From: Nitrospirota bacterium
Lineage (GTDB): Bacteria > Nitrospirota > UBA9217
DNA: 64,000 nt
Assembly (NCBI GenBank): GCA_963754875.1
Contig: CAVWHO010000007.1
Location: forward strand, 32,001 to 96,000
Direction: 5' to 3'
Below are positions 1 through 64,000 of the stretch, piece by piece. The translations under genes and the position numbers were made by a program. Within the stretch, counting starts at the first letter, position 1. The number at the start of each line of letters is the position of its first letter. The notes beneath the pieces are model-generated. The model was not told the DNA's origin. It made no database searches and saw only the letters and a list, made by a program, of their open reading frames with translations.

Positions 1-600
1 GCCGACGAGATCCAGGTGAGCATAGACGGTCTGGAACAGGCCCACGATGCGGTCCGCGGCGCCGGAACATACAAGCGCTCCATGGCCGCGGTCAGGCTGG
101 CGCTCGACGCGGGCTTCGCCGTGTCGATCTCAACCATGGTGCACCGGGCCAATCTCGGCGACTTCGATGACATGGAACAACAGTTTCGCAGCATGGGAAT
201 CAAGGATTGGACCGTGGACGTGCCCTGCGTGGCCGGACGGCTCAGGAAGAATACCGACTTGCTGGTCGGCCCTGAGGAAGGCGGGAGATATCTGGGATAT
301 GGATACGGTGCGGGGTTGCACGCTGCGGCCCGGGGATACGGCTGCGGTTACCATCTCATGTCCGTGATGGCCGACGGCAATATCGCAAAATGCACGTTCT
401 ACCATGATCGATCGGTCGGCACGGTCCGTGACGGGCTGCGGGAAGCCTGGAAGAAGATTCCGCCGGTGAAGCTCAAGAAGCTCTCGTGCAAGTGTGACTA
501 TATCGATGTATGCCGCGGCGGGTGCCGGTACCGTGCGGAACTTCTGAACGGCAAGGGTGGAAAAGATCCTTACCGGTGCACGCTGTATGGTATACTATAA
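1..600 (+). CDS. Radical SAM/SPASM-domain protein, C-terminal part (5' end lies outside the window)
   Basis: SIDG..HDAVRG.GTY radical SAM core motif. C-terminal SPASM cysteine pattern (GCG...KC...CKCDYIDVCRGGC...DPYRC). Reading frame is open to the window edge. Confidence 0.85.
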   Translation, partial: ADEIQVSIDGLEQAHDAVRGAGTYKRSMAAVRLALDAGFAVSISTMVHRANLGDFDDMEQQFRSMGIKDWTVDVPCVAGRLRKNTDLLVGPEEGGRYLGYGYGAGLHAAARGYGCGYHLMSVMADGNIAKCTFYHDRSVGTVRDGLREAWKKIPPVKLKKLSCKCDYIDVCRGGCRYRAELLNGKGGKDPYRCTLYGIL

Positions 601-686
601 ATAATTGCGTTCCGTTTCGTACCCTGTTCTTAAACTCTACGCCGCTCTGCATTGCCCGAATAGTACTTCAGGAAAGGAGGCCCTCA

Positions 687-749
687 ATGACGATCAAAAA
701 AGTGTCAAAGAAACCGGCTTTGACCTGCAAGTGTAAAAGCTCCTGTTAA
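687..749 (+). CDS. 20-aa Lys/Cys-rich peptide MTIKKVSKKPALTCKCKSSC, candidate radical-SAM-modified precursor
   Basis: AAGGAGG RBS at 674-680, ATG at 687, TAA at 747-749. Lies directly after the radical SAM/SPASM gene and before a terminator hairpin. Confidence 0.65.
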   Translation: MTIKKVSKKPALTCKCKSSC

Positions 750-781
750 AATCATCTCGTCGTTCCGCATCAAAAAAATAG

Positions 782-809
782 AAAGCTCGGCACCTCGTGC
801 CGAGCTTTT
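782..809. terminator. Intrinsic terminator, probably bidirectional
   Basis: AAAGCTCGGCAC-CTC-GTGCCGAGCTTT perfect stem followed by Ts, between convergent genes. Confidence 0.8.
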
Positions 810-899
810 CGTTGTTCGGGGAAATGAGTGAAAGGAACGGGCAGTGCCCGGTTGGGAGCTCCGGTCTTGACTTCGGCCGGTGGGTCATAGGAGACATCA

Positions 900-1388
900 T
901 CATCCTCCTTCGACGATTCCCCGTTCCTCCCACATGAACCAGTTGCCCGTATCGGCGAGGAACTGGTAGGTGTTGAAAAAAATTTCGTAATGCTGTTTCT
1001 CTTCCTGGATGAGCCTCTGCAGCAGGGCCTTTTCCCTGTCCGTCTTGGCTTGGGCGAGCGTTCTCTCGTAGAATTCCTTGCCTTCCTTCTCCATCTCCGT
1101 GGCGATCTTGAACGCCTCCATTTCGTCGGTCGTGGCTTCCACTTTTTTCATCATTTCGCCCTTCAGGGCTTCGAAGACCGTTTTAACGTTCTTCATAGGG
1201 CTCACGTCCTGGTGCGTTATGTTCATCCCTTTGATGAGCTGGGAGATCATCTGGAGATGGCGTTTTTCGTCCTCCGTGATCGTCTGGAACATCTTTTTCC
1301 CCGCAGGATACTTCGTTTTGCGCGCCGCCTCGGTATAGAACGATATTGCGTCGGTCTCCATCTTCATTGCCACTTCGAGAGCGTCCAT
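900..1388 (-). CDS. Rubrerythrin/ferritin-like di-iron protein
   Basis: Two E..FY...ExxH repeats (EDEKRH, QEEKQH). RBS GAAGGAGG before the ATG at 1388. Confidence 0.85.
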   Translation of the reverse strand: MDALEVAMKMETDAISFYTEAARKTKYPAGKKMFQTITEDEKRHLQMISQLIKGMNITHQDVSPMKNVKTVFEALKGEMMKKVEATTDEMEAFKIATEMEKEGKEFYERTLAQAKTDREKALLQRLIQEEKQHYEIFFNTYQFLADTGNWFMWEERGIVEGG

Positions 1389-1703
1389 GTGGTCCTCCTT
1401 CGTAATTTTTTGCATGGGATACTATGATAGAGCGGACAAGATAAATCTTCAATCGGCAAATTCTAAGTATAAGTATACCATACTGGAAAGCGGCAGGGCG
1501 GCAAGGAGAAAAACGAGGAAGAGCGTTGCCGGGAAGCTCAACGAGATGTATTTTATTTTCGTGAGCTGACCGATAACCACGGAGAGGCGCCCGCGAAAAT
1601 AAAGACTTCTTTACGATATTATCGCATTTCAATCAGTGGAAATTCGTGCAGAAAAGTTGACCCTTCCGCAAGTGTAGCGGCAATTTCCTGTTCACCTACT
1701 GCA

Positions 1704-2822
1704 TTATTTTTTCGTTTTATCCCCAAACAGGTCCTTCACCGTATTGAAAAAACCTCTCGTCAGCGGAGAAGAATCTTCGGTGTGCAGGCGGTCGAACTCC
1801 TGGAGCAACTCCTTCTGCTTCGGCGTGAGTTTCGATGGCACTTCGACCGAGATCCTGCACAGCTGGTCGCCGATCCCCGATCCGCGGAGATGGGGAAACC
1901 CTTTTCCGCGCAGCCTGAAAACATGGCCCGGCTGGGTACCCGCCGGGATCTTGAGCTTCGTGCCGCCGCTCATCGTCGGTACTTCTATTTCCGTGCCGAG
2001 CGCCGCCTGGGTGAAGCTGATCGGGACGTCACACACGATGTCCTGCCCTTCCCGTTTGAACAGGGCATGGTCCTCGACCGTGAGAAACACATACAAATCT
2101 CCGGGCGGTCCGCCGTAGGAACCCAGTTCTCCCTCGCCGCTCAAGCGAATGGTATTGCCCGTCTCCACTCCTGCAGGGATCTTCACCGAGAGGTTCCGCT
2201 CCCGTTCGACCCGTTTCCTGCCTTTGCAAGTGCTGCAGGGGTCCGTGATGGTCCTGCCTTCCCCGTTGCAGCGGGAACAGGTGCGGCTTATGCTGAAAAA
2301 TCCCTGCTGCGTGCGGACCTGGCCCGCACCGTGGCAGACCGGGCAGGTCACGATGCCGTCCCTCGTCTTGGCCCCGGTTCCGTCGCAATCGGGACAGCGT
2401 TCCCACCGCGGTACGCGGATCTTCGTCGTCGTGCCGAACACCGCGTCTTCAAAACTGATCTTGAGGTTGTACCGAAGGTCCTCGCCTTGCATCGCCCGGG
2501 CGCGGCCCCGGCCGCCCCCGCCCCCGAAAAACTCCTCGAAAATATCACCGAAGATATCTCCCATGCCGGCGCCGCCGAATCCGGCACCGCCCCCGGGCTG
2601 CGCGCCCGGTGCGGTGCCGTACTGGTCGAAATAGGCCCGCTTCTGCGGATCAGAAAGGACCTCGTATGCCTCGTTGATCTCTTTGAACTTCTCTTCAGAT
2701 TCCTTGTTCCCCGGATTTTTATCAGGATGGAATTCGTGAGCGAGCTTCCGGTAAGCGCGCTTGAGCTCGGCTTCGGTTGCATTCCGGTGAACGCCCAGCA
2801 GTTGATAGTAATCTTTGGCCAT
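1704..2822 (-). CDS. dnaJ: Chaperone DnaJ
   Basis: J domain with HPD, G/F-rich linker, four CxxCxGxG repeats. Confidence 0.98.
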
Positions 2823-2946
2823 AGGGGGTTATGTATACCTTTTCTTTTTCAGAGACGCAACGTGCGCAGAGGTGGACAAAAACCTGCTGCATTCCTTGCC
2901 TTTGCGAACCCGGCGTTTTGCGCGGACAGTGGTTTTTTCACAAAAA

Positions 2947-2995
2947 GAGGATAGCGAACGGCGCGGGGAACCTCCCCACCGCTGTCGCTATCCTC
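2947..2995 (-). terminator. Hairpin between dnaK and dnaJ
   Basis: GAGGATAGCGA...TCGCTATCCTC stem with a T-run on the minus strand. Confidence 0.55.
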
Positions 2996-3013
2996 GTCAT
3001 TTCCCGTTAATCG

Positions 3014-4936
3014 TTACTTCTTGTCTTTGTCCACTTCCTCAAACTCGGCGTCCACGACTTTTTCCTCGGGCTTGCCACCGTCGCCCGGGGCCGCTCCCCC
3101 GGCAGCTCGTGTTCCCGCTGCCTGCTCCTTGTTCATCTTGGTGTAGACCTCCTCCGCGAGTTTGTGCGATGCTTTGGAGAGCTCCGCCACGGCCTTTTTG
3201 ATGGCTTCGACGTCCTGGCCGTCCTTCACCCGTCTTGTTTCTTCCAGCGCCCTCTGGATTTCCGCGCGCTCCGCATCGGCAAGCTTGGACCCGTAGTCGG
3301 CGACGGACTTCTCTACCGAGTAGATGAGCGTGTCAGCCTCGTTCCTGGCGTCGGCCGCTTCCCGCTTTTTCTTGTCGTCGGCGGCGTGGGACTCCGCCTC
3401 TTTGACGGCCTTATCGATCTCGTCCTTGCTCATGCCGGACGACGCAGTGATCTTGATGGACTGCTCTCTGCCGGTGCCGAGGTCTTTTGCGGTCACATGC
3501 ACGATGCCGTTTGCGTCGATGTCGAAGGTCACCTCGACCTGCGGGATGCCCCGCGGCGCCGGCGGAATCCCCACCAGCTCGAACCGGCCCAGGGTCTTGT
3601 TGTCCGCGGCCATTTCGCGCTCGCCCTGCACCACGTGGATCGAGACCGCGGTCTGGTTGTCCGACGCAGTAGAAAAGACCTGGCTTTTCTTCGTCGGGAT
3701 GGTGGTATTACGTTCGATGATCTTGGTGGTAACGGCGCCGAGCGTCTCGATGCCGAGGGACAGCGGCGTAACGTCGAGCAGCAGGACGTCCTTGACCTGG
3801 CCGGTCAGGACCGCGCCCTGGATGCCCGCGCCGATGGCCACAACTTCGTCGGGGTTCACGCCGCGGTGCGGGTCTTTCTTGAAGTAGTCCTTCACCGTCT
3901 GGATGACCTTCGGCATACGCGTCATGCCGCCTACGAGGATTGCTTCATTGATCTTGTCAACGGTCTTGCCTGCGTCGTTGAGCGCCTTGCGCACCGGATC
4001 GGTGGTCTTCTCGACGAGATCGCCCACCAGTTGCTCCATTTTTGCACGCGAGAGCTTGTAGAGCAGGTGCTTGGGACCGGTCGCATCAGCCGTGACGAAG
4101 GGGAGGTTGATCTCCGTCTCCGCGACCGACGAAAGTTCGATCTTGGCTTTCTCCGCCGCTTCCTTCAAGCGCTGGAGCGCCATCTTGTCCTTGCTCAGGT
4201 CGATGCCCTGGTCTTTCCTGAACTCATCGGCAAGCCACTTGATGATCCGTTCGTCGAAGTCGTCGCCGCCCAAATAGGTGTCGCCGTTCGTCGACTTCAC
4301 CTCGAACACGCCTTCGCCGAGTTCCAGGATGGAAATATCAAAAGTGCCGCCGCCAAGGTCGTATACGGCAACGGTCTCGTCCTTCTTCTTGTCCAGGCCA
4401 TAGGCCAGGGCCGCGGCCGTCGGCTCGTTGATGATCCTGAGCACATTCAAGCCGGCGATCCTGCCCGCGTCCTTCGTGGCCTGACGCTGGCTGTCGTTGA
4501 AGTATGCAGGCACGGTAATGACCGCATCGCTCACCTTTTCACCCAGAAAATCCTCGGCGGTCTGCCTCATTTTCTGCAGGATCATTGCCGAGATCTCCGA
4601 CGGGCTGTAGGTCTTGCCGCGGACCTCCACGTGGGCGTCGCCGTTCGACGCAGCCACGATCTTGTACGGCAAGTGCTTCATCGCCTCTCTGACCTCGTTC
4701 GAGTCGTATTTTCTGCCCATGAGACGCTTGATCGAGAATATGGTATTTTCGGGGTTCGTGATCGACTGCCGCTTTGCGATCTGGCCGACCAGCCGCTCTC
4801 CGCTTTCGGTGAACGCCACTACCGACGGCGTTGTCCGGCTCCCTTCGGAATTCGGGATGACGACCGGCTCCCCTCCCTCCATGATTGCGACACAGGAGTT
4901 GGTCGTACCGAGATCGATTCCTATAACTTTTGCCAT
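3014..4936 (-). CDS. dnaK: Chaperone DnaK (Hsp70)
   Basis: GIDLGTTNS and DLGGGTFD motifs, C-terminal VVDAEFEEV. Confidence 0.99.
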
Positions 4937-5027
4937 AATGTCCTCCTTGAAGTTGTTCTTTAAGACGAATGTTTCTGTATTCTGAAGCGGAGACGGCTAT
5001 GTTCCCTTCCTGCGCCGCGCTCCGTCA

Positions 5028-5633
5028 TCACTCGTTTACGTGTTCTTCGTTATTTTCTTCCTGGTTCTCGACCGCGGGCTTCTTGGATACGCTGACCCGC
5101 GCATGGCGGAGCACCTTATCGTGGTAGAGATATCCTTCCTGGAACACCTGCACCACCGTGTTCTCCGGGACCGCAGCGGTCTCTTCCTGCATGATAGCGT
5201 CGTGTTTTGCGGGATCGAACGGCTCTCCCTGCGAAGAAAAGGACGTGATCCCGAACTTTTCGAGCACGTCGTGGAGTTGCTTATGCACCAGTTCCACGCC
5301 CTGACGGAGGCCGTCGTTGCTTTCTCCTGCTTCGACCGCATGCTTGATGGCCAACGAGAGATGATCGACGACGCTCAAAAGTTCCCGCGCCATCTGTTCA
5401 TTCGCATACTTCCGGAAATCCGCAAGATCACGCTGCATACGTTTGCGGTAATTGTCGAAGTCCGCGGACGTCCGGAGATACTTGTCATGGGCCTCCGCCG
5501 CTTCTTTGGCCTTCTGCTCCAGCGCCTGCGTCAGTTTTGCAATCTCCGCCGACACCGTCCCGGTATCCTCTTCCTTGACGGAAGGACCCGATGCTCCCTC
5601 TTCTTCCGTGAGATCGTCGAACTCGTCGTTCAT
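5028..5633 (-). CDS. grpE: Nucleotide exchange factor GrpE
   Basis: ADFDNYRKR, FDPAKHDA and GY...KVLRHARV motifs. Position upstream of dnaK. Confidence 0.97.
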   Translation of the reverse strand: MNDEFDDLTEEEGASGPSVKEEDTGTVSAEIAKLTQALEQKAKEAAEAHDKYLRTSADFDNYRKRMQRDLADFRKYANEQMARELLSVVDHLSLAIKHAVEAGESNDGLRQGVELVHKQLHDVLEKFGITSFSSQGEPFDPAKHDAIMQEETAAVPENTVVQVFQEGYLYHDKVLRHARVSVSKKPAVENQEENNEEHVNE

Positions 5634-6686
5634 CGCTCTAAACCCCTCTGTAATCGTTCATTCAGAAGCTTCGAAAGAATCTTTGCCGTATAATCCACAA
5701 CGTGAATCACCTGCTTGTACTGCATCCTCGTAGGTCCGATCACGCCGAGCGTGCCTACGACGTTCGACCCCGCACTTGTAGCTGCCGACCACCATGCTGC
5801 ATCCCTGCATCTCGAAATACGGATTTTCCGATCCGATAAAGACCTTGATGCCCTGCGCCGAAACGCTCCGGTCGAGGAGCTTGAGCAGCTTGTACTTGTC
5901 CTCGAATGCTTTGAACAGTGATCTCATCTTCTCGACATTTGCGAACTCCGGGCTCTCAAGGACCTGCGATGCGCCGCCGATGTACACTTTCTCGCTTTCC
6001 CGCTCCTGCACGTCTTGGCTGGCCCGGTACGTCTCGTCCATCAGCTGCATGAACAGGACCTTCTCTTCCTCCATCTTTTCAACCAGCCGTTTACGGATCT
6101 CGCTCAAGGTCCAGTGTTCGAGTTCCCCGTCGAGGTAGGAGCTGAACATGTTCAAATCCTGCTGCCGGATGCTCTCGTCGAGTTCAATGAGCTTGTTCTG
6201 GACAATGCCGGTTGAGGTCACGAAAATGATAAGGACCTGTCTTCCGCGCAGCCGGACGAACTCGACATGCCGGTACGAAGCTTCCGCCTCGGTCGGCGCC
6301 ACGACGACGCCGGCACAGTGGGACAACACGGCGAGGAACCGGCTTGCCTCCTCCATGAGCTCCTGAAGATCGTCACCGTGGAGTTGAGGGGCCTGCTGGA
6401 GGTGTTCTTCGATGTCATCGCTGTCGTTCTCGATGCTGATCAGGCTGTCGATATAATAGCGATACCCGAGGTCAGTGGGAATTCTGCCTGCCGAGGTGTG
6501 CGGATGGGTCAATAATCCCATATCCTCGAGCTCGGCCATGATGTTCCGGAGCGTGGCGGAACTTACCCCGAAATCGTATCGCTTCACTAGTACCGTGGAG
6601 CCGATCGGAGATCCGCTCGCAATATAGCTGTCGATGACAGCTTGCAAAACCTTTCTATTTCTCTCATCCAGATTCATACTGCTCAC
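5630..6686 (-). CDS. hrcA: Heat-inducible repressor HrcA with an apparent +1 frameshift near 5770-5775
   Basis: SSATLRNIMAELE and HTSAGRIPT motifs. The conserved C-terminus GTLGVIGPTRMQY continues in another frame and ends at a TGA overlapping the grpE ATG. Confidence 0.93.
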
Positions 6687-6719
6687 TACCTTGAGAAAAA
6701 AATCTCGATTCCCACCTTA

Positions 6720-6746
6720 TTAGCACTCGACATAATAGAGTGCTAA
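6720..6746. promoter_or_regulatory. CIRCE operator upstream of hrcA
   Basis: Perfect TTAGCACTC-N9-GAGTGCTAA. Confidence 0.97.
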
Positions 6747-6747
6747 T

Positions 6748-6776
6748 AATTTAACATATGAGCGAATTCGTGTCAA
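6748..6776 (-). promoter_or_regulatory. Sigma70-type promoter of the hrcA-grpE-dnaK-dnaJ operon
   Basis: TTGACA-17 nt-TAAATT on the minus strand, immediately before the CIRCE. Confidence 0.75.
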
Positions 6777-6863
6777 GGTGATATTATTAACGGCTTATGA
6801 TATCGCATTTTTTTAATTTTTCTTTAAAATATCATGGATTCATGGTATTGTTTGGATATCTGA

Positions 6864-6903
6864 TAAAAAAACCATCCCTTCGAAAGCGTTACGGGATGGT
6901 TTT
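6864..6903 (-). terminator. Terminator downstream of hsp20
   Basis: AAAAACCATCCC...GGGATGGTTTTT stem. Confidence 0.7.
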
Positions 6904-6957
6904 CTAATTCACCTTGCAGCGATATCTGGAAGCGGAACTGCACATCCGCCTTCTGTA

Positions 6958-7473
6958 TCAAGCTGCTTTCTTAGCTTCGGTCTCAATCAGCTTTTTCTCT
7001 TCTTTCGGGGCCTCGACCTCGATCTTCCGGGCCTTGGCAATCGTCGGGGCCGGCACGGTGATCTCAAGAATCCCGTTCGAGAATTTCGCCTTCAATTCAT
7101 CGGTCTTCACACCCTCGGGCAGTACAAAGCGCCGCTCGAAGGAACCATAGGTGATCTCCTGATAAACATAATTCTCTTCCTTGGCGCCCTTCTCAGCCTT
7201 CCGTTCGCCCTTGATGATCAGTTCCCGGTCCGTGATGCTGACATCGAGGTCCTTCGGGTCCACACCGGGAAGTTCAGCTCTAAACACGAGCTTGTTGTCT
7301 TTGATATAGCTTTCTACTGAAGGCATCCAAAGCGTAGTCCGTTCACTGGGTGCCTCAGCACCGAGGAACCGGCCAAACAGCCGATCCATGTCATGCTGCA
7401 TTAAGCGAAGCTCTTCGAATGGATCCCACCGTCTCATCATTCTAAAGGGATCCCAACGAGTCAGGCTTTTCAT
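6958..7473 (-). CDS. Hsp20/alpha-crystallin small heat-shock protein
   Basis: RWDPF N-terminus, AELPGV, YGSFERRFVLP, NGILEI motifs. AGGAGG RBS before the ATG at 7473. Confidence 0.95.
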   Translation of the reverse strand: MKSLTRWDPFRMMRRWDPFEELRLMQHDMDRLFGRFLGAEAPSERTTLWMPSVESYIKDNKLVFRAELPGVDPKDLDVSITDRELIIKGERKAEKGAKEENYVYQEITYGSFERRFVLPEGVKTDELKAKFSNGILEITVPAPTIAKARKIEVEAPKEEKKLIETEAKKAA

Positions 7474-7657
7474 AATAATCCCTCCTTTTTTCTTTTTTAC
7501 GATCTCCGGTCCAGGTATCAATCATTCCTGCCATTTTCACCTCTCTTTATGGCTATGGCTGATTGAGCCATCGATACCACGGGAGATCGTTTTCTTAAGC
7601 GTTTCCGATCTCTTATGCGCTTGCCCTCACCTCCCTGCACTATAATCTTCCTTTTTA

Positions 7658-7698
7658 AATATACCACCACATTAGCACTCTGTCAATGAGAGTGCTAA
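7658..7698 (-). promoter_or_regulatory. CIRCE operator (7672-7698) overlapping the -35 of the hsp20 promoter
   Basis: Perfect TTAGCACTC-N9-GAGTGCTAA. Minus-strand TTGACA (7681-7686) lies in the spacer and TATATT follows 17 nt downstream. Confidence 0.93.
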
Positions 7699-7905
7699 TC
7701 ATAATATACTGATTTTGTTTATCTTTTAAATAATGTTGTGGGTCGCCACAGTTAGACGCTTGAAACCCCTTTTATCGAGAGGGTATAACAGAAAACAGTA
7801 GTGCGCTTTATGCGGGGGGGGGTGATGGCCAGCAATTCGTAGACGCAGGAGCTTAAATCACATTGCAAAATTGGAAACATGATAATCATATAAAGGGCAC
7901 TCCAC

Positions 7906-7937
7906 AAAAAGAGGCCCACGGAGTTCCGTGGGCCTCT
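7906..7937 (-). terminator. Intrinsic terminator after the lipoprotein gene
   Basis: AGAGGCCCACGGA-GT-TCCGTGGGCCTCT with a T-run on the minus strand. Confidence 0.8.
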
Positions 7938-7963
7938 CAGTATCATCACGCATCCCGGATCGC

Positions 7964-9766
7964 TTACTGGTAGGTGTAATAAACTGTGGCGAGCTCGCCG
8001 TTGATGCCATACACCTGGAGATAGATTTCCGCCTGCACTGTAGTTTGGCCGCTGCACGTCGACGGGATCGTGACCTGGGCTGTGGTCGCGTTAATACCGA
8101 GCACGACTTGGCTGCCCGAGTCGTCGCATTTTACGGTCGTCGGAGCATTAGGCACTCCGGTATATGCCACGGTCCCAAGCCGTATCATGGAGATGGCGAA
8201 CGTCTTCGGGAGCGTCCAATTCACAGTCTGAGCCGAGCCGACATTAGCGGCCGCAATAGTTGAACCAGTCAGACCGCTTATCATAATAGACTCAGTGGTG
8301 ATCGCGTTGAGCGTCTGTGTATAGGTCACTGTTGGACCGCTTGTTGGCGTTACCCCGATCGTGAACAGCTGGCCCCCTGAAATAGTCGGGTCGAGGGCAT
8401 CGATCCCAAAGGCGTCGAAGTTGAGGGAGCCGTCCCAGGGTGCGACATTCTTTCCATCATAAGACAGCGGGGTCGCACTCCACGGCCCGCCGGAGATAGT
8501 TGCACCGAACAGGCTCGTTACTGTCGACAGAGAACGGGGAGCGTCGACATTAACTTCAAGGACCAGATTGGTGCCTGTCCCAGAGCCCTGGTTCCTGACC
8601 ATGTTCGCACGCACCTCGACATCCGCAATGCGCTTGTCTCCGGACATAAGCCAGTTGCTGCCTACCTTCGTGAAGAAAAACTCATTCGGCGATGTGCTGG
8701 TCTGACCTCCCGCGGTTTGGGAAAGCTTAAATACCGTGTCAGCCGTCGTCGATGTGGATAACGACTTGATGGAGATATCCGAGAAGGCTATGGTCTGCCC
8801 TTTAAAGAGAAAAACGATCTGCTGGGCTACCTGCGCCTGAGTAAGGCCGCCCCAAAGTCCATTGGGGTCCAGGTAGGGCAGCAGGTCGCTTCCAACAAGC
8901 GCTGAACCCCTGGCATTCACAGTAGCGGCAAAGTTGTTGACTGTAGTTGTTATCCCGTCCAGCGCCGTCTGCTGCGCCGTCTGGACCGGTACCACGGTGC
9001 CGTTGGAACTCGTGCTGGTTCCGTTCGTGCCGGTTGTTGCTGTGACGATATTTATCGAGCCGGAAGCGGCGGTCAGCAGGGAGTTTTGCGTAACGCCTCC
9101 GCTGGAGATGATCAGCTGGCCCGTAGACGGGTTAACAATAGTGTGATCGAGTACCTGGTCGATGCCGGTACCGTCAGCAGTAAACGGCGTTGAAATAAGA
9201 TTAAAGCTGCCCGTGGTCACGCCGGCCTGATCCAACCAAAGCTGGACCACGTCCTGGACAACCGAGCTGATCACCGTTACTGCCGTGGGTGAAGGCGGGG
9301 GGTTGGCAGCCGGAGCTGCGAATGCGGCGTCCATGGAAATGCCTTGCACATTATACCATGATCGGATAATGAGGTCCGTCAGAGGAGTGATGTTGATCGT
9401 TGATGCGGCGTTTGCGTCCGCGCTCACGCTGAAGAAGGACTTCGTCGGCGTGGTCACGAGGAGCAGATACGGCCTTGAGAGACCGGTCGTGTCGATCGAA
9501 TACGTCCCGCTGCTCGATGTTGTGGCCGTGAGGCTGCTTCCTGCGCTGTCCTTCAGAGTAACCGTTGCACCTGCAAGCGCTCCGCCGCTCGCTACGGTGC
9601 CGCTCACGTGCACCTGTCCGCTGCCGCTCGATGACGAGCTGCTTGAACTTGAGCTGCTGGAACTGCTGCTACTGCCTCCTCCCCCTCCTCCGCAGCCGGA
9701 AATTATTACCGCCATCGCTAAGAGCACAATTGTGAATACTCCAAACAGCATTCCTGACCTTTTCAT
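7964..9766 (-). CDS. Ser/Thr/Gly-rich surface lipoprotein with carboxypeptidase-regulatory-like domain
   Basis: Lipobox ISGC followed by a poly-Gly/poly-Ser linker. VSGTVA.G..LAGATVTLKD and NITPLT motifs. Confidence 0.75.
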   Translation of the reverse strand: MKRSGMLFGVFTIVLLAMAVIISGCGGGGGGSSSSSSSSSSSSSSSSGSGQVHVSGTVASGGALAGATVTLKDSAGSSLTATTSSSGTYSIDTTGLSRPYLLLVTTPTKSFFSVSADANAASTINITPLTDLIIRSWYNVQGISMDAAFAAPAANPPPSPTAVTVISSVVQDVVQLWLDQAGVTTGSFNLISTPFTADGTGIDQVLDHTIVNPSTGQLIISSGGVTQNSLLTAASGSINIVTATTGTNGTSTSSNGTVVPVQTAQQTALDGITTTVNNFAATVNARGSALVGSDLLPYLDPNGLWGGLTQAQVAQQIVFLFKGQTIAFSDISIKSLSTSTTADTVFKLSQTAGGQTSTSPNEFFFTKVGSNWLMSGDKRIADVEVRANMVRNQGSGTGTNLVLEVNVDAPRSLSTVTSLFGATISGGPWSATPLSYDGKNVAPWDGSLNFDAFGIDALDPTISGGQLFTIGVTPTSGPTVTYTQTLNAITTESIMISGLTGSTIAAANVGSAQTVNWTLPKTFAISMIRLGTVAYTGVPNAPTTVKCDDSGSQVVLGINATTAQVTIPSTCSGQTTVQAEIYLQVYGINGELATVYYTYQ

Positions 9767-9842
9767 GACCGACTCCTCCTTTCAAAGCACGGCAGAGCTG
9801 AACTATCATGATTCCAGCTCATTACTCTGAACTATGAGACCG

Positions 9843-9871
9843 ACTATATGCCGAATACAGTAAGTTGTCAA
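9843..9871 (-). promoter_or_regulatory. Sigma70-type promoter of the lipoprotein gene
   Basis: TTGACA-17 nt-TATAGT on the minus strand. Confidence 0.65.
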
Positions 9872-9977
9872 TAATAGGTGGGTAAATTTTTGAAACTTCG
9901 AGCCTGCAGGGTAACTGCGAGGGGACATCAGGTGTTCTCAAGAAGTGACGATTTTGTCTTCATCAGTGGTTGATGCC

Positions 9978-10916
9978 TTAATACACGAACGATACCCCAA
10001 AAAAAGTACGGTCTTCGAACCGATCGAACCGGAGCAGGGTCTCGTCGTACCCGTGCCAGTATTGGATATAAGGCGTGAAGTTGAGCCAAGGGACCTTCTG
10101 CACGTACTGCAGTTCCAGATTGTCCTTCCCCCCGAACCGCGAGGAGACCTCGATCCGGTTTCCCCAGTCGTCCCCATGGACAATGACGTCCCGGAAAATC
10201 AACCTGGCTTCCCCGTATCCTTCATACCCGAGAAAGGTTTTGTTGCTGCCAATCGTCTGGAGATAGGTAGTTTCATCGGAGTACCCGTAAGCATGCCAGA
10301 CCTTTAAAAATAACTCGATCCGGTCCTTCGGCGCTGATTCGTCTGGGCATCGTTCTTCAATGGGAAAGAACCCCAGACGGACCGCAGCGTACAGCCGGTT
10401 CCAGCCCCGGGACAGGGTGCCCGCCAAACCGTTCGACTCATGCTCATAGGGACTCAGAATGATATCCCGCAGGGAAGCCGCACCCCGGGAAACATTTGCC
10501 TGGTAATCAAAAAACGCCTCAGGATTGTAGTTGCTCTCCTCGAAGGGCATGGAAGGCTGGCCCACGTTCCAGAGCGATTTTTGAGAATAAGCCAGGTACA
10601 GGGACAGGGGATGGTCCAAAAGGAAAACATCACGGTTAAAAAATTTGTATTTCACGCTGAACTGGAACTTGACCTGGGCGTTATCGTTGTCCGGAAAGCG
10701 ATTCAGCGTGAAGTAATTGATCTTGTACGCGCTGATCGGCGACGGCCTATTGCATTCCTTGTCAACAGTGCCCTCTTGCGTCCCCGAGGCGCTTTGTGAA
10801 GAAACCTGAGAAGTATCGGCTTGTGCAATGGCGTGTGCGGCGATGGCGGCAAAAAAAACACAGAGCGCGATGGACAGTACAAGTGTTCTTTCGATTCGAC
10901 TCATTACTTTCGGCAT
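9978..10916 (-). CDS. pldA: Outer-membrane phospholipase A (OMPLA family)
   Basis: Signal peptide, KFQFSVK, YSQKSLW, NYNPE, catalytic HESNG and SRGWNR motifs. Confidence 0.88.
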   Translation of the reverse strand: MPKVMSRIERTLVLSIALCVFFAAIAAHAIAQADTSQVSSQSASGTQEGTVDKECNRPSPISAYKINYFTLNRFPDNDNAQVKFQFSVKYKFFNRDVFLLDHPLSLYLAYSQKSLWNVGQPSMPFEESNYNPEAFFDYQANVSRGAASLRDIILSPYEHESNGLAGTLSRGWNRLYAAVRLGFFPIEERCPDESAPKDRIELFLKVWHAYGYSDETTYLQTIGSNKTFLGYEGYGEARLIFRDVIVHGDDWGNRIEVSSRFGGKDNLELQYVQKVPWLNFTPYIQYWHGYDETLLRFDRFEDRTFFGVSFVY

Positions 10917-11405
10917 CCTTTCTTATCGATCAAACCAGCGAATAGTTAAACCATGCGAAGCAGGTAAATACATGACAAAGGACCCGAGTCTATGGGGACC
11001 TGATTTGATTGACGGCAACCGTTCGTGCGCCCTGCACACGGGCATTGCCCGATCAAGCACTGTGCGGGAGTGGCCGCCTAAACTCTTTCAGCGCCTGCTG
11101 CTACTAAGGTCGGCCACAAGCTGAAGCAAGGTAGACGTGATTGAAAGCCGACTTTGTACCTGAAGAAAGCCACATAACCGCGCACTGATATCACTGGAAA
11201 AACGGGGGCCGTTCCACTATCTACCATATGGGTTGTCGGGGAGCAGTCCCCTTTTGTCTTGTCCTTGCCTCGCGTATACATTCAATTCCATTATTGCCCG
11301 CATCCTCCCTTATCGATTAAACTATCAGTAGGTCAGACCTGCGCAGTGGATGCATGCCATGATAAAGGCCCTGCCCCTGCAAGGTTCCTCTTCACTCTTC
11401 GCCAT

Positions 11406-11870
11406 TCAAGGCTTGCCCACGATCTGAAGCGTCCTCGCGTCCCGTTTGCCCTGGTAATACTTGTCAAGGACGCGCTCGAAGGCCGAACCCGGACCTGACA
11501 CGAGCTCGAACAGGGTCATGGAAGATTGAAGTTTCCAGTCGTCGGGGTGGCCGAAAATATCCGCAGCCGATAGCCCAGAAACAGCCAGGACCGCTTCCGC
11601 GCACTCAACGAGCCGTGCCCCGAGAACAGGGTGAGCAAGATACTGCCGCGCCTCTTCCAGGCTTTTGATGGAATACTGCCGTGTGGTGGGGCTGTGCCCC
11701 AGCCCGTCGATCTGCGGGAATATGTACCACATCCAGTGCGTGCGCTTCAGGCCGCCCCGCAGCTCGGCAAGGGCGCGGTCATAGACCCCTTCCTGAGCGC
11801 TGATAAAGCGGTTCAGATCATGGGGAGCGCCACGATCGGATGCGCTGTCACCTTGTATCATGCCGGTCAC
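11406..11870 (-). CDS. DUF1810-family protein
   Basis: DLNRFISAQ, HWMWYIFPQ, HPVLGARL and SSMTLF motifs. Confidence 0.88.
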   Translation of the reverse strand: MTGMIQGDSASDRGAPHDLNRFISAQEGVYDRALAELRGGLKRTHWMWYIFPQIDGLGHSPTTRQYSIKSLEEARQYLAHPVLGARLVECAEAVLAVSGLSAADIFGHPDDWKLQSSMTLFELVSGPGSAFERVLDKYYQGKRDARTLQIVGKP

Positions 11871-11890
11871 CCTTCAGCTTCACTCTTCTC

Positions 11891-11910
11891 ACTTCTCACT
11901 TCAAACTTCA
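11891..11910 (+). repeat. 20-bp direct repeat, copy 1 (ACTTCTCACTTCAAACTTCA)
   Basis: Exact second copy at 12440-12459. Confidence 0.8.
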
Positions 11911-11958
11911 ACGCATATCGCCCTTGACAGCAAGGTTAATAATCGGTACTATTCATTC

Positions 11959-12156
11959 ATGAAAATGCAGACGCAATATATAACCGACGAGAAAGGGAAA
12001 AAGAAAGCCGTTATCCTCGGCATCAAAGAGTATGAAAGGCTCATGCATGCCCTTGAAGAGCTGGAAGATAAGCGGGCCTTCGTCTCCGTTGTCCAGGAAA
12101 AATCCATCCCCTACGGTGAAATTGAATCACGCCTGAAGAAATCAAAGCGACTCTGA
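11959..12156 (+). CDS. Type II antitoxin
   Basis: QYITDEKGKKKAVIL..EYERL...LEELED pattern. Its TGA overlaps the start of a RelE-like gene. Confidence 0.8.
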   Translation: MKMQTQYITDEKGKKKAVILGIKEYERLMHALEELEDKRAFVSVVQEKSIPYGEIESRLKKSKRL

Positions 12157-12407
12157 TGTATACGCTCCTCGCCAAGCCGACCGTCGAGAAAGACTTGCGC
12201 GCCATTCGCGCCGAGGACCTCGCGGGCCTGAACGATAAAATCAAGTCTCTCGCCGAACAGCCCCGGCAGCACAAAACCGAAAAGCTCAAAGGCGTCGAGG
12301 GGTATCGCCTCCGCGTCGGACGATATCGGATTCTCTATGACATCGACGACCATACCAAAACCGTAACCATCTACCGCGTACAACACCGCAAAGAAGTCTA
12401 TCGTTGA
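12156..12407 (+). CDS. RelE/ParE-family toxin
   Basis: KLKG..GYRLRVGRYRILY.IDD...VTIYRVQHRKEVYR. Confidence 0.92.
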   Translation: MYTLLAKPTVEKDLRAIRAEDLAGLNDKIKSLAEQPRQHKTEKLKGVEGYRLRVGRYRILYDIDDHTKTVTIYRVQHRKEVYR

Positions 12408-12439
12408 GCATTAGCTCCCGACTCTAAATTGTCCTTCAT

Positions 12440-12459
12440 ACTTCTCACTTCAAACTTCA
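12440..12459 (+). repeat. 20-bp direct repeat, copy 2
   Basis: Identical to 11891-11910. Confidence 0.8.
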
Positions 12460-12620
12460 CCCTTGTCCTTTTACCCTCTCCACGCCGGGACAAAAAGCAC
12501 GCTGAGAACATACGTCCGAAACCTATGAGTTACCATACAGCAGCCTTTTTTCATGGGTCTGTATGATAACTGCCATAGGAGATTTGCTGTCCCTGGCCTG
12601 TGTGGATAATTACCCTCTTT

Positions 12621-12932
12621 CTATACCTCCTGCAGCACTTTGAGCGTTACGCTCTCGGCCATGTCCTTCACCTTTTCCCGGTAAGCCAGCATATGGGGCG
12701 CGCCGAGATGGGCCTGGAGCGCTTCCAGGCTCTCCCACCGCTCAAGAAGGGTGACGCAATTCTTATCGAAGACCTGCGGCGGCAGTTTCGAGTCTACGTC
12801 GATCGTGGGGATATATTCCATGCATCCCTTTTCCTTTCGAACTGCGTGCATATTGGCCTTAAGGATCGCAAGATAATCGGAAAGCTTTCCTGTCTTTACC
12901 CGAATTGAAGCTATGACGTTGATCATGACCAT
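12621..12932 (-). CDS. ABM-domain putative quinol monooxygenase
   Basis: EKGCMEY and ERWESLEALQAHL..PHM motifs. Confidence 0.85.
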   Translation of the reverse strand: MVMINVIASIRVKTGKLSDYLAILKANMHAVRKEKGCMEYIPTIDVDSKLPPQVFDKNCVTLLERWESLEALQAHLGAPHMLAYREKVKDMAESVTLKVLQEV

Positions 12933-13061
12933 CTCCTCATTTGATAATTTGAGAAACGGATGTTACGCGCGGGACGAATCCCTGAGATTTAAACTTGTCT
13001 TTTCATCTCTTGTGAATAAAAGCAACGTAGGAAACAACGCAAGATGTTCCGCTGTAGCTTC

Positions 13062-13488
13062 CTATTTAGGATAGACCGTCAGACCGAGACTTCTGAAATC
13101 ATTGTCAAAGGTCAGGCAGGACATATTATCAAGCAGACCGGTGATTATTACGAAAGAGAGCGCATCACAGTAGGACAGTTTTTTGTCCTTTGAAAGCTTT
13201 TTGAACACTTCTTCCGCGGCACGAACCGGAGTAGAATCATCATACCGTACGATCGCCAGGGACGGCTTTATCACATCCAGAAACTGAACCGCCGTCTTAT
13301 AGCTTGCCCGATAGCGAAGAAGGGTGACGGTCTCGCTGACAACGTCCCACGTGGTATGAAGCGTGACCGCTTGCTCCTGACACTCCGCAAGGATGTCCCC
13401 GGCCCTGTCCATAGTTCGTATCTCCCGGGTAGAGCGAAGCAAAAAAGAACGACGTATCGCAAAAGGCCCTGTTCTGCGGAAAGTTCAC
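13062..13488 (-). CDS. VapC/PIN-domain toxin with an apparent +1 frameshift near 13410
   Basis: N-terminus FCDTSFFFA...DTNY in one frame. Remainder (SETVTLL, LSYCDALSF, TFDNDF) in another frame. One extra G at TAT-G-GAC. Confidence 0.85.
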
Positions 13489-13754
13489 GACCGGTCCTCG
13501 GCCACGTAAAGGTGCGCCTTGATGTTTTCTGAAATGGGATACTTTTTCATCTTGCCTTTTTTCGCGGTTCGCTTCCTCAATGCAAGAAGCTGCTTAGCGG
13601 CTTCTCCCGGTTTGACCCGGGGAGACGTCTTGATCTCCGCAACGACCTCGTCGTGTACCGTCACCTGATAGACCGTATCGGGCGCCTCTCTCAGCTTTTT
13701 TATGATACCCGGCAATTGTTTCCGGGCTTCAGATATGGATATGACCGTCTTCAT
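13485..13754 (-). CDS. Phd/YefM-family antitoxin
   Basis: MKTVISISEARKQLPGII...VTVHDEVVAEI. Overlaps the start of the PIN gene. Confidence 0.8.
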   Translation of the reverse strand: MKTVISISEARKQLPGIIKKLREAPDTVYQVTVHDEVVAEIKTSPRVKPGEAAKQLLALRKRTAKKGKMKKYPISENIKAHLYVAEDRS

Positions 13755-13779
13755 GATCGGGCCCCCAGGCAAGGTTATT

Positions 13780-13796
13780 TTGTACAAATTGTACAA
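13780..13796. promoter_or_regulatory. Tandem TTGTACAA palindromes, likely toxin-antitoxin autorepression operator
   Basis: TTGTACAA-A-TTGTACAA about 25 nt upstream of the antitoxin start. The TGTACA core matches the known YefM operator. Confidence 0.65.
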
Positions 13797-14124
13797 TCAC
13801 GTTACCATAGGGCGGAGCATTTGTCATCCAAAGATTGCCTGAACTTCGGAGACGCCCTTTGCCATTAGCGCCTGGTTTCAGTCGGTTCTCGTCTCCACGT
13901 CGCTTTATGTCGCCGTCAGTCAGTCTCACTCCTCCTCTTGACAAGATCCTTCACGCGCGTATAATCGAAACACCTGCAACGATAGCTCCGCTCTTCGTTA
14001 TATTTTTTTTCATAAGTTTTCTTAACTCACAATTCTTACTTTTTACTTTCTTTTTGGAGCCGAACCGCCTCAGGAAAATCGTAGCGAAAAATAGGGAAAC
14101 CCTGATTGTGTTCGTCCGTCAATA

Positions 14125-14412
14125 ATGATAGGTTTTGACCAATATCCTTGGCCTAATCCTGCTGACCGAGTAATGCATAATCTTGATCAAGATCACAAGC
14201 CTGATCCCTTGGAAAGAAAAATTCGCTTCGGATGCGGGTTTATCTTCGGGCTTGTCCTCGGACTCCTTGAGTTTGCGAGAACCATGTACAAATCCGTCGG
14301 CCTGGTTGCAGTGTTAACCGTTATGGCAGCTCTTGTGTGCGGCTGGCTTGCACTGAAATACGGCGACCGGTTTTGGTACGGGATATTGCAGCGTTGGCGC
14401 TGGTGGACATGA
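14125..14412 (+). CDS. Small two-TM membrane protein
   Basis: RFGCGFIFG hydrophobic segment, second TM segment, KYGDRFW tail. True start may be 14173. Confidence 0.6.
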   Translation: MIGFDQYPWPNPADRVMHNLDQDHKPDPLERKIRFGCGFIFGLVLGLLEFARTMYKSVGLVAVLTVMAALVCGWLALKYGDRFWYGILQRWRWWT

Positions 14413-14587
14413 AACTGATCGTGGGTCAAGATCGGTCGTGTCGTTTGTCCGAGTACGTTGTAGGATGAATATAAACATTAAAGACGAGACCCTGAGATCC
14501 TCTCAAGGACCCACAGTTCACTGAATGTTAATTTCTAAGTCTGATCCCAGAAGTATACACTATTGGAGCGCTGCATCAGGGAGTCTC

Positions 14588-15523
14588 ATGTCACACCGGA
14601 GTTTTTCGAAACATGTCCGTAAGACCGAGAAGAAGGATCAGCTGAAGAAAAAGCAGGACCTTCGGCCGGTGATCATCGATGGCAACGTCATTGCGCGAAC
14701 CTGGTGGGGCAAGGCTTGGAACAAGAACCTTGAATCCTACGCGGAGTACGCCAGCCTGATCACACGCGGCAGAAGCTCTCTCGGGAGTGGCGCGATCCTG
14801 GACCTCCAGGTCAGCGCCGGAGAGATCAAGGCACTGGTGCAGGGCTCCCGGGCGAAACCCTATTCGGTCTTGATCAGGATAAAAACGCTGAATAAAAACA
14901 CCTGGAACGTGGTCGCCTCCGCGTGCGAAGGGAAACTTGCGTCGCTGGAAGAGCTGCTGGACGGAAAATTTCCCAAGGCAGTCGAAGAAGCGTTCCTGCA
15001 GCTAAAGACAGGCTTGTTCCCGTCACCCAAGGAGATCGAATTTGCGTGTACCTGTCCGGACTGGGCGAGCATGTGCAAGCACACTGCAGCGACGCTTTAT
15101 GGCATTGGCGCGAGGCTCGACGAAGACCCGACGCTCTTTTTTACGCTTCGTGGTGTTGCTATGGTCGACCTGATTAAAGGTCCCGTATCGAGCACGAGGT
15201 CGGAGCTTCTCCAAAAGACTCCGCAAAAGAGTTCCCAAAGGATCGACAACGCTCACCTCTCCGCTGCGCGAGGTGCCGATTTTGAGAAAGCAACAGGTCC
15301 GGCAACATCGGCTCGCCCTGGGGGAATTCAAACACCAGAGAGTGTTCGCATGGCAGATGTGCGGAAGGTCCTCAAAAAGCAGTTGAAGATGGATATTAAA
15401 TTAGCGAAGAAGGCAGATCCTTTAAATAAGTACGGCGTGAAGAAGATCGCGGTAAAAGGACCGGCGAATGAGATCGTGAAGAAGGTTGTGAACAAGCAGA
15501 TCCGGTCCGGAAAGAAAAAGTAG
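14588..15523 (+). CDS. SWIM zinc-finger protein with Lys-rich tail
   Basis: TWWGKAW, VQGSR..PY, CTCPDWASMCKH and DP.LFF.LRG motifs. Confidence 0.88.
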   Translation: MSHRSFSKHVRKTEKKDQLKKKQDLRPVIIDGNVIARTWWGKAWNKNLESYAEYASLITRGRSSLGSGAILDLQVSAGEIKALVQGSRAKPYSVLIRIKTLNKNTWNVVASACEGKLASLEELLDGKFPKAVEEAFLQLKTGLFPSPKEIEFACTCPDWASMCKHTAATLYGIGARLDEDPTLFFTLRGVAMVDLIKGPVSSTRSELLQKTPQKSSQRIDNAHLSAARGADFEKATGPATSARPGGIQTPESVRMADVRKVLKKQLKMDIKLAKKADPLNKYGVKKIAVKGPANEIVKKVVNKQIRSGKKK

Positions 15524-15639
15524 TTGGCGCGGCTGGGTGAGCTGTTCAGAACGCGAAGAGGGGAAGATATAAACATTAACGGCCTGACCCTAAAGTCCCC
15601 GTGGTCTTTTATTGATATTAAGAATGGTGGTATGATTAA

Positions 15640-16311
15640 ATGACGGTATATAAAACAGTTGCCAAAGGTCAGATTGAAGTGTTTATAAGCTATTCGACAT
15701 TAGACAAGAAGTTTGCCACTGAGCTTAAAGAAAAAATGAACCTCTTTGGCCTGAAAGCTTTTTTGGCACATCAAGATCTGAATCCATCAGTTGAATGGCA
15801 AGATACAATATTGTCAAGTCTACGATCTTGCGATGTTTTCGTACCTATATTGACAAACAATTTTAAAAAATCATTCTGGACTGATCAGGAATCTGGAATC
15901 GCGCTTTCTCTCGGCAAGCATATACTTCCTCTTCGAATTCATGTTAACCCACAAGGATTCCTTTCTCGGTTTCAAGCATTGAAGGGTAAAAAAGGACAGC
16001 CAATAATTTCTGCCGAGCACATCCTCCAGGCTTTAGCAGGACAACCAAAATTACGGCCCCGAGTGATTAGATATCTAATAAAGGCGTTTGGTGAGAGTGA
16101 TAATTTTGTGAATTCCATCGCTATCTCAAAAGCTCTCTTATTGCTTTCCCCATTTGTGACTGCACAGCTGAGGTTAATCTTTGAGCATGCTATTTCCAAT
16201 GAGCAAATACATAATTCAAATGGAGCTGGAAATTACCTACGTCAGCTACTTAAAGCGAATAAGAAGCGTATCTCTAAGGAACAACTGAAAAAATACAAAT
16301 TGTATGCTTAG
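15640..16311 (+). CDS. TIR-domain protein
   Basis: VFISYS..DK, FLAHQDL, W...I...L..CDVFV, S.WTDQESG motifs. AT-rich relative to core genes. Confidence 0.82.
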   Translation: MTVYKTVAKGQIEVFISYSTLDKKFATELKEKMNLFGLKAFLAHQDLNPSVEWQDTILSSLRSCDVFVPILTNNFKKSFWTDQESGIALSLGKHILPLRIHVNPQGFLSRFQALKGKKGQPIISAEHILQALAGQPKLRPRVIRYLIKAFGESDNFVNSIAISKALLLLSPFVTAQLRLIFEHAISNEQIHNSNGAGNYLRQLLKANKKRISKEQLKKYKLYA

Positions 16312-16422
16312 TTTACTGCCGGTTCATTTCGAAAAAATAAGGTGTTGACGATATTACCTTAGAGACGTTGTGCCAGAAGTGAACTTAAGCAACGTAGGAA
16401 ACAACGTCCCCAAAGTTTCCTT

Positions 16423-16457
16423 GTGCAATAGTATGGACCTGACCCCAGGAAGTTCCC
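16423..16457 (+). repeat. 35-bp repeat, inverted partner at 28277-28311
   Basis: GTGCAATAGTATGGACCTGACCCCAGGAAGTTCCC matches the reverse complement of 28277-28311 at 34/35 positions. Confidence 0.85.
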
Positions 16458-17215
16458 TGCTGGAGATCAACGCGCGAAAGCTCCACGCCGCTCTTATTCA
16501 GTGAAGCCTCATAATTTCCAGGGGGCATGGCGAGGACCGCTCCTTTGACCATTGTAGTTGCGCCGCTGTCGGTTATACAGAAATCTTTAACTACCAGTGA
16601 TTTGATGACTCCCTTATACGCCGTAGCGAGCGTTCCGACGAGGTAGTTCAAATGACAGATATCCTGAGTTGTGTGGGTAACATTTATCATAGCTTCACGA
16701 TCCTTGAAACGACCCTCAATGTCACTTCTGATTGATCAAGGTCTAGGTCGTTCGTTGCGATCATGCAGGTTCAACCCTGCTTCAAAAAAGGGCACTATTC
16801 TCTATTACTAGGATAGCACCGGAGAAATGAAACCTGGAATACTGACTAGTACAGGCAGGAAAAAGTATTACAAAAACGGACCTATTTCTGATCTTGGCTG
16901 CTAAAATATGTTTGAGATACTGTCGTTCGCCAGGATAATCCGTATGTTGCCAACCAGGGGGGAGCGTTGCGCAAACATGATGCAATGAAAAGAGCTGGAG
17001 ATGTGCCTAATTGAAGGCGACGGCAAATAAAAAGAGGGGGCGCAAAAAAAGAGGTTTAAATTAAAATCTCTCAACGGGCAACTGTCGTTTACACGAAATT
17101 ACTGTATCATAGTAAATGTTAAGTGTGTCCAATCCTCAAACCCGCAGTTGTCTTCATAAATTTCTCCTTTGACGAGCGATTATACCATTTTGGGGCTAAT
17201 AATGGAGATCGGCAC

Positions 17216-20185
17216 TCAGACTATCCGATTTTTGTCCAGAACTTCACGCACCTTGCGAAGGAAGGCATTCGGAGAGAATGGTTTAGAGATGAATTCCGTC
17301 CCACGGTCCAGGATACCCTTTTTGTGGATGATATTGGCTGTATATCCGCTCATGAAAAGCGCTTTGATGCCCGGCTTCAAGCCTCTGATCTTCTCATATA
17401 CCACTTTTCCGTTTATACCGGGCATGACGACATCGAGAATGAGAAGCTCAACATGGGGGTTGGCTTTATACTCTTTGACGGCATCCTCGCCATTTTCAGC
17501 AAGTACAACGCGGTAGCCAAATTCCTCTAGGACCTTCTTCGCCAGGTTGCGCACCGCCTCAGCATCCTCTGCAAGGAGTATGGTCTCTGTGCCTCTGGTC
17601 ACGGGCGGCATAACCGCGATATCGAGTTTTTCTGCATCACGCTCGATGGCCGGTAGATATATTTTGAAGGTCGTGCCTTTCCCCGGCTCGCTGTAAACAT
17701 TGATGTAGCCGTTGTGCTGTTTGACAATCCCGTACACTATGGAAAGCCCCAGACCCGTGCCTTTCCCCACGCCCTTCGTGGTGAAGAATGGCTCGAACAT
17801 CTTTTCCTGGGTCTTTGCATCTATTCCTAGTCCCGTATCCGTCACTGATATACGCATGTATTTCCCGGGCTGTGCAAAGACATGCCGCCGGACATAGTCT
17901 TCATCAAATTCCTCGAGCTCGGTCTCAATGATCAGCATCCCGCCGTTCGGCATGGCGTCCCTCGCATTCGTGGCGAGGTTCATGAGCACCTGATCGATCT
18001 GGCCGGTGTCGGACAAGACCGTGGCTTCCTGAGAAGAAAGAACCGTCCTCAGTTCAATGTCCTCGCCGATGACCTTGGTTAGGATATTCTCGAGCTGCTT
18101 GATGACACCGTTCAAACGGGCAGGTTTGGGGTTTATGATTTGCTTTCTGCTGAATGCAAGGAGCCCCTGAGTAAGGCTCGTCGCCCGCTCTGCGGATGCG
18201 AGCACCTGTTCGACATGGCCATGGGCTGTGCTGTCGAGTGTAGTCTTCATAAGCAGAAGATTTCCGTAGCCGACGATGGCGGTGAGGATATTATTAAAAT
18301 CATGCGCCACCCCGCCGGCAAGGAGACCCACCGCCTCCATCTTCTGTGCCTGAAAAAGCTGGGCTTCGAGGCTTTTCTTCTCCGAGATGTCGCGAAGGAT
18401 GGTGTCGGACATCAGGACTCCTCCCTCTTTGTCATAGATTGCCTTGGATCTGGCGAATACAGGAATGTGCCTGCCGTCTCTTGCAAGAAGGGTTAGCGCG
18501 CCCTCAAAAAAGCCGGTGGTCCTCAGAGTTTCCATTTTACCCAAGACAACGTCCCTTTCCTCGGGTACAATGATATCTTTCAGAAGGCGTCCGGCGAGTT
18601 CCTCGAATTCGTATCCCAGGGTTTTCGCCTCAGTCTGGTTGCACATGATGATGTGCCCGCTCCGGTCGACTGAGTGCATCATATCCGGTGCATCGTCATA
18701 GAGCTTCCGATACCGCTCCTTGACCTCATCAAGCTGCTTTTCCAGAGTCACGAGGCCTGTCACGTCCATGAGCGTTTCAATGACGGCGGTGATCGCGCCG
18801 GACGAACTCTTAAGGGGATATGCATTCGTTTCAAAATAGAGGGGCTTCCCGTCCTTGTCGGTGTGGGTATGGAGCGACCGGTGGCGTTCACCGGTTTCAA
18901 AGCATTTCTGCACTGTGCAGTCACATCCCCCTGCCTGCTTAAAACAGGGCTGGTCTATGTGGTGGGATATCTCATAGCAGTGTTTCCCGATGATTGAGTC
19001 ACAGGACGTTTTCACCTGGTTGCAGTAGCCCTGATTCGCAGAAAGGATCCGGTAGTCCTTTCCGATAACCACCACACCTTCTCCGACGCCATCGAGCACC
19101 GCAGCACGGAAGGATTCCGACTCCCGCAATTTCTGCTCTGCTTCCTTTCTTTTACTCGCCATGCGGTCAAAGGATTCTGCGACATCCTGGAGTTCGTCGT
19201 GGCCTGACAGTTTAAGAGTAACGGAGAGGTTGCCGAGCTCCATTTCCTTTAGACCAGCCTTAAGCAACTTGATATTGCCCGTTATCTTATTTGATAGGAG
19301 GAATGACAGAATAAGTGAAAATAAACTAACGATCAACAGGACAAGAATATAGCGCTTGCCGAATGCGTAGGCTGGATGATAGGCAAGCTCTTTCGGCACC
19401 CCGACGATAACCGTCCAGCCTGTTCTGGTCAGCTTTTTGTAGCTGTAGAGTCGCTCTATGCCGTCCCCTCCTCTCTCTTTCAAGCTGCCATTGCTCCCGG
19501 CGATCAGTTGTATCACGCGTTGAGGGATTTTTCTACACGTGCTGATATTCTGCTCAGAGCCGGTACAAACCAGAATGTTGGCCTTGGAATCGACGATCGC
19601 GATGGAGTATCCTGCCTGCTCGGGCTGCGACTTCATGATCATAGCGCGGACAACTGCAAGGTTCAGTGGCATTCCAATTACTCCCACCTGCCTCTTACTG
19701 TTGTCGAACACAGGTATGGCAATCATGGTGGAAGGTATCTTGAATAGTTTCGAGACATGCAGATCACCAACCACATCAACGCCCTTCCGTGCCCTCACAA
19801 ACCAGTCCTTGTCGTTGTAGTTCAGTTTTCTCACACCCTGAGTAAACACGCCGCTTCCATAATTATTACCATCCATATCAGCGGCGAGGATATTGAGATG
19901 AGCGGGATAGGAGGGAAGCAGTTCGCTGAATAGCCGATCGCAAGCCCTGGTGTCTTTGCTGATGACAGCAGGGTACTTTGAAAGTGACCGGAGGGCTGAG
20001 AATGATGCATCAATGAGGTGATCGATATTTGTTGCAACGCTGCTCGCAATAATAAGATTACTGGTTTTGATGTCCTCTTTTTCGTATTTATACATCGAAT
20101 AAACGTTGTAGCTGGAAAAGATAAGCAGGGGGACAAAAATCAAGAGGACAATGGATGCAAGCTTGTATTTAATCGGGATTCTCAT
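17216..20185 (-). CDS. Hybrid sensor histidine kinase (Cache-HAMP-PAS-PAS-HisKA-HATPase-REC)
   Basis: Two TM segments, GVAHDFNNIL H-box, NARDAM, FFTTK..GKGTGLGL, C-terminal receiver. Confidence 0.95.
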   Translation of the reverse strand: MRIPIKYKLASIVLLIFVPLLIFSSYNVYSMYKYEKEDIKTSNLIIASSVATNIDHLIDASFSALRSLSKYPAVISKDTRACDRLFSELLPSYPAHLNILAADMDGNNYGSGVFTQGVRKLNYNDKDWFVRARKGVDVVGDLHVSKLFKIPSTMIAIPVFDNSKRQVGVIGMPLNLAVVRAMIMKSQPEQAGYSIAIVDSKANILVCTGSEQNISTCRKIPQRVIQLIAGSNGSLKERGGDGIERLYSYKKLTRTGWTVIVGVPKELAYHPAYAFGKRYILVLLIVSLFSLILSFLLSNKITGNIKLLKAGLKEMELGNLSVTLKLSGHDELQDVAESFDRMASKRKEAEQKLRESESFRAAVLDGVGEGVVVIGKDYRILSANQGYCNQVKTSCDSIIGKHCYEISHHIDQPCFKQAGGCDCTVQKCFETGERHRSLHTHTDKDGKPLYFETNAYPLKSSSGAITAVIETLMDVTGLVTLEKQLDEVKERYRKLYDDAPDMMHSVDRSGHIIMCNQTEAKTLGYEFEELAGRLLKDIIVPEERDVVLGKMETLRTTGFFEGALTLLARDGRHIPVFARSKAIYDKEGGVLMSDTILRDISEKKSLEAQLFQAQKMEAVGLLAGGVAHDFNNILTAIVGYGNLLLMKTTLDSTAHGHVEQVLASAERATSLTQGLLAFSRKQIINPKPARLNGVIKQLENILTKVIGEDIELRTVLSSQEATVLSDTGQIDQVLMNLATNARDAMPNGGMLIIETELEEFDEDYVRRHVFAQPGKYMRISVTDTGLGIDAKTQEKMFEPFFTTKGVGKGTGLGLSIVYGIVKQHNGYINVYSEPGKGTTFKIYLPAIERDAEKLDIAVMPPVTRGTETILLAEDAEAVRNLAKKVLEEFGYRVVLAENGEDAVKEYKANPHVELLILDVVMPGINGKVVYEKIRGLKPGIKALFMSGYTANIIHKKGILDRGTEFISKPFSPNAFLRKVREVLDKNRIV

Positions 20186-20383
20186 AATGATTATTTTCAG
20201 TTAACAATGTTCATTATATCATTAGTATCCGATTGTTACACGAATAATTTCAACTGGTTCCGTCATGAGTATCGGTTTCGTGATCAATCGCATTGTGAAC
20301 TATTTTGAGAAATGGACTTTTTCTCAACAAGGTTGGCCTCGCCTCCAAAATCTATAAAATTGTATAGAGAATGCCGGGAATAT

Positions 20384-21985
20384 TTAGCTCCTGACAGTTT
20401 TAATATCAGCTGTGGCTTTGCCCAGCTCCACGGCGATATCCGAAAGATGCCACACTTCGCTAGTAACGTTGTCTGCCATTTTCTCCATGTCCCGTGAAAT
20501 GCTTGAGGTGGATTCAATATTTTTCGCTATTTCCGCTGCCGTTGCCGACTGCTGCTCGACTGCCGTCGCAATCTGATTAATCTGGTCCTTCACCTTCGTG
20601 ATCGACTCCGTGATGGTCTCGAGAACATTATTCAAGTTCTTGATATGCCCTGCGGCCTTCGTAACTCCCTTTGCAGATGCCGCCATCGAGGCCGCGGTCT
20701 GGCTGGACTCTGACTGGATCGCGCCGATTTCCGTCGAAATCTCCGCGGTCGCCTGAATGGTTCTTTCTGCCAATTTTCTTATCTCGTCAGCCACGACGGC
20801 AAACCCGACTCCCTGTTCTCCGGCCCGTGCAGCCTCTATTGCAGCATTCAAGGCAAGGAGATTCGTTTGATCCGCGATACCCTTGATGACCGTCACGATG
20901 TTTCCGATCTCCGACGCCCTTTTGTTCAGCTTTTCGATCGTATTTGACAACTCCTGTGTCGAACCGTTGAGTTCATTGATCGTATCCACGGAGATATTCG
21001 TTATCTGTTTCGCGTTCTCCGCTATTTCCATGGCATCCTTTGAGGTGTCGGCGGATTCACCGGCGTTTTTTGCTATGTCCGCGATGGTCTGGTTCATCTC
21101 CTCGGCAGCCACCGCGATCATGTGCGCCTGACCCGCCTGTTTTTTCGACCCTTCCGAGGTGGTTTCGGCGTGGCCTCTGACGATATCTACCGCGGGCATT
21201 ATTTTGGCGGAAGCCTGAATAATAGTATTAAGCATGCGCGAAAAATGTTTGATGACCATGTCCACATTCTGCGACATTTGGGCTATTTCGTCTTTGCCTT
21301 CCCGGAAGAGCGAGGTATCGGTATATCCTTCCCCAACTCGCCTCACCTTTGCGATCAAGTCCTTCATGGGAGAATGGGTCAGGTGGACGAGACTCAGGAC
21401 AATGATCGTCATAGCGATGATGCCGCATAGTCCAAGTACGCCGTAAAGAAATTGCATCGCCCGTATCCTGCCAAAGGATTCCCTGAGCGGCACTTTGATG
21501 CTGATGGCCCCTAGAACCGTTCCTTCCTTCACATTGTGGCAGGACAGACAGTTCTTGCCCATAAATTTTTCTTTAGCGATATAGGGATATACCCCCCGGA
21601 TGGAATCTCCTTCCATGATAATCCGTTCCACTCCTTTTTCGATAACCTCCCGGTCCAGGGCATCGACGGCATACTCTTCGGCATTCCCTTTCCCAAAATC
21701 TCTATCCACGCTTTCCGACCGGATGACCCTCAAATCAACAATGGTCCGCATCTGTTCCAGGAAGGGCCCTTTGGTTTCCTTGATGTTGTTTGCCAGCATC
21801 ATAGTCGTGAGGGTATTCAGGATAGTATCCCTGTATCCCGAAAGCGTCGAACGCTCTACCTCGTGAAGGACAATGGACTCTGTTTTATACCCCGTAACCA
21901 CAGTTATAATAACTACCCCCAAGGTAATAAAAAAGAGGATCGGTGCGGCAAGCTTCCATTTTATTGAGATATCCCTAATTTTCAT
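20384..21985 (-). CDS. Methyl-accepting chemotaxis protein with periplasmic heme-c (CxxCH) sensor
   Basis: [23 protein letters not shown] signalling domain. CLSCH lies between the two TM segments. Confidence 0.93.
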
Positions 21986-22276
21986 GGCGTCCCTTCTATG
22001 ACCAACATCTTCGGTTGATTGCGCGATAGAACGCTTCTTCACACAGCGTAGCTACTTACACTTACAAACGGCGCTTTCGGGAAAGATCTCTTCCAAAGTC
22101 TTTTGAGTGCTGGAACGTCCCATTGCCGGTTGCCGAATCATAATTGAGCCCCAAGGTACGGAAATCGTATAATGCCAGAGTAAAGCAAGACGTTTGGTTC
22201 TGTATAACAGCAGCAATGTAGCCAAGGCAAATTTTCTTGTCAGTAAACGTACAACCATTCGATAGACTGATCAGCG

Positions 22277-24762
22277 TTATGAATTTAGCACCTTTTCCAA
22301 TACATTTTGTAGGTTATCAATACTGTAGGGTTTTTTGAGGAACGCCTTGAATCCCTGCTCTTTGTGTTTCGCTACAACGGAATCATCAGAGTATCCACTC
22401 GAAACAACAGCATTAGCTCCCGGATCGATTTCCAATAGTTTGTGAATTGTTTCAGCGCCTCCCATCCCGTCCCGGATCGTAAGATCCAGGATGACAACAT
22501 CGAAAGGTTTCCCCAATTGCTTCGCCAATTGGTATTTATAAATCGCCTCCTCGCCATTCGCCGCGACTTGCACCTCATGCCCGAGAGCCCTAAGCAATTC
22601 CCCGCCGACATCACGGATAACCGGTTCATCGTCCATAAGAAGTACTTTACCAGTACGAACTGGTGAAGCTACTGCCGTCAGTTGCAAAGGCTCGGCTTGT
22701 TGTCTTGCAGCAACGGCTGGAAGATAAATAAAAAAGGTGCTTCCTTTGCCTGCCTCAGAATTTACATCAATCAGCCCGCCATGGTTTTTAACAATGGAAT
22801 AGGACGTCGCTAGGCCTAAACCATTCCCTTTTTTCTTGGTCGTGAAATAGGGATCGAATATCCTAGCCAAGTGATGTTCCGGGATTCCAACGCCGCTATC
22901 CTTGATGGTAATCTCAATATATTTTCCTTTATACAAGCTCTGGGGCAGGACCTTATCAAACGATTGGACGTTCCTCGCAGTTATCTCCACCAGACCTCCC
23001 TCTGTCATGGACTGATCCGCATTCATGACGAGGTTCTGAATCACCTGCCCAATCTGGCCCTCGTCCGCTTCAACCTGCCACAGGCCTCTATCAGCAACTA
23101 TGTGGTAATCCGAGCGTGACCCACTCATCGCAAACTTAGCAGCATTATCAATTATCGGCAGGAGATCAAGCTGTTCTTTTACCGGCTTACCTCCCTTCGA
23201 AAAAGTCAAAAGCTGGTTTGTCAAAGTTACTGACATGTGCAGTGCCATCTCAGCCTGTTCGAGCGCAGCAAGGCACTTGGTTTGCTGGTCTACAGTAAGT
23301 CTTGCAAGGGAAATATAGCCAAACACACCCTGCAAAAGGTTGTTGAAGTCATGAGCAATGCCGCCAGCCAAGATCCCCATGGATTCAAGCTTCTGAACCC
23401 TCAGAGATTGCTCTTCCACCTTCTTGCGTTCGGAGATGTTGCTCACGATTCCCCGAAGTCCGACAGATCGGTTATCTCGTACAATAGGGCTCGAAACGAT
23501 GCTGATCGGAAATGTGGTTCCATCCTTCCGGAGCCCCTTAAAATCTCTGTACCCAGGTCGAACTCCTTTATATCGGAGGGAAATAAGCTCCCCTGCCCTT
23601 TCGCGGTCGTCTGGGGCCACCACTTGCATTACATTCACGCCAGCATCGACATCTTGCTGCTGATATCCGAAAACATCCAGACCGGCCCTGTTAATGTAAG
23701 TAATGCGCCCCTGCGGATCCGTTTCAAAGATCGTAAGTGGAAGAGATGCAGCCAGGTCTCGGAAACGCTCCTCGCTCTCCCGTAACGCCCCTTCCACCTT
23801 CTTTCTTTCGGTAATATCCCGTGTTACGCCAAGCAAAGCGACTATTTCGTCATTCCCATTTCGAAAAGGGACGGCATGGGTCTCCAGCCACAGATGCCTG
23901 CCTTTTATGCCAATTATCTCAAAAACCAGAATCCCGGACTCTCCTTTGAATACCTGTTTTGTCAGTTCCATGAAGTCTTTTTTATATTCTTCGGCGACCA
24001 AGGGGAGGACACTTTTGTCCTTAACCTGATCCAGTGAATCCACCTGGAGCATTGATAAGCCTCCCTTGTTCATCATGATAAGTTTTGCATCTGCATCAAG
24101 GAGTTTTACACATTCCGGCTCAGCGTCGATAATCGCCTGAAGCATATCTTCACTTTTCTTGAGTGCGATCTCTGCCTCTTTTCGTTCCTGAAGTTCACGT
24201 TCGAGGAGATTCTTGTCCACAGCAACATTCTGGATCCTTTTGACAAAGTTATCTATATCTAGCAGCATATTGTTGAATTCAACAAAACCGACATTGCTGC
24301 TGTTCGTTTCGAGTTTTGCCAAATCCCCAATACTACTGATATCCTGAATCTTCTGGTGAAACAGCTCAGTAGCTTTGATAATCCGTGCATTTAAAAGCTT
24401 AGAGATAACGCTTGTCAAAATGAAGGGAACTGGAGACAAGAAAAAGAAATAAAGAATAAACTTCTTTTCAAGGTTTTTAATTGTTGGTCCTATGTCCTGC
24501 TGCACGCTCACTGCAGCTAATATGTTCCCTAGTCTCTCCTTACGGTGACACTCCAAACAAACCCTTTTTGCCTCGACCGGATAAATATCGATCAGACGGA
24601 AACCCTTGCTATTATTAACAACAACGCCTCGTTTCAAAACGTTTTTTATATCATTATCCGTATCCGTTCCATCGTTTCTGTAAAGTTTGATTTGATATTC
24701 AGTATCCCCTCTTATCCCGGCTGTGGAGGCAAGGAGTTCATCCAGGTCTTTGCTTGTCCAGC
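22277..24762 (-). pseudogene. Hybrid histidine kinase (heme-c sensor, 2 PAS, REC), 5'-truncated by the IS21 element
   Basis: CLECH, GIAHDFNNLL and receiver motifs. The frame runs into the IS left end and the first TM segment is missing. Confidence 0.85.
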
Positions 24763-24767
24763 TGAGT

Positions 24768-24882
24768 ATTCTGCTCCAATTCAGGCAGCCATTCCACTGC
24801 AATTCAGGCACCTGTTCTGCTCCAATTCAGGCACCCATTCCACTGCAATTCGGGCCGGTGTTCCGCTCCAATTCAGGCACCC
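24768..24882 (+). repeat. Five tandem 23-bp subterminal repeats of the IS21 left end
   Basis: Units such as ATTCTGCTCCAATTCAGGCAGCC and ATTCCACTGCAATTCAGGCACCT. Three related inverted copies lie at about 27325-27393. Confidence 0.85.
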
Positions 24883-24963
24883 TCTAACGCATTAAACGAC
24901 GCTGGGTAAATTCTACAAATTCGTATATCCTGCTCCTTAAAATTCGCTTCTAAGGAGAGCTGG

Positions 24964-26505
24964 ATGACGAGAGAAAGAATACCCGTGCGAACAATTAAAG
25001 AAGTTTTACGCCTCAAATGGTCCTGCGGCCTAGACCGCCGCGCTATATCCAAAAGCTGTGGAATAGCCAGAAGCACCGTTGACGAGTATACGAAACGAGC
25101 CAGACAGGCCGGGCTATCATGGCCCCTGCCGGCAGACCTGGACGATACCGCCCTCGAGCATCTTCTCTACCCGCCGGTCATTGTCTCCACATCTCCACGT
25201 CCGCTCCCTGTATGGGAGGATGTTCACCGCGAGCTTGCGCGTAAAAGTGTTACCCTGATGCTCCTGTGGGACGAGTACAAAGCGCAATATCCTGAAGGAT
25301 ATCAGTACGCACATTTTTGTGACCTCTATCGCGCCTATGCAAAAAAGCTCGATATCTCCATGCGACAGGTTCATCTTGCAGGAGAAAAGCTGTTTGTTGA
25401 TTACTGTGGCCAAACAGTCTCGGTAATCGACAAATCCACCGGAGAGGTACACAACTGTCAGATCTTCGTCGCCGTCCTAGGCGCCAGCAACTTTACATAT
25501 GCCGAAGCAACGTTTACGCAGGGTCTGCCAGACTGGATCGGTTCCCATGTCCGGACCCTTAAGTTCATCGACGGTGTGCCCGAGATCCTGATCCCTGATA
25601 ATCTTCTCTCCGGCATCACCAAGGTCTGTCGCTATGAGCCAGGCGTCAATCGCACCTATCAAGAGCTTGCAGTTCATTACGGTGCTGCGGTCATTCCTGC
25701 CCGCGTCAGGAAGCCTAAAGACAAAGCGAAAGTTGAAGCCGGAGTCCTTCTGGTGCAGCGTTGGATCCTGGCAGCCCTCAGGAACCGTACCTTCTTCAGC
25801 CTCGCAGAACTCAATGCCGCTATCCGGGAACTGCTGGATAGACTCAATAACCGGCCCTTCAAGAAGCTCTCCGGCAGCCGTATGAGCCGTTTTCTGGAGA
25901 TCGATAAGCCTGCATTACAACCGCTGCCTGCTGTGGCCTTCGAGTACGCAGAATGGAAGATAAAAAAACGTTCCGGCATCGATTACCACGTCGAAGTCAA
26001 TGACCACTATTACAGCGTACCCTACCAACTCCGCAATGAATACCTGGACGTACGGCTAACGGAATCGATTGTAGAAGTCTTCTTTCACAACAAACGCATC
26101 GCCTCACATATCCGGTCCTATGCCAAGGGAAGACATACGACACTTGCCGAGCACATGCCGAAGTCCCATCGGGACTATGCTGACTGGACCCCAGAGCGCC
26201 TGATACGCTGGGCATCGGAAACCGGCAAATCAACGGCAGAGCTGGTTACGGCCATTCTCGCAAAGAAGCTTCACCCACAACAAGGCTTTCGTTCCTGTAT
26301 GGGGATCATCACTCTTTCCAAGAAGTTTGGCAAAGAACGCGTCGAGGCTGCCTGCAAGCGAGCACTCGCCATCGGGGGCATCAGTTTCGGAAGCGTCAAG
26401 TCCATCCTTGAAACAAATTTAGACAAAAAACCGTTACCAGAGCCAAAAGCCGCATCACAGGCGATCACTCACAGCAACATCCGTGGCAGCGAATACTATA
26501 ACTAA
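24964..26505 (+). CDS. istA: IS21 transposase IstA
   Basis: N-terminal HTH, rve-type core (FVDYCG, PDNL, PKDKAKVE). Confidence 0.96.
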   Translation: MTRERIPVRTIKEVLRLKWSCGLDRRAISKSCGIARSTVDEYTKRARQAGLSWPLPADLDDTALEHLLYPPVIVSTSPRPLPVWEDVHRELARKSVTLMLLWDEYKAQYPEGYQYAHFCDLYRAYAKKLDISMRQVHLAGEKLFVDYCGQTVSVIDKSTGEVHNCQIFVAVLGASNFTYAEATFTQGLPDWIGSHVRTLKFIDGVPEILIPDNLLSGITKVCRYEPGVNRTYQELAVHYGAAVIPARVRKPKDKAKVEAGVLLVQRWILAALRNRTFFSLAELNAAIRELLDRLNNRPFKKLSGSRMSRFLEIDKPALQPLPAVAFEYAEWKIKKRSGIDYHVEVNDHYYSVPYQLRNEYLDVRLTESIVEVFFHNKRIASHIRSYAKGRHTTLAEHMPKSHRDYADWTPERLIRWASETGKSTAELVTAILAKKLHPQQGFRSCMGIITLSKKFGKERVEAACKRALAIGGISFGSVKSILETNLDKKPLPEPKAASQAITHSNIRGSEYYN

Positions 26506-26523
26506 CTGCAAAAGGAGACTATT

Positions 26524-27264
26524 ATGTTAGCGCATCCCACACTCGACAAGATCGAACAACTCCGTCTTTTTGGCATGGCAAAAGCCCTGCGTGAACAACT
26601 GCAGAATCAAAAAGCGACTTCACTAAGCTTTGAGGAGCGGCTTGGGCTCCTTATTGACCGAGAACTGACAGAACGAGAGAACAGACGGCTTGTTACGCGC
26701 TTACGAGCTGCAAAACTGAGAATCTCAGCATCTATCGAAGACATCGACTTCCGTCAGCCCCGAGGGCTGGACAAATCGCTCATTCTGTCGCTTGCGTCGA
26801 ACCAGTGGATTATCGAGCATCACAATCTGCTTATCATCGGCCCGACCGGCGTGGGAAAGAGCTATCTTGCCTGCGCCCTGTCCCACAAAGCCTGCCGTGA
26901 TGGTCATGCCGTCGTGTATCAGAGGCTGCCGAGGCTTCTTGAAGATCTGGCCCTATCGCATCACGACGGACGGTATCGGAAACTGATGAAGTCACTTCTC
27001 AAGGCAGACCTGCTTGTCCTCGACGACTTCGGACTTGCTCCGCTCACGACGGAACAGCAAAGAGATCTTCTGGAAATCATCGAGGACCGTTATGATCGCC
27101 GGTCGACCCTCATAACTACCCAAATGCCGGTTAAGCACTGGCATGATATCCTGGCCGACCCGACCTTGGCTGACGCTATCATGGACCGTCTGGTGCATAA
27201 CGCCTACAAAATAGACCTGAAAGGAGAATCAATGAGAAAGAGCAAATCAAAGATCAATCGTTGA
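26524..27264 (+). CDS. istB: IS21 helper ATPase IstB
   Basis: GPTGVGKS Walker A, LLVLDD Walker B, DRLVHNA and GESMR motifs. Confidence 0.97.
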   Translation: MLAHPTLDKIEQLRLFGMAKALREQLQNQKATSLSFEERLGLLIDRELTERENRRLVTRLRAAKLRISASIEDIDFRQPRGLDKSLILSLASNQWIIEHHNLLIIGPTGVGKSYLACALSHKACRDGHAVVYQRLPRLLEDLALSHHDGRYRKLMKSLLKADLLVLDDFGLAPLTTEQQRDLLEIIEDRYDRRSTLITTQMPVKHWHDILADPTLADAIMDRLVHNAYKIDLKGESMRKSKSKINR

Positions 27265-27395
27265 CAAGTCAAAATCCCTATGAGATAGTAGCTTTAACCC
27301 AGCAATCGGTTATCCCGTTGGAGAGTGCCCGAATTGAATCGGAATGCGTGCCCGAAACGAAACCGAATGCCTGCCTGAATTCACCAGAATACACA

Positions 27396-27769
27396 ATAAC
27401 CAGTCAAGAACCGATATCAAAAAGGCATCATACGTTAAAATAACTCCGGCAGGTTCTTATTATTTATCAAATCTTATTTATGAATTCGTATATCATGACG
27501 CTATATTTATCGACACACCGATTTCTGATATCTCGTCTTTAAAGGACTTGCGCCGTTTATTTCACGCTACAGATATGGAATTGCGTTTAGAGCGTGCAAA
27601 CACATTTGTAAACTATTTGGCTATTTCAGAGGTTGATGAAATTAAGGGCCATCCTGAATATTTACATAACGAATTTACAAATAAATTTTTTAGTGAGGCA
27701 ATTAGGGAGCGGCTGAAGCCCATTGAAGCAGAAATAAGGCATAGGAACAATTTGCCAAAGAAGATATAG
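27396..27769 (+). pseudogene. 3' fragment of an AT-rich hypothetical gene cut by the IS
   Basis: Open frame from the IS right end to TAG at 27769 (VKITPAGSYYL...) with no start of its own. Confidence 0.55.
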
Positions 27770-28276
27770 TAGAACCTTTAGTTTCAGGTCCTGCGGTTTG
27801 ACAAAGGACACTATAGGGGACGTCTCTCTGTTTGTGTTACTGCGTTACCCCGATATCCCCCGGAGCCAGCGGTATTCAGCACGGCCGAACCTGCCAAAGC
27901 TCCTGCCCTGAACATCTTAGGGTCACCCATTTGAAGGCATCCTGTCAAGTGCAAAAGCCCACCCCATGGCGAGAAAATGAAATTTTCCCGCCGGTGTTTA
28001 CACAGTCATCGATTCCCTTACCATTGCCGTAGTTTCATTCAGTTTCGGTATCAGTTCTTCACTGTACCAGTCACCCATCTGGATTAAGGTCTGGTTGTTG
28101 ACACGCGGTTCTCAGAGTGACCCTTTCCCAGCGGAGCGGGGACCAGAAAATCTTCGGCTCCTTGCCGTGTCCAAAACGGGTTATCACAGATCGTGTGGTT
28201 GTCAGCCAGCCCCAGGGTGGCTCACGGCACGGGCAGTAAAGATCCCGATAACTCTATAGGGGAACTTCCTGGGGTC

Positions 28277-28311
28277 GGGAACTTCCTGGGGTCAGGTCCA
28301 TACTGTTGCAC
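28277..28311 (-). repeat. 35-bp inverted repeat partner, preceded by a partial tandem copy of GGGAACTTCCTGGGGTC
   Basis: Reverse complement of 16423-16457 with one mismatch. The 17-mer is duplicated at 28260-28276. Confidence 0.85.
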
Positions 28312-28470
28312 TATGCGATCAGAACCCGGGAGTGTCTTTAATTTTTATATTCCGTTTCGCCACACTCAGACAAACGAGACCGACACACGTCCGATTTTGC
28401 GGGCATTCGACGACGATTTGACTACGATCTGGACCCGACAGTGTCAGGTCTTTTATTTTGGTGTTTGTAC

Positions 28471-28750
28471 TTATCGATCTGCTGCTCTATATTTTGCCCT
28501 ACTCTCTTTCGCTATAAATCCGATCTTTTTTTTCGGCTTTTCCTCAACTGAAATTATTTGCCTTATCGCCTCAAACACGATCTGGAATTGTCCATCATAT
28601 TTCTTTTCGAGTTCGGCCAGTTTCCTCGCTAAGTCCCTATGACTTGAAATCATGATTCGCAATTTCCCGAAGGTTCTCATGATCTGGATATTGACTTGAA
28701 TTGCACGCGGACTGTTCAAGACGCTCGAAAGCATTGCGATGCCGGGACCT
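28471..28750 (-). pseudogene. C-terminal remnant of an ORF6N-domain DNA-binding protein
   Basis: GIAMLSSVLNSPRAIQVNIQIMRTF...LEKKYD.QF.IVFEAIRQ...KKKIGF. The N-terminal half is absent. Confidence 0.75.
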
Positions 28751-28857
28751 CTCAGAGTCACGTCCTTTTTCTTGATATTCCCTGTCTCAGATGCTCGCGA
28801 CGGCTTCCGCCACGCGCATCCCGCCTTCTTTTTTCTCCGGCTCGAACACAACGCATA

Positions 28858-29697
28858 TCATTTCGCGCTCTTTCCCTCTTCCTGTTTTCTGATGGTCCAG
28901 AAATCATCGGAAAGGTTCCGGTCCGAGACATAAGCGTAGGGCATGGTGAAATAGCCCTTCATCCCCCACTTCGGTCCCCAGGAATTGCGCACGATGAACC
29001 TCTTGTCCGGGTCGCTGTAGCCCACTGCCATGACCGCGTGGCCGCCGACTGTCCGCTCGCTCGGCTGCGGCATCGGCACGATCCCGGTCTTCGCCACGGC
29101 TTGCGACTCGAAACTTTCATACACCGTGAATCCGAACACGAAGGGATAGCCTTCGGCCAGGCACGTTCGCATCTCGTCGAGCGTCAGGATCCGGTGATAG
29201 GACGTGATCTGCCGGTCGGTTGCTTCGTGATAGCATGAGGCGGGCGGCTTTTTCGTGAACTTCGAGATGACGTAAGGCCAGCTCTTTTCCGTACACACGC
29301 CCTGCTTTGCCAGGGTCTTGATGCCGTCGCGGATCTGGGCGCCCGAGTCCGATCTGATGGAATGTTCGAGCACACGCTCGTTGTAATAGATGAAGAGGCG
29401 GCTCACGTCCGCGAACTTCACTCCGTTGCCTTTCTTCACGTCCTTCTTTTCCAGGAACTCGACGCAGCCTCCGAGGGCATTGGCGGTGCAGCTCCCGAGA
29501 TCGCCCTGGTCTTCGACCTTCGAGCACGTTTCACGCAGGTCTACGCGCGGAGGAAGCACGGCCGGCACGGCGCGCATTGCGCTGTAAAGATAGTCGCGGC
29601 GATCGGGTAAGTCCGGCACCCAGCCGTAATAATTAGGGACAGCGGGATGCTTTCTGACTGTGATGGCTTTCCTGGTCTTCGTTTTCGACATGGACAT
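28858..29697 (-). CDS. Papain-like C1 cysteine peptidase (xylellain-like)
   Basis: YGWVPDLPD, DQGDLGSCTA (catalytic Cys), GGHAV, RNSWG motifs. No signal peptide. Confidence 0.93.
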   Translation of the reverse strand: MSMSKTKTRKAITVRKHPAVPNYYGWVPDLPDRRDYLYSAMRAVPAVLPPRVDLRETCSKVEDQGDLGSCTANALGGCVEFLEKKDVKKGNGVKFADVSRLFIYYNERVLEHSIRSDSGAQIRDGIKTLAKQGVCTEKSWPYVISKFTKKPPASCYHEATDRQITSYHRILTLDEMRTCLAEGYPFVFGFTVYESFESQAVAKTGIVPMPQPSERTVGGHAVMAVGYSDPDKRFIVRNSWGPKWGMKGYFTMPYAYVSDRNLSDDFWTIRKQEEGKSAK

Positions 29698-29843
29698 TCT
29701 CCTTTATCTGAATTTGATCGCGCAGTATGCGAGGCAAGCCACAAGCGGGACGTTGTCGCGACCATTGCGCCGCCTGCCGTTCACCGTCGGTCCTTGCACA
29801 AAACTTTCGCTTTGCCGTATTTTCTTCTATCTTCGCTGACGCC

Positions 29844-30308
29844 TCACCACGAAATCCCCTTTGCCTTCAGGTCCCCCTGCGCTTTTTCGTTTCCCTTCCG
29901 GGCCGCTGTTTTCAGGTCCTCGACATACCTCTCCGTATTCTTTGCAAGGCAATAGGCAAAGGAACGCAAGTAATACATGTCCCCATCGTCCGGAGACAGC
30001 TCGATCGCTTTGTCCAGGTCCGGAATTGCCTGTTTGCTCTGCCCCTGGAAAATTCGGCACTTGGCGCGCAGGATATAAGCCTTGGAACGCAGTGACCGAT
30101 CGGGTTCCTTTCCGATGTAGCAATCGAGGTCCTGAATTGCCTGGCTGAATGCATCTCCCGCGTGCGTGTTTCCTGCTTCCAGGTACAACATCCCTTTTTC
30201 GAACCATACCTGGGCGCTCTGCAGGTCAGGTTCCTTGCCGAAGGCATTCGAAAAAATTAAGATAGCCAGCAGCGCAGACAATCCTGCACGACGGACCCGG
30301 ATTGGCAT
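29844..30308 (-). CDS. Secreted TPR protein
   Basis: Signal peptide, TPR motifs (AIPDLDKAIELSP, YYLRS.AY). Confidence 0.75.
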   Translation of the reverse strand: MPIRVRRAGLSALLAILIFSNAFGKEPDLQSAQVWFEKGMLYLEAGNTHAGDAFSQAIQDLDCYIGKEPDRSLRSKAYILRAKCRIFQGQSKQAIPDLDKAIELSPDDGDMYYLRSFAYCLAKNTERYVEDLKTAARKGNEKAQGDLKAKGISW

Positions 30309-30383
30309 ATTATTCCTCCTTGATTAGGTTCAACAGGCTTCTGTTGCGGCCGCATACCGTATGGTTCAGCACACGCGTTTTTC

Positions 30384-31682
30384 TCAGAGCCCAAGCACCT
30401 TCCCCATAAAGAGTATCAGGCCGGTCTGCCTTTCCCGGATGAAAAAGATAAAGGGATGATCTACGGTCAATACCACAGACGGCGAAGGAACCGAGGTCGT
30501 GCTTATTCCAATGGCTGTAGCGGCTGCGGCCTCTGTCCCGTGCTCGTCCACGGCGATGAAGGCCTGGTGAAAAACATTGCTGATATGAAGATCGCGGTTG
30601 CCGTCGATGCCGGAAAAGTCCGCAACAGGAGGATCGAATGCGTCGGCCATGCCGAGGGAGCGCAGGAGATCGCCCATGCTTGCCTCCTTGGTAAAGGTGA
30701 ATTTCGGGAGAGCAAGGTCTATTTCCTGAGCAGCCAGGTTACTGGTAATGTCGCCGAGCATTGTCGGCGTAAGCGAGGACAAAAAGGCGTCGAACGTGCC
30801 CGGGTCAGGCATGATCACGAGCATCGAAAGCTTGTCCCCGACATAGGGGATATCAACAGCCTGACTGCCGTCCACCCGGGCGTAGGACGCCGTCAAAATC
30901 TGGTGCATGAAAGGGACTGATGAAGACGTGTTGTCCTGATTGAAAAAGGACCGGTTCGCGGTGCTTGTTTCCGGGAACGGGGACGCCCAGTTTGCCTTGA
31001 ACCATACGGCGTTCGTCAGAACCACGCGGGTGTCGGATGTCACGCCGCCCTGGGGGATCAGGTTCTGGATCCTGTTGTTCGTTGTGTTTTCCACCCATGC
31101 GTTGATCGTATTCCGCGCGTTCTCGGTGTCATTGACGAAATCGACGATGTGCATGCCTGCGTCGTAATTGACTGCGAGGGTGTCCAGATAGGTTGGGAGG
31201 AGGGAGAGCCCCACCTGCCCCCAGATGGCGTTAGCGTTCTTGAGGATAGGGTACTGCTCGCCCGATGCCGTAACAGCGCCGGTTGCCTCGCTCGTGAGCA
31301 AAAGGTCGAGCTTGTTCAAAGCAGGGTTCAGGCGGTCCTGGGGAAGAAAGGACAATGCCTGTTCGATCCCGCTCAAGGTCGTGCCGCGGGCGCCCGGCGC
31401 TGCAAGGGCAAAGGCCTGGGTTATGCTATAGGGAGAAAAAACGATGTTGCTGCTTCCGCTCGGGTCGATGAGGGGGAAAACCTTGAGCGCGAAATCCGTT
31501 GTACCTGCCACAACCGCAGCAAGGTCCGCGTCACTCACCTGCGGGTTTGTGTCGCGGCTAAGGGCTGACTTCACTATCTGGTCCTGCGGCGGAGCGTCAT
31601 TTTTTGATTTGCTGCATGCGATGGCGAGACAAAGAATGAAGATGGTAAGTATTCGAGTAGTGGTGAAAGTTTTTTTGGGCAT
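30384..31682 (-). CDS. Serpin-family lipoprotein
   Basis: Lipobox AIAC, NIVFSPYSI, NAVWFKANW, hinge EHGTEAAAATA, DHPFIFFI and LFMGKV motifs. Confidence 0.95.
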   Translation of the reverse strand: MPKKTFTTTRILTIFILCLAIACSKSKNDAPPQDQIVKSALSRDTNPQVSDADLAAVVAGTTDFALKVFPLIDPSGSSNIVFSPYSITQAFALAAPGARGTTLSGIEQALSFLPQDRLNPALNKLDLLLTSEATGAVTASGEQYPILKNANAIWGQVGLSLLPTYLDTLAVNYDAGMHIVDFVNDTENARNTINAWVENTTNNRIQNLIPQGGVTSDTRVVLTNAVWFKANWASPFPETSTANRSFFNQDNTSSSVPFMHQILTASYARVDGSQAVDIPYVGDKLSMLVIMPDPGTFDAFLSSLTPTMLGDITSNLAAQEIDLALPKFTFTKEASMGDLLRSLGMADAFDPPVADFSGIDGNRDLHISNVFHQAFIAVDEHGTEAAAATAIGISTTSVPSPSVVLTVDHPFIFFIRERQTGLILFMGKVLGL

Positions 31683-31964
31683 GAACGTTCTCCTCTTACC
31701 GATTATGGGAAGTTGAAGTCTATCGGGTCAGCTCGTTACTCTTCTATAATAGAGGACAAGCGCTACCCATGCTTACGATAAAGACCCGGCACGAAAAGCT
31801 CCCTTTAAGACAGTATGAACTTACGTATTTGGCTTGTCAAGGATTTGAAGTGCGAAGAGTGAAAAGTGAAGTTTGAAGCAATAGTGGCTTTCTCAAGAGA
31901 AGGAAGCTGCTTGTCTATCTCATCTTGCCGTAGAAAGGTATGGGGAGATCAAGAAGGAAGGTTT

Positions 31965-32858
31965 TTACCTGAGTTCAGTTTGAGGCGGCATGTCTGTTTT
32001 TTTATATTTTGCTTTCAGATACCGCGCTAATGCGTCCTTCCAGTGCGGCAGAATGATCCCGAGTGATCGGGCCTTTGTGTTTGCCAGCGCAGAGTAAATA
32101 GGCCGACCTATGTCGGTGCCCTTTTGGCCGCGGTCGATAGGCTTCATCTTCACCGTGTACCCCGTCATTTCATAAATAGCTTTTGTAAACTCGTACCACG
32201 AGCACTTTCCTTCATTCACCAGGTGATAGATCCCCGGCTTTCGCTGGGGATGCTCAATGAGCTGTAAGACCGCTATGCTGAGATCTTGTGTATAGGTGGG
32301 GGAGACGATCTGGTCGGCGCCCATCTGGAGATCTGCCTGCCTCTGCGCATCCTGTATGCGCTGATCGACGAAGTTGGCGCCTTCTGACTCGGCGCCGAAC
32401 AAGCCGTAGAGCCCGCACGTCCTGACGACGAGGGCAAGCTCCGGTGCAGCGGCTAAGGCAATATATTCCCCGGCGAGACGGGAAATTCCATACATCTGCA
32501 AGGGCGCGGGTTTATCGTCTTCGAGGTAGGAAGCATTTTTTTCGCCGTCGAACACGTAATCAGTGCTCACCGTAACCAAACCGGCGCCGACACGATTGCA
32601 CGCCATGGCCAGGGCCCGTACGGCAACACAGTTCACGATAAACGCGCTGAGAGGGTCGGCCTCGCAGAGCGGGACATTATGAAAGTCGGTCGTATTAATG
32701 ACGACGTCCGGCTTGAAATCGTTCATGATCACGTCGAGCGTTTCCCGCAATCTCACGTCGAGCACCGAAAGTTCGGGGGCATAGATTTCATGATATATGT
32801 TGTTTTTCAGGATATCTGCGCCAAGCTGGCTGGTTTTATCGATAAGGAGAATTTTCAT
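31965..32858 (-). CDS. RmlD-like (dTDP-4-dehydrorhamnose reductase family) protein with degenerate motifs
   Basis: STDYVFDG, DQIVSPT, GIYHLVNEG.CSWYEF motifs. GxxGxxG is replaced by DKTSQLG and YxxxK by YGISR. Confidence 0.8.
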   Translation of the reverse strand: MKILLIDKTSQLGADILKNNIYHEIYAPELSVLDVRLRETLDVIMNDFKPDVVINTTDFHNVPLCEADPLSAFIVNCVAVRALAMACNRVGAGLVTVSTDYVFDGEKNASYLEDDKPAPLQMYGISRLAGEYIALAAAPELALVVRTCGLYGLFGAESEGANFVDQRIQDAQRQADLQMGADQIVSPTYTQDLSIAVLQLIEHPQRKPGIYHLVNEGKCSWYEFTKAIYEMTGYTVKMKPIDRGQKGTDIGRPIYSALANTKARSLGIILPHWKDALARYLKAKYKKTDMPPQTELR

Positions 32859-32907
32859 GTGCAAAAAATTATCTTCAACCTGACGCTGTCGAGGATTCTG
32901 CAGGGCC

Positions 32908-34074
32908 TCACGAAGAAGCGTTCATCGATTTTCTGCGGTTGGCCCCGGTTCTTCTGTCCTTACCGCCTCTTCGTTGAGATCCCTGATAGTTCGGTTCACT
33001 GAACCTCCTGCGTGCCTTTGAAGATCGGCGATCAGTCCGGGACCTGCGGTCTTTCTTGAGGACTTCAAAGAGGTAACCGAGCATTTCTTTTCTTTTTTTC
33101 GTGATGAACTTTTCATAAGCCATATCAACGTAAATGTCCGGCTCCGGCTGTTCGAAAGTATGGGCAGACAGCGAGATAAAAGCATGCTCGATCGCGGAAA
33201 AGACCCGCTGCTGTTCTTCGATGCTCCTGTACTTATTACTCCCGATCTCCGCCAGCGGGGCTTCGATCATCCGCATCGTCTTCCGCAGTTGCTCTTGGAG
33301 CGCTCCGTAGACGCTTTTGAGCAGGTTGATATCTTCCCGTACGACGGACGACATTTTTCCCGCGATCAGATTGACCTCTCGTATCGCGCGCTCAAGGTTC
33401 TGCGCGGCGATCTTGCCGGCAAGCAGTGCTTTTTGGGGCCGTCCTTTAATGTCATCGATGATCTGGTTTTCCGTCTTGCCGATGACATTCGGGTCGGAAA
33501 TCATGGCGATCGATGATTCGCAGCGCTTTTCAATTGTGGCCAGGGTGCCCTGGATATACAGTGCCGTGCGGTACAGTTCTGCTGAAACTGCAAGCGCGGG
33601 CGGCTTGAGTGCTTCGAGAATTTTTTTTCGCTCGTTGATCATCTCCTGGAGTCTCACCATCCTGAGCACTTCATTAAGATTGTCCTTGCTGAGCCTGCTC
33701 AGTGTCTCCTCGGCTGACCGGATGAATGAGACCAGAGTGTTGCAATCGATCGATTTGAGTTTGAGCGTATGGAGGTGATAGTTAAATAGTTCTAATGCAG
33801 ACAGGAGATTGTGATCTGCGAACCGGGAATAACGGAGAACGGCACTGGCCATTTGTTTGTGGAGGTCCTCTCGCTTCGCATCCTGCAGCTGCGTTCGTCC
33901 GAAAGCAAAAGCGCTTTCGAGCAGGCGGCGATAGGAGACGAGGCCATCGCCGTGCAGACCTTTGCCGCCGTCCCTGCCCGTGCTTTCGAGAAAAGCACGC
34001 ATCTGGTCCGGCTTGGGCTTGAGGTTGCCGTCAGGCGTGAAGGGAATGCTGAATAGGTACTTGTCGTTCGTCAT
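32908..34074 (-). CDS. Hypothetical helical protein with C-terminal D/Q/N-RR repeats
   Basis: 388-aa ORF with tail DRRSRTDRRSSKARR...QRRGGKDRRTGANRRK. Confidence 0.65.
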   Translation of the reverse strand: MTNDKYLFSIPFTPDGNLKPKPDQMRAFLESTGRDGGKGLHGDGLVSYRRLLESAFAFGRTQLQDAKREDLHKQMASAVLRYSRFADHNLLSALELFNYHLHTLKLKSIDCNTLVSFIRSAEETLSRLSKDNLNEVLRMVRLQEMINERKKILEALKPPALAVSAELYRTALYIQGTLATIEKRCESSIAMISDPNVIGKTENQIIDDIKGRPQKALLAGKIAAQNLERAIREVNLIAGKMSSVVREDINLLKSVYGALQEQLRKTMRMIEAPLAEIGSNKYRSIEEQQRVFSAIEHAFISLSAHTFEQPEPDIYVDMAYEKFITKKRKEMLGYLFEVLKKDRRSRTDRRSSKARRRFSEPNYQGSQRRGGKDRRTGANRRKSMNASS

Positions 34075-34583
34075 GGCAATAAATTAGGGGACCAGGTCAA
34101 TCGTACGCGGCTGCAACTTGATGTTGTAATGCAAAAAACCGCATGAGCAGGCAAGTCGTGAACGCCTCCTTATTTCTTGAGAGAAGGTGAACCCTGCGAC
34201 TTGCAATCCTCCGGCTCCGGCCGGGTCCGCGCCCTCACCATGAAACGCCGTTCATGGCTCCTGTTTGTTGACACTATATTAGCACAGTTCGCGCACGAAG
34301 AAAACTGGGAAATTGGAGGAGCAAGGAGCATGCTAACACTTCTTTGCGCTGTATAGCTCTCATCTTAAATAGAGTAAGGAGCGTCCGTTTCCCCTGCCCT
34401 GAGTTCTCTTGGATTCACCTCCCGGCAGGATGACCGGTCCGTCGCCCTCTGGTCCGCCTCCCGCTCCGGGAACCGCTTTGCTCCGATCAGGCGCGTATTA
34501 TTCGTTATGGACCCTATTGAAAAATAATATTCATCGCAGTATCATGGGACCAGTATGATTCATTAGACCATAAGGAGAGACCT

Positions 34584-34835
34584 ATGAATGAGGCCCTGCG
34601 GGAAGAGGAGAAGAAACTCCGGATGCTGAAGTTCGTCGTGGACCTCAACCTGGCGGTCCTGATGCAGCAGAGCGACCTTACCTTGCGCGAAGCGTTCGAT
34701 ATATTGAAAAACACGAAGCAGGCCGCGTTGAACCTGTTCCCGGACAAGGAGCAGGTATTCGAGCTCATCTATTCTCCGAGATTTCGGCGCATTATCAGGG
34801 AACGATTCGTGATTCGAGGGGGTCTTGCTGGATAG
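34584..34835 (+). CDS. Small hypothetical protein
   Basis: AAGGAG RBS, 83 aa, protein-like composition. Confidence 0.65.
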   Translation: MNEALREEEKKLRMLKFVVDLNLAVLMQQSDLTLREAFDILKNTKQAALNLFPDKEQVFELIYSPRFRRIIRERFVIRGGLAG

Positions 34836-34848
34836 CCGCTATAAGATG

Positions 34849-35565
34849 TTACTGAATGATCCTCATCTTTTTTTCGACCACGCTGGTCACTTCCGTTTTA
34901 TAAGGATCGCTGCTGCCCCCTGAGTAAAAAAATTCCGATTTCACGAGTTCTTCCGCGTGCTCTGCGGGCGGATAGACCTTCAGGTACTTGATCCTGCCTT
35001 TTTCGTCATACTCATACACCGTATAGCCGATCACCGTTTCCCGCGAGTTCACGACGACGTGTTTCAGCTCCGTTGCCGTAACCGGGATGCTCGACACGAC
35101 CCCGACGACAAAACCGGTCACGCTGCCGATCACGAGGGGGGCAGTCAGGATCGCCAGGCCGACGAGCGCCTCATCCCGCGACGAAGCGGGATAGTTGCCA
35201 TAGAAGCGGAAGTTACCCGTCAGTTCCAAACCAGTTTCAAATCCTCTGCCCGTCCACTCATAAATGACCGCAAAAGGTTTGCTCAAATCTGCCTTCTGCT
35301 GTTCAACGATCGCAATGTCGTAGGAGCGGACCGGCTTGTTATTGACCGCGTGCACGATCGAAAACCGGTCCCCGTTCCTGCCCGGGCGTTTGCTTATGAC
35401 GTGCGAAAACAGCGGGCGGCCGTGAGCATCGTATTCTATTTTATCCACCAGAAAGGTCGTCTGCTTCGGTACGAAAGGATATTCCGTGTCGGGCTTGACC
35501 CGCTCGGTCATGCATCCAAGCGGGATCAGCAGGAGTGAACAAATGACCGCCATCAGCGACTTCAT
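34849..35565 (-). CDS. Hypothetical lipoprotein/membrane protein
   Basis: MKSLMAVICSLLLIPLGC lipobox and an internal hydrophobic segment. Confidence 0.65.
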   Translation of the reverse strand: MKSLMAVICSLLLIPLGCMTERVKPDTEYPFVPKQTTFLVDKIEYDAHGRPLFSHVISKRPGRNGDRFSIVHAVNNKPVRSYDIAIVEQQKADLSKPFAVIYEWTGRGFETGLELTGNFRFYGNYPASSRDEALVGLAILTAPLVIGSVTGFVVGVVSSIPVTATELKHVVVNSRETVIGYTVYEYDEKGRIKYLKVYPPAEHAEELVKSEFFYSGGSSDPYKTEVTSVVEKKMRIIQ

Positions 35566-35593
35566 AACACTATGGCTCCTCGGCGGGAACGGA

Positions 35594-36736
35594 TCATACG
35601 GCGGCCTTCCGCACGAGTTCAATGACCGTAACTTCCGGCGGGGCAAGAAAACGGATGGGCGGGCCCCACGTACCCGTGCCCCGGCTGACATGCAGGAGGG
35701 ACGCGTTGCCGAGATCATAGTTGCCTGCATTCAGCGGGAAAAAGATCATGGTAAACAGCCTGAAAGGGAAGATCTGGCCTTTGTGCGTGTGGCCGGAGAG
35801 CTGCAGATCGAAGAGCCCGATAGTCGAGCGGTCTATTATTGGCTGGTGCTTCAGAAAGAGCCTAAACCGGTCCCGCGGCAGCGCTTCCAGAAGTTTTTTC
35901 TCCGATATCGGCTTCTCCAGTTTCATCAGGACGGCGGTCCGGTCATCGACCCCGGCGATGGTGATCGGCCCGACCGGAAGTGCTTCGTTTTGAAGAATGG
36001 TGAACCCCGCTTCTCTGGTGAAAGCGAGCGCCGTGTCGATCCCGGCAAAGTACTCGTGATTTCCCGTGATCGCGTAGTTTCCGTATTTTGTTTTTACCCC
36101 GCGAAGAAGTTCGGCAAGACCTTCGAGGTGGTTGATCTGCGCATCGACCAGATCGCCGGTGGACAAAAAGATATCGGGCTTGGCTGCCTTGACGATCTCG
36201 ATCATTTTTTCGAGACGATCGCACCGGATGATCAGGCCGAGATGGACGTCGGAAATCTGGACGATCGTGAGCCGGTCTATCCCCGCGGGCAGCTTCGCTG
36301 TCTCGATCGTCACCCGTTCTGCCCCGATCGTGCGGGCTTCAAAATATCCGTACAAGCAAATGCAGAGAGAAAGGGCGACGCTCGCGAGGAACGACGTTCG
36401 TGCCGAGAACAGGTACGCGGAAACATCGGAACGGGTCATCCATCCCGATGCACGGGTGATGAGGCCCGCGATGTCGAAGACAAGGGAGCCGCAGAAAAAG
36501 AGGAACAAGCCGGCCATCCAGAAATAGGAGATATATGCGAGCACTCTGGCCGGGAGGTCATAGTCAAGCTGCTCGAGCGTGCGGATCAGGAAGACCGCAA
36601 CGACCATAAACGCCATGAAGGCGGCAAGCGCGATCCCTGCTGCCGGCCCGAAGGCCAGCGCGCTTCGGGCGCGCAGGAAGGTATAGACGTGCGCGCCGCC
36701 GTAGACGACAAAGACAAAAAGAATGAAAAGTCTCAT
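35594..36736 (-). CDS. Membrane metallophosphoesterase (YkuE-like)
   Basis: N-terminal TM segments, SDVHLG, GDLVD, GNHE, SGHTHKGQ motifs. Confidence 0.92.
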   Translation of the reverse strand: MRLFILFVFVVYGGAHVYTFLRARSALAFGPAAGIALAAFMAFMVVAVFLIRTLEQLDYDLPARVLAYISYFWMAGLFLFFCGSLVFDIAGLITRASGWMTRSDVSAYLFSARTSFLASVALSLCICLYGYFEARTIGAERVTIETAKLPAGIDRLTIVQISDVHLGLIIRCDRLEKMIEIVKAAKPDIFLSTGDLVDAQINHLEGLAELLRGVKTKYGNYAITGNHEYFAGIDTALAFTREAGFTILQNEALPVGPITIAGVDDRTAVLMKLEKPISEKKLLEALPRDRFRLFLKHQPIIDRSTIGLFDLQLSGHTHKGQIFPFRLFTMIFFPLNAGNYDLGNASLLHVSRGTGTWGPPIRFLAPPEVTVIELVRKAAV

Positions 36737-37812
36737 CTGCCGAAACTCACCCCCATACCCTCGGCGATCTTGACCAGTTCGCTGTCCGGTTCGACGAGCT
36801 TGAGACAGCTGATCGCCCTTTCGAGCGGCACCGACGTGATGAGCGGCGGCTGGTAGGAGACCATCTCGCCGAACTTCTTCTGCGCAATGAGCTCCACTGC
36901 GGCCGCGCCGTACCGCGTTGCGAGGAGCCGGTCAAAGGGACAGGGGCTGCCCCCGCGCTGCACATGGCCGAGCACGGTCACGCGCGTCTCGAAGCTCGTG
37001 CGCTTGCTGATCTCGTTCGCGACGATCTCTCCCATGCCGCCGAGTCTGAGCACGTATCCGTCGGATGCCTTCTCGCGAACGGCCATCTCTCCTCCCGCCG
37101 GCTTGGCTCCCTCGGCAACGACCACGATGCTCGACTTGCTCCCCGCCTTTTTTCGTTCGAGCAGTTTTTCCGTCACTTTATCGATGCTGAAGGGGATCTC
37201 CGGGATCAGGATGACGTCTGCGCTGCCTGCCATGCCGGCTTCGAGCGCGATCCATCCTGCGTATCGGCCCATCACCTCGAGCACGATCACGCGCTGGTGG
37301 CTCTCTGCCGTGGTGTGCAGCTTGTCGAGCGCTTCGGTCGCCGTGTCCACTGCAGTCTGAAAGCCGAAGGTCACATGGGTGGCCATGAGGTCGTTGTCGA
37401 TGGTTTTAGGTACGCCGATCACGGGGACGCCGAGCTTCTGGAGCCCCTGACCGATCTTGAGGGAGCCGTCGCCGCCGATCACGACGAGGACATCGAGGCC
37501 CAGGTCCCTGATATTGTTGACGACCTCCGAGGACATGTCCTCCACGATCTCCCTGCCGTTCACAACGGTCTTGTGCGCGAACGGGTTTCCGCGGTTCGTG
37601 GTCCCGAGGATCGTGCCGCCGACGAACAGGATCCCGCGGGTGTTCCAGGAAGTGAGCTGGCGGGTTTTTGTCGGCGTAAGCAGGCCCTCGAATCCGTCGA
37701 TGATCCCGGTCACTTCCCAGCCGTATTTGAAAATTGCAGTCTTCGCGACCGCCCGGATGACCGCATTGAGCCCCGGTGCATCACCCCCGCCCGATAGAAC
37801 GCCGATTCGCAT
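36733..37812 (-). CDS. pfkA: 6-phosphofructokinase
   Basis: GGGDAPGLN, GGDGS, PKTIDND, EVMGR, LGHVQRGG motifs. Confidence 0.95.
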   Translation of the reverse strand: MRIGVLSGGGDAPGLNAVIRAVAKTAIFKYGWEVTGIIDGFEGLLTPTKTRQLTSWNTRGILFVGGTILGTTNRGNPFAHKTVVNGREIVEDMSSEVVNNIRDLGLDVLVVIGGDGSLKIGQGLQKLGVPVIGVPKTIDNDLMATHVTFGFQTAVDTATEALDKLHTTAESHQRVIVLEVMGRYAGWIALEAGMAGSADVILIPEIPFSIDKVTEKLLERKKAGSKSSIVVVAEGAKPAGGEMAVREKASDGYVLRLGGMGEIVANEISKRTSFETRVTVLGHVQRGGSPCPFDRLLATRYGAAAVELIAQKKFGEMVSYQPPLITSVPLERAISCLKLVEPDSELVKIAEGMGVSFGR

Positions 37813-38030
37813 GATAACCTCCGATGAAAAGATAGGGTCAAGGGTCAAGTGCCAAGGGTTATGGCAAACAGGCTGACCGTATGGTCCTTGCTGTATTGCT
37901 ACTTGTTTCTAGCACACCGTAAACTTAATTGTTGATGGTTCCGCATCGTTATTCCAGCTTAAATCGTGCACGGGTGACGAGCAAAAGAGTTGCACTACCA
38001 TCAAGAACTATTTTGACGTGTACTAGTCCC

Positions 38031-38867
38031 TCAAGTCCCCAGCAATCCCGCCCCGTTGTCACAAGCGATCCCCGTCACTTCCTCGTGCGTTAACCCTGCT
38101 TCGATGAAATACGCCAGCTCCGCATCATACGTCTCCCGGTAGCGGGGATCAGGCAAAACGCAGTCCGTCCCGATGGTCAGGCCGATACCAATGTGATGCG
38201 CGTACCGGATCATTGCGAGATGGGATTCGATGAGACCCTTGATATAGCCCTGCATCTCGTCCCCCGTCTCGGCGACCTCAGCTGCCCGTGCAAGCGCCCC
38301 GACAGTAGGCGTCCAGAATGTACCGTGTCTCGCCAAGACATCAAGCGCCCGCGCAGTCATAAAGAAACCATGCTCGATCGAACGAACGCCTGCTTCCGCC
38401 GATGCGATGATCGCCTGCTCACCGTTCGCGTGGGCCATGACCTCGAGACCTTCGCACCGCGCCGCCTGCACGAGCGCAACCAGCTCCTCTTTGTCAAATC
38501 CTCCCGGCGTGATGGCGCCCCGTGTCTTGAGGCTGACCATCCCCGAAGCGACGACTTTTATGATATCAGCCCCTGCAGACTTGAGAACGTGGATTTCTCT
38601 AAAAAACTCATCCCTGCCTTCCACCGGAGTACCGAAGGAAGAGCCATAGCCGCCTTTTTTATAAAGCGCCCGTCCTGCAGAACGTATCGCGGGCACGCCC
38701 TGCTGCCCACTACGCCTGACGAGACGGAGGCCGGCGGCGCTTTTCGTGCCTGCGTCACGCACGGCACCAACGCCTGCAGCGATGACCGCTTCGATGCCGT
38801 TGCTCTCCCTGATGTGCACATGGGTGTCCACAAAACGAGCGTTGCGGGTCCTGTCTTGATCATGCAT
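38031..38867 (-). CDS. Amidohydrolase-family metal-dependent hydrolase
   Basis: DTHVH, IIKVVASG, MAHANG, SIEHG, IGTD motifs. Confidence 0.88.
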   Translation of the reverse strand: MHDQDRTRNARFVDTHVHIRESNGIEAVIAAGVGAVRDAGTKSAAGLRLVRRSGQQGVPAIRSAGRALYKKGGYGSSFGTPVEGRDEFFREIHVLKSAGADIIKVVASGMVSLKTRGAITPGGFDKEELVALVQAARCEGLEVMAHANGEQAIIASAEAGVRSIEHGFFMTARALDVLARHGTFWTPTVGALARAAEVAETGDEMQGYIKGLIESHLAMIRYAHHIGIGLTIGTDCVLPDPRYRETYDAELAYFIEAGLTHEEVTGIACDNGAGLLGT

Positions 38868-38903
38868 ATCTCATAATAGATGAACCGGCCGTCTTCCCGC
38901 AAC

Positions 38904-41108
38904 TTAAAAATTGACGACCAGTCGAAACCCTACCTGGTAGTAATTAAACCCGGCGGTCGATCCGACAGCGTAGTTCCCCCCCTCGGCGGTGAGTTCGCCT
39001 GACGTGTTCTTCTTCCTTGTCCATCCCGCGGACGCCGCGTAACCGGCGAAATAGTTTCCGCTCGTTTCTCCATACCGTTTGAAAGACTGGTACCCGGTGT
39101 ACGGCTCCAGGGAAGCGTAAAGCCCTTCGCGTTCGGCATAGAGGGAGACATAAATCTGGTGGGAGATGAAATCTTCCGGATCGAAGTACCCGCTCCCGCT
39201 CTGGCGGCGGAAGTTCCAGTATCGGAACCGGTAGCCCGTGGCTATCTTGGCGGGAGCAGTCACGACTGTGTACCGTACGCCTGCCCCCAGATCGTCCAAA
39301 TCGTTGCTGTCGGAGTAGCTGGCACGAGTATAGCTTTCCGTAAACGTCCATCGTGGGGACGCCGTTTCGGACAGCGTGACCGTCCCGGCCGTCCGCTTGA
39401 TCCTGTTTTGAATGAGCTCGGCCGTATCCGATAGCACGTCTCTCGACGCGTTCACACTGACCGCCCACCACCCTCTGTCGATATCTGCAATGGCCTGGCC
39501 GACGAGATCGTTCCGGGTCCCGCCGGCGGTACTACTGATGCCCGCTCTCACGGCCGTGCTCAGTCTGCTCTCATGCCTGCGAGCCGTAATCGAGATGGTT
39601 TCGGCCCATTCGTGCCGCTCGGGATCGTTCGCTTCGATCAGCCAGTACACCAACTCCGCTTCCCAGTTGCGGGCCCAGAAGCCGTACACGAGTCCCGAGC
39701 GCTTCACCGTGTTATCGTCGGAGTCCCGGTAATAGCCTGCCTGAAGGCCGATAGGGGACGCCGTCGCTGCGCTGAGCGCTTCTGAGAATGTTGTCAGTTC
39801 TTTTCGCTGATCTGCGGAGACGGGACTCAGGGTCTTTCCGATCTCCTGCGCCTTATCTTTTTTTCCGGCATCCAGATACGCATACGCGAGGCCAAGCCGT
39901 GCGTCGAAGCTCTCCCCCTTGGCAAGAACGCGTTCGTAGAGCGGAATCGAGGCGCTGGCCTCCCCCCGCCATCTGACTATGTTTGCTTTGACCAACAGCG
40001 CCTCTCGGTCATCGGGCTCCGCCTTCAAGACCGTGTCAACTGCGGACTGCGCCTCATTCAGTTTCCCCGACCACGACAACACTTTCGCCAAGTACAGGAG
40101 GGCTTTATTGTTTGACGGATCCCCCTCCAAAATTGCCCGCAGGGCGCCTATTGACTCCTCCCGGCGGCCTGCCCAGGATATCACGGTTGCCATGCGAAGG
40201 CGCTCTTCTTCGGTAAAAGCAGATGCATCCAGAGACAATGCCTGTATATATTCGTCGGCAGCGCGTTTGTTGTCATCCTGCCCCGCGTACTCGTCGCCTC
40301 GTTTTTTTCTATCATGGGCCTCCTCGGTCTTGCGTTGCACGGCATCGGCGGATTTTTCGGAAGACACCGCTGGCCCGGAACCTCCCTGCCTGTGCTCGTG
40401 AGGCGAAACCGCACTGAGTCTCTTCTGTAATTTTGCCAGTTCTTTTCGCTGAGCTTCGAAAACAGGCATCAGGGTTCTGCCGATTTCCTGCGCCTTCTCC
40501 TCCATCCCGGTATCCAGATACGCATAGGCGAGGCCAAGCCGTGCCTCAAAGCTCTCCCCTTTTGCAAGAACGCGTTCATAGAGCGGGATTGAGGCACCGG
40601 CGCCTCCCCTCCATCTGAGTACGTTTGCTTTGACCAGGAGCGCCTCCCGGTCGTCGGGATACCGGGACAGGACCGTGTCCGCTTCGACCTGCGCTTCGTC
40701 CAACTTGCCCGACCAGGACAAAAACTGAGCAAGTTGCGCGCGGGCCTCTCGGTTTTCCCGGTCCTCCGCCAGAATCGCCCGAAGGATGCGTGAGGCGTCC
40801 TCGAGGCGATCCGCCCAGGATACCACGATTGCCATGCGAAGGCGCTCCTCCACGGTAAAGGCCGCAGTGTCCACGGACAGTGCCTGTATATATTCATCGG
40901 CAGCGCGTTTGCTGTCATCCTGCGCTGCGTACTCGTCGCCCTTTTTTTTTCTTGCTCGGGCCTCCTCGGCCCTGCTTTTTCCTTTGCTGACAGCCGTTAC
41001 AGAAAAAGCTGCGTTTCCCGTACCTGCCTGTTTCTGCTCTCCGGCAAAAACGGGTGTCGTGCACGCACCGAGGAGAATGCAGGCAATCATCAGGCGTCTT
41101 GCACTCAT
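38904..41108 (-). CDS. TPR-rich outer-membrane protein with C-terminal beta-barrel (PgaA/YaiO-like export scaffold)
   Basis: Signal peptide, duplicated TPR block, aromatic amphipathic beta-strand C-terminus with GYFDP and terminal Phe. Confidence 0.75.
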   Translation of the reverse strand: MSARRLMIACILLGACTTPVFAGEQKQAGTGNAAFSVTAVSKGKSRAEEARARKKKGDEYAAQDDSKRAADEYIQALSVDTAAFTVEERLRMAIVVSWADRLEDASRILRAILAEDRENREARAQLAQFLSWSGKLDEAQVEADTVLSRYPDDREALLVKANVLRWRGGAGASIPLYERVLAKGESFEARLGLAYAYLDTGMEEKAQEIGRTLMPVFEAQRKELAKLQKRLSAVSPHEHRQGGSGPAVSSEKSADAVQRKTEEAHDRKKRGDEYAGQDDNKRAADEYIQALSLDASAFTEEERLRMATVISWAGRREESIGALRAILEGDPSNNKALLYLAKVLSWSGKLNEAQSAVDTVLKAEPDDREALLVKANIVRWRGEASASIPLYERVLAKGESFDARLGLAYAYLDAGKKDKAQEIGKTLSPVSADQRKELTTFSEALSAATASPIGLQAGYYRDSDDNTVKRSGLVYGFWARNWEAELVYWLIEANDPERHEWAETISITARRHESRLSTAVRAGISSTAGGTRNDLVGQAIADIDRGWWAVSVNASRDVLSDTAELIQNRIKRTAGTVTLSETASPRWTFTESYTRASYSDSNDLDDLGAGVRYTVVTAPAKIATGYRFRYWNFRRQSGSGYFDPEDFISHQIYVSLYAEREGLYASLEPYTGYQSFKRYGETSGNYFAGYAASAGWTRKKNTSGELTAEGGNYAVGSTAGFNYYQVGFRLVVNF

Positions 41109-41887
41109 GACTTCATCTCGACCAATTTCCGGAATTGACGAAGATCCACCGTATGGTCGATGACCAACCGGGGGATATCATGCCGACTGCTTCCCAACAG
41201 ATAACGTTCGTTCTCGGATCTCAGAACGAAAGAAAACCCGGAGTGTCGGGCAATAGTGATGCTCCTCGCATCATGCAAATCGTAGGGCCAGGCCAAAATT
41301 TTCGCGGGCCGGCCCAGTTCTCTGGTTATAACTCTTTGAAACAGAGCAAGATCCTTACGCAATCTGTTATTTAATTCAATGAGTGCCATCGCCCGTGTTT
41401 TAGTGCCGTTCCAACGGTGGAGGCCGTAAGTATGGCAGCCGATTTCCACGATGCCGCTCTTAACGAGGTAACGGCATTCATCCCAGCTCAGCCGTGGATC
41501 GTTGCCCTCCACAAAGCCGCCCATGAACTCTCCGATAACATTGATCGTCGATTTGAACCCATAGTGTTGGAAAAGCGGAAAGGCATAGTCCATAAACGAC
41601 GCAAACCCATCGTCAAAGGTAATAATCACGGTCCGCTGAGCGCTCTCTGCATCAAGCTTATCAAGCTCTTCGAAGAAGATTGTCCGGTATCCTTCGTCGT
41701 GGAGCCATTCCATCTGAGCTGCAAAACGGGGCGGCAGCACCGTCTCCTCTTCTGTCGTAAAATGGGAAATGTCATGGTACGCAAGTATAGGGATGTGTAC
41801 GGCATTCGCAGGCCAGCATTCTGTGTATGACAGCGAGAGCACAGCAGCGCCGCCGAGTTTAAGGAATTCCCGCCGAGTCAGGTTCAT
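41105..41887 (-). CDS. Tat-exported polysaccharide deacetylase (CE4, PgaB/IcaB-like)
   Basis: TRREFLK twin-arginine signal, ILAYH, ITFDDG, GCHTYGLH, LAWPY motifs. Confidence 0.9.
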   Translation of the reverse strand: MNLTRREFLKLGGAAVLSLSYTECWPANAVHIPILAYHDISHFTTEEETVLPPRFAAQMEWLHDEGYRTIFFEELDKLDAESAQRTVIITFDDGFASFMDYAFPLFQHYGFKSTINVIGEFMGGFVEGNDPRLSWDECRYLVKSGIVEIGCHTYGLHRWNGTKTRAMALIELNNRLRKDLALFQRVITRELGRPAKILAWPYDLHDARSITIARHSGFSFVLRSENERYLLGSSRHDIPRLVIDHTVDLRQFRKLVEMKS

Positions 41888-44289
41888 GGAGCCTCCGGTA
41901 TCGTCCGAAGAATTTTCTGGTAAGAATAATAGCTTTCCTTCAAGAAGGTATGATAGATCGGCGTCTGCCACTCGTCCCACGAATACGTTTTAATGTGCTC
42001 CGGAAGGAGAACTGAAGGAAGGCTGTCGGTATGGTTGCCCGTTTTCCCGGTTTTACGGGCGATAAATTTACCTTCCTCCGGTTGATAGGAAATCGCAGCG
42101 AGTTTTACGCCAGCGGTCGTTCGTGTTGCGCTGTCTCGTTCATTCCACAAAATCATTTTCGAGCTGGGGTCCGTGACATTTATGAGTCCCCAGGGAATGC
42201 GAAGTTCGATCTTGTTATCGACGAAAAAGAAGTCCGCCAGGGAATTATAATCGCGACGTTTTACGTCAAGGCTGCCGAAACGGAGCCGGCTCATGGTAAA
42301 AACATGCGACGGGAAAAAATGTTTTCTGTCCTTGCTGATTCTGCGGTTGTTCGTGCCATTCTCCATCATGACCCAGGCGCCCTGGTCCGACTCTTCGGGC
42401 CGGACCGGGCCGTTGGGGCCATTGAGATATTTATCATATGCCGCCGTGACAAGGATTCTGCTGCTGTCCGTTCCGCAGAGATGAAGAAGAAAGGTGAACC
42501 CCACCGGACTCTTCAGGTCCAGCTCAAAGGGAAAAAGGCGCTCGCCCACACCGGAAGCGGAGGTGTCAAGTGCGATTAAAAAATTTGCCGTCTTAAAGTC
42601 GATCGTTCCCGCCGTTTCAAGGAGCAGGTAGAAATATCCCTCGTCATGCTGCGCGGACAACCGGACGAGGCGCCGCGCTTCATCGGACTCGTTGGCAAAC
42701 CGGAAGGCCATGGCGCCGTCGTTCTTTTCGTAGAGCGCAGGAACGCCGTTCCAGTCTTCTTTGCGGCAGGTAAGCTGTACCTTCTTTTCAGGGTAGCCGG
42801 GGTATGCTGCCAGAAGACCGTAATTTTCTTCAGGGTCCTGCGCGTTGAACCAGATCGGCTTCCGGTTTGCCGGGAGCTCTGCGTTTTCAAACAGCCAGTT
42901 CCTCTTAAACCACTCGTCAAACCAGCTGAACACGACCCCTCCGGCCATGCCTGACTCGTATACTGTTTTCATCAGGATCGCGTTGATCTCGCCCTGCTCC
43001 CGATCTCCGTGGCCGCCATGGTTCCACCCTTTCCGGTTCCAGTGCGCGATTTCCCGGCTGGAAGGAACGCCAAATTCTCCGATCACGATCGGCTGGCTGC
43101 CGTGATGTTTCTTCAGGGCAGCGAGGTAGGCGAAATAGGGGTTCTCCAGCTCAAGATAATCGTTGTTCATAAAATCGGGGTAATAGGGGTACACATGATA
43201 GAGCGCGAAAAATCCATTGCCTCTGCTCGATGTAATCTTTGCCAGATCAAGCGACTCCATGTCCTCATTCTCGTTGCAGGGCACCGGAGCCCCTTGCGGG
43301 AGTTTACCCTGCAGTCTAAATTCGTCCTCGTATAAAGATTCAGAGGGGTGATCGAGGGGATCGAGCGTCGGCCAGTTAACGGTCGTGACCGGGTGAGAGC
43401 AGTGATATTTTTCGTGCTCGTAGCTCTGCAAAAAATCGCACGTCTTCGTTATCCACTTTTCGAAGGGGGTTCCGTTTTTAATCTGCAAAAACTCGCCAAG
43501 GTAATCACCTGTCTTCCGGTCACGGCTCTCATTGTATCCCCTGACCGCGCAGCTCTCCCACTCCCTCCCGTTAATAAAGCCTGCGACATAAGACGAGACA
43601 TCGTATTCGTATCGCCCGCTGGCATACCCCGGACGTTCCGGCAGAACGGTGTTCCCGAAGATCACGTCCACGGCGTCCCTGATTTCGTTGAAGAACCCTT
43701 CTTTGAACCGGTCCTCGTCAAAATTGTTGTCTTCGGGAAGCTCCGTCCATATCTCCTGGAAGAGATAGAGCCTGTTTTCGGATGTATTAAAGCGATAGAG
43801 CGCTTCGTAAAAGTCAGGCGGAAGAATAGCATAGACCCTGACGGTATTTGCGCCGAGCTCGGTTATCTGTTGAAACCATTTTAGGTAGGTCCCTTTTTTC
43901 ACCGCATATTCACCCGGGAGACAGCCGGGGAGGCCGAGACCGATGTTCACACCTTTGACGAAAAATTTTTTCCACGTGCTGTCGAGAATCTCCAGGGAAT
44001 CCTTCCCGGCCCGGAATCGGGAGCGCCGGTGTGCGGGTGGTTTGGCGCTATGCGCCTGATCGATGGCGCCGATGAATTCCCGTGCTTCCTTGTTTTCCGG
44101 TTTCAGTTCCAGCGCCTGCGTAAAAGCCATGCGGGCGGTGGGGAAATCGCCGAGGTGATAGTGTGCGACCCCAAAGCCGAGGAAAGCGTCGGAATCTTTT
44201 CCCCGGTCGAGCGCCCGCTTGAAAATGTTGATGGCCTCCTGATAGTCTCCCTTTTTGACGGCCAAAAAACCAAGATCCACGATATTCAT
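41884..44289 (-). CDS. N-terminal TPR plus putative glycoside-hydrolase TIM-barrel protein
   Basis: TPR repeats, then FFVKGVN.G, GANTVRVY, HVYPYYPDF, IGEFGVPS, FSWFDEWFK motifs. Confidence 0.75.
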   Translation of the reverse strand: MNIVDLGFLAVKKGDYQEAINIFKRALDRGKDSDAFLGFGVAHYHLGDFPTARMAFTQALELKPENKEAREFIGAIDQAHSAKPPAHRRSRFRAGKDSLEILDSTWKKFFVKGVNIGLGLPGCLPGEYAVKKGTYLKWFQQITELGANTVRVYAILPPDFYEALYRFNTSENRLYLFQEIWTELPEDNNFDEDRFKEGFFNEIRDAVDVIFGNTVLPERPGYASGRYEYDVSSYVAGFINGREWESCAVRGYNESRDRKTGDYLGEFLQIKNGTPFEKWITKTCDFLQSYEHEKYHCSHPVTTVNWPTLDPLDHPSESLYEDEFRLQGKLPQGAPVPCNENEDMESLDLAKITSSRGNGFFALYHVYPYYPDFMNNDYLELENPYFAYLAALKKHHGSQPIVIGEFGVPSSREIAHWNRKGWNHGGHGDREQGEINAILMKTVYESGMAGGVVFSWFDEWFKRNWLFENAELPANRKPIWFNAQDPEENYGLLAAYPGYPEKKVQLTCRKEDWNGVPALYEKNDGAMAFRFANESDEARRLVRLSAQHDEGYFYLLLETAGTIDFKTANFLIALDTSASGVGERLFPFELDLKSPVGFTFLLHLCGTDSSRILVTAAYDKYLNGPNGPVRPEESDQGAWVMMENGTNNRRISKDRKHFFPSHVFTMSRLRFGSLDVKRRDYNSLADFFFVDNKIELRIPWGLINVTDPSSKMILWNERDSATRTTAGVKLAAISYQPEEGKFIARKTGKTGNHTDSLPSVLLPEHIKTYSWDEWQTPIYHTFLKESYYSYQKILRTIPEAP

Positions 44290-45716
44290 CGGTGGCCGCC
44301 TTTCTCGTCCCGTCTTCCCTTGTGCTGGACATGTTCCCAATGGGTTCTGCCGGTCAGGAAGTTTACTACCGCCTGCAGCCGCCAGAATGAATTGATCTGG
44401 CGGTATCCAAAGTTCTCTAATACGCCGTACAGCAGGAGCAGGAACAGGTGCCGCCACCGGGGATACCGCCGGTAGGTGATTTCTTCCAGAAAAACCCCGG
44501 CAGTCGACAGAAACACTCCGTACAATATGGCCAGGGTGAGAAAGAGGATAAGAAACTTAATGCTCAGGATTCCCACGACATACGAAAGCGGCACTACGAA
44601 ATACCCCAACACTTCTATGAGGGGGCCCAGGACCTCAAAAAATACATAATAGGGCATTACAATCATGCCGATGATCCCATACCGCGGATTCAGCAGCATC
44701 TCACTGTTCTCACAAATGCTCTGGATCAACCCGAGGTGCCACCGCCGCCGCTGGCGAGCCAGCATTTTCATATTTACCGGTACCTCGGTCCAGCAGATGG
44801 GGTCCGAGATAAACCGTATATGGTACGGTTTTCCCTGACTCCGCTTGTACCGGTGAAGCCGGACGATCATCTCCATGTCCTCCGATACGTTCCACATGCT
44901 GAATCCGCCCGCGTCGATAACCGTTTGCTTGTGAAACATCGAGAAGGTACCGGAGAGAATGAGCAGGGAATTCAACGTGTCCCATCCGACGCGCCCGAAC
45001 ATGAACCCCCGGATGTACTCCACGATCTGGAAGAGAACGAGTCTTTTCTTCGGGAGTTCGATCTCCTGTATCGTGATGTCGTCCTTGACCACGACACCGT
45101 TCAGGACCCGGACAACACCGCCGCACGCGACGACCGGCACATTGCTGTCGAGCACAGGGGCCATGATCCTGATAAGCGCATCTTTTTCGAGCAGGGAGTC
45201 CGCGTCCACAGAGCAGAAGTAGGGGCTGCGCGATGCGTTTATGCCGCAGTTCAAGGCATCGGACTTGCCACCCTGGTCCTTATCGATTACGAGCAGATTC
45301 GACGTCTCTTCTCCGGCGTAGAAGCCCCTCACTTTTTCGGTCTCGAGGAACTCCCGGTACACGCGGTCGATTTTCGCGAGCCGGAACTTTTCTATCACTG
45401 TCCTCAGCGTGTCATCGTCCGAACCGTCGTTGATCACGATCACTTCGAACAAGGGATAATCACAGGCAAGTGCCGCGCGCACGCTCTTGCACACGACGTT
45501 TACTTCGTTGTGCACCGGGATCAGGATCGAGACGGGCGGGGTCTGCGAGGATAAATTAAAGTCCCTGATCGGTGCATATTTGATTCTTTGAATGTGCCGC
45601 AGAATGGAGAAAAGGGACAGCGCCAGGAGACCTGCGTAAATGGTGTTCACGACGCCGAAGTAGGCTCCGACAAAGTAGTTGAAACCCAGGATGAAGGTGA
45701 CGACGACTTCTCTCAT
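44286..45716 (-). CDS. Processive GT2 glycosyltransferase (PgaC/IcaA-like)
   Basis: NDGS, GGKSDALN, VDADS, SEDM and QRRRW motifs with flanking TM segments. Confidence 0.92.
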   Translation of the reverse strand: MREVVVTFILGFNYFVGAYFGVVNTIYAGLLALSLFSILRHIQRIKYAPIRDFNLSSQTPPVSILIPVHNEVNVVCKSVRAALACDYPLFEVIVINDGSDDDTLRTVIEKFRLAKIDRVYREFLETEKVRGFYAGEETSNLLVIDKDQGGKSDALNCGINASRSPYFCSVDADSLLEKDALIRIMAPVLDSNVPVVACGGVVRVLNGVVVKDDITIQEIELPKKRLVLFQIVEYIRGFMFGRVGWDTLNSLLILSGTFSMFHKQTVIDAGGFSMWNVSEDMEMIVRLHRYKRSQGKPYHIRFISDPICWTEVPVNMKMLARQRRRWHLGLIQSICENSEMLLNPRYGIIGMIVMPYYVFFEVLGPLIEVLGYFVVPLSYVVGILSIKFLILFLTLAILYGVFLSTAGVFLEEITYRRYPRWRHLFLLLLYGVLENFGYRQINSFWRLQAVVNFLTGRTHWEHVQHKGRRDEKGGHR

Positions 45717-46971
45717 CGGTCAGCACCTGACGCGAGGAGGTGCCGCACTTCCTGCTTGATCCGCTCGTTTTTGCCGGCCTCCACGTACGCCAGGAGCGGA
45801 ATGGAAAACCGGAGAGAATGCATGAGTCGCAATATTTCTTGGCATTTTGCCCGCAATGTCTCGTCGGCGTCGTCAAGATGCTCGATCAGCCAATTGGAGA
45901 ATCGTGTTTTCTCGATCTCTTCGCAGATGCTCTCCTTAGCATAGACGTCTTTCGTCTTGAGTGCGTCATAAAACACGTCAATTGCGCAGCCACCGATGCG
46001 CGTCAAGGCAAGCGCTGCCTCGCTCCTCACTTGCCAGTTATCGTCGAAGAGGAGCTTTTCGAGGAGCTTCGCCGCCGATTCACAGGACGTCTTGTTGACT
46101 GATTTGACGGCCTGAAGTCTCACGAACCAGACCGGATCTTGCAGGAGAGGCACGATGAGGTCGGATGCCTGGGATGAAATGGCGTACCCGTCGCTCCCGA
46201 TCACTTTGAGCGCCTTGCTCCTCACCTCGGCGTTGGTGCTTCCCAGATTGTTGATAGCCAGGGACAAGGATCGCGGATCAGACGGCAGGAACGAAAGCAT
46301 TTCGAGAACGCAGGAGAGCACCCAGGCATCTTCATGGTTCTCGCGATAATCGGTGAGGTACGGTATGGCCTCCCCGCCGAAGTTGAGAAGCGCTGTTTCC
46401 ATTGCTTTTCGCGTTACCAGCGATTTACCGAGGAGAACCGGCAGCCGCTCGACGATGGCCACGAGCCCTTCCTTCGCGCGGAGCCTGCTCAGTGCGCGAA
46501 CTGTCACGGACAGGATCTCAGGGTCGTCGTCATCGAGCAGCGGGATAAGACTCGACGTGGCTAGTAAGCACCCCATTTTCCCGAGCTTGTCAATGGCGGA
46601 CGCCCTGTCCAGCACGTTTCTGCGATCGAGTCGGTTCCCGTAAAATTCCACGTACCCCAGTCTTTGGAACAGTGCTTTTACTTCATCGGTGGAGCGATTC
46701 TCGTTCGCAGTTCGAGCAGCACCTCTTCAACAGCCTGCCACGCGAGCGAACCCGGCCTGGAGCGGAACATGTTCTCGTCTGCTACGATCACGCCCGATGC
46801 AATTGCCTGCTGCACACGGTTCCGATACGTGTCGCGAAGGGCGTCCAGCCGGCGATGCTTTCGGCTATGCCGCACCCGCCGCAGAATACTCGCGAGCAGA
46901 AGGATAGCGGTCAACAGCGTGATGGACACAATGGCAATGATAATTATGATGATCATCACGTTGTCGTGCAT
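45713..46971 (-). CDS. Membrane-anchored HEAT-repeat protein, apparent single-base deletion near 46705-46710
   Basis: The N-terminal TM ORF (46678-46971) joins the HEAT-repeat ORF (LLDDDDPEI, LQDPVWFVR, DDNWQVR) through NENRSTDEVKALFQRLGYV in a shifted frame. Confidence 0.8.
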
Positions 46972-47000
46972 GGCTGGTGAAGGGTTCTCCAGATATCGGT

Positions 47001-47702
47001 TTAGGATGTCCGCGGCAGCAAACCGTTGTCCTTGAAGCTGAAATGGCCGCCGTCGCCGATGATGATGTGGTCGAGGACCTGAATGCCGAGCACTTCCCCG
47101 GCTTGGACCAGCCGCTTGGTGAGCAGGATGTCCTCCCGGCTCGGGTTGATGTCTCCGCTCGGATGATTGTGGATGAAGATGACCGCAGCGGCAGATTCCC
47201 GGATAGCGGCCTTGAAGGTATCGCGAGGATGCACGATGGAGGCTGTGAGACTGCCGATCGAAACGATTTCCTCTCGAAGGATCTTGTTCTTGGTATCAAG
47301 CAGGGCGCACCGGAACATCTCTTTCTTGGCGTCCTTCATTCGGGGCCGGTAATATTCGACCACGTCGAGGCTGGAGCAGAACGACGCTCCGGCAAGGCTC
47401 GGTTTCTGGTAGCGCCGTCCCAGCTCGATCGCCGCCTTGATCTCCGCGGCCTTGGCCGGTCCGATTCCCTGGACGCCGCACATTTCCGTGATGCTCGCCT
47501 GTTCGATACCGGCAAGGCTTCCGAAGCGTTCCAGGAGCTCCCTGCCGAGGTCCACGGCCGTTCGGCCGGCCTTGCCGTTCCGGATCAGAATGGCAAGGAG
47601 CTGTGCTTCGGAGAGCGTTGACGGGCCGTGTGCGATCAACCGTTCTCGGGGCCTTTCATCTTCAGGCCAGTCTTTAACGCTCTTGTTTCCGGTGAGGGCC
47701 AT
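47001..47702 (-). CDS. radC: RadC (JAB domain) protein
   Basis: ERPRERL, VHPRD, HNHPSGD..PS.ED, LDHIIIG motifs. Confidence 0.96.
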   Translation of the reverse strand: MALTGNKSVKDWPEDERPRERLIAHGPSTLSEAQLLAILIRNGKAGRTAVDLGRELLERFGSLAGIEQASITEMCGVQGIGPAKAAEIKAAIELGRRYQKPSLAGASFCSSLDVVEYYRPRMKDAKKEMFRCALLDTKNKILREEIVSIGSLTASIVHPRDTFKAAIRESAAAVIFIHNHPSGDINPSREDILLTKRLVQAGEVLGIQVLDHIIIGDGGHFSFKDNGLLPRTS

Positions 47703-47802
47703 TATGGCTCCCCGCTATCATATATCGGCACTTGTCCACCAATCCGCGAAAAGCCGTTCCTTATCGATGAATTATAGATTGGACTTCAGGAGCTGTCAAA
47801 CA

Positions 47803-47833
47803 AAAAAGGCGGCTGATCGTTCAGCCGCCTTTT
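47803..47833 (-). terminator. Terminator after rubredoxin
   Basis: AAAAGGCGGCTGA-TCGT-TCAGCCGCCTTTT. Confidence 0.8.
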
Positions 47834-47854
47834 CCCGGTCTTCTGTCGTTCACG

Positions 47855-47986
47855 TTACATTTCCACAAACGCGTCCTTGGGCGCATTGCACACCGGGCAC
47901 GCCCAGTCGTCGGGAAGGTCTTTAAATTTTTTCCCCTCTTTTGCTTCGTCATACACGTACCCGCATACGGTGCATCTCCACATCAT
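47855..47986 (-). CDS. Rubredoxin (43 aa, missing from the ORF track)
   Basis: [13 protein letters not shown]...[17 protein letters not shown] with GAGGAGG RBS. Confidence 0.93.
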
Positions 47987-48027
47987 CGCCTCCTCAAGAA
48001 ACTAATTACTGCAGACCGCGGTCTTGT

Positions 48028-49272
48028 CTACGACCGGCACTCGCCTGACAGATTGCCATCGAATTTTTTGTGGTATTCCTTTGTTCTTTCCGCAAACCGC
48101 TTGCCGAATTCAAAACAGGTCTCATCGTCTTCGGTGCTGGGACGGTACAGGACCTCGACGCCGGGCTCGACCGTTTCCAGCCCCATTTTTTTAAACGTCT
48201 CGTAGGCTTCCTTGACCGCGCCTCCTCCCCACCCGAAGCTGCCGAACGCCCCCGCGAGCCGGTTCTTCGGCCGAAGGCCCCGCAAGTGCGTGAGGAACTC
48301 GGCTACCGACGGGAACATGATGTTATTGAGCGTCGGCGTGCCGATCAGCATGGCCCGCGACTCCCAGACCCGCTTGATCGCGATGCTCATGGGTGTTGCC
48401 CGGAGCTTCAGGACTTCCACGTCGACGCACGCGGCTTGGATCCCCTGCATGAGCGGTATGGTCATGTGCTCCGTGCTGTGCCACATCGTATCATAGATAA
48501 TGACGACGCGAAGGTCTGCCTTGTCATTGGCCATGTCGAGATACATCTGCAGGATCTTGCCGGGGTCTTTTCTCCAGATGATTCCGTGGTCAGGGGCGAT
48601 CATATCGATGTCGAGGCCAAGCTTCTTAATTTCAGCGATCTTCGCCTTCACGAGGGAGCCGAAGGGCATGAGAATGTTCGCGTAGTAGTCGCGGACGGCG
48701 TGTTCGAGTGCGGTAACCGAATACTGGTCGCAGTAATCGTCGTCGAACCGCGCCGACGAAGCAAGGTGCTGGCCGAAGGCGTCCTGGCTGATCAGGAGCT
48801 TGTCCTCTTTGACGTAGCTCATCATGGAATCAGGCCAGTGGAGCATCGGTGTTTCCAGGAAAGTGATCGTCTTTTTCCCCGTGTTCAGGGTGTGGCCGGT
48901 CTTGACGATCTTGAAGGTCCATTTCGAAGTGTCGAAAAACCGGTCCAGGGCCTTTTTCCCGCGCTCGGTAATATAAATGGTGGCTTGCGGGGCGAGCACC
49001 ATGATGCGGTCGATGCTCGAAGCATGGTCGTTCTCGATGTGGTTTATGACGATGTTCTCGATCTTGGCGGGATCGACAAGGCTTTTGATATTGTCGATGG
49101 TGTATTCGCAGAAATCGTGCTTGACGGTGTCCACGAGCGTGACGTGGTCGTCGAGGATGAGATAGTTGTTGTAGGACGTGCCGTGCGGAGTGATGTAGCC
49201 GTGAAAATCGCGCACCGCCCAGTCGATTGCTCCAACCCAAAAAATATCCGGTTTAATTTCTACTGCACGCAT
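48028..49272 (-). CDS. fprA: Flavodiiron protein (FprA/A-type flavoprotein)
   Basis: GTSYNNYLI, NHIENDH, LHWPDSM, APDHG, flavodoxin domain with FGSFGWGG. Confidence 0.93.
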   Translation of the reverse strand: MRAVEIKPDIFWVGAIDWAVRDFHGYITPHGTSYNNYLILDDHVTLVDTVKHDFCEYTIDNIKSLVDPAKIENIVINHIENDHASSIDRIMVLAPQATIYITERGKKALDRFFDTSKWTFKIVKTGHTLNTGKKTITFLETPMLHWPDSMMSYVKEDKLLISQDAFGQHLASSARFDDDYCDQYSVTALEHAVRDYYANILMPFGSLVKAKIAEIKKLGLDIDMIAPDHGIIWRKDPGKILQMYLDMANDKADLRVVIIYDTMWHSTEHMTIPLMQGIQAACVDVEVLKLRATPMSIAIKRVWESRAMLIGTPTLNNIMFPSVAEFLTHLRGLRPKNRLAGAFGSFGWGGGAVKEAYETFKKMGLETVEPGVEVLYRPSTEDDETCFEFGKRFAERTKEYHKKFDGNLSGECRS

Positions 49273-49331
49273 GACAGCCTCCTCTCGTTGGTCTCATGGG
49301 TTCGTACAAACACGGCGTCCGGAGGGCGTCA

Positions 49332-49752
49332 CTACGCTTTTTTCTTCTTGCAGGCCGTGCAAAAACCGTAAAATTCAACGTGGTTACCCAGAATCGGTGA
49401 ATTGCTCCGCCATCTCTTTCGGAAGCTCAACGCCGATTTCCCCGGGGATATCAACGATGGCGCCGCACAGAACACAGATAAAATGATGATGGCGGCTGGT
49501 ATCGGGATCATACCGTTTTCGTTCCGGGTCGATCGTCAGCTCCCTGAGCGAGCCTGCCTGAGTGAGCGTATTCAGCGTATTATACACCGTCGCGAAAGAC
49601 ATGGATTGATGCTTTTTCGACACTACCCGATAGATGTCCTCTGCAGAAGGGTGAGACGTATTGCCCTCCAGATACTCCAGAATTGCCAGCCGCTGGGGAG
49701 TACGCTTGAATCGCCTCACACTCTCGTTCTTTTGGGTCTGCCTTATAATCAT
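49332..49752 (-). CDS. perR: Fur-family regulator, PerR-like, apparent +1 frameshift near 49395
   Basis: TPQRLAIL, HPSAE, ATVYNTL, HHHFICVLCG motifs. The second CxxC (FYGFCTAC) lies in a shifted frame. Confidence 0.8.
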
Positions 49753-49766
49753 AGGAACACGATAAA

Positions 49767-49781
49767 TTAGAATAAATATAA
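49767..49781. promoter_or_regulatory. Candidate Per box
   Basis: TTAGAATAAATATAA has 2 mismatches to TTATAATNATTATAA and lies just upstream of the perR-like gene. Confidence 0.5.
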
Positions 49782-49851
49782 ACTATAAAATTGTTCCTGT
49801 CAAGCCCGGCAACGGGGGTGAAGGGACACCATGTTTTGGCCGCTCTCATGA

Positions 49852-49881
49852 AAAAAGGCAGTCCCCATGGGGCTGCCTTTT
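49852..49881 (-). terminator. atp operon terminator
   Basis: AAAAAGGCAGTCCC-AT-GGGGCTGCCTTTTT. Confidence 0.75.
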
Positions 49882-49911
49882 TGTAGTACCGATACTTGCT
49901 CTGGGTGCTCC

Positions 49912-50364
49912 CTATTTTTGGCCGTGCTTCTCAGCCACCTGGATCCTGATCATGGCACGAAGCAACTCGATGCGGTTTTTCTCGTAATCGACCTGCTCCA
50001 GTTTTTCGCTCAGCGCTTTCTCGGCCCGCTCCTTGGCCTGTCGGGCCTCGGCGATGTCGATGTCGGAAGCGCGGTCGGCCCCTTCCGCGAGAACGATGAC
50101 CCGGTCGGCGCCCACTTCGGCATACCCCCAGTCAACGGCGAGGTGGTGCCACTGGGTCCCTTCGCGGTAGGACAGCATGCCGACCTTAAGCGTCGTCAGG
50201 AAGGGCGTGTGGCCCGGCAAAACGCCGAACTCGCCTTCGCTGCCCGGAGCGATCACTTCGTCAACGCGTTCCGAACGGACCACCTGGCGGCTCGGCGCAA
50301 CGATTTCGAGGAGCATTTTTCCTTTTTCAGCGACCATCTTCTTTTTCCATTCTTCAGTGCTCAT
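49912..50364 (-). CDS. atpC: ATP synthase F1 epsilon
   Basis: GEFGVLPGHTP motif. Start may be 50337. Confidence 0.95.
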   Translation of the reverse strand: MSTEEWKKKMVAEKGKMLLEIVAPSRQVVRSERVDEVIAPGSEGEFGVLPGHTPFLTTLKVGMLSYREGTQWHHLAVDWGYAEVGADRVIVLAEGADRASDIDIAEARQAKERAEKALSEKLEQVDYEKNRIELLRAMIRIQVAEKHGQK

Positions 50365-50437
50365 TTTGGTTCAGGATACATGATCCACGATCCATGATAA
50401 AAACCGGACCGCATCCTGCATCCTGGATCGTTTCTTA

Positions 50438-51883
<1,446 letters not shown>

Positions 51884-51922
51884 TCAAAAAATGAATTGCA
51901 AATTTACTATTTCAATAAATTA

Positions 51923-52789
51923 TTACTTTTGCGCTTCCGCCCCGCCCACGATCTCCGAAATCTCCTTGGTGATCGCAGCTTGGCGCTGTTTATTGAACTT
52001 CAGCGTGAGCCTTTCGATCATGTCCTTGGCATTCCGTGTGGCAGAGTCCATAGCCGTCATCCGTGATCCCATCTCGCTCGCCTGGCTCTCAAGCATCGAG
52101 CGGTATACCTGCACCTCGATGTGTTTCGGCAGGATGGACCCGAGGATCGCCTCCGGGCTCGGTTCATAGAGGTAGTCGACAGCGGCCATGAACGGGTCTG
52201 CTTCCGCCGGCGGCTCCACCGGAAGGAGTTTCTCAAGCGTAACTTTCTGCTGCATCACACTCTTGAACTCATTGTACAGGAGATACACTTCGTCAGTCTC
52301 ACCTGCAGTAAAACGGTCGACGATATTCTTGCCCACATCGGCGGCCTTCTCGTATTCGATCATGCCGAGATCGGACCACACTTTGCCGAGGGTGTAGGCT
52401 GACCGCTTGCGGAAGAAGTCGCGCCCTTTTCTGCCCACGACATTCACCTTTACTTGCTTGCCTTCAGCGGTGAACTGCTTGACCGCTTCCACGGCTTTGC
52501 GCAGGATATTGGTATTGTATGCGCCGCAGAGACCCCGGTCCGAAGTAAGGACCAGGAGCTTCACCTGCTTGGGCTCTCGTTTTGCCAGGAGCGGATGCTG
52601 AGCCCGCTCAACACGGCCCGCGAGATTCGCGATAACAGCAAGCATCTTGCGCGAGTACGGCCGCGCCGCGATCACGCGTTCCTGGGCGCGGCGGAGCTTC
52701 GCCGCTGCCACCATCTTCATGGCCTTGGTGATCTGCTGGGTCTTCTTGACGCTCGTGATCTTTCTTTTAATGTCTCTTAAGCTGGGCAT
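51923..52789 (-). CDS. atpG: ATP synthase F1 gamma
   Basis: ITKAMKMVAAAK, DRGLCG, RQAAITKEI motifs. Confidence 0.98.
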   Translation of the reverse strand: MPSLRDIKRKITSVKKTQQITKAMKMVAAAKLRRAQERVIAARPYSRKMLAVIANLAGRVERAQHPLLAKREPKQVKLLVLTSDRGLCGAYNTNILRKAVEAVKQFTAEGKQVKVNVVGRKGRDFFRKRSAYTLGKVWSDLGMIEYEKAADVGKNIVDRFTAGETDEVYLLYNEFKSVMQQKVTLEKLLPVEPPAEADPFMAAVDYLYEPSPEAILGSILPKHIEVQVYRSMLESQASEMGSRMTAMDSATRNAKDMIERLTLKFNKQRQAAITKEISEIVGGAEAQK

Positions 52790-52888
52790 GATTTAGTCCT
52801 ACTTTAGAGTCTCAGGTCTCGGGTCTCATGTTCGCAGTCAGCAGTGACCTTGAGACTTGAGACTGCAAACTTGAGACTACAAATCGAG

Positions 52889-54439
<1,551 letters not shown>

Positions 54440-54976
54440 TTAGTTCATTAATTGACTGCGCATTTTGTCCAGCTGGTTCTTGATGGTCCCGTCATAGATG
54501 ACGCTCCCGATCTGGGCCCGGGCCCCGCCGATGAGGGACGCTTCTACGTGTGCATCGATATCCACCTGCTTGCCCGTAAGCGCTTCCAGTTTTTTCTTGA
54601 TGTCCGCAAGATCGCCGGCATTAATGGCCACTGCCGTGGTGAGCCGTACGGCGGCGCGGTTCTGACGTTCGGCCAGGATTTCGAGGAACGCCTCGTAGAT
54701 GTCTTTGATGTACCTGATCCTACCGGTTTCGGCCAGGTGTTCGAAAAAAAGCTGGGTCGTCGGCTGCATCTTCAGCTTGCCTGCAAGTTCTTTAATGACC
54801 GTTTTTTTATTCTCCGGGGTAAAGACGGGGTTGATAAACAACTGCCACAGGGAGGGCTCTGCGTCCACGGCCGCAACGAATGAAGCAAAATCGCTTTTGA
54901 TCTTGTCAACGGCCTTTTTCTCCTCAGCGAGTTCCACGAGGGCCCGCGCGTATCTCTTCGCGATGGTCCGGATCAT
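54440..54976 (-). CDS. atpH: ATP synthase delta
   Basis: AKRYARAL and LIGG...IGSVIYDG motifs, operon position. Confidence 0.95.
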   Translation of the reverse strand: MIRTIAKRYARALVELAEEKKAVDKIKSDFASFVAAVDAEPSLWQLFINPVFTPENKKTVIKELAGKLKMQPTTQLFFEHLAETGRIRYIKDIYEAFLEILAERQNRAAVRLTTAVAINAGDLADIKKKLEALTGKQVDIDAHVEASLIGGARAQIGSVIYDGTIKNQLDKMRSQLMN

Positions 54977-55569
54977 GCTTTGCCTCCCACTTTGGAGATA
55001 TACTCTTTCACAATGCGGTCATGGTCCTGTTTGCCGATCTTGTCCTTAATTCTCCCCTCGGCAAGGTCCAGGGAAAGGAGAGCGGCTTCGGTTGCCAAGG
55101 CGGCCTTGGCCTTCATGACCTCGAGATCGATGCCCTGCTTGGCCTGAGCCTGAATGTCCTGCGCCGCTTTTTTCCCCTCTTCAACCAGGGCCTGTCTGTC
55201 CTTTTCGCCGCGGGCCCGGGCATCGGCAATGAGCTTGGATGTTTCTGCCTCGAGTTCCTTGATCTTCCGCTCCATCTCCGCGAGCGCTGCAACGGCCCGT
55301 TCCCGGGTTTCTTTCGATTCCTGCATGGCTTTGGCGATTTCTGCGGAACGGTTCTTGAAGAAATCCCGGACCGGTTTTCTCGTGAAGTAGACGACAACCG
55401 CGGCAATGATGGCGAAATTCACCAATCGCGGCAGCCAGTCTCCGACGAAAGTCATTGCCTCTTCGCCGCCATGACCGGCCTCCTCCTGGGCAAGCGCCAG
55501 GGATGCATGGATGACACCGAGCAAGCCATAACAGAACGGTGCGAGTTTCTTGAGCACGTTGGTCATCAT
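54973..55569 (-). CDS. atpF: ATP synthase Fo subunit b
   Basis: RLVNFAII TM segment plus coiled coil, operon position. Confidence 0.9.
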   Translation of the reverse strand: MMTNVLKKLAPFCYGLLGVIHASLALAQEEAGHGGEEAMTFVGDWLPRLVNFAIIAAVVVYFTRKPVRDFFKNRSAEIAKAMQESKETRERAVAALAEMERKIKELEAETSKLIADARARGEKDRQALVEEGKKAAQDIQAQAKQGIDLEVMKAKAALATEAALLSLDLAEGRIKDKIGKQDHDRIVKEYISKVGGKA

Positions 55570-55570
55570 C

Positions 55571-55996
55571 TTACACCGCCCTTCCGAGCAGTTTGGCGGA
55601 GATATCTTGTGACAACCGCTCCGCTTCTTTCCTGAGGTCACCACGGGCAGCCGCGGACGCCGCCGCGATCTCACCGCGCGCCTTGTCCAGCAGCTCGCCG
55701 CTCGTGGACCGCTCCGCGGCAATCATGTCGCGCTGGGCATCAAGGCCCTGCTGATACAACGAATTGTAGTCGGTCGTTGCTTTCTGCTTGGCCTCGGCAA
55801 GCGAGCCGTTGTACTGTTCGAGCAGGTTCTGCATCCGCTGCTGCGCCGCCTTGGCGTCGCTGAAAGCCGAGCTGATGTCCTGCTCGCGCTCCTGCATGAT
55901 CTGTCTGATGGGCTTGAAGAGGATTACATTAAGCACGATGAGCAGAATAATGAAGTTGGCAAGCTGGATAAAAAGTGAACTATTAATGTCTATCAT
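55571..55996 (-). CDS. ATP synthase Fo subunit b'
   Basis: IQLANFIILLIVLNVILFKPI...ER motif. Confidence 0.9.
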   Translation of the reverse strand: MIDINSSLFIQLANFIILLIVLNVILFKPIRQIMQEREQDISSAFSDAKAAQQRMQNLLEQYNGSLAEAKQKATTDYNSLYQQGLDAQRDMIAAERSTSGELLDKARGEIAAASAAARGDLRKEAERLSQDISAKLLGRAV

Positions 55997-56200
55997 TTTT
56001 GAGAGTGCCTCGTACGGGAAAAGAAACAACAATCAGCCTTAAAAAACGTCAAAAAGTTAACACAACGAAAATCTGTTGTCAAGAAATATCAGTTATAAAA
56101 TATATAAATGATAGTACTATTTTTGATTATAGATAAGGGAATGAACAAAAAGGCAGGAAGGGCGCGTATCTGCAGTTGCGCGGTCGCGCAACCCCGGCGC

Positions 56201-58720
56201 TCATGGCCCGTGATGCCGCGCCGGCCCGGGACCGGCGTCGAGAATTTTCCGCACATGCTTCAGGAGATCGCGCGGAGACACAGGCTTCGCAAGGAAGCCG
56301 GCGTCGTCCACGAGAATACCTTTCGCCCGCATCAAATCTGAGGAATAGCCGCTCGTGAACAGCGCTTTCACGTCGGGATGGTCCTGCTTGATCGTTTCGT
56401 ACACTTCGGTGCCGTTTTTCTTCGGCATGAGAATATCCATACAGAGCAGCTGAATTTCTTTTTCATGCTCCTTGAACTTCTTCAGGGCATCTTCGCCGTC
56501 TACGGCATCGATGACCGTGTACCCGAACCCTTCGAGGACGGCGTGGGTGAGGTTTCTGACGTTATCATCATCTTCCGCAACAAGGATGGTCGCCAGACCG
56601 CCTTCCAGGTCATCGGGTTCAGCCGGCAGTGCGTCTTCCAGCGGGGCGCTTATCAACGGCACATAGAGCATGAACGTCGTTCCTTTGCCCGGCTCACTGG
56701 ACGCGTTAATATAGCCGCCGTGCTGCTTGATGATGCCGTATACAATGGACAAGCCTAAGCCGGTGCCCTTTCCGACCTCCTTGGTTGTATAGAAAGGTTC
56801 GAAAATACGTTTGAGGGTCATCTCTTCCATCCCCGTTCCGGTGTCCGAGACATGCAGGAGCCCATAGGTGCCGACTTTCCCGTACCCGTAGGTTCTGATG
56901 AACTCAGCATTGAGATCGGCAATCGTGGTCTCTATGGTCAACAGGCCCCCTTTCGGCATGGCGTCCCGCGCATTCGCGGCGAGGTTCATCAGCACCTGTT
57001 CGATCTGGCCAATGTCCGCCTTGATCATCACCGGCGTACGATTCGCGACGATCTTGATATCGATGTCTTCGCCGATCAGACGCGAAAGGAGCTTCTGCGC
57101 CCGTTCCACCAGGGCAACGAGGTCGACTGTTTTGAAATGCATCGGCTGTTTTCTGCTGAACGCAAGAAGGCTCTGGGTAAGGCTCGCCGCGCGCTCCGTG
57201 GACGTAAGGATCTGGTCCACGTAGGAGCGGAGCGCGTCGTTTGCCGGAATTTTCAGTTGGAGGAGTGTCCCGTATCCGATGATGGCCGTTAAGATGTTGT
57301 TAAAATCGTGGGCAATGCCTCCCGCCAGCGTCCCTATTGCCTCCATTTTCTGGGCGTGGCGAAGCTGGTCCTCGAGCCGCTTTTTCTCCGTCACATCGTT
57401 ATGGATCTCGATAGCGGAAACAATCCGTCCCAGGGAATCCTTGAGCGGAAAAGCCTTCGTCTCAATGTACAGCGCGCTCCCGTCCTTATCATAATGCACG
57501 TGGATTGCCGTGTGACGGGCGCCGGTTTCAAAGGCCTTCCGAACGGCGCAGTCCTCGCCTGCTTCAAAGCACGGCATGGTTATGCGGTGCGACACTTCAT
57601 AGCAATATTTCCCGATAATGTCCTGGACCGACATTTTGAGCTTGTCGGCATAGGCCTTGTTGGCCGAAAGGATCCGGTACTGGGGGTTGATGACGGTAAA
57701 CCCTTCGTCCACGCTCTCCAGCACATTCTTCACGAATTCCGTGGCATGACGGTGCTCGGTGATGTCCCGGAAGATGCCGCGCGTCGCGACCGCGACGCCA
57801 TCCACGATGCTGCAATGGATGTTCCCTTCGACGATGAGCGACTTACCGCTTTTCGTCATAAGCAGGAATTCTACGTGATCGAGCTTTTCTCCCGCGGTCG
57901 CGCGCCTGAAGATTTCCGTGCAGTGCTGCCGGAAGTCGGGGTGGATGACGTCGAGCAAGGCGAGCCGGGATGCTTCGTCCGCGCTGTATCCGAGGGCTTC
58001 GCGCCACGCCCGGTTAACGTATTGGAACGTCCCGTCTGCAGCCACGCTCTGGATCAGGTCATTTGCATTTTCGAAGAGGTCCCGGTATCGTGCTTCGCTC
58101 TCCTGGAGGGCCTGCTCCTCTTTTTTCCGCTGGGTAACGTCCCGGGCAATGCCGAAGACGCCGACGATCCTGCCGTTGTGTACTTGCGGTGTGATAGTGA
58201 ATTCTCCGGTCAGAACGTCTCCCGACCGTGCGAGGATGCGCAGCTCGACGACGTCGGGAATCGAACCATTCATGGTGTTCTGAAGAATTTCCTTTGCCCG
58301 CGCTTCATCATCAGGATGGACGAGCGACAAGAAGTTACTCCCCAGCGTTTCTGCTATCGGCCACCCGGTGATCGTTTCGAACGCGGGGTTAATGGAGGTA
58401 AACTTCCCTTCAGGGGAAAACGTGCAGATCATGTCGCGGGCCGTTTCGATCACGCTGCTGTAGCGTACTTCGGATTCGTGAAACCTTGTTTCGGAATGCC
58501 GCAAGCGCTCAATGAGTCGTCCTGCATACAGGCCGAAACCGAAGAACATGAGCACGACAAATGAACGGATCAGGATGTCCTTGAAAGAGGGGGCGATCAG
58601 GACCTGCAGGAAGGATCCATTTTGGAAAAGCAAGGCATCTATGAGAGCATCGGCCAGCCACGAGAGAAGGCCGAGCCCGATGCCGATCAGAAGCATGCTT
58701 CTGGTTATGGTCGTCTTCAA
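56201..58720 (-). CDS. Hybrid sensor histidine kinase (2 TM, 3 PAS, HisKA, HATPase, REC)
   Basis: GIAHDFNNIL, NARDAM, GKGTGLGL motifs and a receiver domain. Confidence 0.94.
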   Translation of the reverse strand: MKTTITRSMLLIGIGLGLLSWLADALIDALLFQNGSFLQVLIAPSFKDILIRSFVVLMFFGFGLYAGRLIERLRHSETRFHESEVRYSSVIETARDMICTFSPEGKFTSINPAFETITGWPIAETLGSNFLSLVHPDDEARAKEILQNTMNGSIPDVVELRILARSGDVLTGEFTITPQVHNGRIVGVFGIARDVTQRKKEEQALQESEARYRDLFENANDLIQSVAADGTFQYVNRAWREALGYSADEASRLALLDVIHPDFRQHCTEIFRRATAGEKLDHVEFLLMTKSGKSLIVEGNIHCSIVDGVAVATRGIFRDITEHRHATEFVKNVLESVDEGFTVINPQYRILSANKAYADKLKMSVQDIIGKYCYEVSHRITMPCFEAGEDCAVRKAFETGARHTAIHVHYDKDGSALYIETKAFPLKDSLGRIVSAIEIHNDVTEKKRLEDQLRHAQKMEAIGTLAGGIAHDFNNILTAIIGYGTLLQLKIPANDALRSYVDQILTSTERAASLTQSLLAFSRKQPMHFKTVDLVALVERAQKLLSRLIGEDIDIKIVANRTPVMIKADIGQIEQVLMNLAANARDAMPKGGLLTIETTIADLNAEFIRTYGYGKVGTYGLLHVSDTGTGMEEMTLKRIFEPFYTTKEVGKGTGLGLSIVYGIIKQHGGYINASSEPGKGTTFMLYVPLISAPLEDALPAEPDDLEGGLATILVAEDDDNVRNLTHAVLEGFGYTVIDAVDGEDALKKFKEHEKEIQLLCMDILMPKKNGTEVYETIKQDHPDVKALFTSGYSSDLMRAKGILVDDAGFLAKPVSPRDLLKHVRKILDAGPGPARHHGP

Positions 58721-58836
58721 TCAGCCTCCATCAGGGACACCACTCTCAAAAAGAACTGAACGTCGGATGAACGCCGACATTTGAGGACTTTGCAGAGAAA
58801 ACAGGAATTGCCTTCGAACGTACCATCCTGACATGC

Positions 58837-58959
58837 ATATTTCGAGGCCCCGTAGACGGAGGGGATTTCTTGAAAAAGCGAAGCCTCCTCTCCCGTGGTT
58901 GCTCCGAGAATGGTCTCCTGGGCCTGGGCAAAGCTTTGCATTGGGCAAATTGCAATCAT
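58837..58959 (-). pseudogene. Possible N-terminal remnant of a TonB-dependent receptor
   Basis: SFAQAQE...EEASLFQEIPSVYGASKY resembles the plug N-terminus (V..ASK) and the similarity then stops. Confidence 0.45.
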
Positions 58960-59204
58960 AACTATCGGGGAAATAGAGAAAATTGCTTTTGCAGGAAAGC
59001 GCTTGCAAAATCCCTTCCTTCTCTGACATATCGGAACAACGTATTAATTCTTTAACCAGGGAATAAAAAATCTGCTGTTTTTTTCGTGCTAAAAACCGCT
59101 GTAGGGATCTCTTCAACAGCCCGATGTCCTCTCCTGATTACAAAGTCCTTTACTCACCCGTCAGGTGGTGGTAAAATACTGTTTCGCTTCGAGTCGTCTT
59201 ACTT

Positions 59205-62009
59205 ATGGATAAAATCATTATTAAAGGCTGTCGCCAGCACAACCTCAAGAACATCGACCTCGAAATCCCCCGGGATAAGCTCGTGGTGATCACCGGTTTG
59301 TCAGGCTCGGGCAAATCATCGCTTGCCTTCGATACCATCTACGCCGAAGGCCAGCGCAGGTACGTCGAGAGCCTTTCTGCGTACGCCCGCCAGTTCCTGG
59401 GCCAGATGGACAAGCCCGACGTGGACTCCATCGACGGTCTCTCTCCTGCCATCGCGATCGAACAGAAAACGACGAGCAAGAACCCGCGCTCTACCGTCGG
59501 CACGGTGACCGAAGTCTACGACTACCTGCGGCTCCTCTATGCCCGGATAGGGAAGCCCTATTGTTACAAATGCGGCAGGGAGATCGCTGCCCAAACGGTC
59601 CAGCAGATCACCGACGCGGTCATGGCCCTGCCTGCCAATACGCGCATCCAGGTCCTGGCGCCGATCGTGCGGGGAAGAAAAGGCGAATACAAAAAGGAAC
59701 TCATGGCCGCGGGCGCATCGGGGTATGTACGCGCCCGTGTGGACGGCGTGATCAAGGAACTCTCCGAGCCCATCCCGATGGACAAGAAGAAGAAACACGA
59801 CATCGAGATCGTGATCGACCGCCTCGTGATCAAGCCCGGCGTCGAGCGGAGACTCGCCGAATCCATCGAAACGGCGCTCCGCCAGGCCGAAGGCATCGTG
59901 CTGGTGAACCTCGTTGACGAGAAGCGCGACAACCTTTACAGCGAAAAACTCGCCTGCCTCATCGACGGCATCAGCTACCCCGAGATCGCTCCCAACAGCT
60001 TTTCCTTCAACAGTCCCCAGGGCGCCTGCCCCACCTGCGACGGACTGGGCGGGCTTCTGGAATTCGATCCTGAGCTCATCGTCCCCAATCCCAACCTCTC
60101 GCTCCGGGAAGGCGCAATCAAGCCTTGGGCAAAACGCACGTCGTACCAGTATTTCCAGATGCTCGATTCTCTGGCGCAGAGTTGCGGTTTCAATGTAAAT
60201 ATGCCGTTCAAGGATCTGAAACCGGCACAGCAGAAAGCGCTGTTATACGGCATTGGCGAGAACGGGGCCAAAACCGCAGCAGGGCGGGGCGCCAAAGCCG
60301 CTGCATGCATGCCCTTTGAGGGTATCCTGTCGATCCTGAAGCAGCGGTATGACGAGACCGATTCGTTCGCGACCCAGTGGGAGCTCGAACAGTACATGAG
60401 CTACCAGACCTGTCCGGACTGCAACGGGAGCCGTTTGCGCAAGGAATCGCTCGCCATCAAGGTGGCCGGCCTCGCTATTAGTGAAGTGACGCACATGAGC
60501 ATCAAACAGGCGCTTGTTTTTTTCAAGGAGCTCAGGCTCACGGAAAAGGAAACCTCGATCGCCCAGCGGATTCTGAAAGAGATCCGGGAGCGGCTCGGGT
60601 TCATGGTGCACGTGGGCCTCGACTACCTCACCCTCGACCGCGGCTCGTCCACGCTCTCCGGCGGCGAAGGCCAGCGCATCAGGCTCGCCACGCAAATCGG
60701 ATCATCACTCGTGGGCGTGCTCTATATCCTGGACGAACCCAGCATCGGCCTGCACCAGCGCGACAACCGGCGGCTGCTCGATACGCTCTTCCGGCTCCGC
60801 GACCTCGGCAATACTGTACTCGTCGTAGAGCATGACGAAGAAACGATCCGCTTAGCCGACCACGTGATCGATATGGGTCCCGGCGCCGGCGTGCACGGCG
60901 GCGAGATCGTGGCCCAGGGCACTCCTGAGGAAATCAAAAAAGTTGCACAGTCTCTTACGGGCCAATACCTCTCGGGCAAGGCGTTCATTCAGGTGCCGCA
61001 GACCCGCAGGTCTTTTGAAAAATCGATCAGCGTCGTGAACGCAACGGAGAACAATCTCAAGAACATCACCGTCCAGTTCCCGCTCGGCGTGTTTACCTGC
61101 GTGACCGGCGTCTCGGGGTCGGGCAAGAGCACGCTCGTCGTGGACATCCTGTACCGCGCCCTTGCTCAGCGCCTCTACCGCTCCACGGATCGAGCCGGCA
61201 AGCACAAAGACATCAAGGGCTTGGAGCACATCGATAAGGTAATCGACATCGATCAGTCGCCCATCGGCAGGACGCCGCGCTCGAACCCCGCCACCTATAC
61301 CGGCGTGTTCGGCCCGGTCAGAGACCTCTTTGCCCAGCTGCCGGAGTCGCGCATGCGCGGTTACAAGCCCGGCCGCTACAGTTTCAACGTCAAGGGCGGC
61401 AGGTGCGAGGCCTGTGAAGGCGACGGCTTGATAAAGATCGAGATGCATTTCCTGCCTGATGTGTACGTGACCTGCGACGTTTGCCACGGCACCCGTTACA
61501 ACCGCGAGACCCTGGACATCAAGTACAAAGGGAAAAACATCGCCGAGGTCCTCGGCATGACCGTGGAGCAGGCCTTTGACTTTTTCCAGAACGTGCCGCC
61601 CGTCCGGTCCAAGCTCCAGACCCTTCTGGATGTGGGACTTGGATACATCACGCTCGGGCAGTCGGCAACCACGCTTTCGGGCGGCGAGTCGCAGCGCGTG
61701 AAGCTTTCGAAGGAGCTGTCCCGGCGCGCAACAGGCCGTACGCTCTACATTCTTGACGAGCCCACGACAGGCCTCCATTTCGCCGACACCCAGAAGCTCC
61801 TGGACATGCTGAACCAGCTCGTGGACTCGGGCAACACCGTGGTAGTGATCGAGCACAACCTCGACGTGATCAAGACCGCGGACTGGATCGTCGATCTCGG
61901 TCCCGAAGGCGGGGACCGCGGGGGACAGATCGTGGTCCAGGGAAAGCCCGAGGATGTGGCCAAAGTAAAGGAGTCGTATACCGGGCAGTTTTTAAGGAAG
62001 ATTTTGTAG
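59205..62009 (+). CDS. uvrA: Excinuclease ABC subunit A
   Basis: Two ABC cassettes ([18 protein letters not shown]), zinc fingers, LSGGE signatures. Confidence 0.99.
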
Positions 62010-62098
62010 CACGATGCCTTTCTTTTTCACTTGCATTATGCGTTGCATCATATATCCTTGTATCCTGTATCTATTCTTTGATTTGATCCGGAGGCCCT

Positions 62099-62572
62099 AT
62101 GAACCGCATCCTGTCCTGTTTCGCCGCCATCATCCTTCTCACCACCGCATCCGCCTGCAGCGCCAAAAAACCGATCGAACAAACTGCATACAAAAGCAAA
62201 ACCGTTCTTTCCGTCCTGAGGGACATGGACAACTATTATGAAAAGAAAGACCTCGACTCTTTCATGTCCGACGTATCCCCGTCATACCGCGGCCGGGAAG
62301 CGTTCGCCAAATCCCTTGCAGCCGTGTTCTCGAAGTATGACACGATCCATTTCAATGTCCAGTATGCCAAGATGATCATCTTGATCGAACAGACGAGACA
62401 GATGAAAGTGACCTTTACGTGGGACGCAGAATGGATGGCAGCAGGCGGCACGAGCATAAAGGACGGCGGCAGAGTGACGCTGGTTTTTGAGCCGGGCGAC
62501 TTCAAACTCATTTCTATTGATGGAAAGAACCCCTTCCTGGCTCAACCGGGAGAAACGCCGGGGAAACAATAG
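62099..62572 (+). CDS. Lipoprotein, NTF2-like hypothetical
   Basis: Lipobox ASAC, GGAGG RBS. Confidence 0.7.
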   Translation: MNRILSCFAAIILLTTASACSAKKPIEQTAYKSKTVLSVLRDMDNYYEKKDLDSFMSDVSPSYRGREAFAKSLAAVFSKYDTIHFNVQYAKMIILIEQTRQMKVTFTWDAEWMAAGGTSIKDGGRVTLVFEPGDFKLISIDGKNPFLAQPGETPGKQ

Positions 62573-62642
62573 ACCGATACAGGATGCAGGATTCATGACG
62601 TTTTTTTATCGTGCATCCTGCATCGTACATCACTGACCTACC

Positions 62643-64000
62643 ATGGACTTTATCCAGGAACAGAGAGAGACTGATTTTCTCATCATCGGCGGCGGCGTTG
62701 CAGGCCTCCGGGCCGCGGTCGAACTTGCGCGGAACGGCGATGTCCTCGTCGTGACCAAGGACGCCCCGTCCGAGAGCAGCAGCGAATACGCCCAGGGAGG
62801 TGTTGCCGTTGCGTTGTCCGATGAGGACGAGATCTCGATCCACCTCGAAGACACGCTTCGCGCCGGAGACGGGCTGTGCCTGCGCAAGGCCGTCGGCACG
62901 CTCGTCGAGGAGGGGCCGACCCGCATCCGCGAGCTCATCCTGTGGGGAGCCGAGTTCGACAAGGAGGGCACCAGGCTCGCCTTCACGCAGGAAGCCGCCC
63001 ATTCGAAGCGAAGGATCCTCCACGCCCAGGGCGACTCGACGGGACACGAGATCATGCGGGTGCTCATCGACAAGGTACGCTCCTCGGCCAGGGTGTCAAA
63101 GATCGATTTTGCTTTTACTCGTGACCTGATCGTTCGCGACGGGAAATGCGTCGGAGCAATCGTATGCCAGCAATCCCTCAAAAAAGTGTTGATCATCTCA
63201 GCACGAGCCGTACTTCTCGCCACCGGCGGAGCGGGCCAGCTCTTTGAACGGACCACGAACCCGGCGGTTGCGACCGGAGACGGCATGGCCATGGCGTATC
63301 GTGCCGGCGCCGCGCTGGTCGACATGGAGTTCGTCCAGTTCCATCCCACCGCCCTCTTCCGCTCGGGAGCGCCGCAGTTCCTGCTCTCCGAAGCCATGCG
63401 GGGCGAAGGCGGCATGCTCAGGAACGTCGAGGGACGGCGCTTCATGGATGATTACCATCCGGCGCGGGAGCTTGCGCCGCGCGACATCGTCACCCGCGCG
63501 ATCCATGCCGAGATGATTACTACGAAAGCCGACCACGTGTTCCTCGACATGACGCACCTGAACGCCGAGTACATTGTCAAGCGGTTCCCGCGCATCTACC
63601 GGACCTGCAAAGACCTCGGTATCGACATCTCCCGGGAGCCGATCCCGGTCTCGCCTGCAGCGCATTACATCATGGGCGGAGTGAAGACCGACCTCTGGGG
63701 CGCTACAAACATTCCAGGACTCTTTGCGGCCGGTGAGACGGCCTGCACGGGAGTGCACGGAGCGAACCGCTTGGCGAGCAATTCTCTGCTCGAAGGCCTG
63801 GTGTTCGGCGAGCGCGCCGGACTAGCGGCGGCACGATATGCACCTATGCAGATCGACGGGGTACATCAACATTTCTCACCTCCCGGCCCGCACTGCACGG
63901 CAGGGGCAGCCTGCACCAGACGCTGCTCCGGACGTCAACGACATCCGGTCGCAGGCTCAAGAAGCTGATGTGGGAAAAGGTGGGGATCGTACGGAACAGA
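62643..64000 (+). CDS. nadB: L-aspartate oxidase, running off the window, frameshift at about 63830-63950
   Basis: IIGGGVAG, AQGGVA, EAAHS..RILHA, QFHPT, GVHGANRLASNSLLE motifs. LKKLMWEKVGIVR appears in a different frame. Confidence 0.95.

Follow-up and report, generated by a model that had tools for sequence, protein, structure and literature searches.

The window analysed here, a 64,000-nucleotide stretch of a Nitrospirota genome, opens on the last codons of a radical SAM enzyme, and 86 nt past that gene's stop codon an ATG at 687 begins an open reading frame of only 20 codons with three cysteines among its final seven residues. The arrangement raises the questions of whether so short a frame is a gene, whether its product is the enzyme's substrate and what the enzyme might make of it. 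An initial annotation of this DNA had located the enzyme stop, an AAGGAGG ribosome-binding site and the 20-codon frame MTIKKVSKKPALTCKCKSSC, all of which are seen in the sequence where it placed them.

Layout of the locus

The elements of the locus, with coordinates in the window unless prefixed by the contig, are as follows:

G000:C7:31093-31422, - strand: partner gene, 109 aa, seven invariant Cys, lying wholly before the window
C7:31423-31469: 47-bp gap between the enzyme and partner genes, with back-to-back extended -10 sites
G000:C7:31470-32600, + strand: full gene of the enzyme (predicted RRE, radical SAM and SPASM), 376 aa, starting 530 bases before the window
1..600, + strand: 3' end of the enzyme gene (last 199 codons), stop codon at 598-600
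588..596, + strand: promoter-like extended -10 sequence TGGTATACT, within the final codons of the enzyme gene, a consensus match
674..680, + strand: Shine-Dalgarno sequence AAGGAGG, 6 nt before the ATG, with similar sites before homologous peptides
687..749, + strand: 20-aa peptide gene MTIKKVSKKPALTCKCKSSC, TAA stop at 747-749, the core CKCxxSC ending at the stop
782..809, both strands: hairpin with T-runs on both sides, a likely bidirectional terminator common to the convergent rubrerythrin gene
900-1415, - strand: rubrerythrin-family gene, convergent with the peptide gene

The peptide frame had been described as closed by a strong terminator, a claim of which the hairpin stands and the special strength does not. 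The hairpin (782-808, inner stem 785-793/797-805) is followed on the + strand by only four T, and a terminator scan placed it on the - strand, where the rubrerythrin gene ends; for these reasons we read it as probably a bidirectional terminator shared with that gene rather than one specially strong for the peptide. Folding of 603-815 gave a z of -2.15, a signal driven by the terminator, and no riboswitch is claimed.

The peptide gene

Among the 96 ORFs of 12-40 aa in this genome that start with ATG behind AGGAGG, the peptide is the only one with three Cys in its last eight residues and, because it is unique in this set and recurs behind homologous enzymes, we do not regard it as a chance frame. 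The initial annotation had proposed looking for a conserved micro-ORF beside homologous enzymes, and one was found: the same peptide lies behind 17 of 18 homologues (44-84% identity) and at 0 of 21 distant radical SAM loci, it falls within the flank in 98 of 117 enzyme-first loci (some of them fetched twice), and 92 distinct peptide genes were collected beside homologous enzymes. The pattern used to collect these 92 fixed the three Cys, the leader spacing and the ribosome site and left Ser19, Lys15 and the stop position free; Ser19 and a stop directly after Cys20 were nevertheless present in 92/92, and Lys15 in 91/92. The conserved frame is M-x-I-x-K-x8-C-K-C-x-x-S-C, with a basic leader-like part in which Ile3 and Lys5 are conserved, a variable Thr13 (Leu or Met in 23 of the 92) and an Ile3-to-Cys14 distance fixed at 11 residues, with no insertion or deletion in aligned loci.

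Over 225 distinct genes, codon entropy in the core (Cys codons being fixed by the pattern) was 0.30, 0.26 and 1.15 bits at positions 1, 2 and 3, so that third positions are about four times more variable than first and second positions, and the stop after Cys20 is TAA in 106, TGA in 72 and TAG in 47. This codon pattern lends indirect support to translation of the peptide and, judged from sequence, the 20-codon ORF is a real gene selected at the protein level. Read-through of TGA after Cys20 as selenocysteine was considered and rejected, all three stops occupying the same position in the 225 genes, and no selenocysteine form was seen in 10 genomes when TGA was allowed at the Cys positions. NCBIfam, searched with E up to 10, returned no family for any of eight peptides, none of the named precursors SCIFF, MftA, PqqA, SbtA, geopeptide and CbpA included, although 20-aa queries score low. 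Among the 80 loci listed of 120 from a metagenome scan with the peptide, two (L195 and L207) look like chance matches and most of the others have the enzyme adjoining. One sediment metatranscriptome held four contigs 80-95% alike to the locus, one spanning window positions 642-1033 and the others parts of the enzyme, with none for the partner; these contigs are unstranded, come from another strain and may derive from DNA, and we give them no weight.

Co-inheritance of peptide and enzyme

The enzyme was found in 162 of 401 Nitrospirota genomes and the strict peptide tail pattern in 156, against 0 for a reversed-pattern control, and both were present in 154, the overlap being counted by hand from listings. 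Variant peptides occur in five of the eight enzyme-only genomes, bringing the peptide to 159 of 162 enzyme-bearing genomes, as against 2 of 239 enzyme-negative genomes (G154 and G361), in both of which a profile search for the enzyme gave none. In three genomes (G107, G191 and G200) the enzyme is present and the peptide was not found. When one mismatch to the pattern was allowed, in five genomes, control matches were about as numerous as real ones, and only the exact match in G038 was used. Three large Nitrospirota families are without both genes (f9, 0/76; f17, 0/40; f10, 0/28); in family f16, 14 of 14 genomes carry enzyme and peptide, with the two genes far apart and a separate ribosome site for the peptide, and several other families are alike in this.

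The pattern recurs in a second phylum, that of a Desulfobacteraceae assembly, where the enzyme is present in 34 of 301 genomes and the peptide in 33 of those 34 and in 0 of the other 267 (reversed-pattern control, 0); in the single enzyme-bearing genome without the peptide, the enzyme gene lies at the edge of a contig. Of 30 second-phylum loci, 19 have the peptide upstream and 9 have it downstream, and peptide, partner and enzyme follow one another on one strand in that order in 19 of the 30. The genomes are kin and these co-occurrence counts are not independent; hitch-hiking is nonetheless hard to defend, because linkage orders differ and the genes stay together when unlinked.

Since the peptide and this one enzyme family travel together through two phyla, the peptide is very likely, on sequence grounds, to be the enzyme's substrate, and the co-occurrence and fixed leader-core layout thus support what the initial annotation had inferred. 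These two genes and that of the partner described below are mostly single copies, and nearly every genome of several families retains them. Enzyme homologues also bear source names from Archaeoglobi, Methanosarcinales, Promethearchaeota and Aenigmarchaeota, and we take the carriers of the system to be anaerobes.

Several exceptions were recorded. Two peptide copies occur in a few genomes (L318, at 5414 and 5580; G529; G615; G020; G029), those of L318 standing in tandem with one core residue changed. G191 and G200 (L106) are near-complete genomes with an enzyme and neither peptide nor partner found, and their enzymes are possibly decaying or repurposed copies. G154, which is 99% complete, has peptide and partner with the enzyme not found. 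In L018, L161 and L192 the enzyme genes read as frameshifted beside an intact peptide, for which assembly error is possible.

Expression signals

Of 187 peptide genes, 116 have an extended -10 site at most 260 nt upstream, where shuffles predict 10.5; in linked loci it sits in the enzyme's last codons, and 6 of 6 unlinked f16 peptide genes retain it. Because the site is kept in linked and unlinked genes alike, the peptide is probably transcribed alone, likely, at this locus, from a promoter of its own within the final codons of the enzyme. A similar -10 site ends 6-7 nt before the enzyme ATG in 31 of 41 close loci, a mirror site faces the partner, and no Shine-Dalgarno sequence was found before the enzyme ATG in any of the 41, suggesting leaderless mRNAs for enzyme and partner. 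Leaderless enzyme and partner mRNAs beside a strongly translated peptide suggest the ratio expected of enzyme and substrate. All of these promoter signals are consensus matches.

The enzyme

The enzyme matches the Pfam radical SAM family PF04055 at 81.8 bits (cut-off 29.5), with the CxxxCxxC motif at C95/C99/C102. Its SPASM cysteines (C292, C308, C340, C342, C348, C352 and C370) fit the seven-Cys motif as C292-x10-G-x4-C308, C340-x-C342-x5-C348-x3-C352 and C370, the CxxC of the motif being CxC in the window's enzyme and CxxC or longer in relatives. The seven are invariant in 48/48 aligned enzymes (L018 omitted for its broken frame) and present in 42-44 of 44 distant members. There is no invariant eighth Cys, C253 occurring in 35/48; His284 is found in 47/48 enzymes and 35/44 distant members. 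The Pfam SPASM model did not match the window's enzyme and exceeded its cut-off in one of 20 relatives, and Pfam PqqD gave no match in 21 enzymes.

Of 88 NCBIfam families matched, the best 25 all scored far below cut-off, the top being ScmE at 109 bits versus 400, and for seven relatives of the enzyme none came near a cut-off either. ScmE, WgkB, MftC, StsB, SkfB, AlbA, SbtM, GeoRSP and DynA are among the best 25 of 88 whose cut-offs were missed. It was conceivable that the ORF arose by chance, or that the enzyme belongs to Ahb/NirJ heme synthesis or sulfatase maturation and has an unrelated neighbour, and NirJ/Ahb models are indeed among the best NCBIfam matches. Yet AhbC, AhbD and NirJ models gave 75-100 bits versus cut-offs of 500-650, and the genome has a separate AhbD gene (C16:455425-456441, 532.6 bits, over cut-off), with no AhbC over cut-off found in it. 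The anSME model TIGR03942 is not among the best 25 of 88 and gave 57-62 bits versus 349 in two relatives; anSME has an eight-Cys SPASM and is not known to carry an RRE, from which the window's enzyme differs by its seven invariant Cys and an extra N-terminal domain. Together with the fourfold excess of third-position variation in the core, the use of all three stops and the co-occurrence of unlinked genes, these scores make such a coincidence extremely improbable, and they do not place the enzyme with NirJ/Ahb or anSME, which the initial annotation had named as a refutation of its reading.

An RRE domain, for which a search had also been suggested, is predicted in the enzyme itself. The AlphaFold2 model built from 48 sequences (pLDDT 93.9) has SkfB, CteB and SuiB as its top Foldseek matches, and VIA alignment covers residues 2-376 for SuiB (Z 26.8, rmsd 4.2, 353 residues) and 7-356 for SkfB (Z 26.1, rmsd 5.0, 323 residues), while anSME aligns from residue 79 only (Z 24.0). 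Because the alignment ranges of SuiB and SkfB include their RRE domains, on which the N-terminal domain of the model superposes, we take residues 2-78 (approximately 1-78) as a predicted RRE-like domain. An acidic stretch at its edge, D25-E-L-Y-E-L-D31 (D25 in 48/48, E29 in 42 and D31 in 46), would fit a Lys/Arg-rich leader.

In CteB, PapB and Tte1186 three Cys bind cluster I and four bind cluster II, and the substrate binds cluster I (PMC10177961, in part); CrpC has the same 3+4 ligand layout (PMC13692751, in part). The seven-Cys motif is general to SPASM enzymes, non-thioether ones included (PMC6231123), and thioether chemistry is thus allowed by it, not proven.

The cysteine-rich partner

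Upstream of the enzyme and divergent from it, the partner gene encodes a protein built of two Cys-motif repeats, in which seven Cys are invariant. A search of 201 genomes located it in 81, namely 78 of 85 with the enzyme and 3 of 116 without; at least one of the seven misses (G073, locus L094) has a one-repeat form of low score, also seen in L017 and L019. The gene frequently stands apart from the enzyme, as in families f11 and f16, where it lies behind cutA. It lies directly before the enzyme in 29 of 30 second-phylum loci, with an in-frame fusion in 5, and 5 partner-enzyme fusions were counted among 150 listed representatives; all nine longer partner homologues are fused to this enzyme family, one of them partial. 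The fusions identify the partner as belonging functionally to the enzyme system; being only 30-46% identical between groups, they are either old or arose more than once. In G184 only a weak partner-like match was seen, near cutA.

The partner family has no counterpart in Pfam or NCBIfam, and weak matches to Pfam cathelicidin (5 of 32 partner sequences, best E 0.0036) were discarded. Its model (pLDDT 81) gave no Foldseek match at E 0.001 and a best VIA Z of 3.8, poor fold matches that do not show a new fold, and in the ESM Atlas it met only 'hypothetical protein' clusters of Nitrospirota and Thermodesulfobacteriota, with recognition below the mark. The fused partner is an accessory domain without match in Pfam, NCBIfam or solved structures. 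Prediction of an enzyme-partner complex scored 0.00 in two runs, the partner fold being uncertain, and speaks neither for nor against an interaction.

With its seven conserved Cys and its tracking of the enzyme, the partner could itself be the true substrate, or another protein could be, as CrpA is for CrpC, leaving the peptide as an unmodified metal-binding or regulatory mini-protein; RRE-SPASM enzymes with protein substrates exist (PMC13692751, in part), and the peptide, often encoded far from the enzyme, has a promoter-like site to itself. We consider this quite unlikely: the fusions to the enzyme seen in several lineages are what one would expect of a subunit more than of a substrate needed in excess, the strong Shine-Dalgarno sequence here belongs to the peptide and not the partner, and the leader-core layout with its fixed spacing fits a substrate recognised by an RRE.

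Proposed chemistry

In the reading we prefer, with a probability of about 0.5, the enzyme would bind the basic leader through its predicted RRE and cross-link the CKCxxSC core by Cys thioethers, giving an intracellular product; thioether cross-linking of the core, taken as a claim of its own, stands at even odds. That the product would stay in the cell is suggested because the system is retained in single copy and no protease or exporter was recognised among recurring neighbours. The Ile3-x-Lys5-Val6 segment of the leader would add a strand to the acidic RRE edge, the fixed Ile3-Cys14 distance would serve as a ruler placing the core in the active site, and a core Cys would bind the open iron of a three-Cys auxiliary cluster I (C292, C308, C352), unless His284 or Cys253 fills that open site. 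The SAM radical would then abstract H from an acceptor, most plausibly the invariant Lys15 or Ser19, and Cys sulfur would be joined to a carbon of one of these or of another core residue, each C-S bond lowering the mass by 2 Da. The partner may be a metal- or Fe-S-binding accessory domain that holds the other thiols, passes electrons or receives the product and, in what is the weakest step, the product may serve metal or sulfur handling rather than being an exported antibiotic. More broadly, we suggest tentatively that the system could be a three-gene pathway of anaerobic bacteria, and probably archaea, in which the radical SAM enzyme, aided by a new Cys-rich accessory domain, would make from the 20-residue peptide a cofactor for use within the cell, metal-binding or redox-active, by chemistry new to RiPPs, as a counterpart of mycofactocin or PQQ in strict anaerobes.

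Other radical chemistry would leave the Cys as metal ligands. SuiB, which gives the best structural match over the whole length, forms Lys-Trp C-C cross-links, and the near invariance of Lys15 and Ser19 would also suit a Lys C-C or C-N cross-link, an epimerisation or a Ser19 ether. The core has no aromatic acceptor, and its three conserved Cys, together with a cluster site that looks open, favour sulfur chemistry, which makes these modifications improbable. Against leader binding by the RRE in our preferred reading, the SuiB leader does not bind that enzyme's RRE (PMC6231123, in part).

The position of Cys20 invites a different reading, in which it undergoes C-terminal oxidative decarboxylation or cyclisation, as with MftC, and trimming releases a small redox cofactor. 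The search did not demand the stop that directly follows Cys20 throughout, the decarboxylase BlsE is the second sequence match among solved structures, and single copy, vertical inheritance and the apparent lack of an exporter resemble cofactor pathways such as those of PQQ and mycofactocin. Matches to the MftC model (87 bits) and BlsE (66 bits) cover the SAM core only, no peptidase or tailoring gene recurs, and the conservation of Cys14 and Cys16 would be left unaccounted for, and we regard this route as unlikely.

Genomic neighbourhood

A check for a protease or transporter upstream of the window had been proposed, and none was recognised among recurring neighbours in the clustered loci (flanks of 1.5-6 kb); a part of the neighbour clusters was compared with protein families, and genes farther away could do the job. 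Lineage-bound recurrent neighbours include rubrerythrins, 2-oxoacid:ferredoxin oxidoreductase and a TPR protein, and in 40 of the clustered loci a rubrerythrin homologue is found close to the system.

A His-tailed cupin-like protein spans phyla: it follows the enzyme in 15 of the 30 loci of the second phylum and stands beside the partner in 3 other loci. Of 201 genomes 42 have it, and 41 of these also have the enzyme; it was not found in the window's genome or genus. An obligatory fourth part of the system it cannot be, not being found in the window's genome. The family (L274:2643-2984, L072:4599-4946 and 16 other loci) has invariant HACY and GHEE motifs, and some of its loci have cbiO-like ABC ATPase genes close by.

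Certain lineages have recurrent metal genes: an SO_0444 Cu/Zn efflux permease over cut-off with an ArsR regulator in one (L280), a copper P-type ATPase beside the peptide in three loci (L127, L154, L163) and CutA before the partner in families f11 and f16. At the window's own locus the only metal-handling neighbour is the rubrerythrin, and metal or sulfur handling as the context of the system is a weak hint. Cysteine desulfurase, in some loci with NifU or TusA, was seen near the enzyme in L129 and L203, and also in L089, L092, L093, L097 and L261. Sister peptides in copper-export operons were looked for by a short-ORF scan of 40 loci, which found no sister type.

The metal genes, with the His-tailed cupin, speak for a reading in which the enzyme oxidises the core Cys as SbtM does, giving thiooxazoles with a free thiol and hence a copper chelator; all three peptide Cys are conserved while most surrounding residues vary, and SbtM, a three-cluster radical SAM/SPASM enzyme, acts in this way on a peptide Cys (PMC9204691, in part). 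Against it, the enzyme scores 64 bits with the SbtM model (cut-off 350), SbtM acts on Gly-Cys and here Thr/Leu, Lys and Ser precede the Cys, and copper genes are a minority of neighbours, with no recurrence next to 20 unlinked cupin genes (by clustering only). We hold this outcome to be unlikely.

Relation to known systems

The closest parallels to the thioether reading are the ranthipeptide and sactipeptide systems (CteB/Tte1186 with SCIFF, PapB, SkfB, AlbA), which likewise combine RRE, radical SAM and SPASM domains, seven Cys in a 3+4 arrangement and a short Cys-rich peptide of leader and core; SCIFF, too, is conserved in anaerobes. Identity to their maturases is only 18-22%, with the listed NCBIfam cut-offs missed, and the present system differs in its 20-aa peptide with a 7-residue core ending in Cys, in the extra, fusable Cys-rich partner and in that no exporter or protease was recognised among recurring neighbours. 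Unlike PapA and SCIFF, the core has neither Cys-x3-Asp/Glu nor Cys-x4-Thr acceptor patterns.

Other likenesses are partial. SbtM/SbtA (TIGR04082) is a radical SAM/SPASM system acting on a short-peptide Cys in anaerobes, from which the present one is set apart by its score and by the lack of Gly-Cys. Mycofactocin (MftA/B/C) and PQQ (PqqA/D/E) share the single-copy peptide, the strict core, the apparent absence of an exporter and a possible cofactor role, but no sequence likeness of their peptides to ours was found (0 NCBIfam families for 8/8 short queries), the RRE is here fused and no tailoring genes recur. With streptide-type SuiB/StrB the RRE holds the same position, yet identity is 15% and our peptide has no Lys-Trp motif. 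CrpC/CrpA of Methanococcus voltae (TIGR04463; PMC13692751, in part) is an RRE-radical SAM-SPASM enzyme with the same 3+4 ligands and an adjoining Cys-rich protein; CrpA is a large repeat protein with C-x-x-Q/D motifs, whereas here the Cys-rich protein is without such repeats and a mini-peptide is added, and TIGR04463 is absent from the best 25 of 88 families for the window's enzyme.

As far as sequence comparison can tell, the system would work like a ranthipeptide or sactipeptide maturase system and is outside every named family tested. No description of it was found in the full-text literature, listings and abstract starts searched, though supplements of radical-SAM RiPP atlases could list the precursor unnamed, and a term search of PMC12710340 gave no mention of these taxa. 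Retention in nearly all genomes of several families, even where the genes are scattered, speaks for an everyday function in the cell rather than for an antibiotic made sporadically. Genome mining by neighbourhood would overlook unlinked copies of the system, and the peptide itself escapes gene callers. The system is also tractable: its peptide is a synthesizable 20-mer, its enzyme and partner are 376 and 109 aa long, and nature offers fusions of these two in a single chain.

Other features in and near the window

Farther into the window, 1704-7521 on the - strand holds an ordinary heat-shock cluster (hsp20, hrcA, grpE, dnaK, dnaJ) with two exact CIRCE elements, at 6720-6746 before hrcA and at 7672-7698 before hsp20, identified against the CIRCE consensus. 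Next to it, a lipoprotein-like ORF of 600 aa (7964-9766, - strand) has a Gly/Ser linker after its lipobox and no Pfam match at E 1e-6. Upstream of the window on the same contig, a 1411-aa protein (G000:C7:22723-26958, - strand) presumably resembles a fused acyl-CoA dehydratase activase of the BadF/BadG/BcrA/BcrD type, and there also lies a gene for a 518-aa radical SAM protein (G000:C7:12219-13775, - strand).
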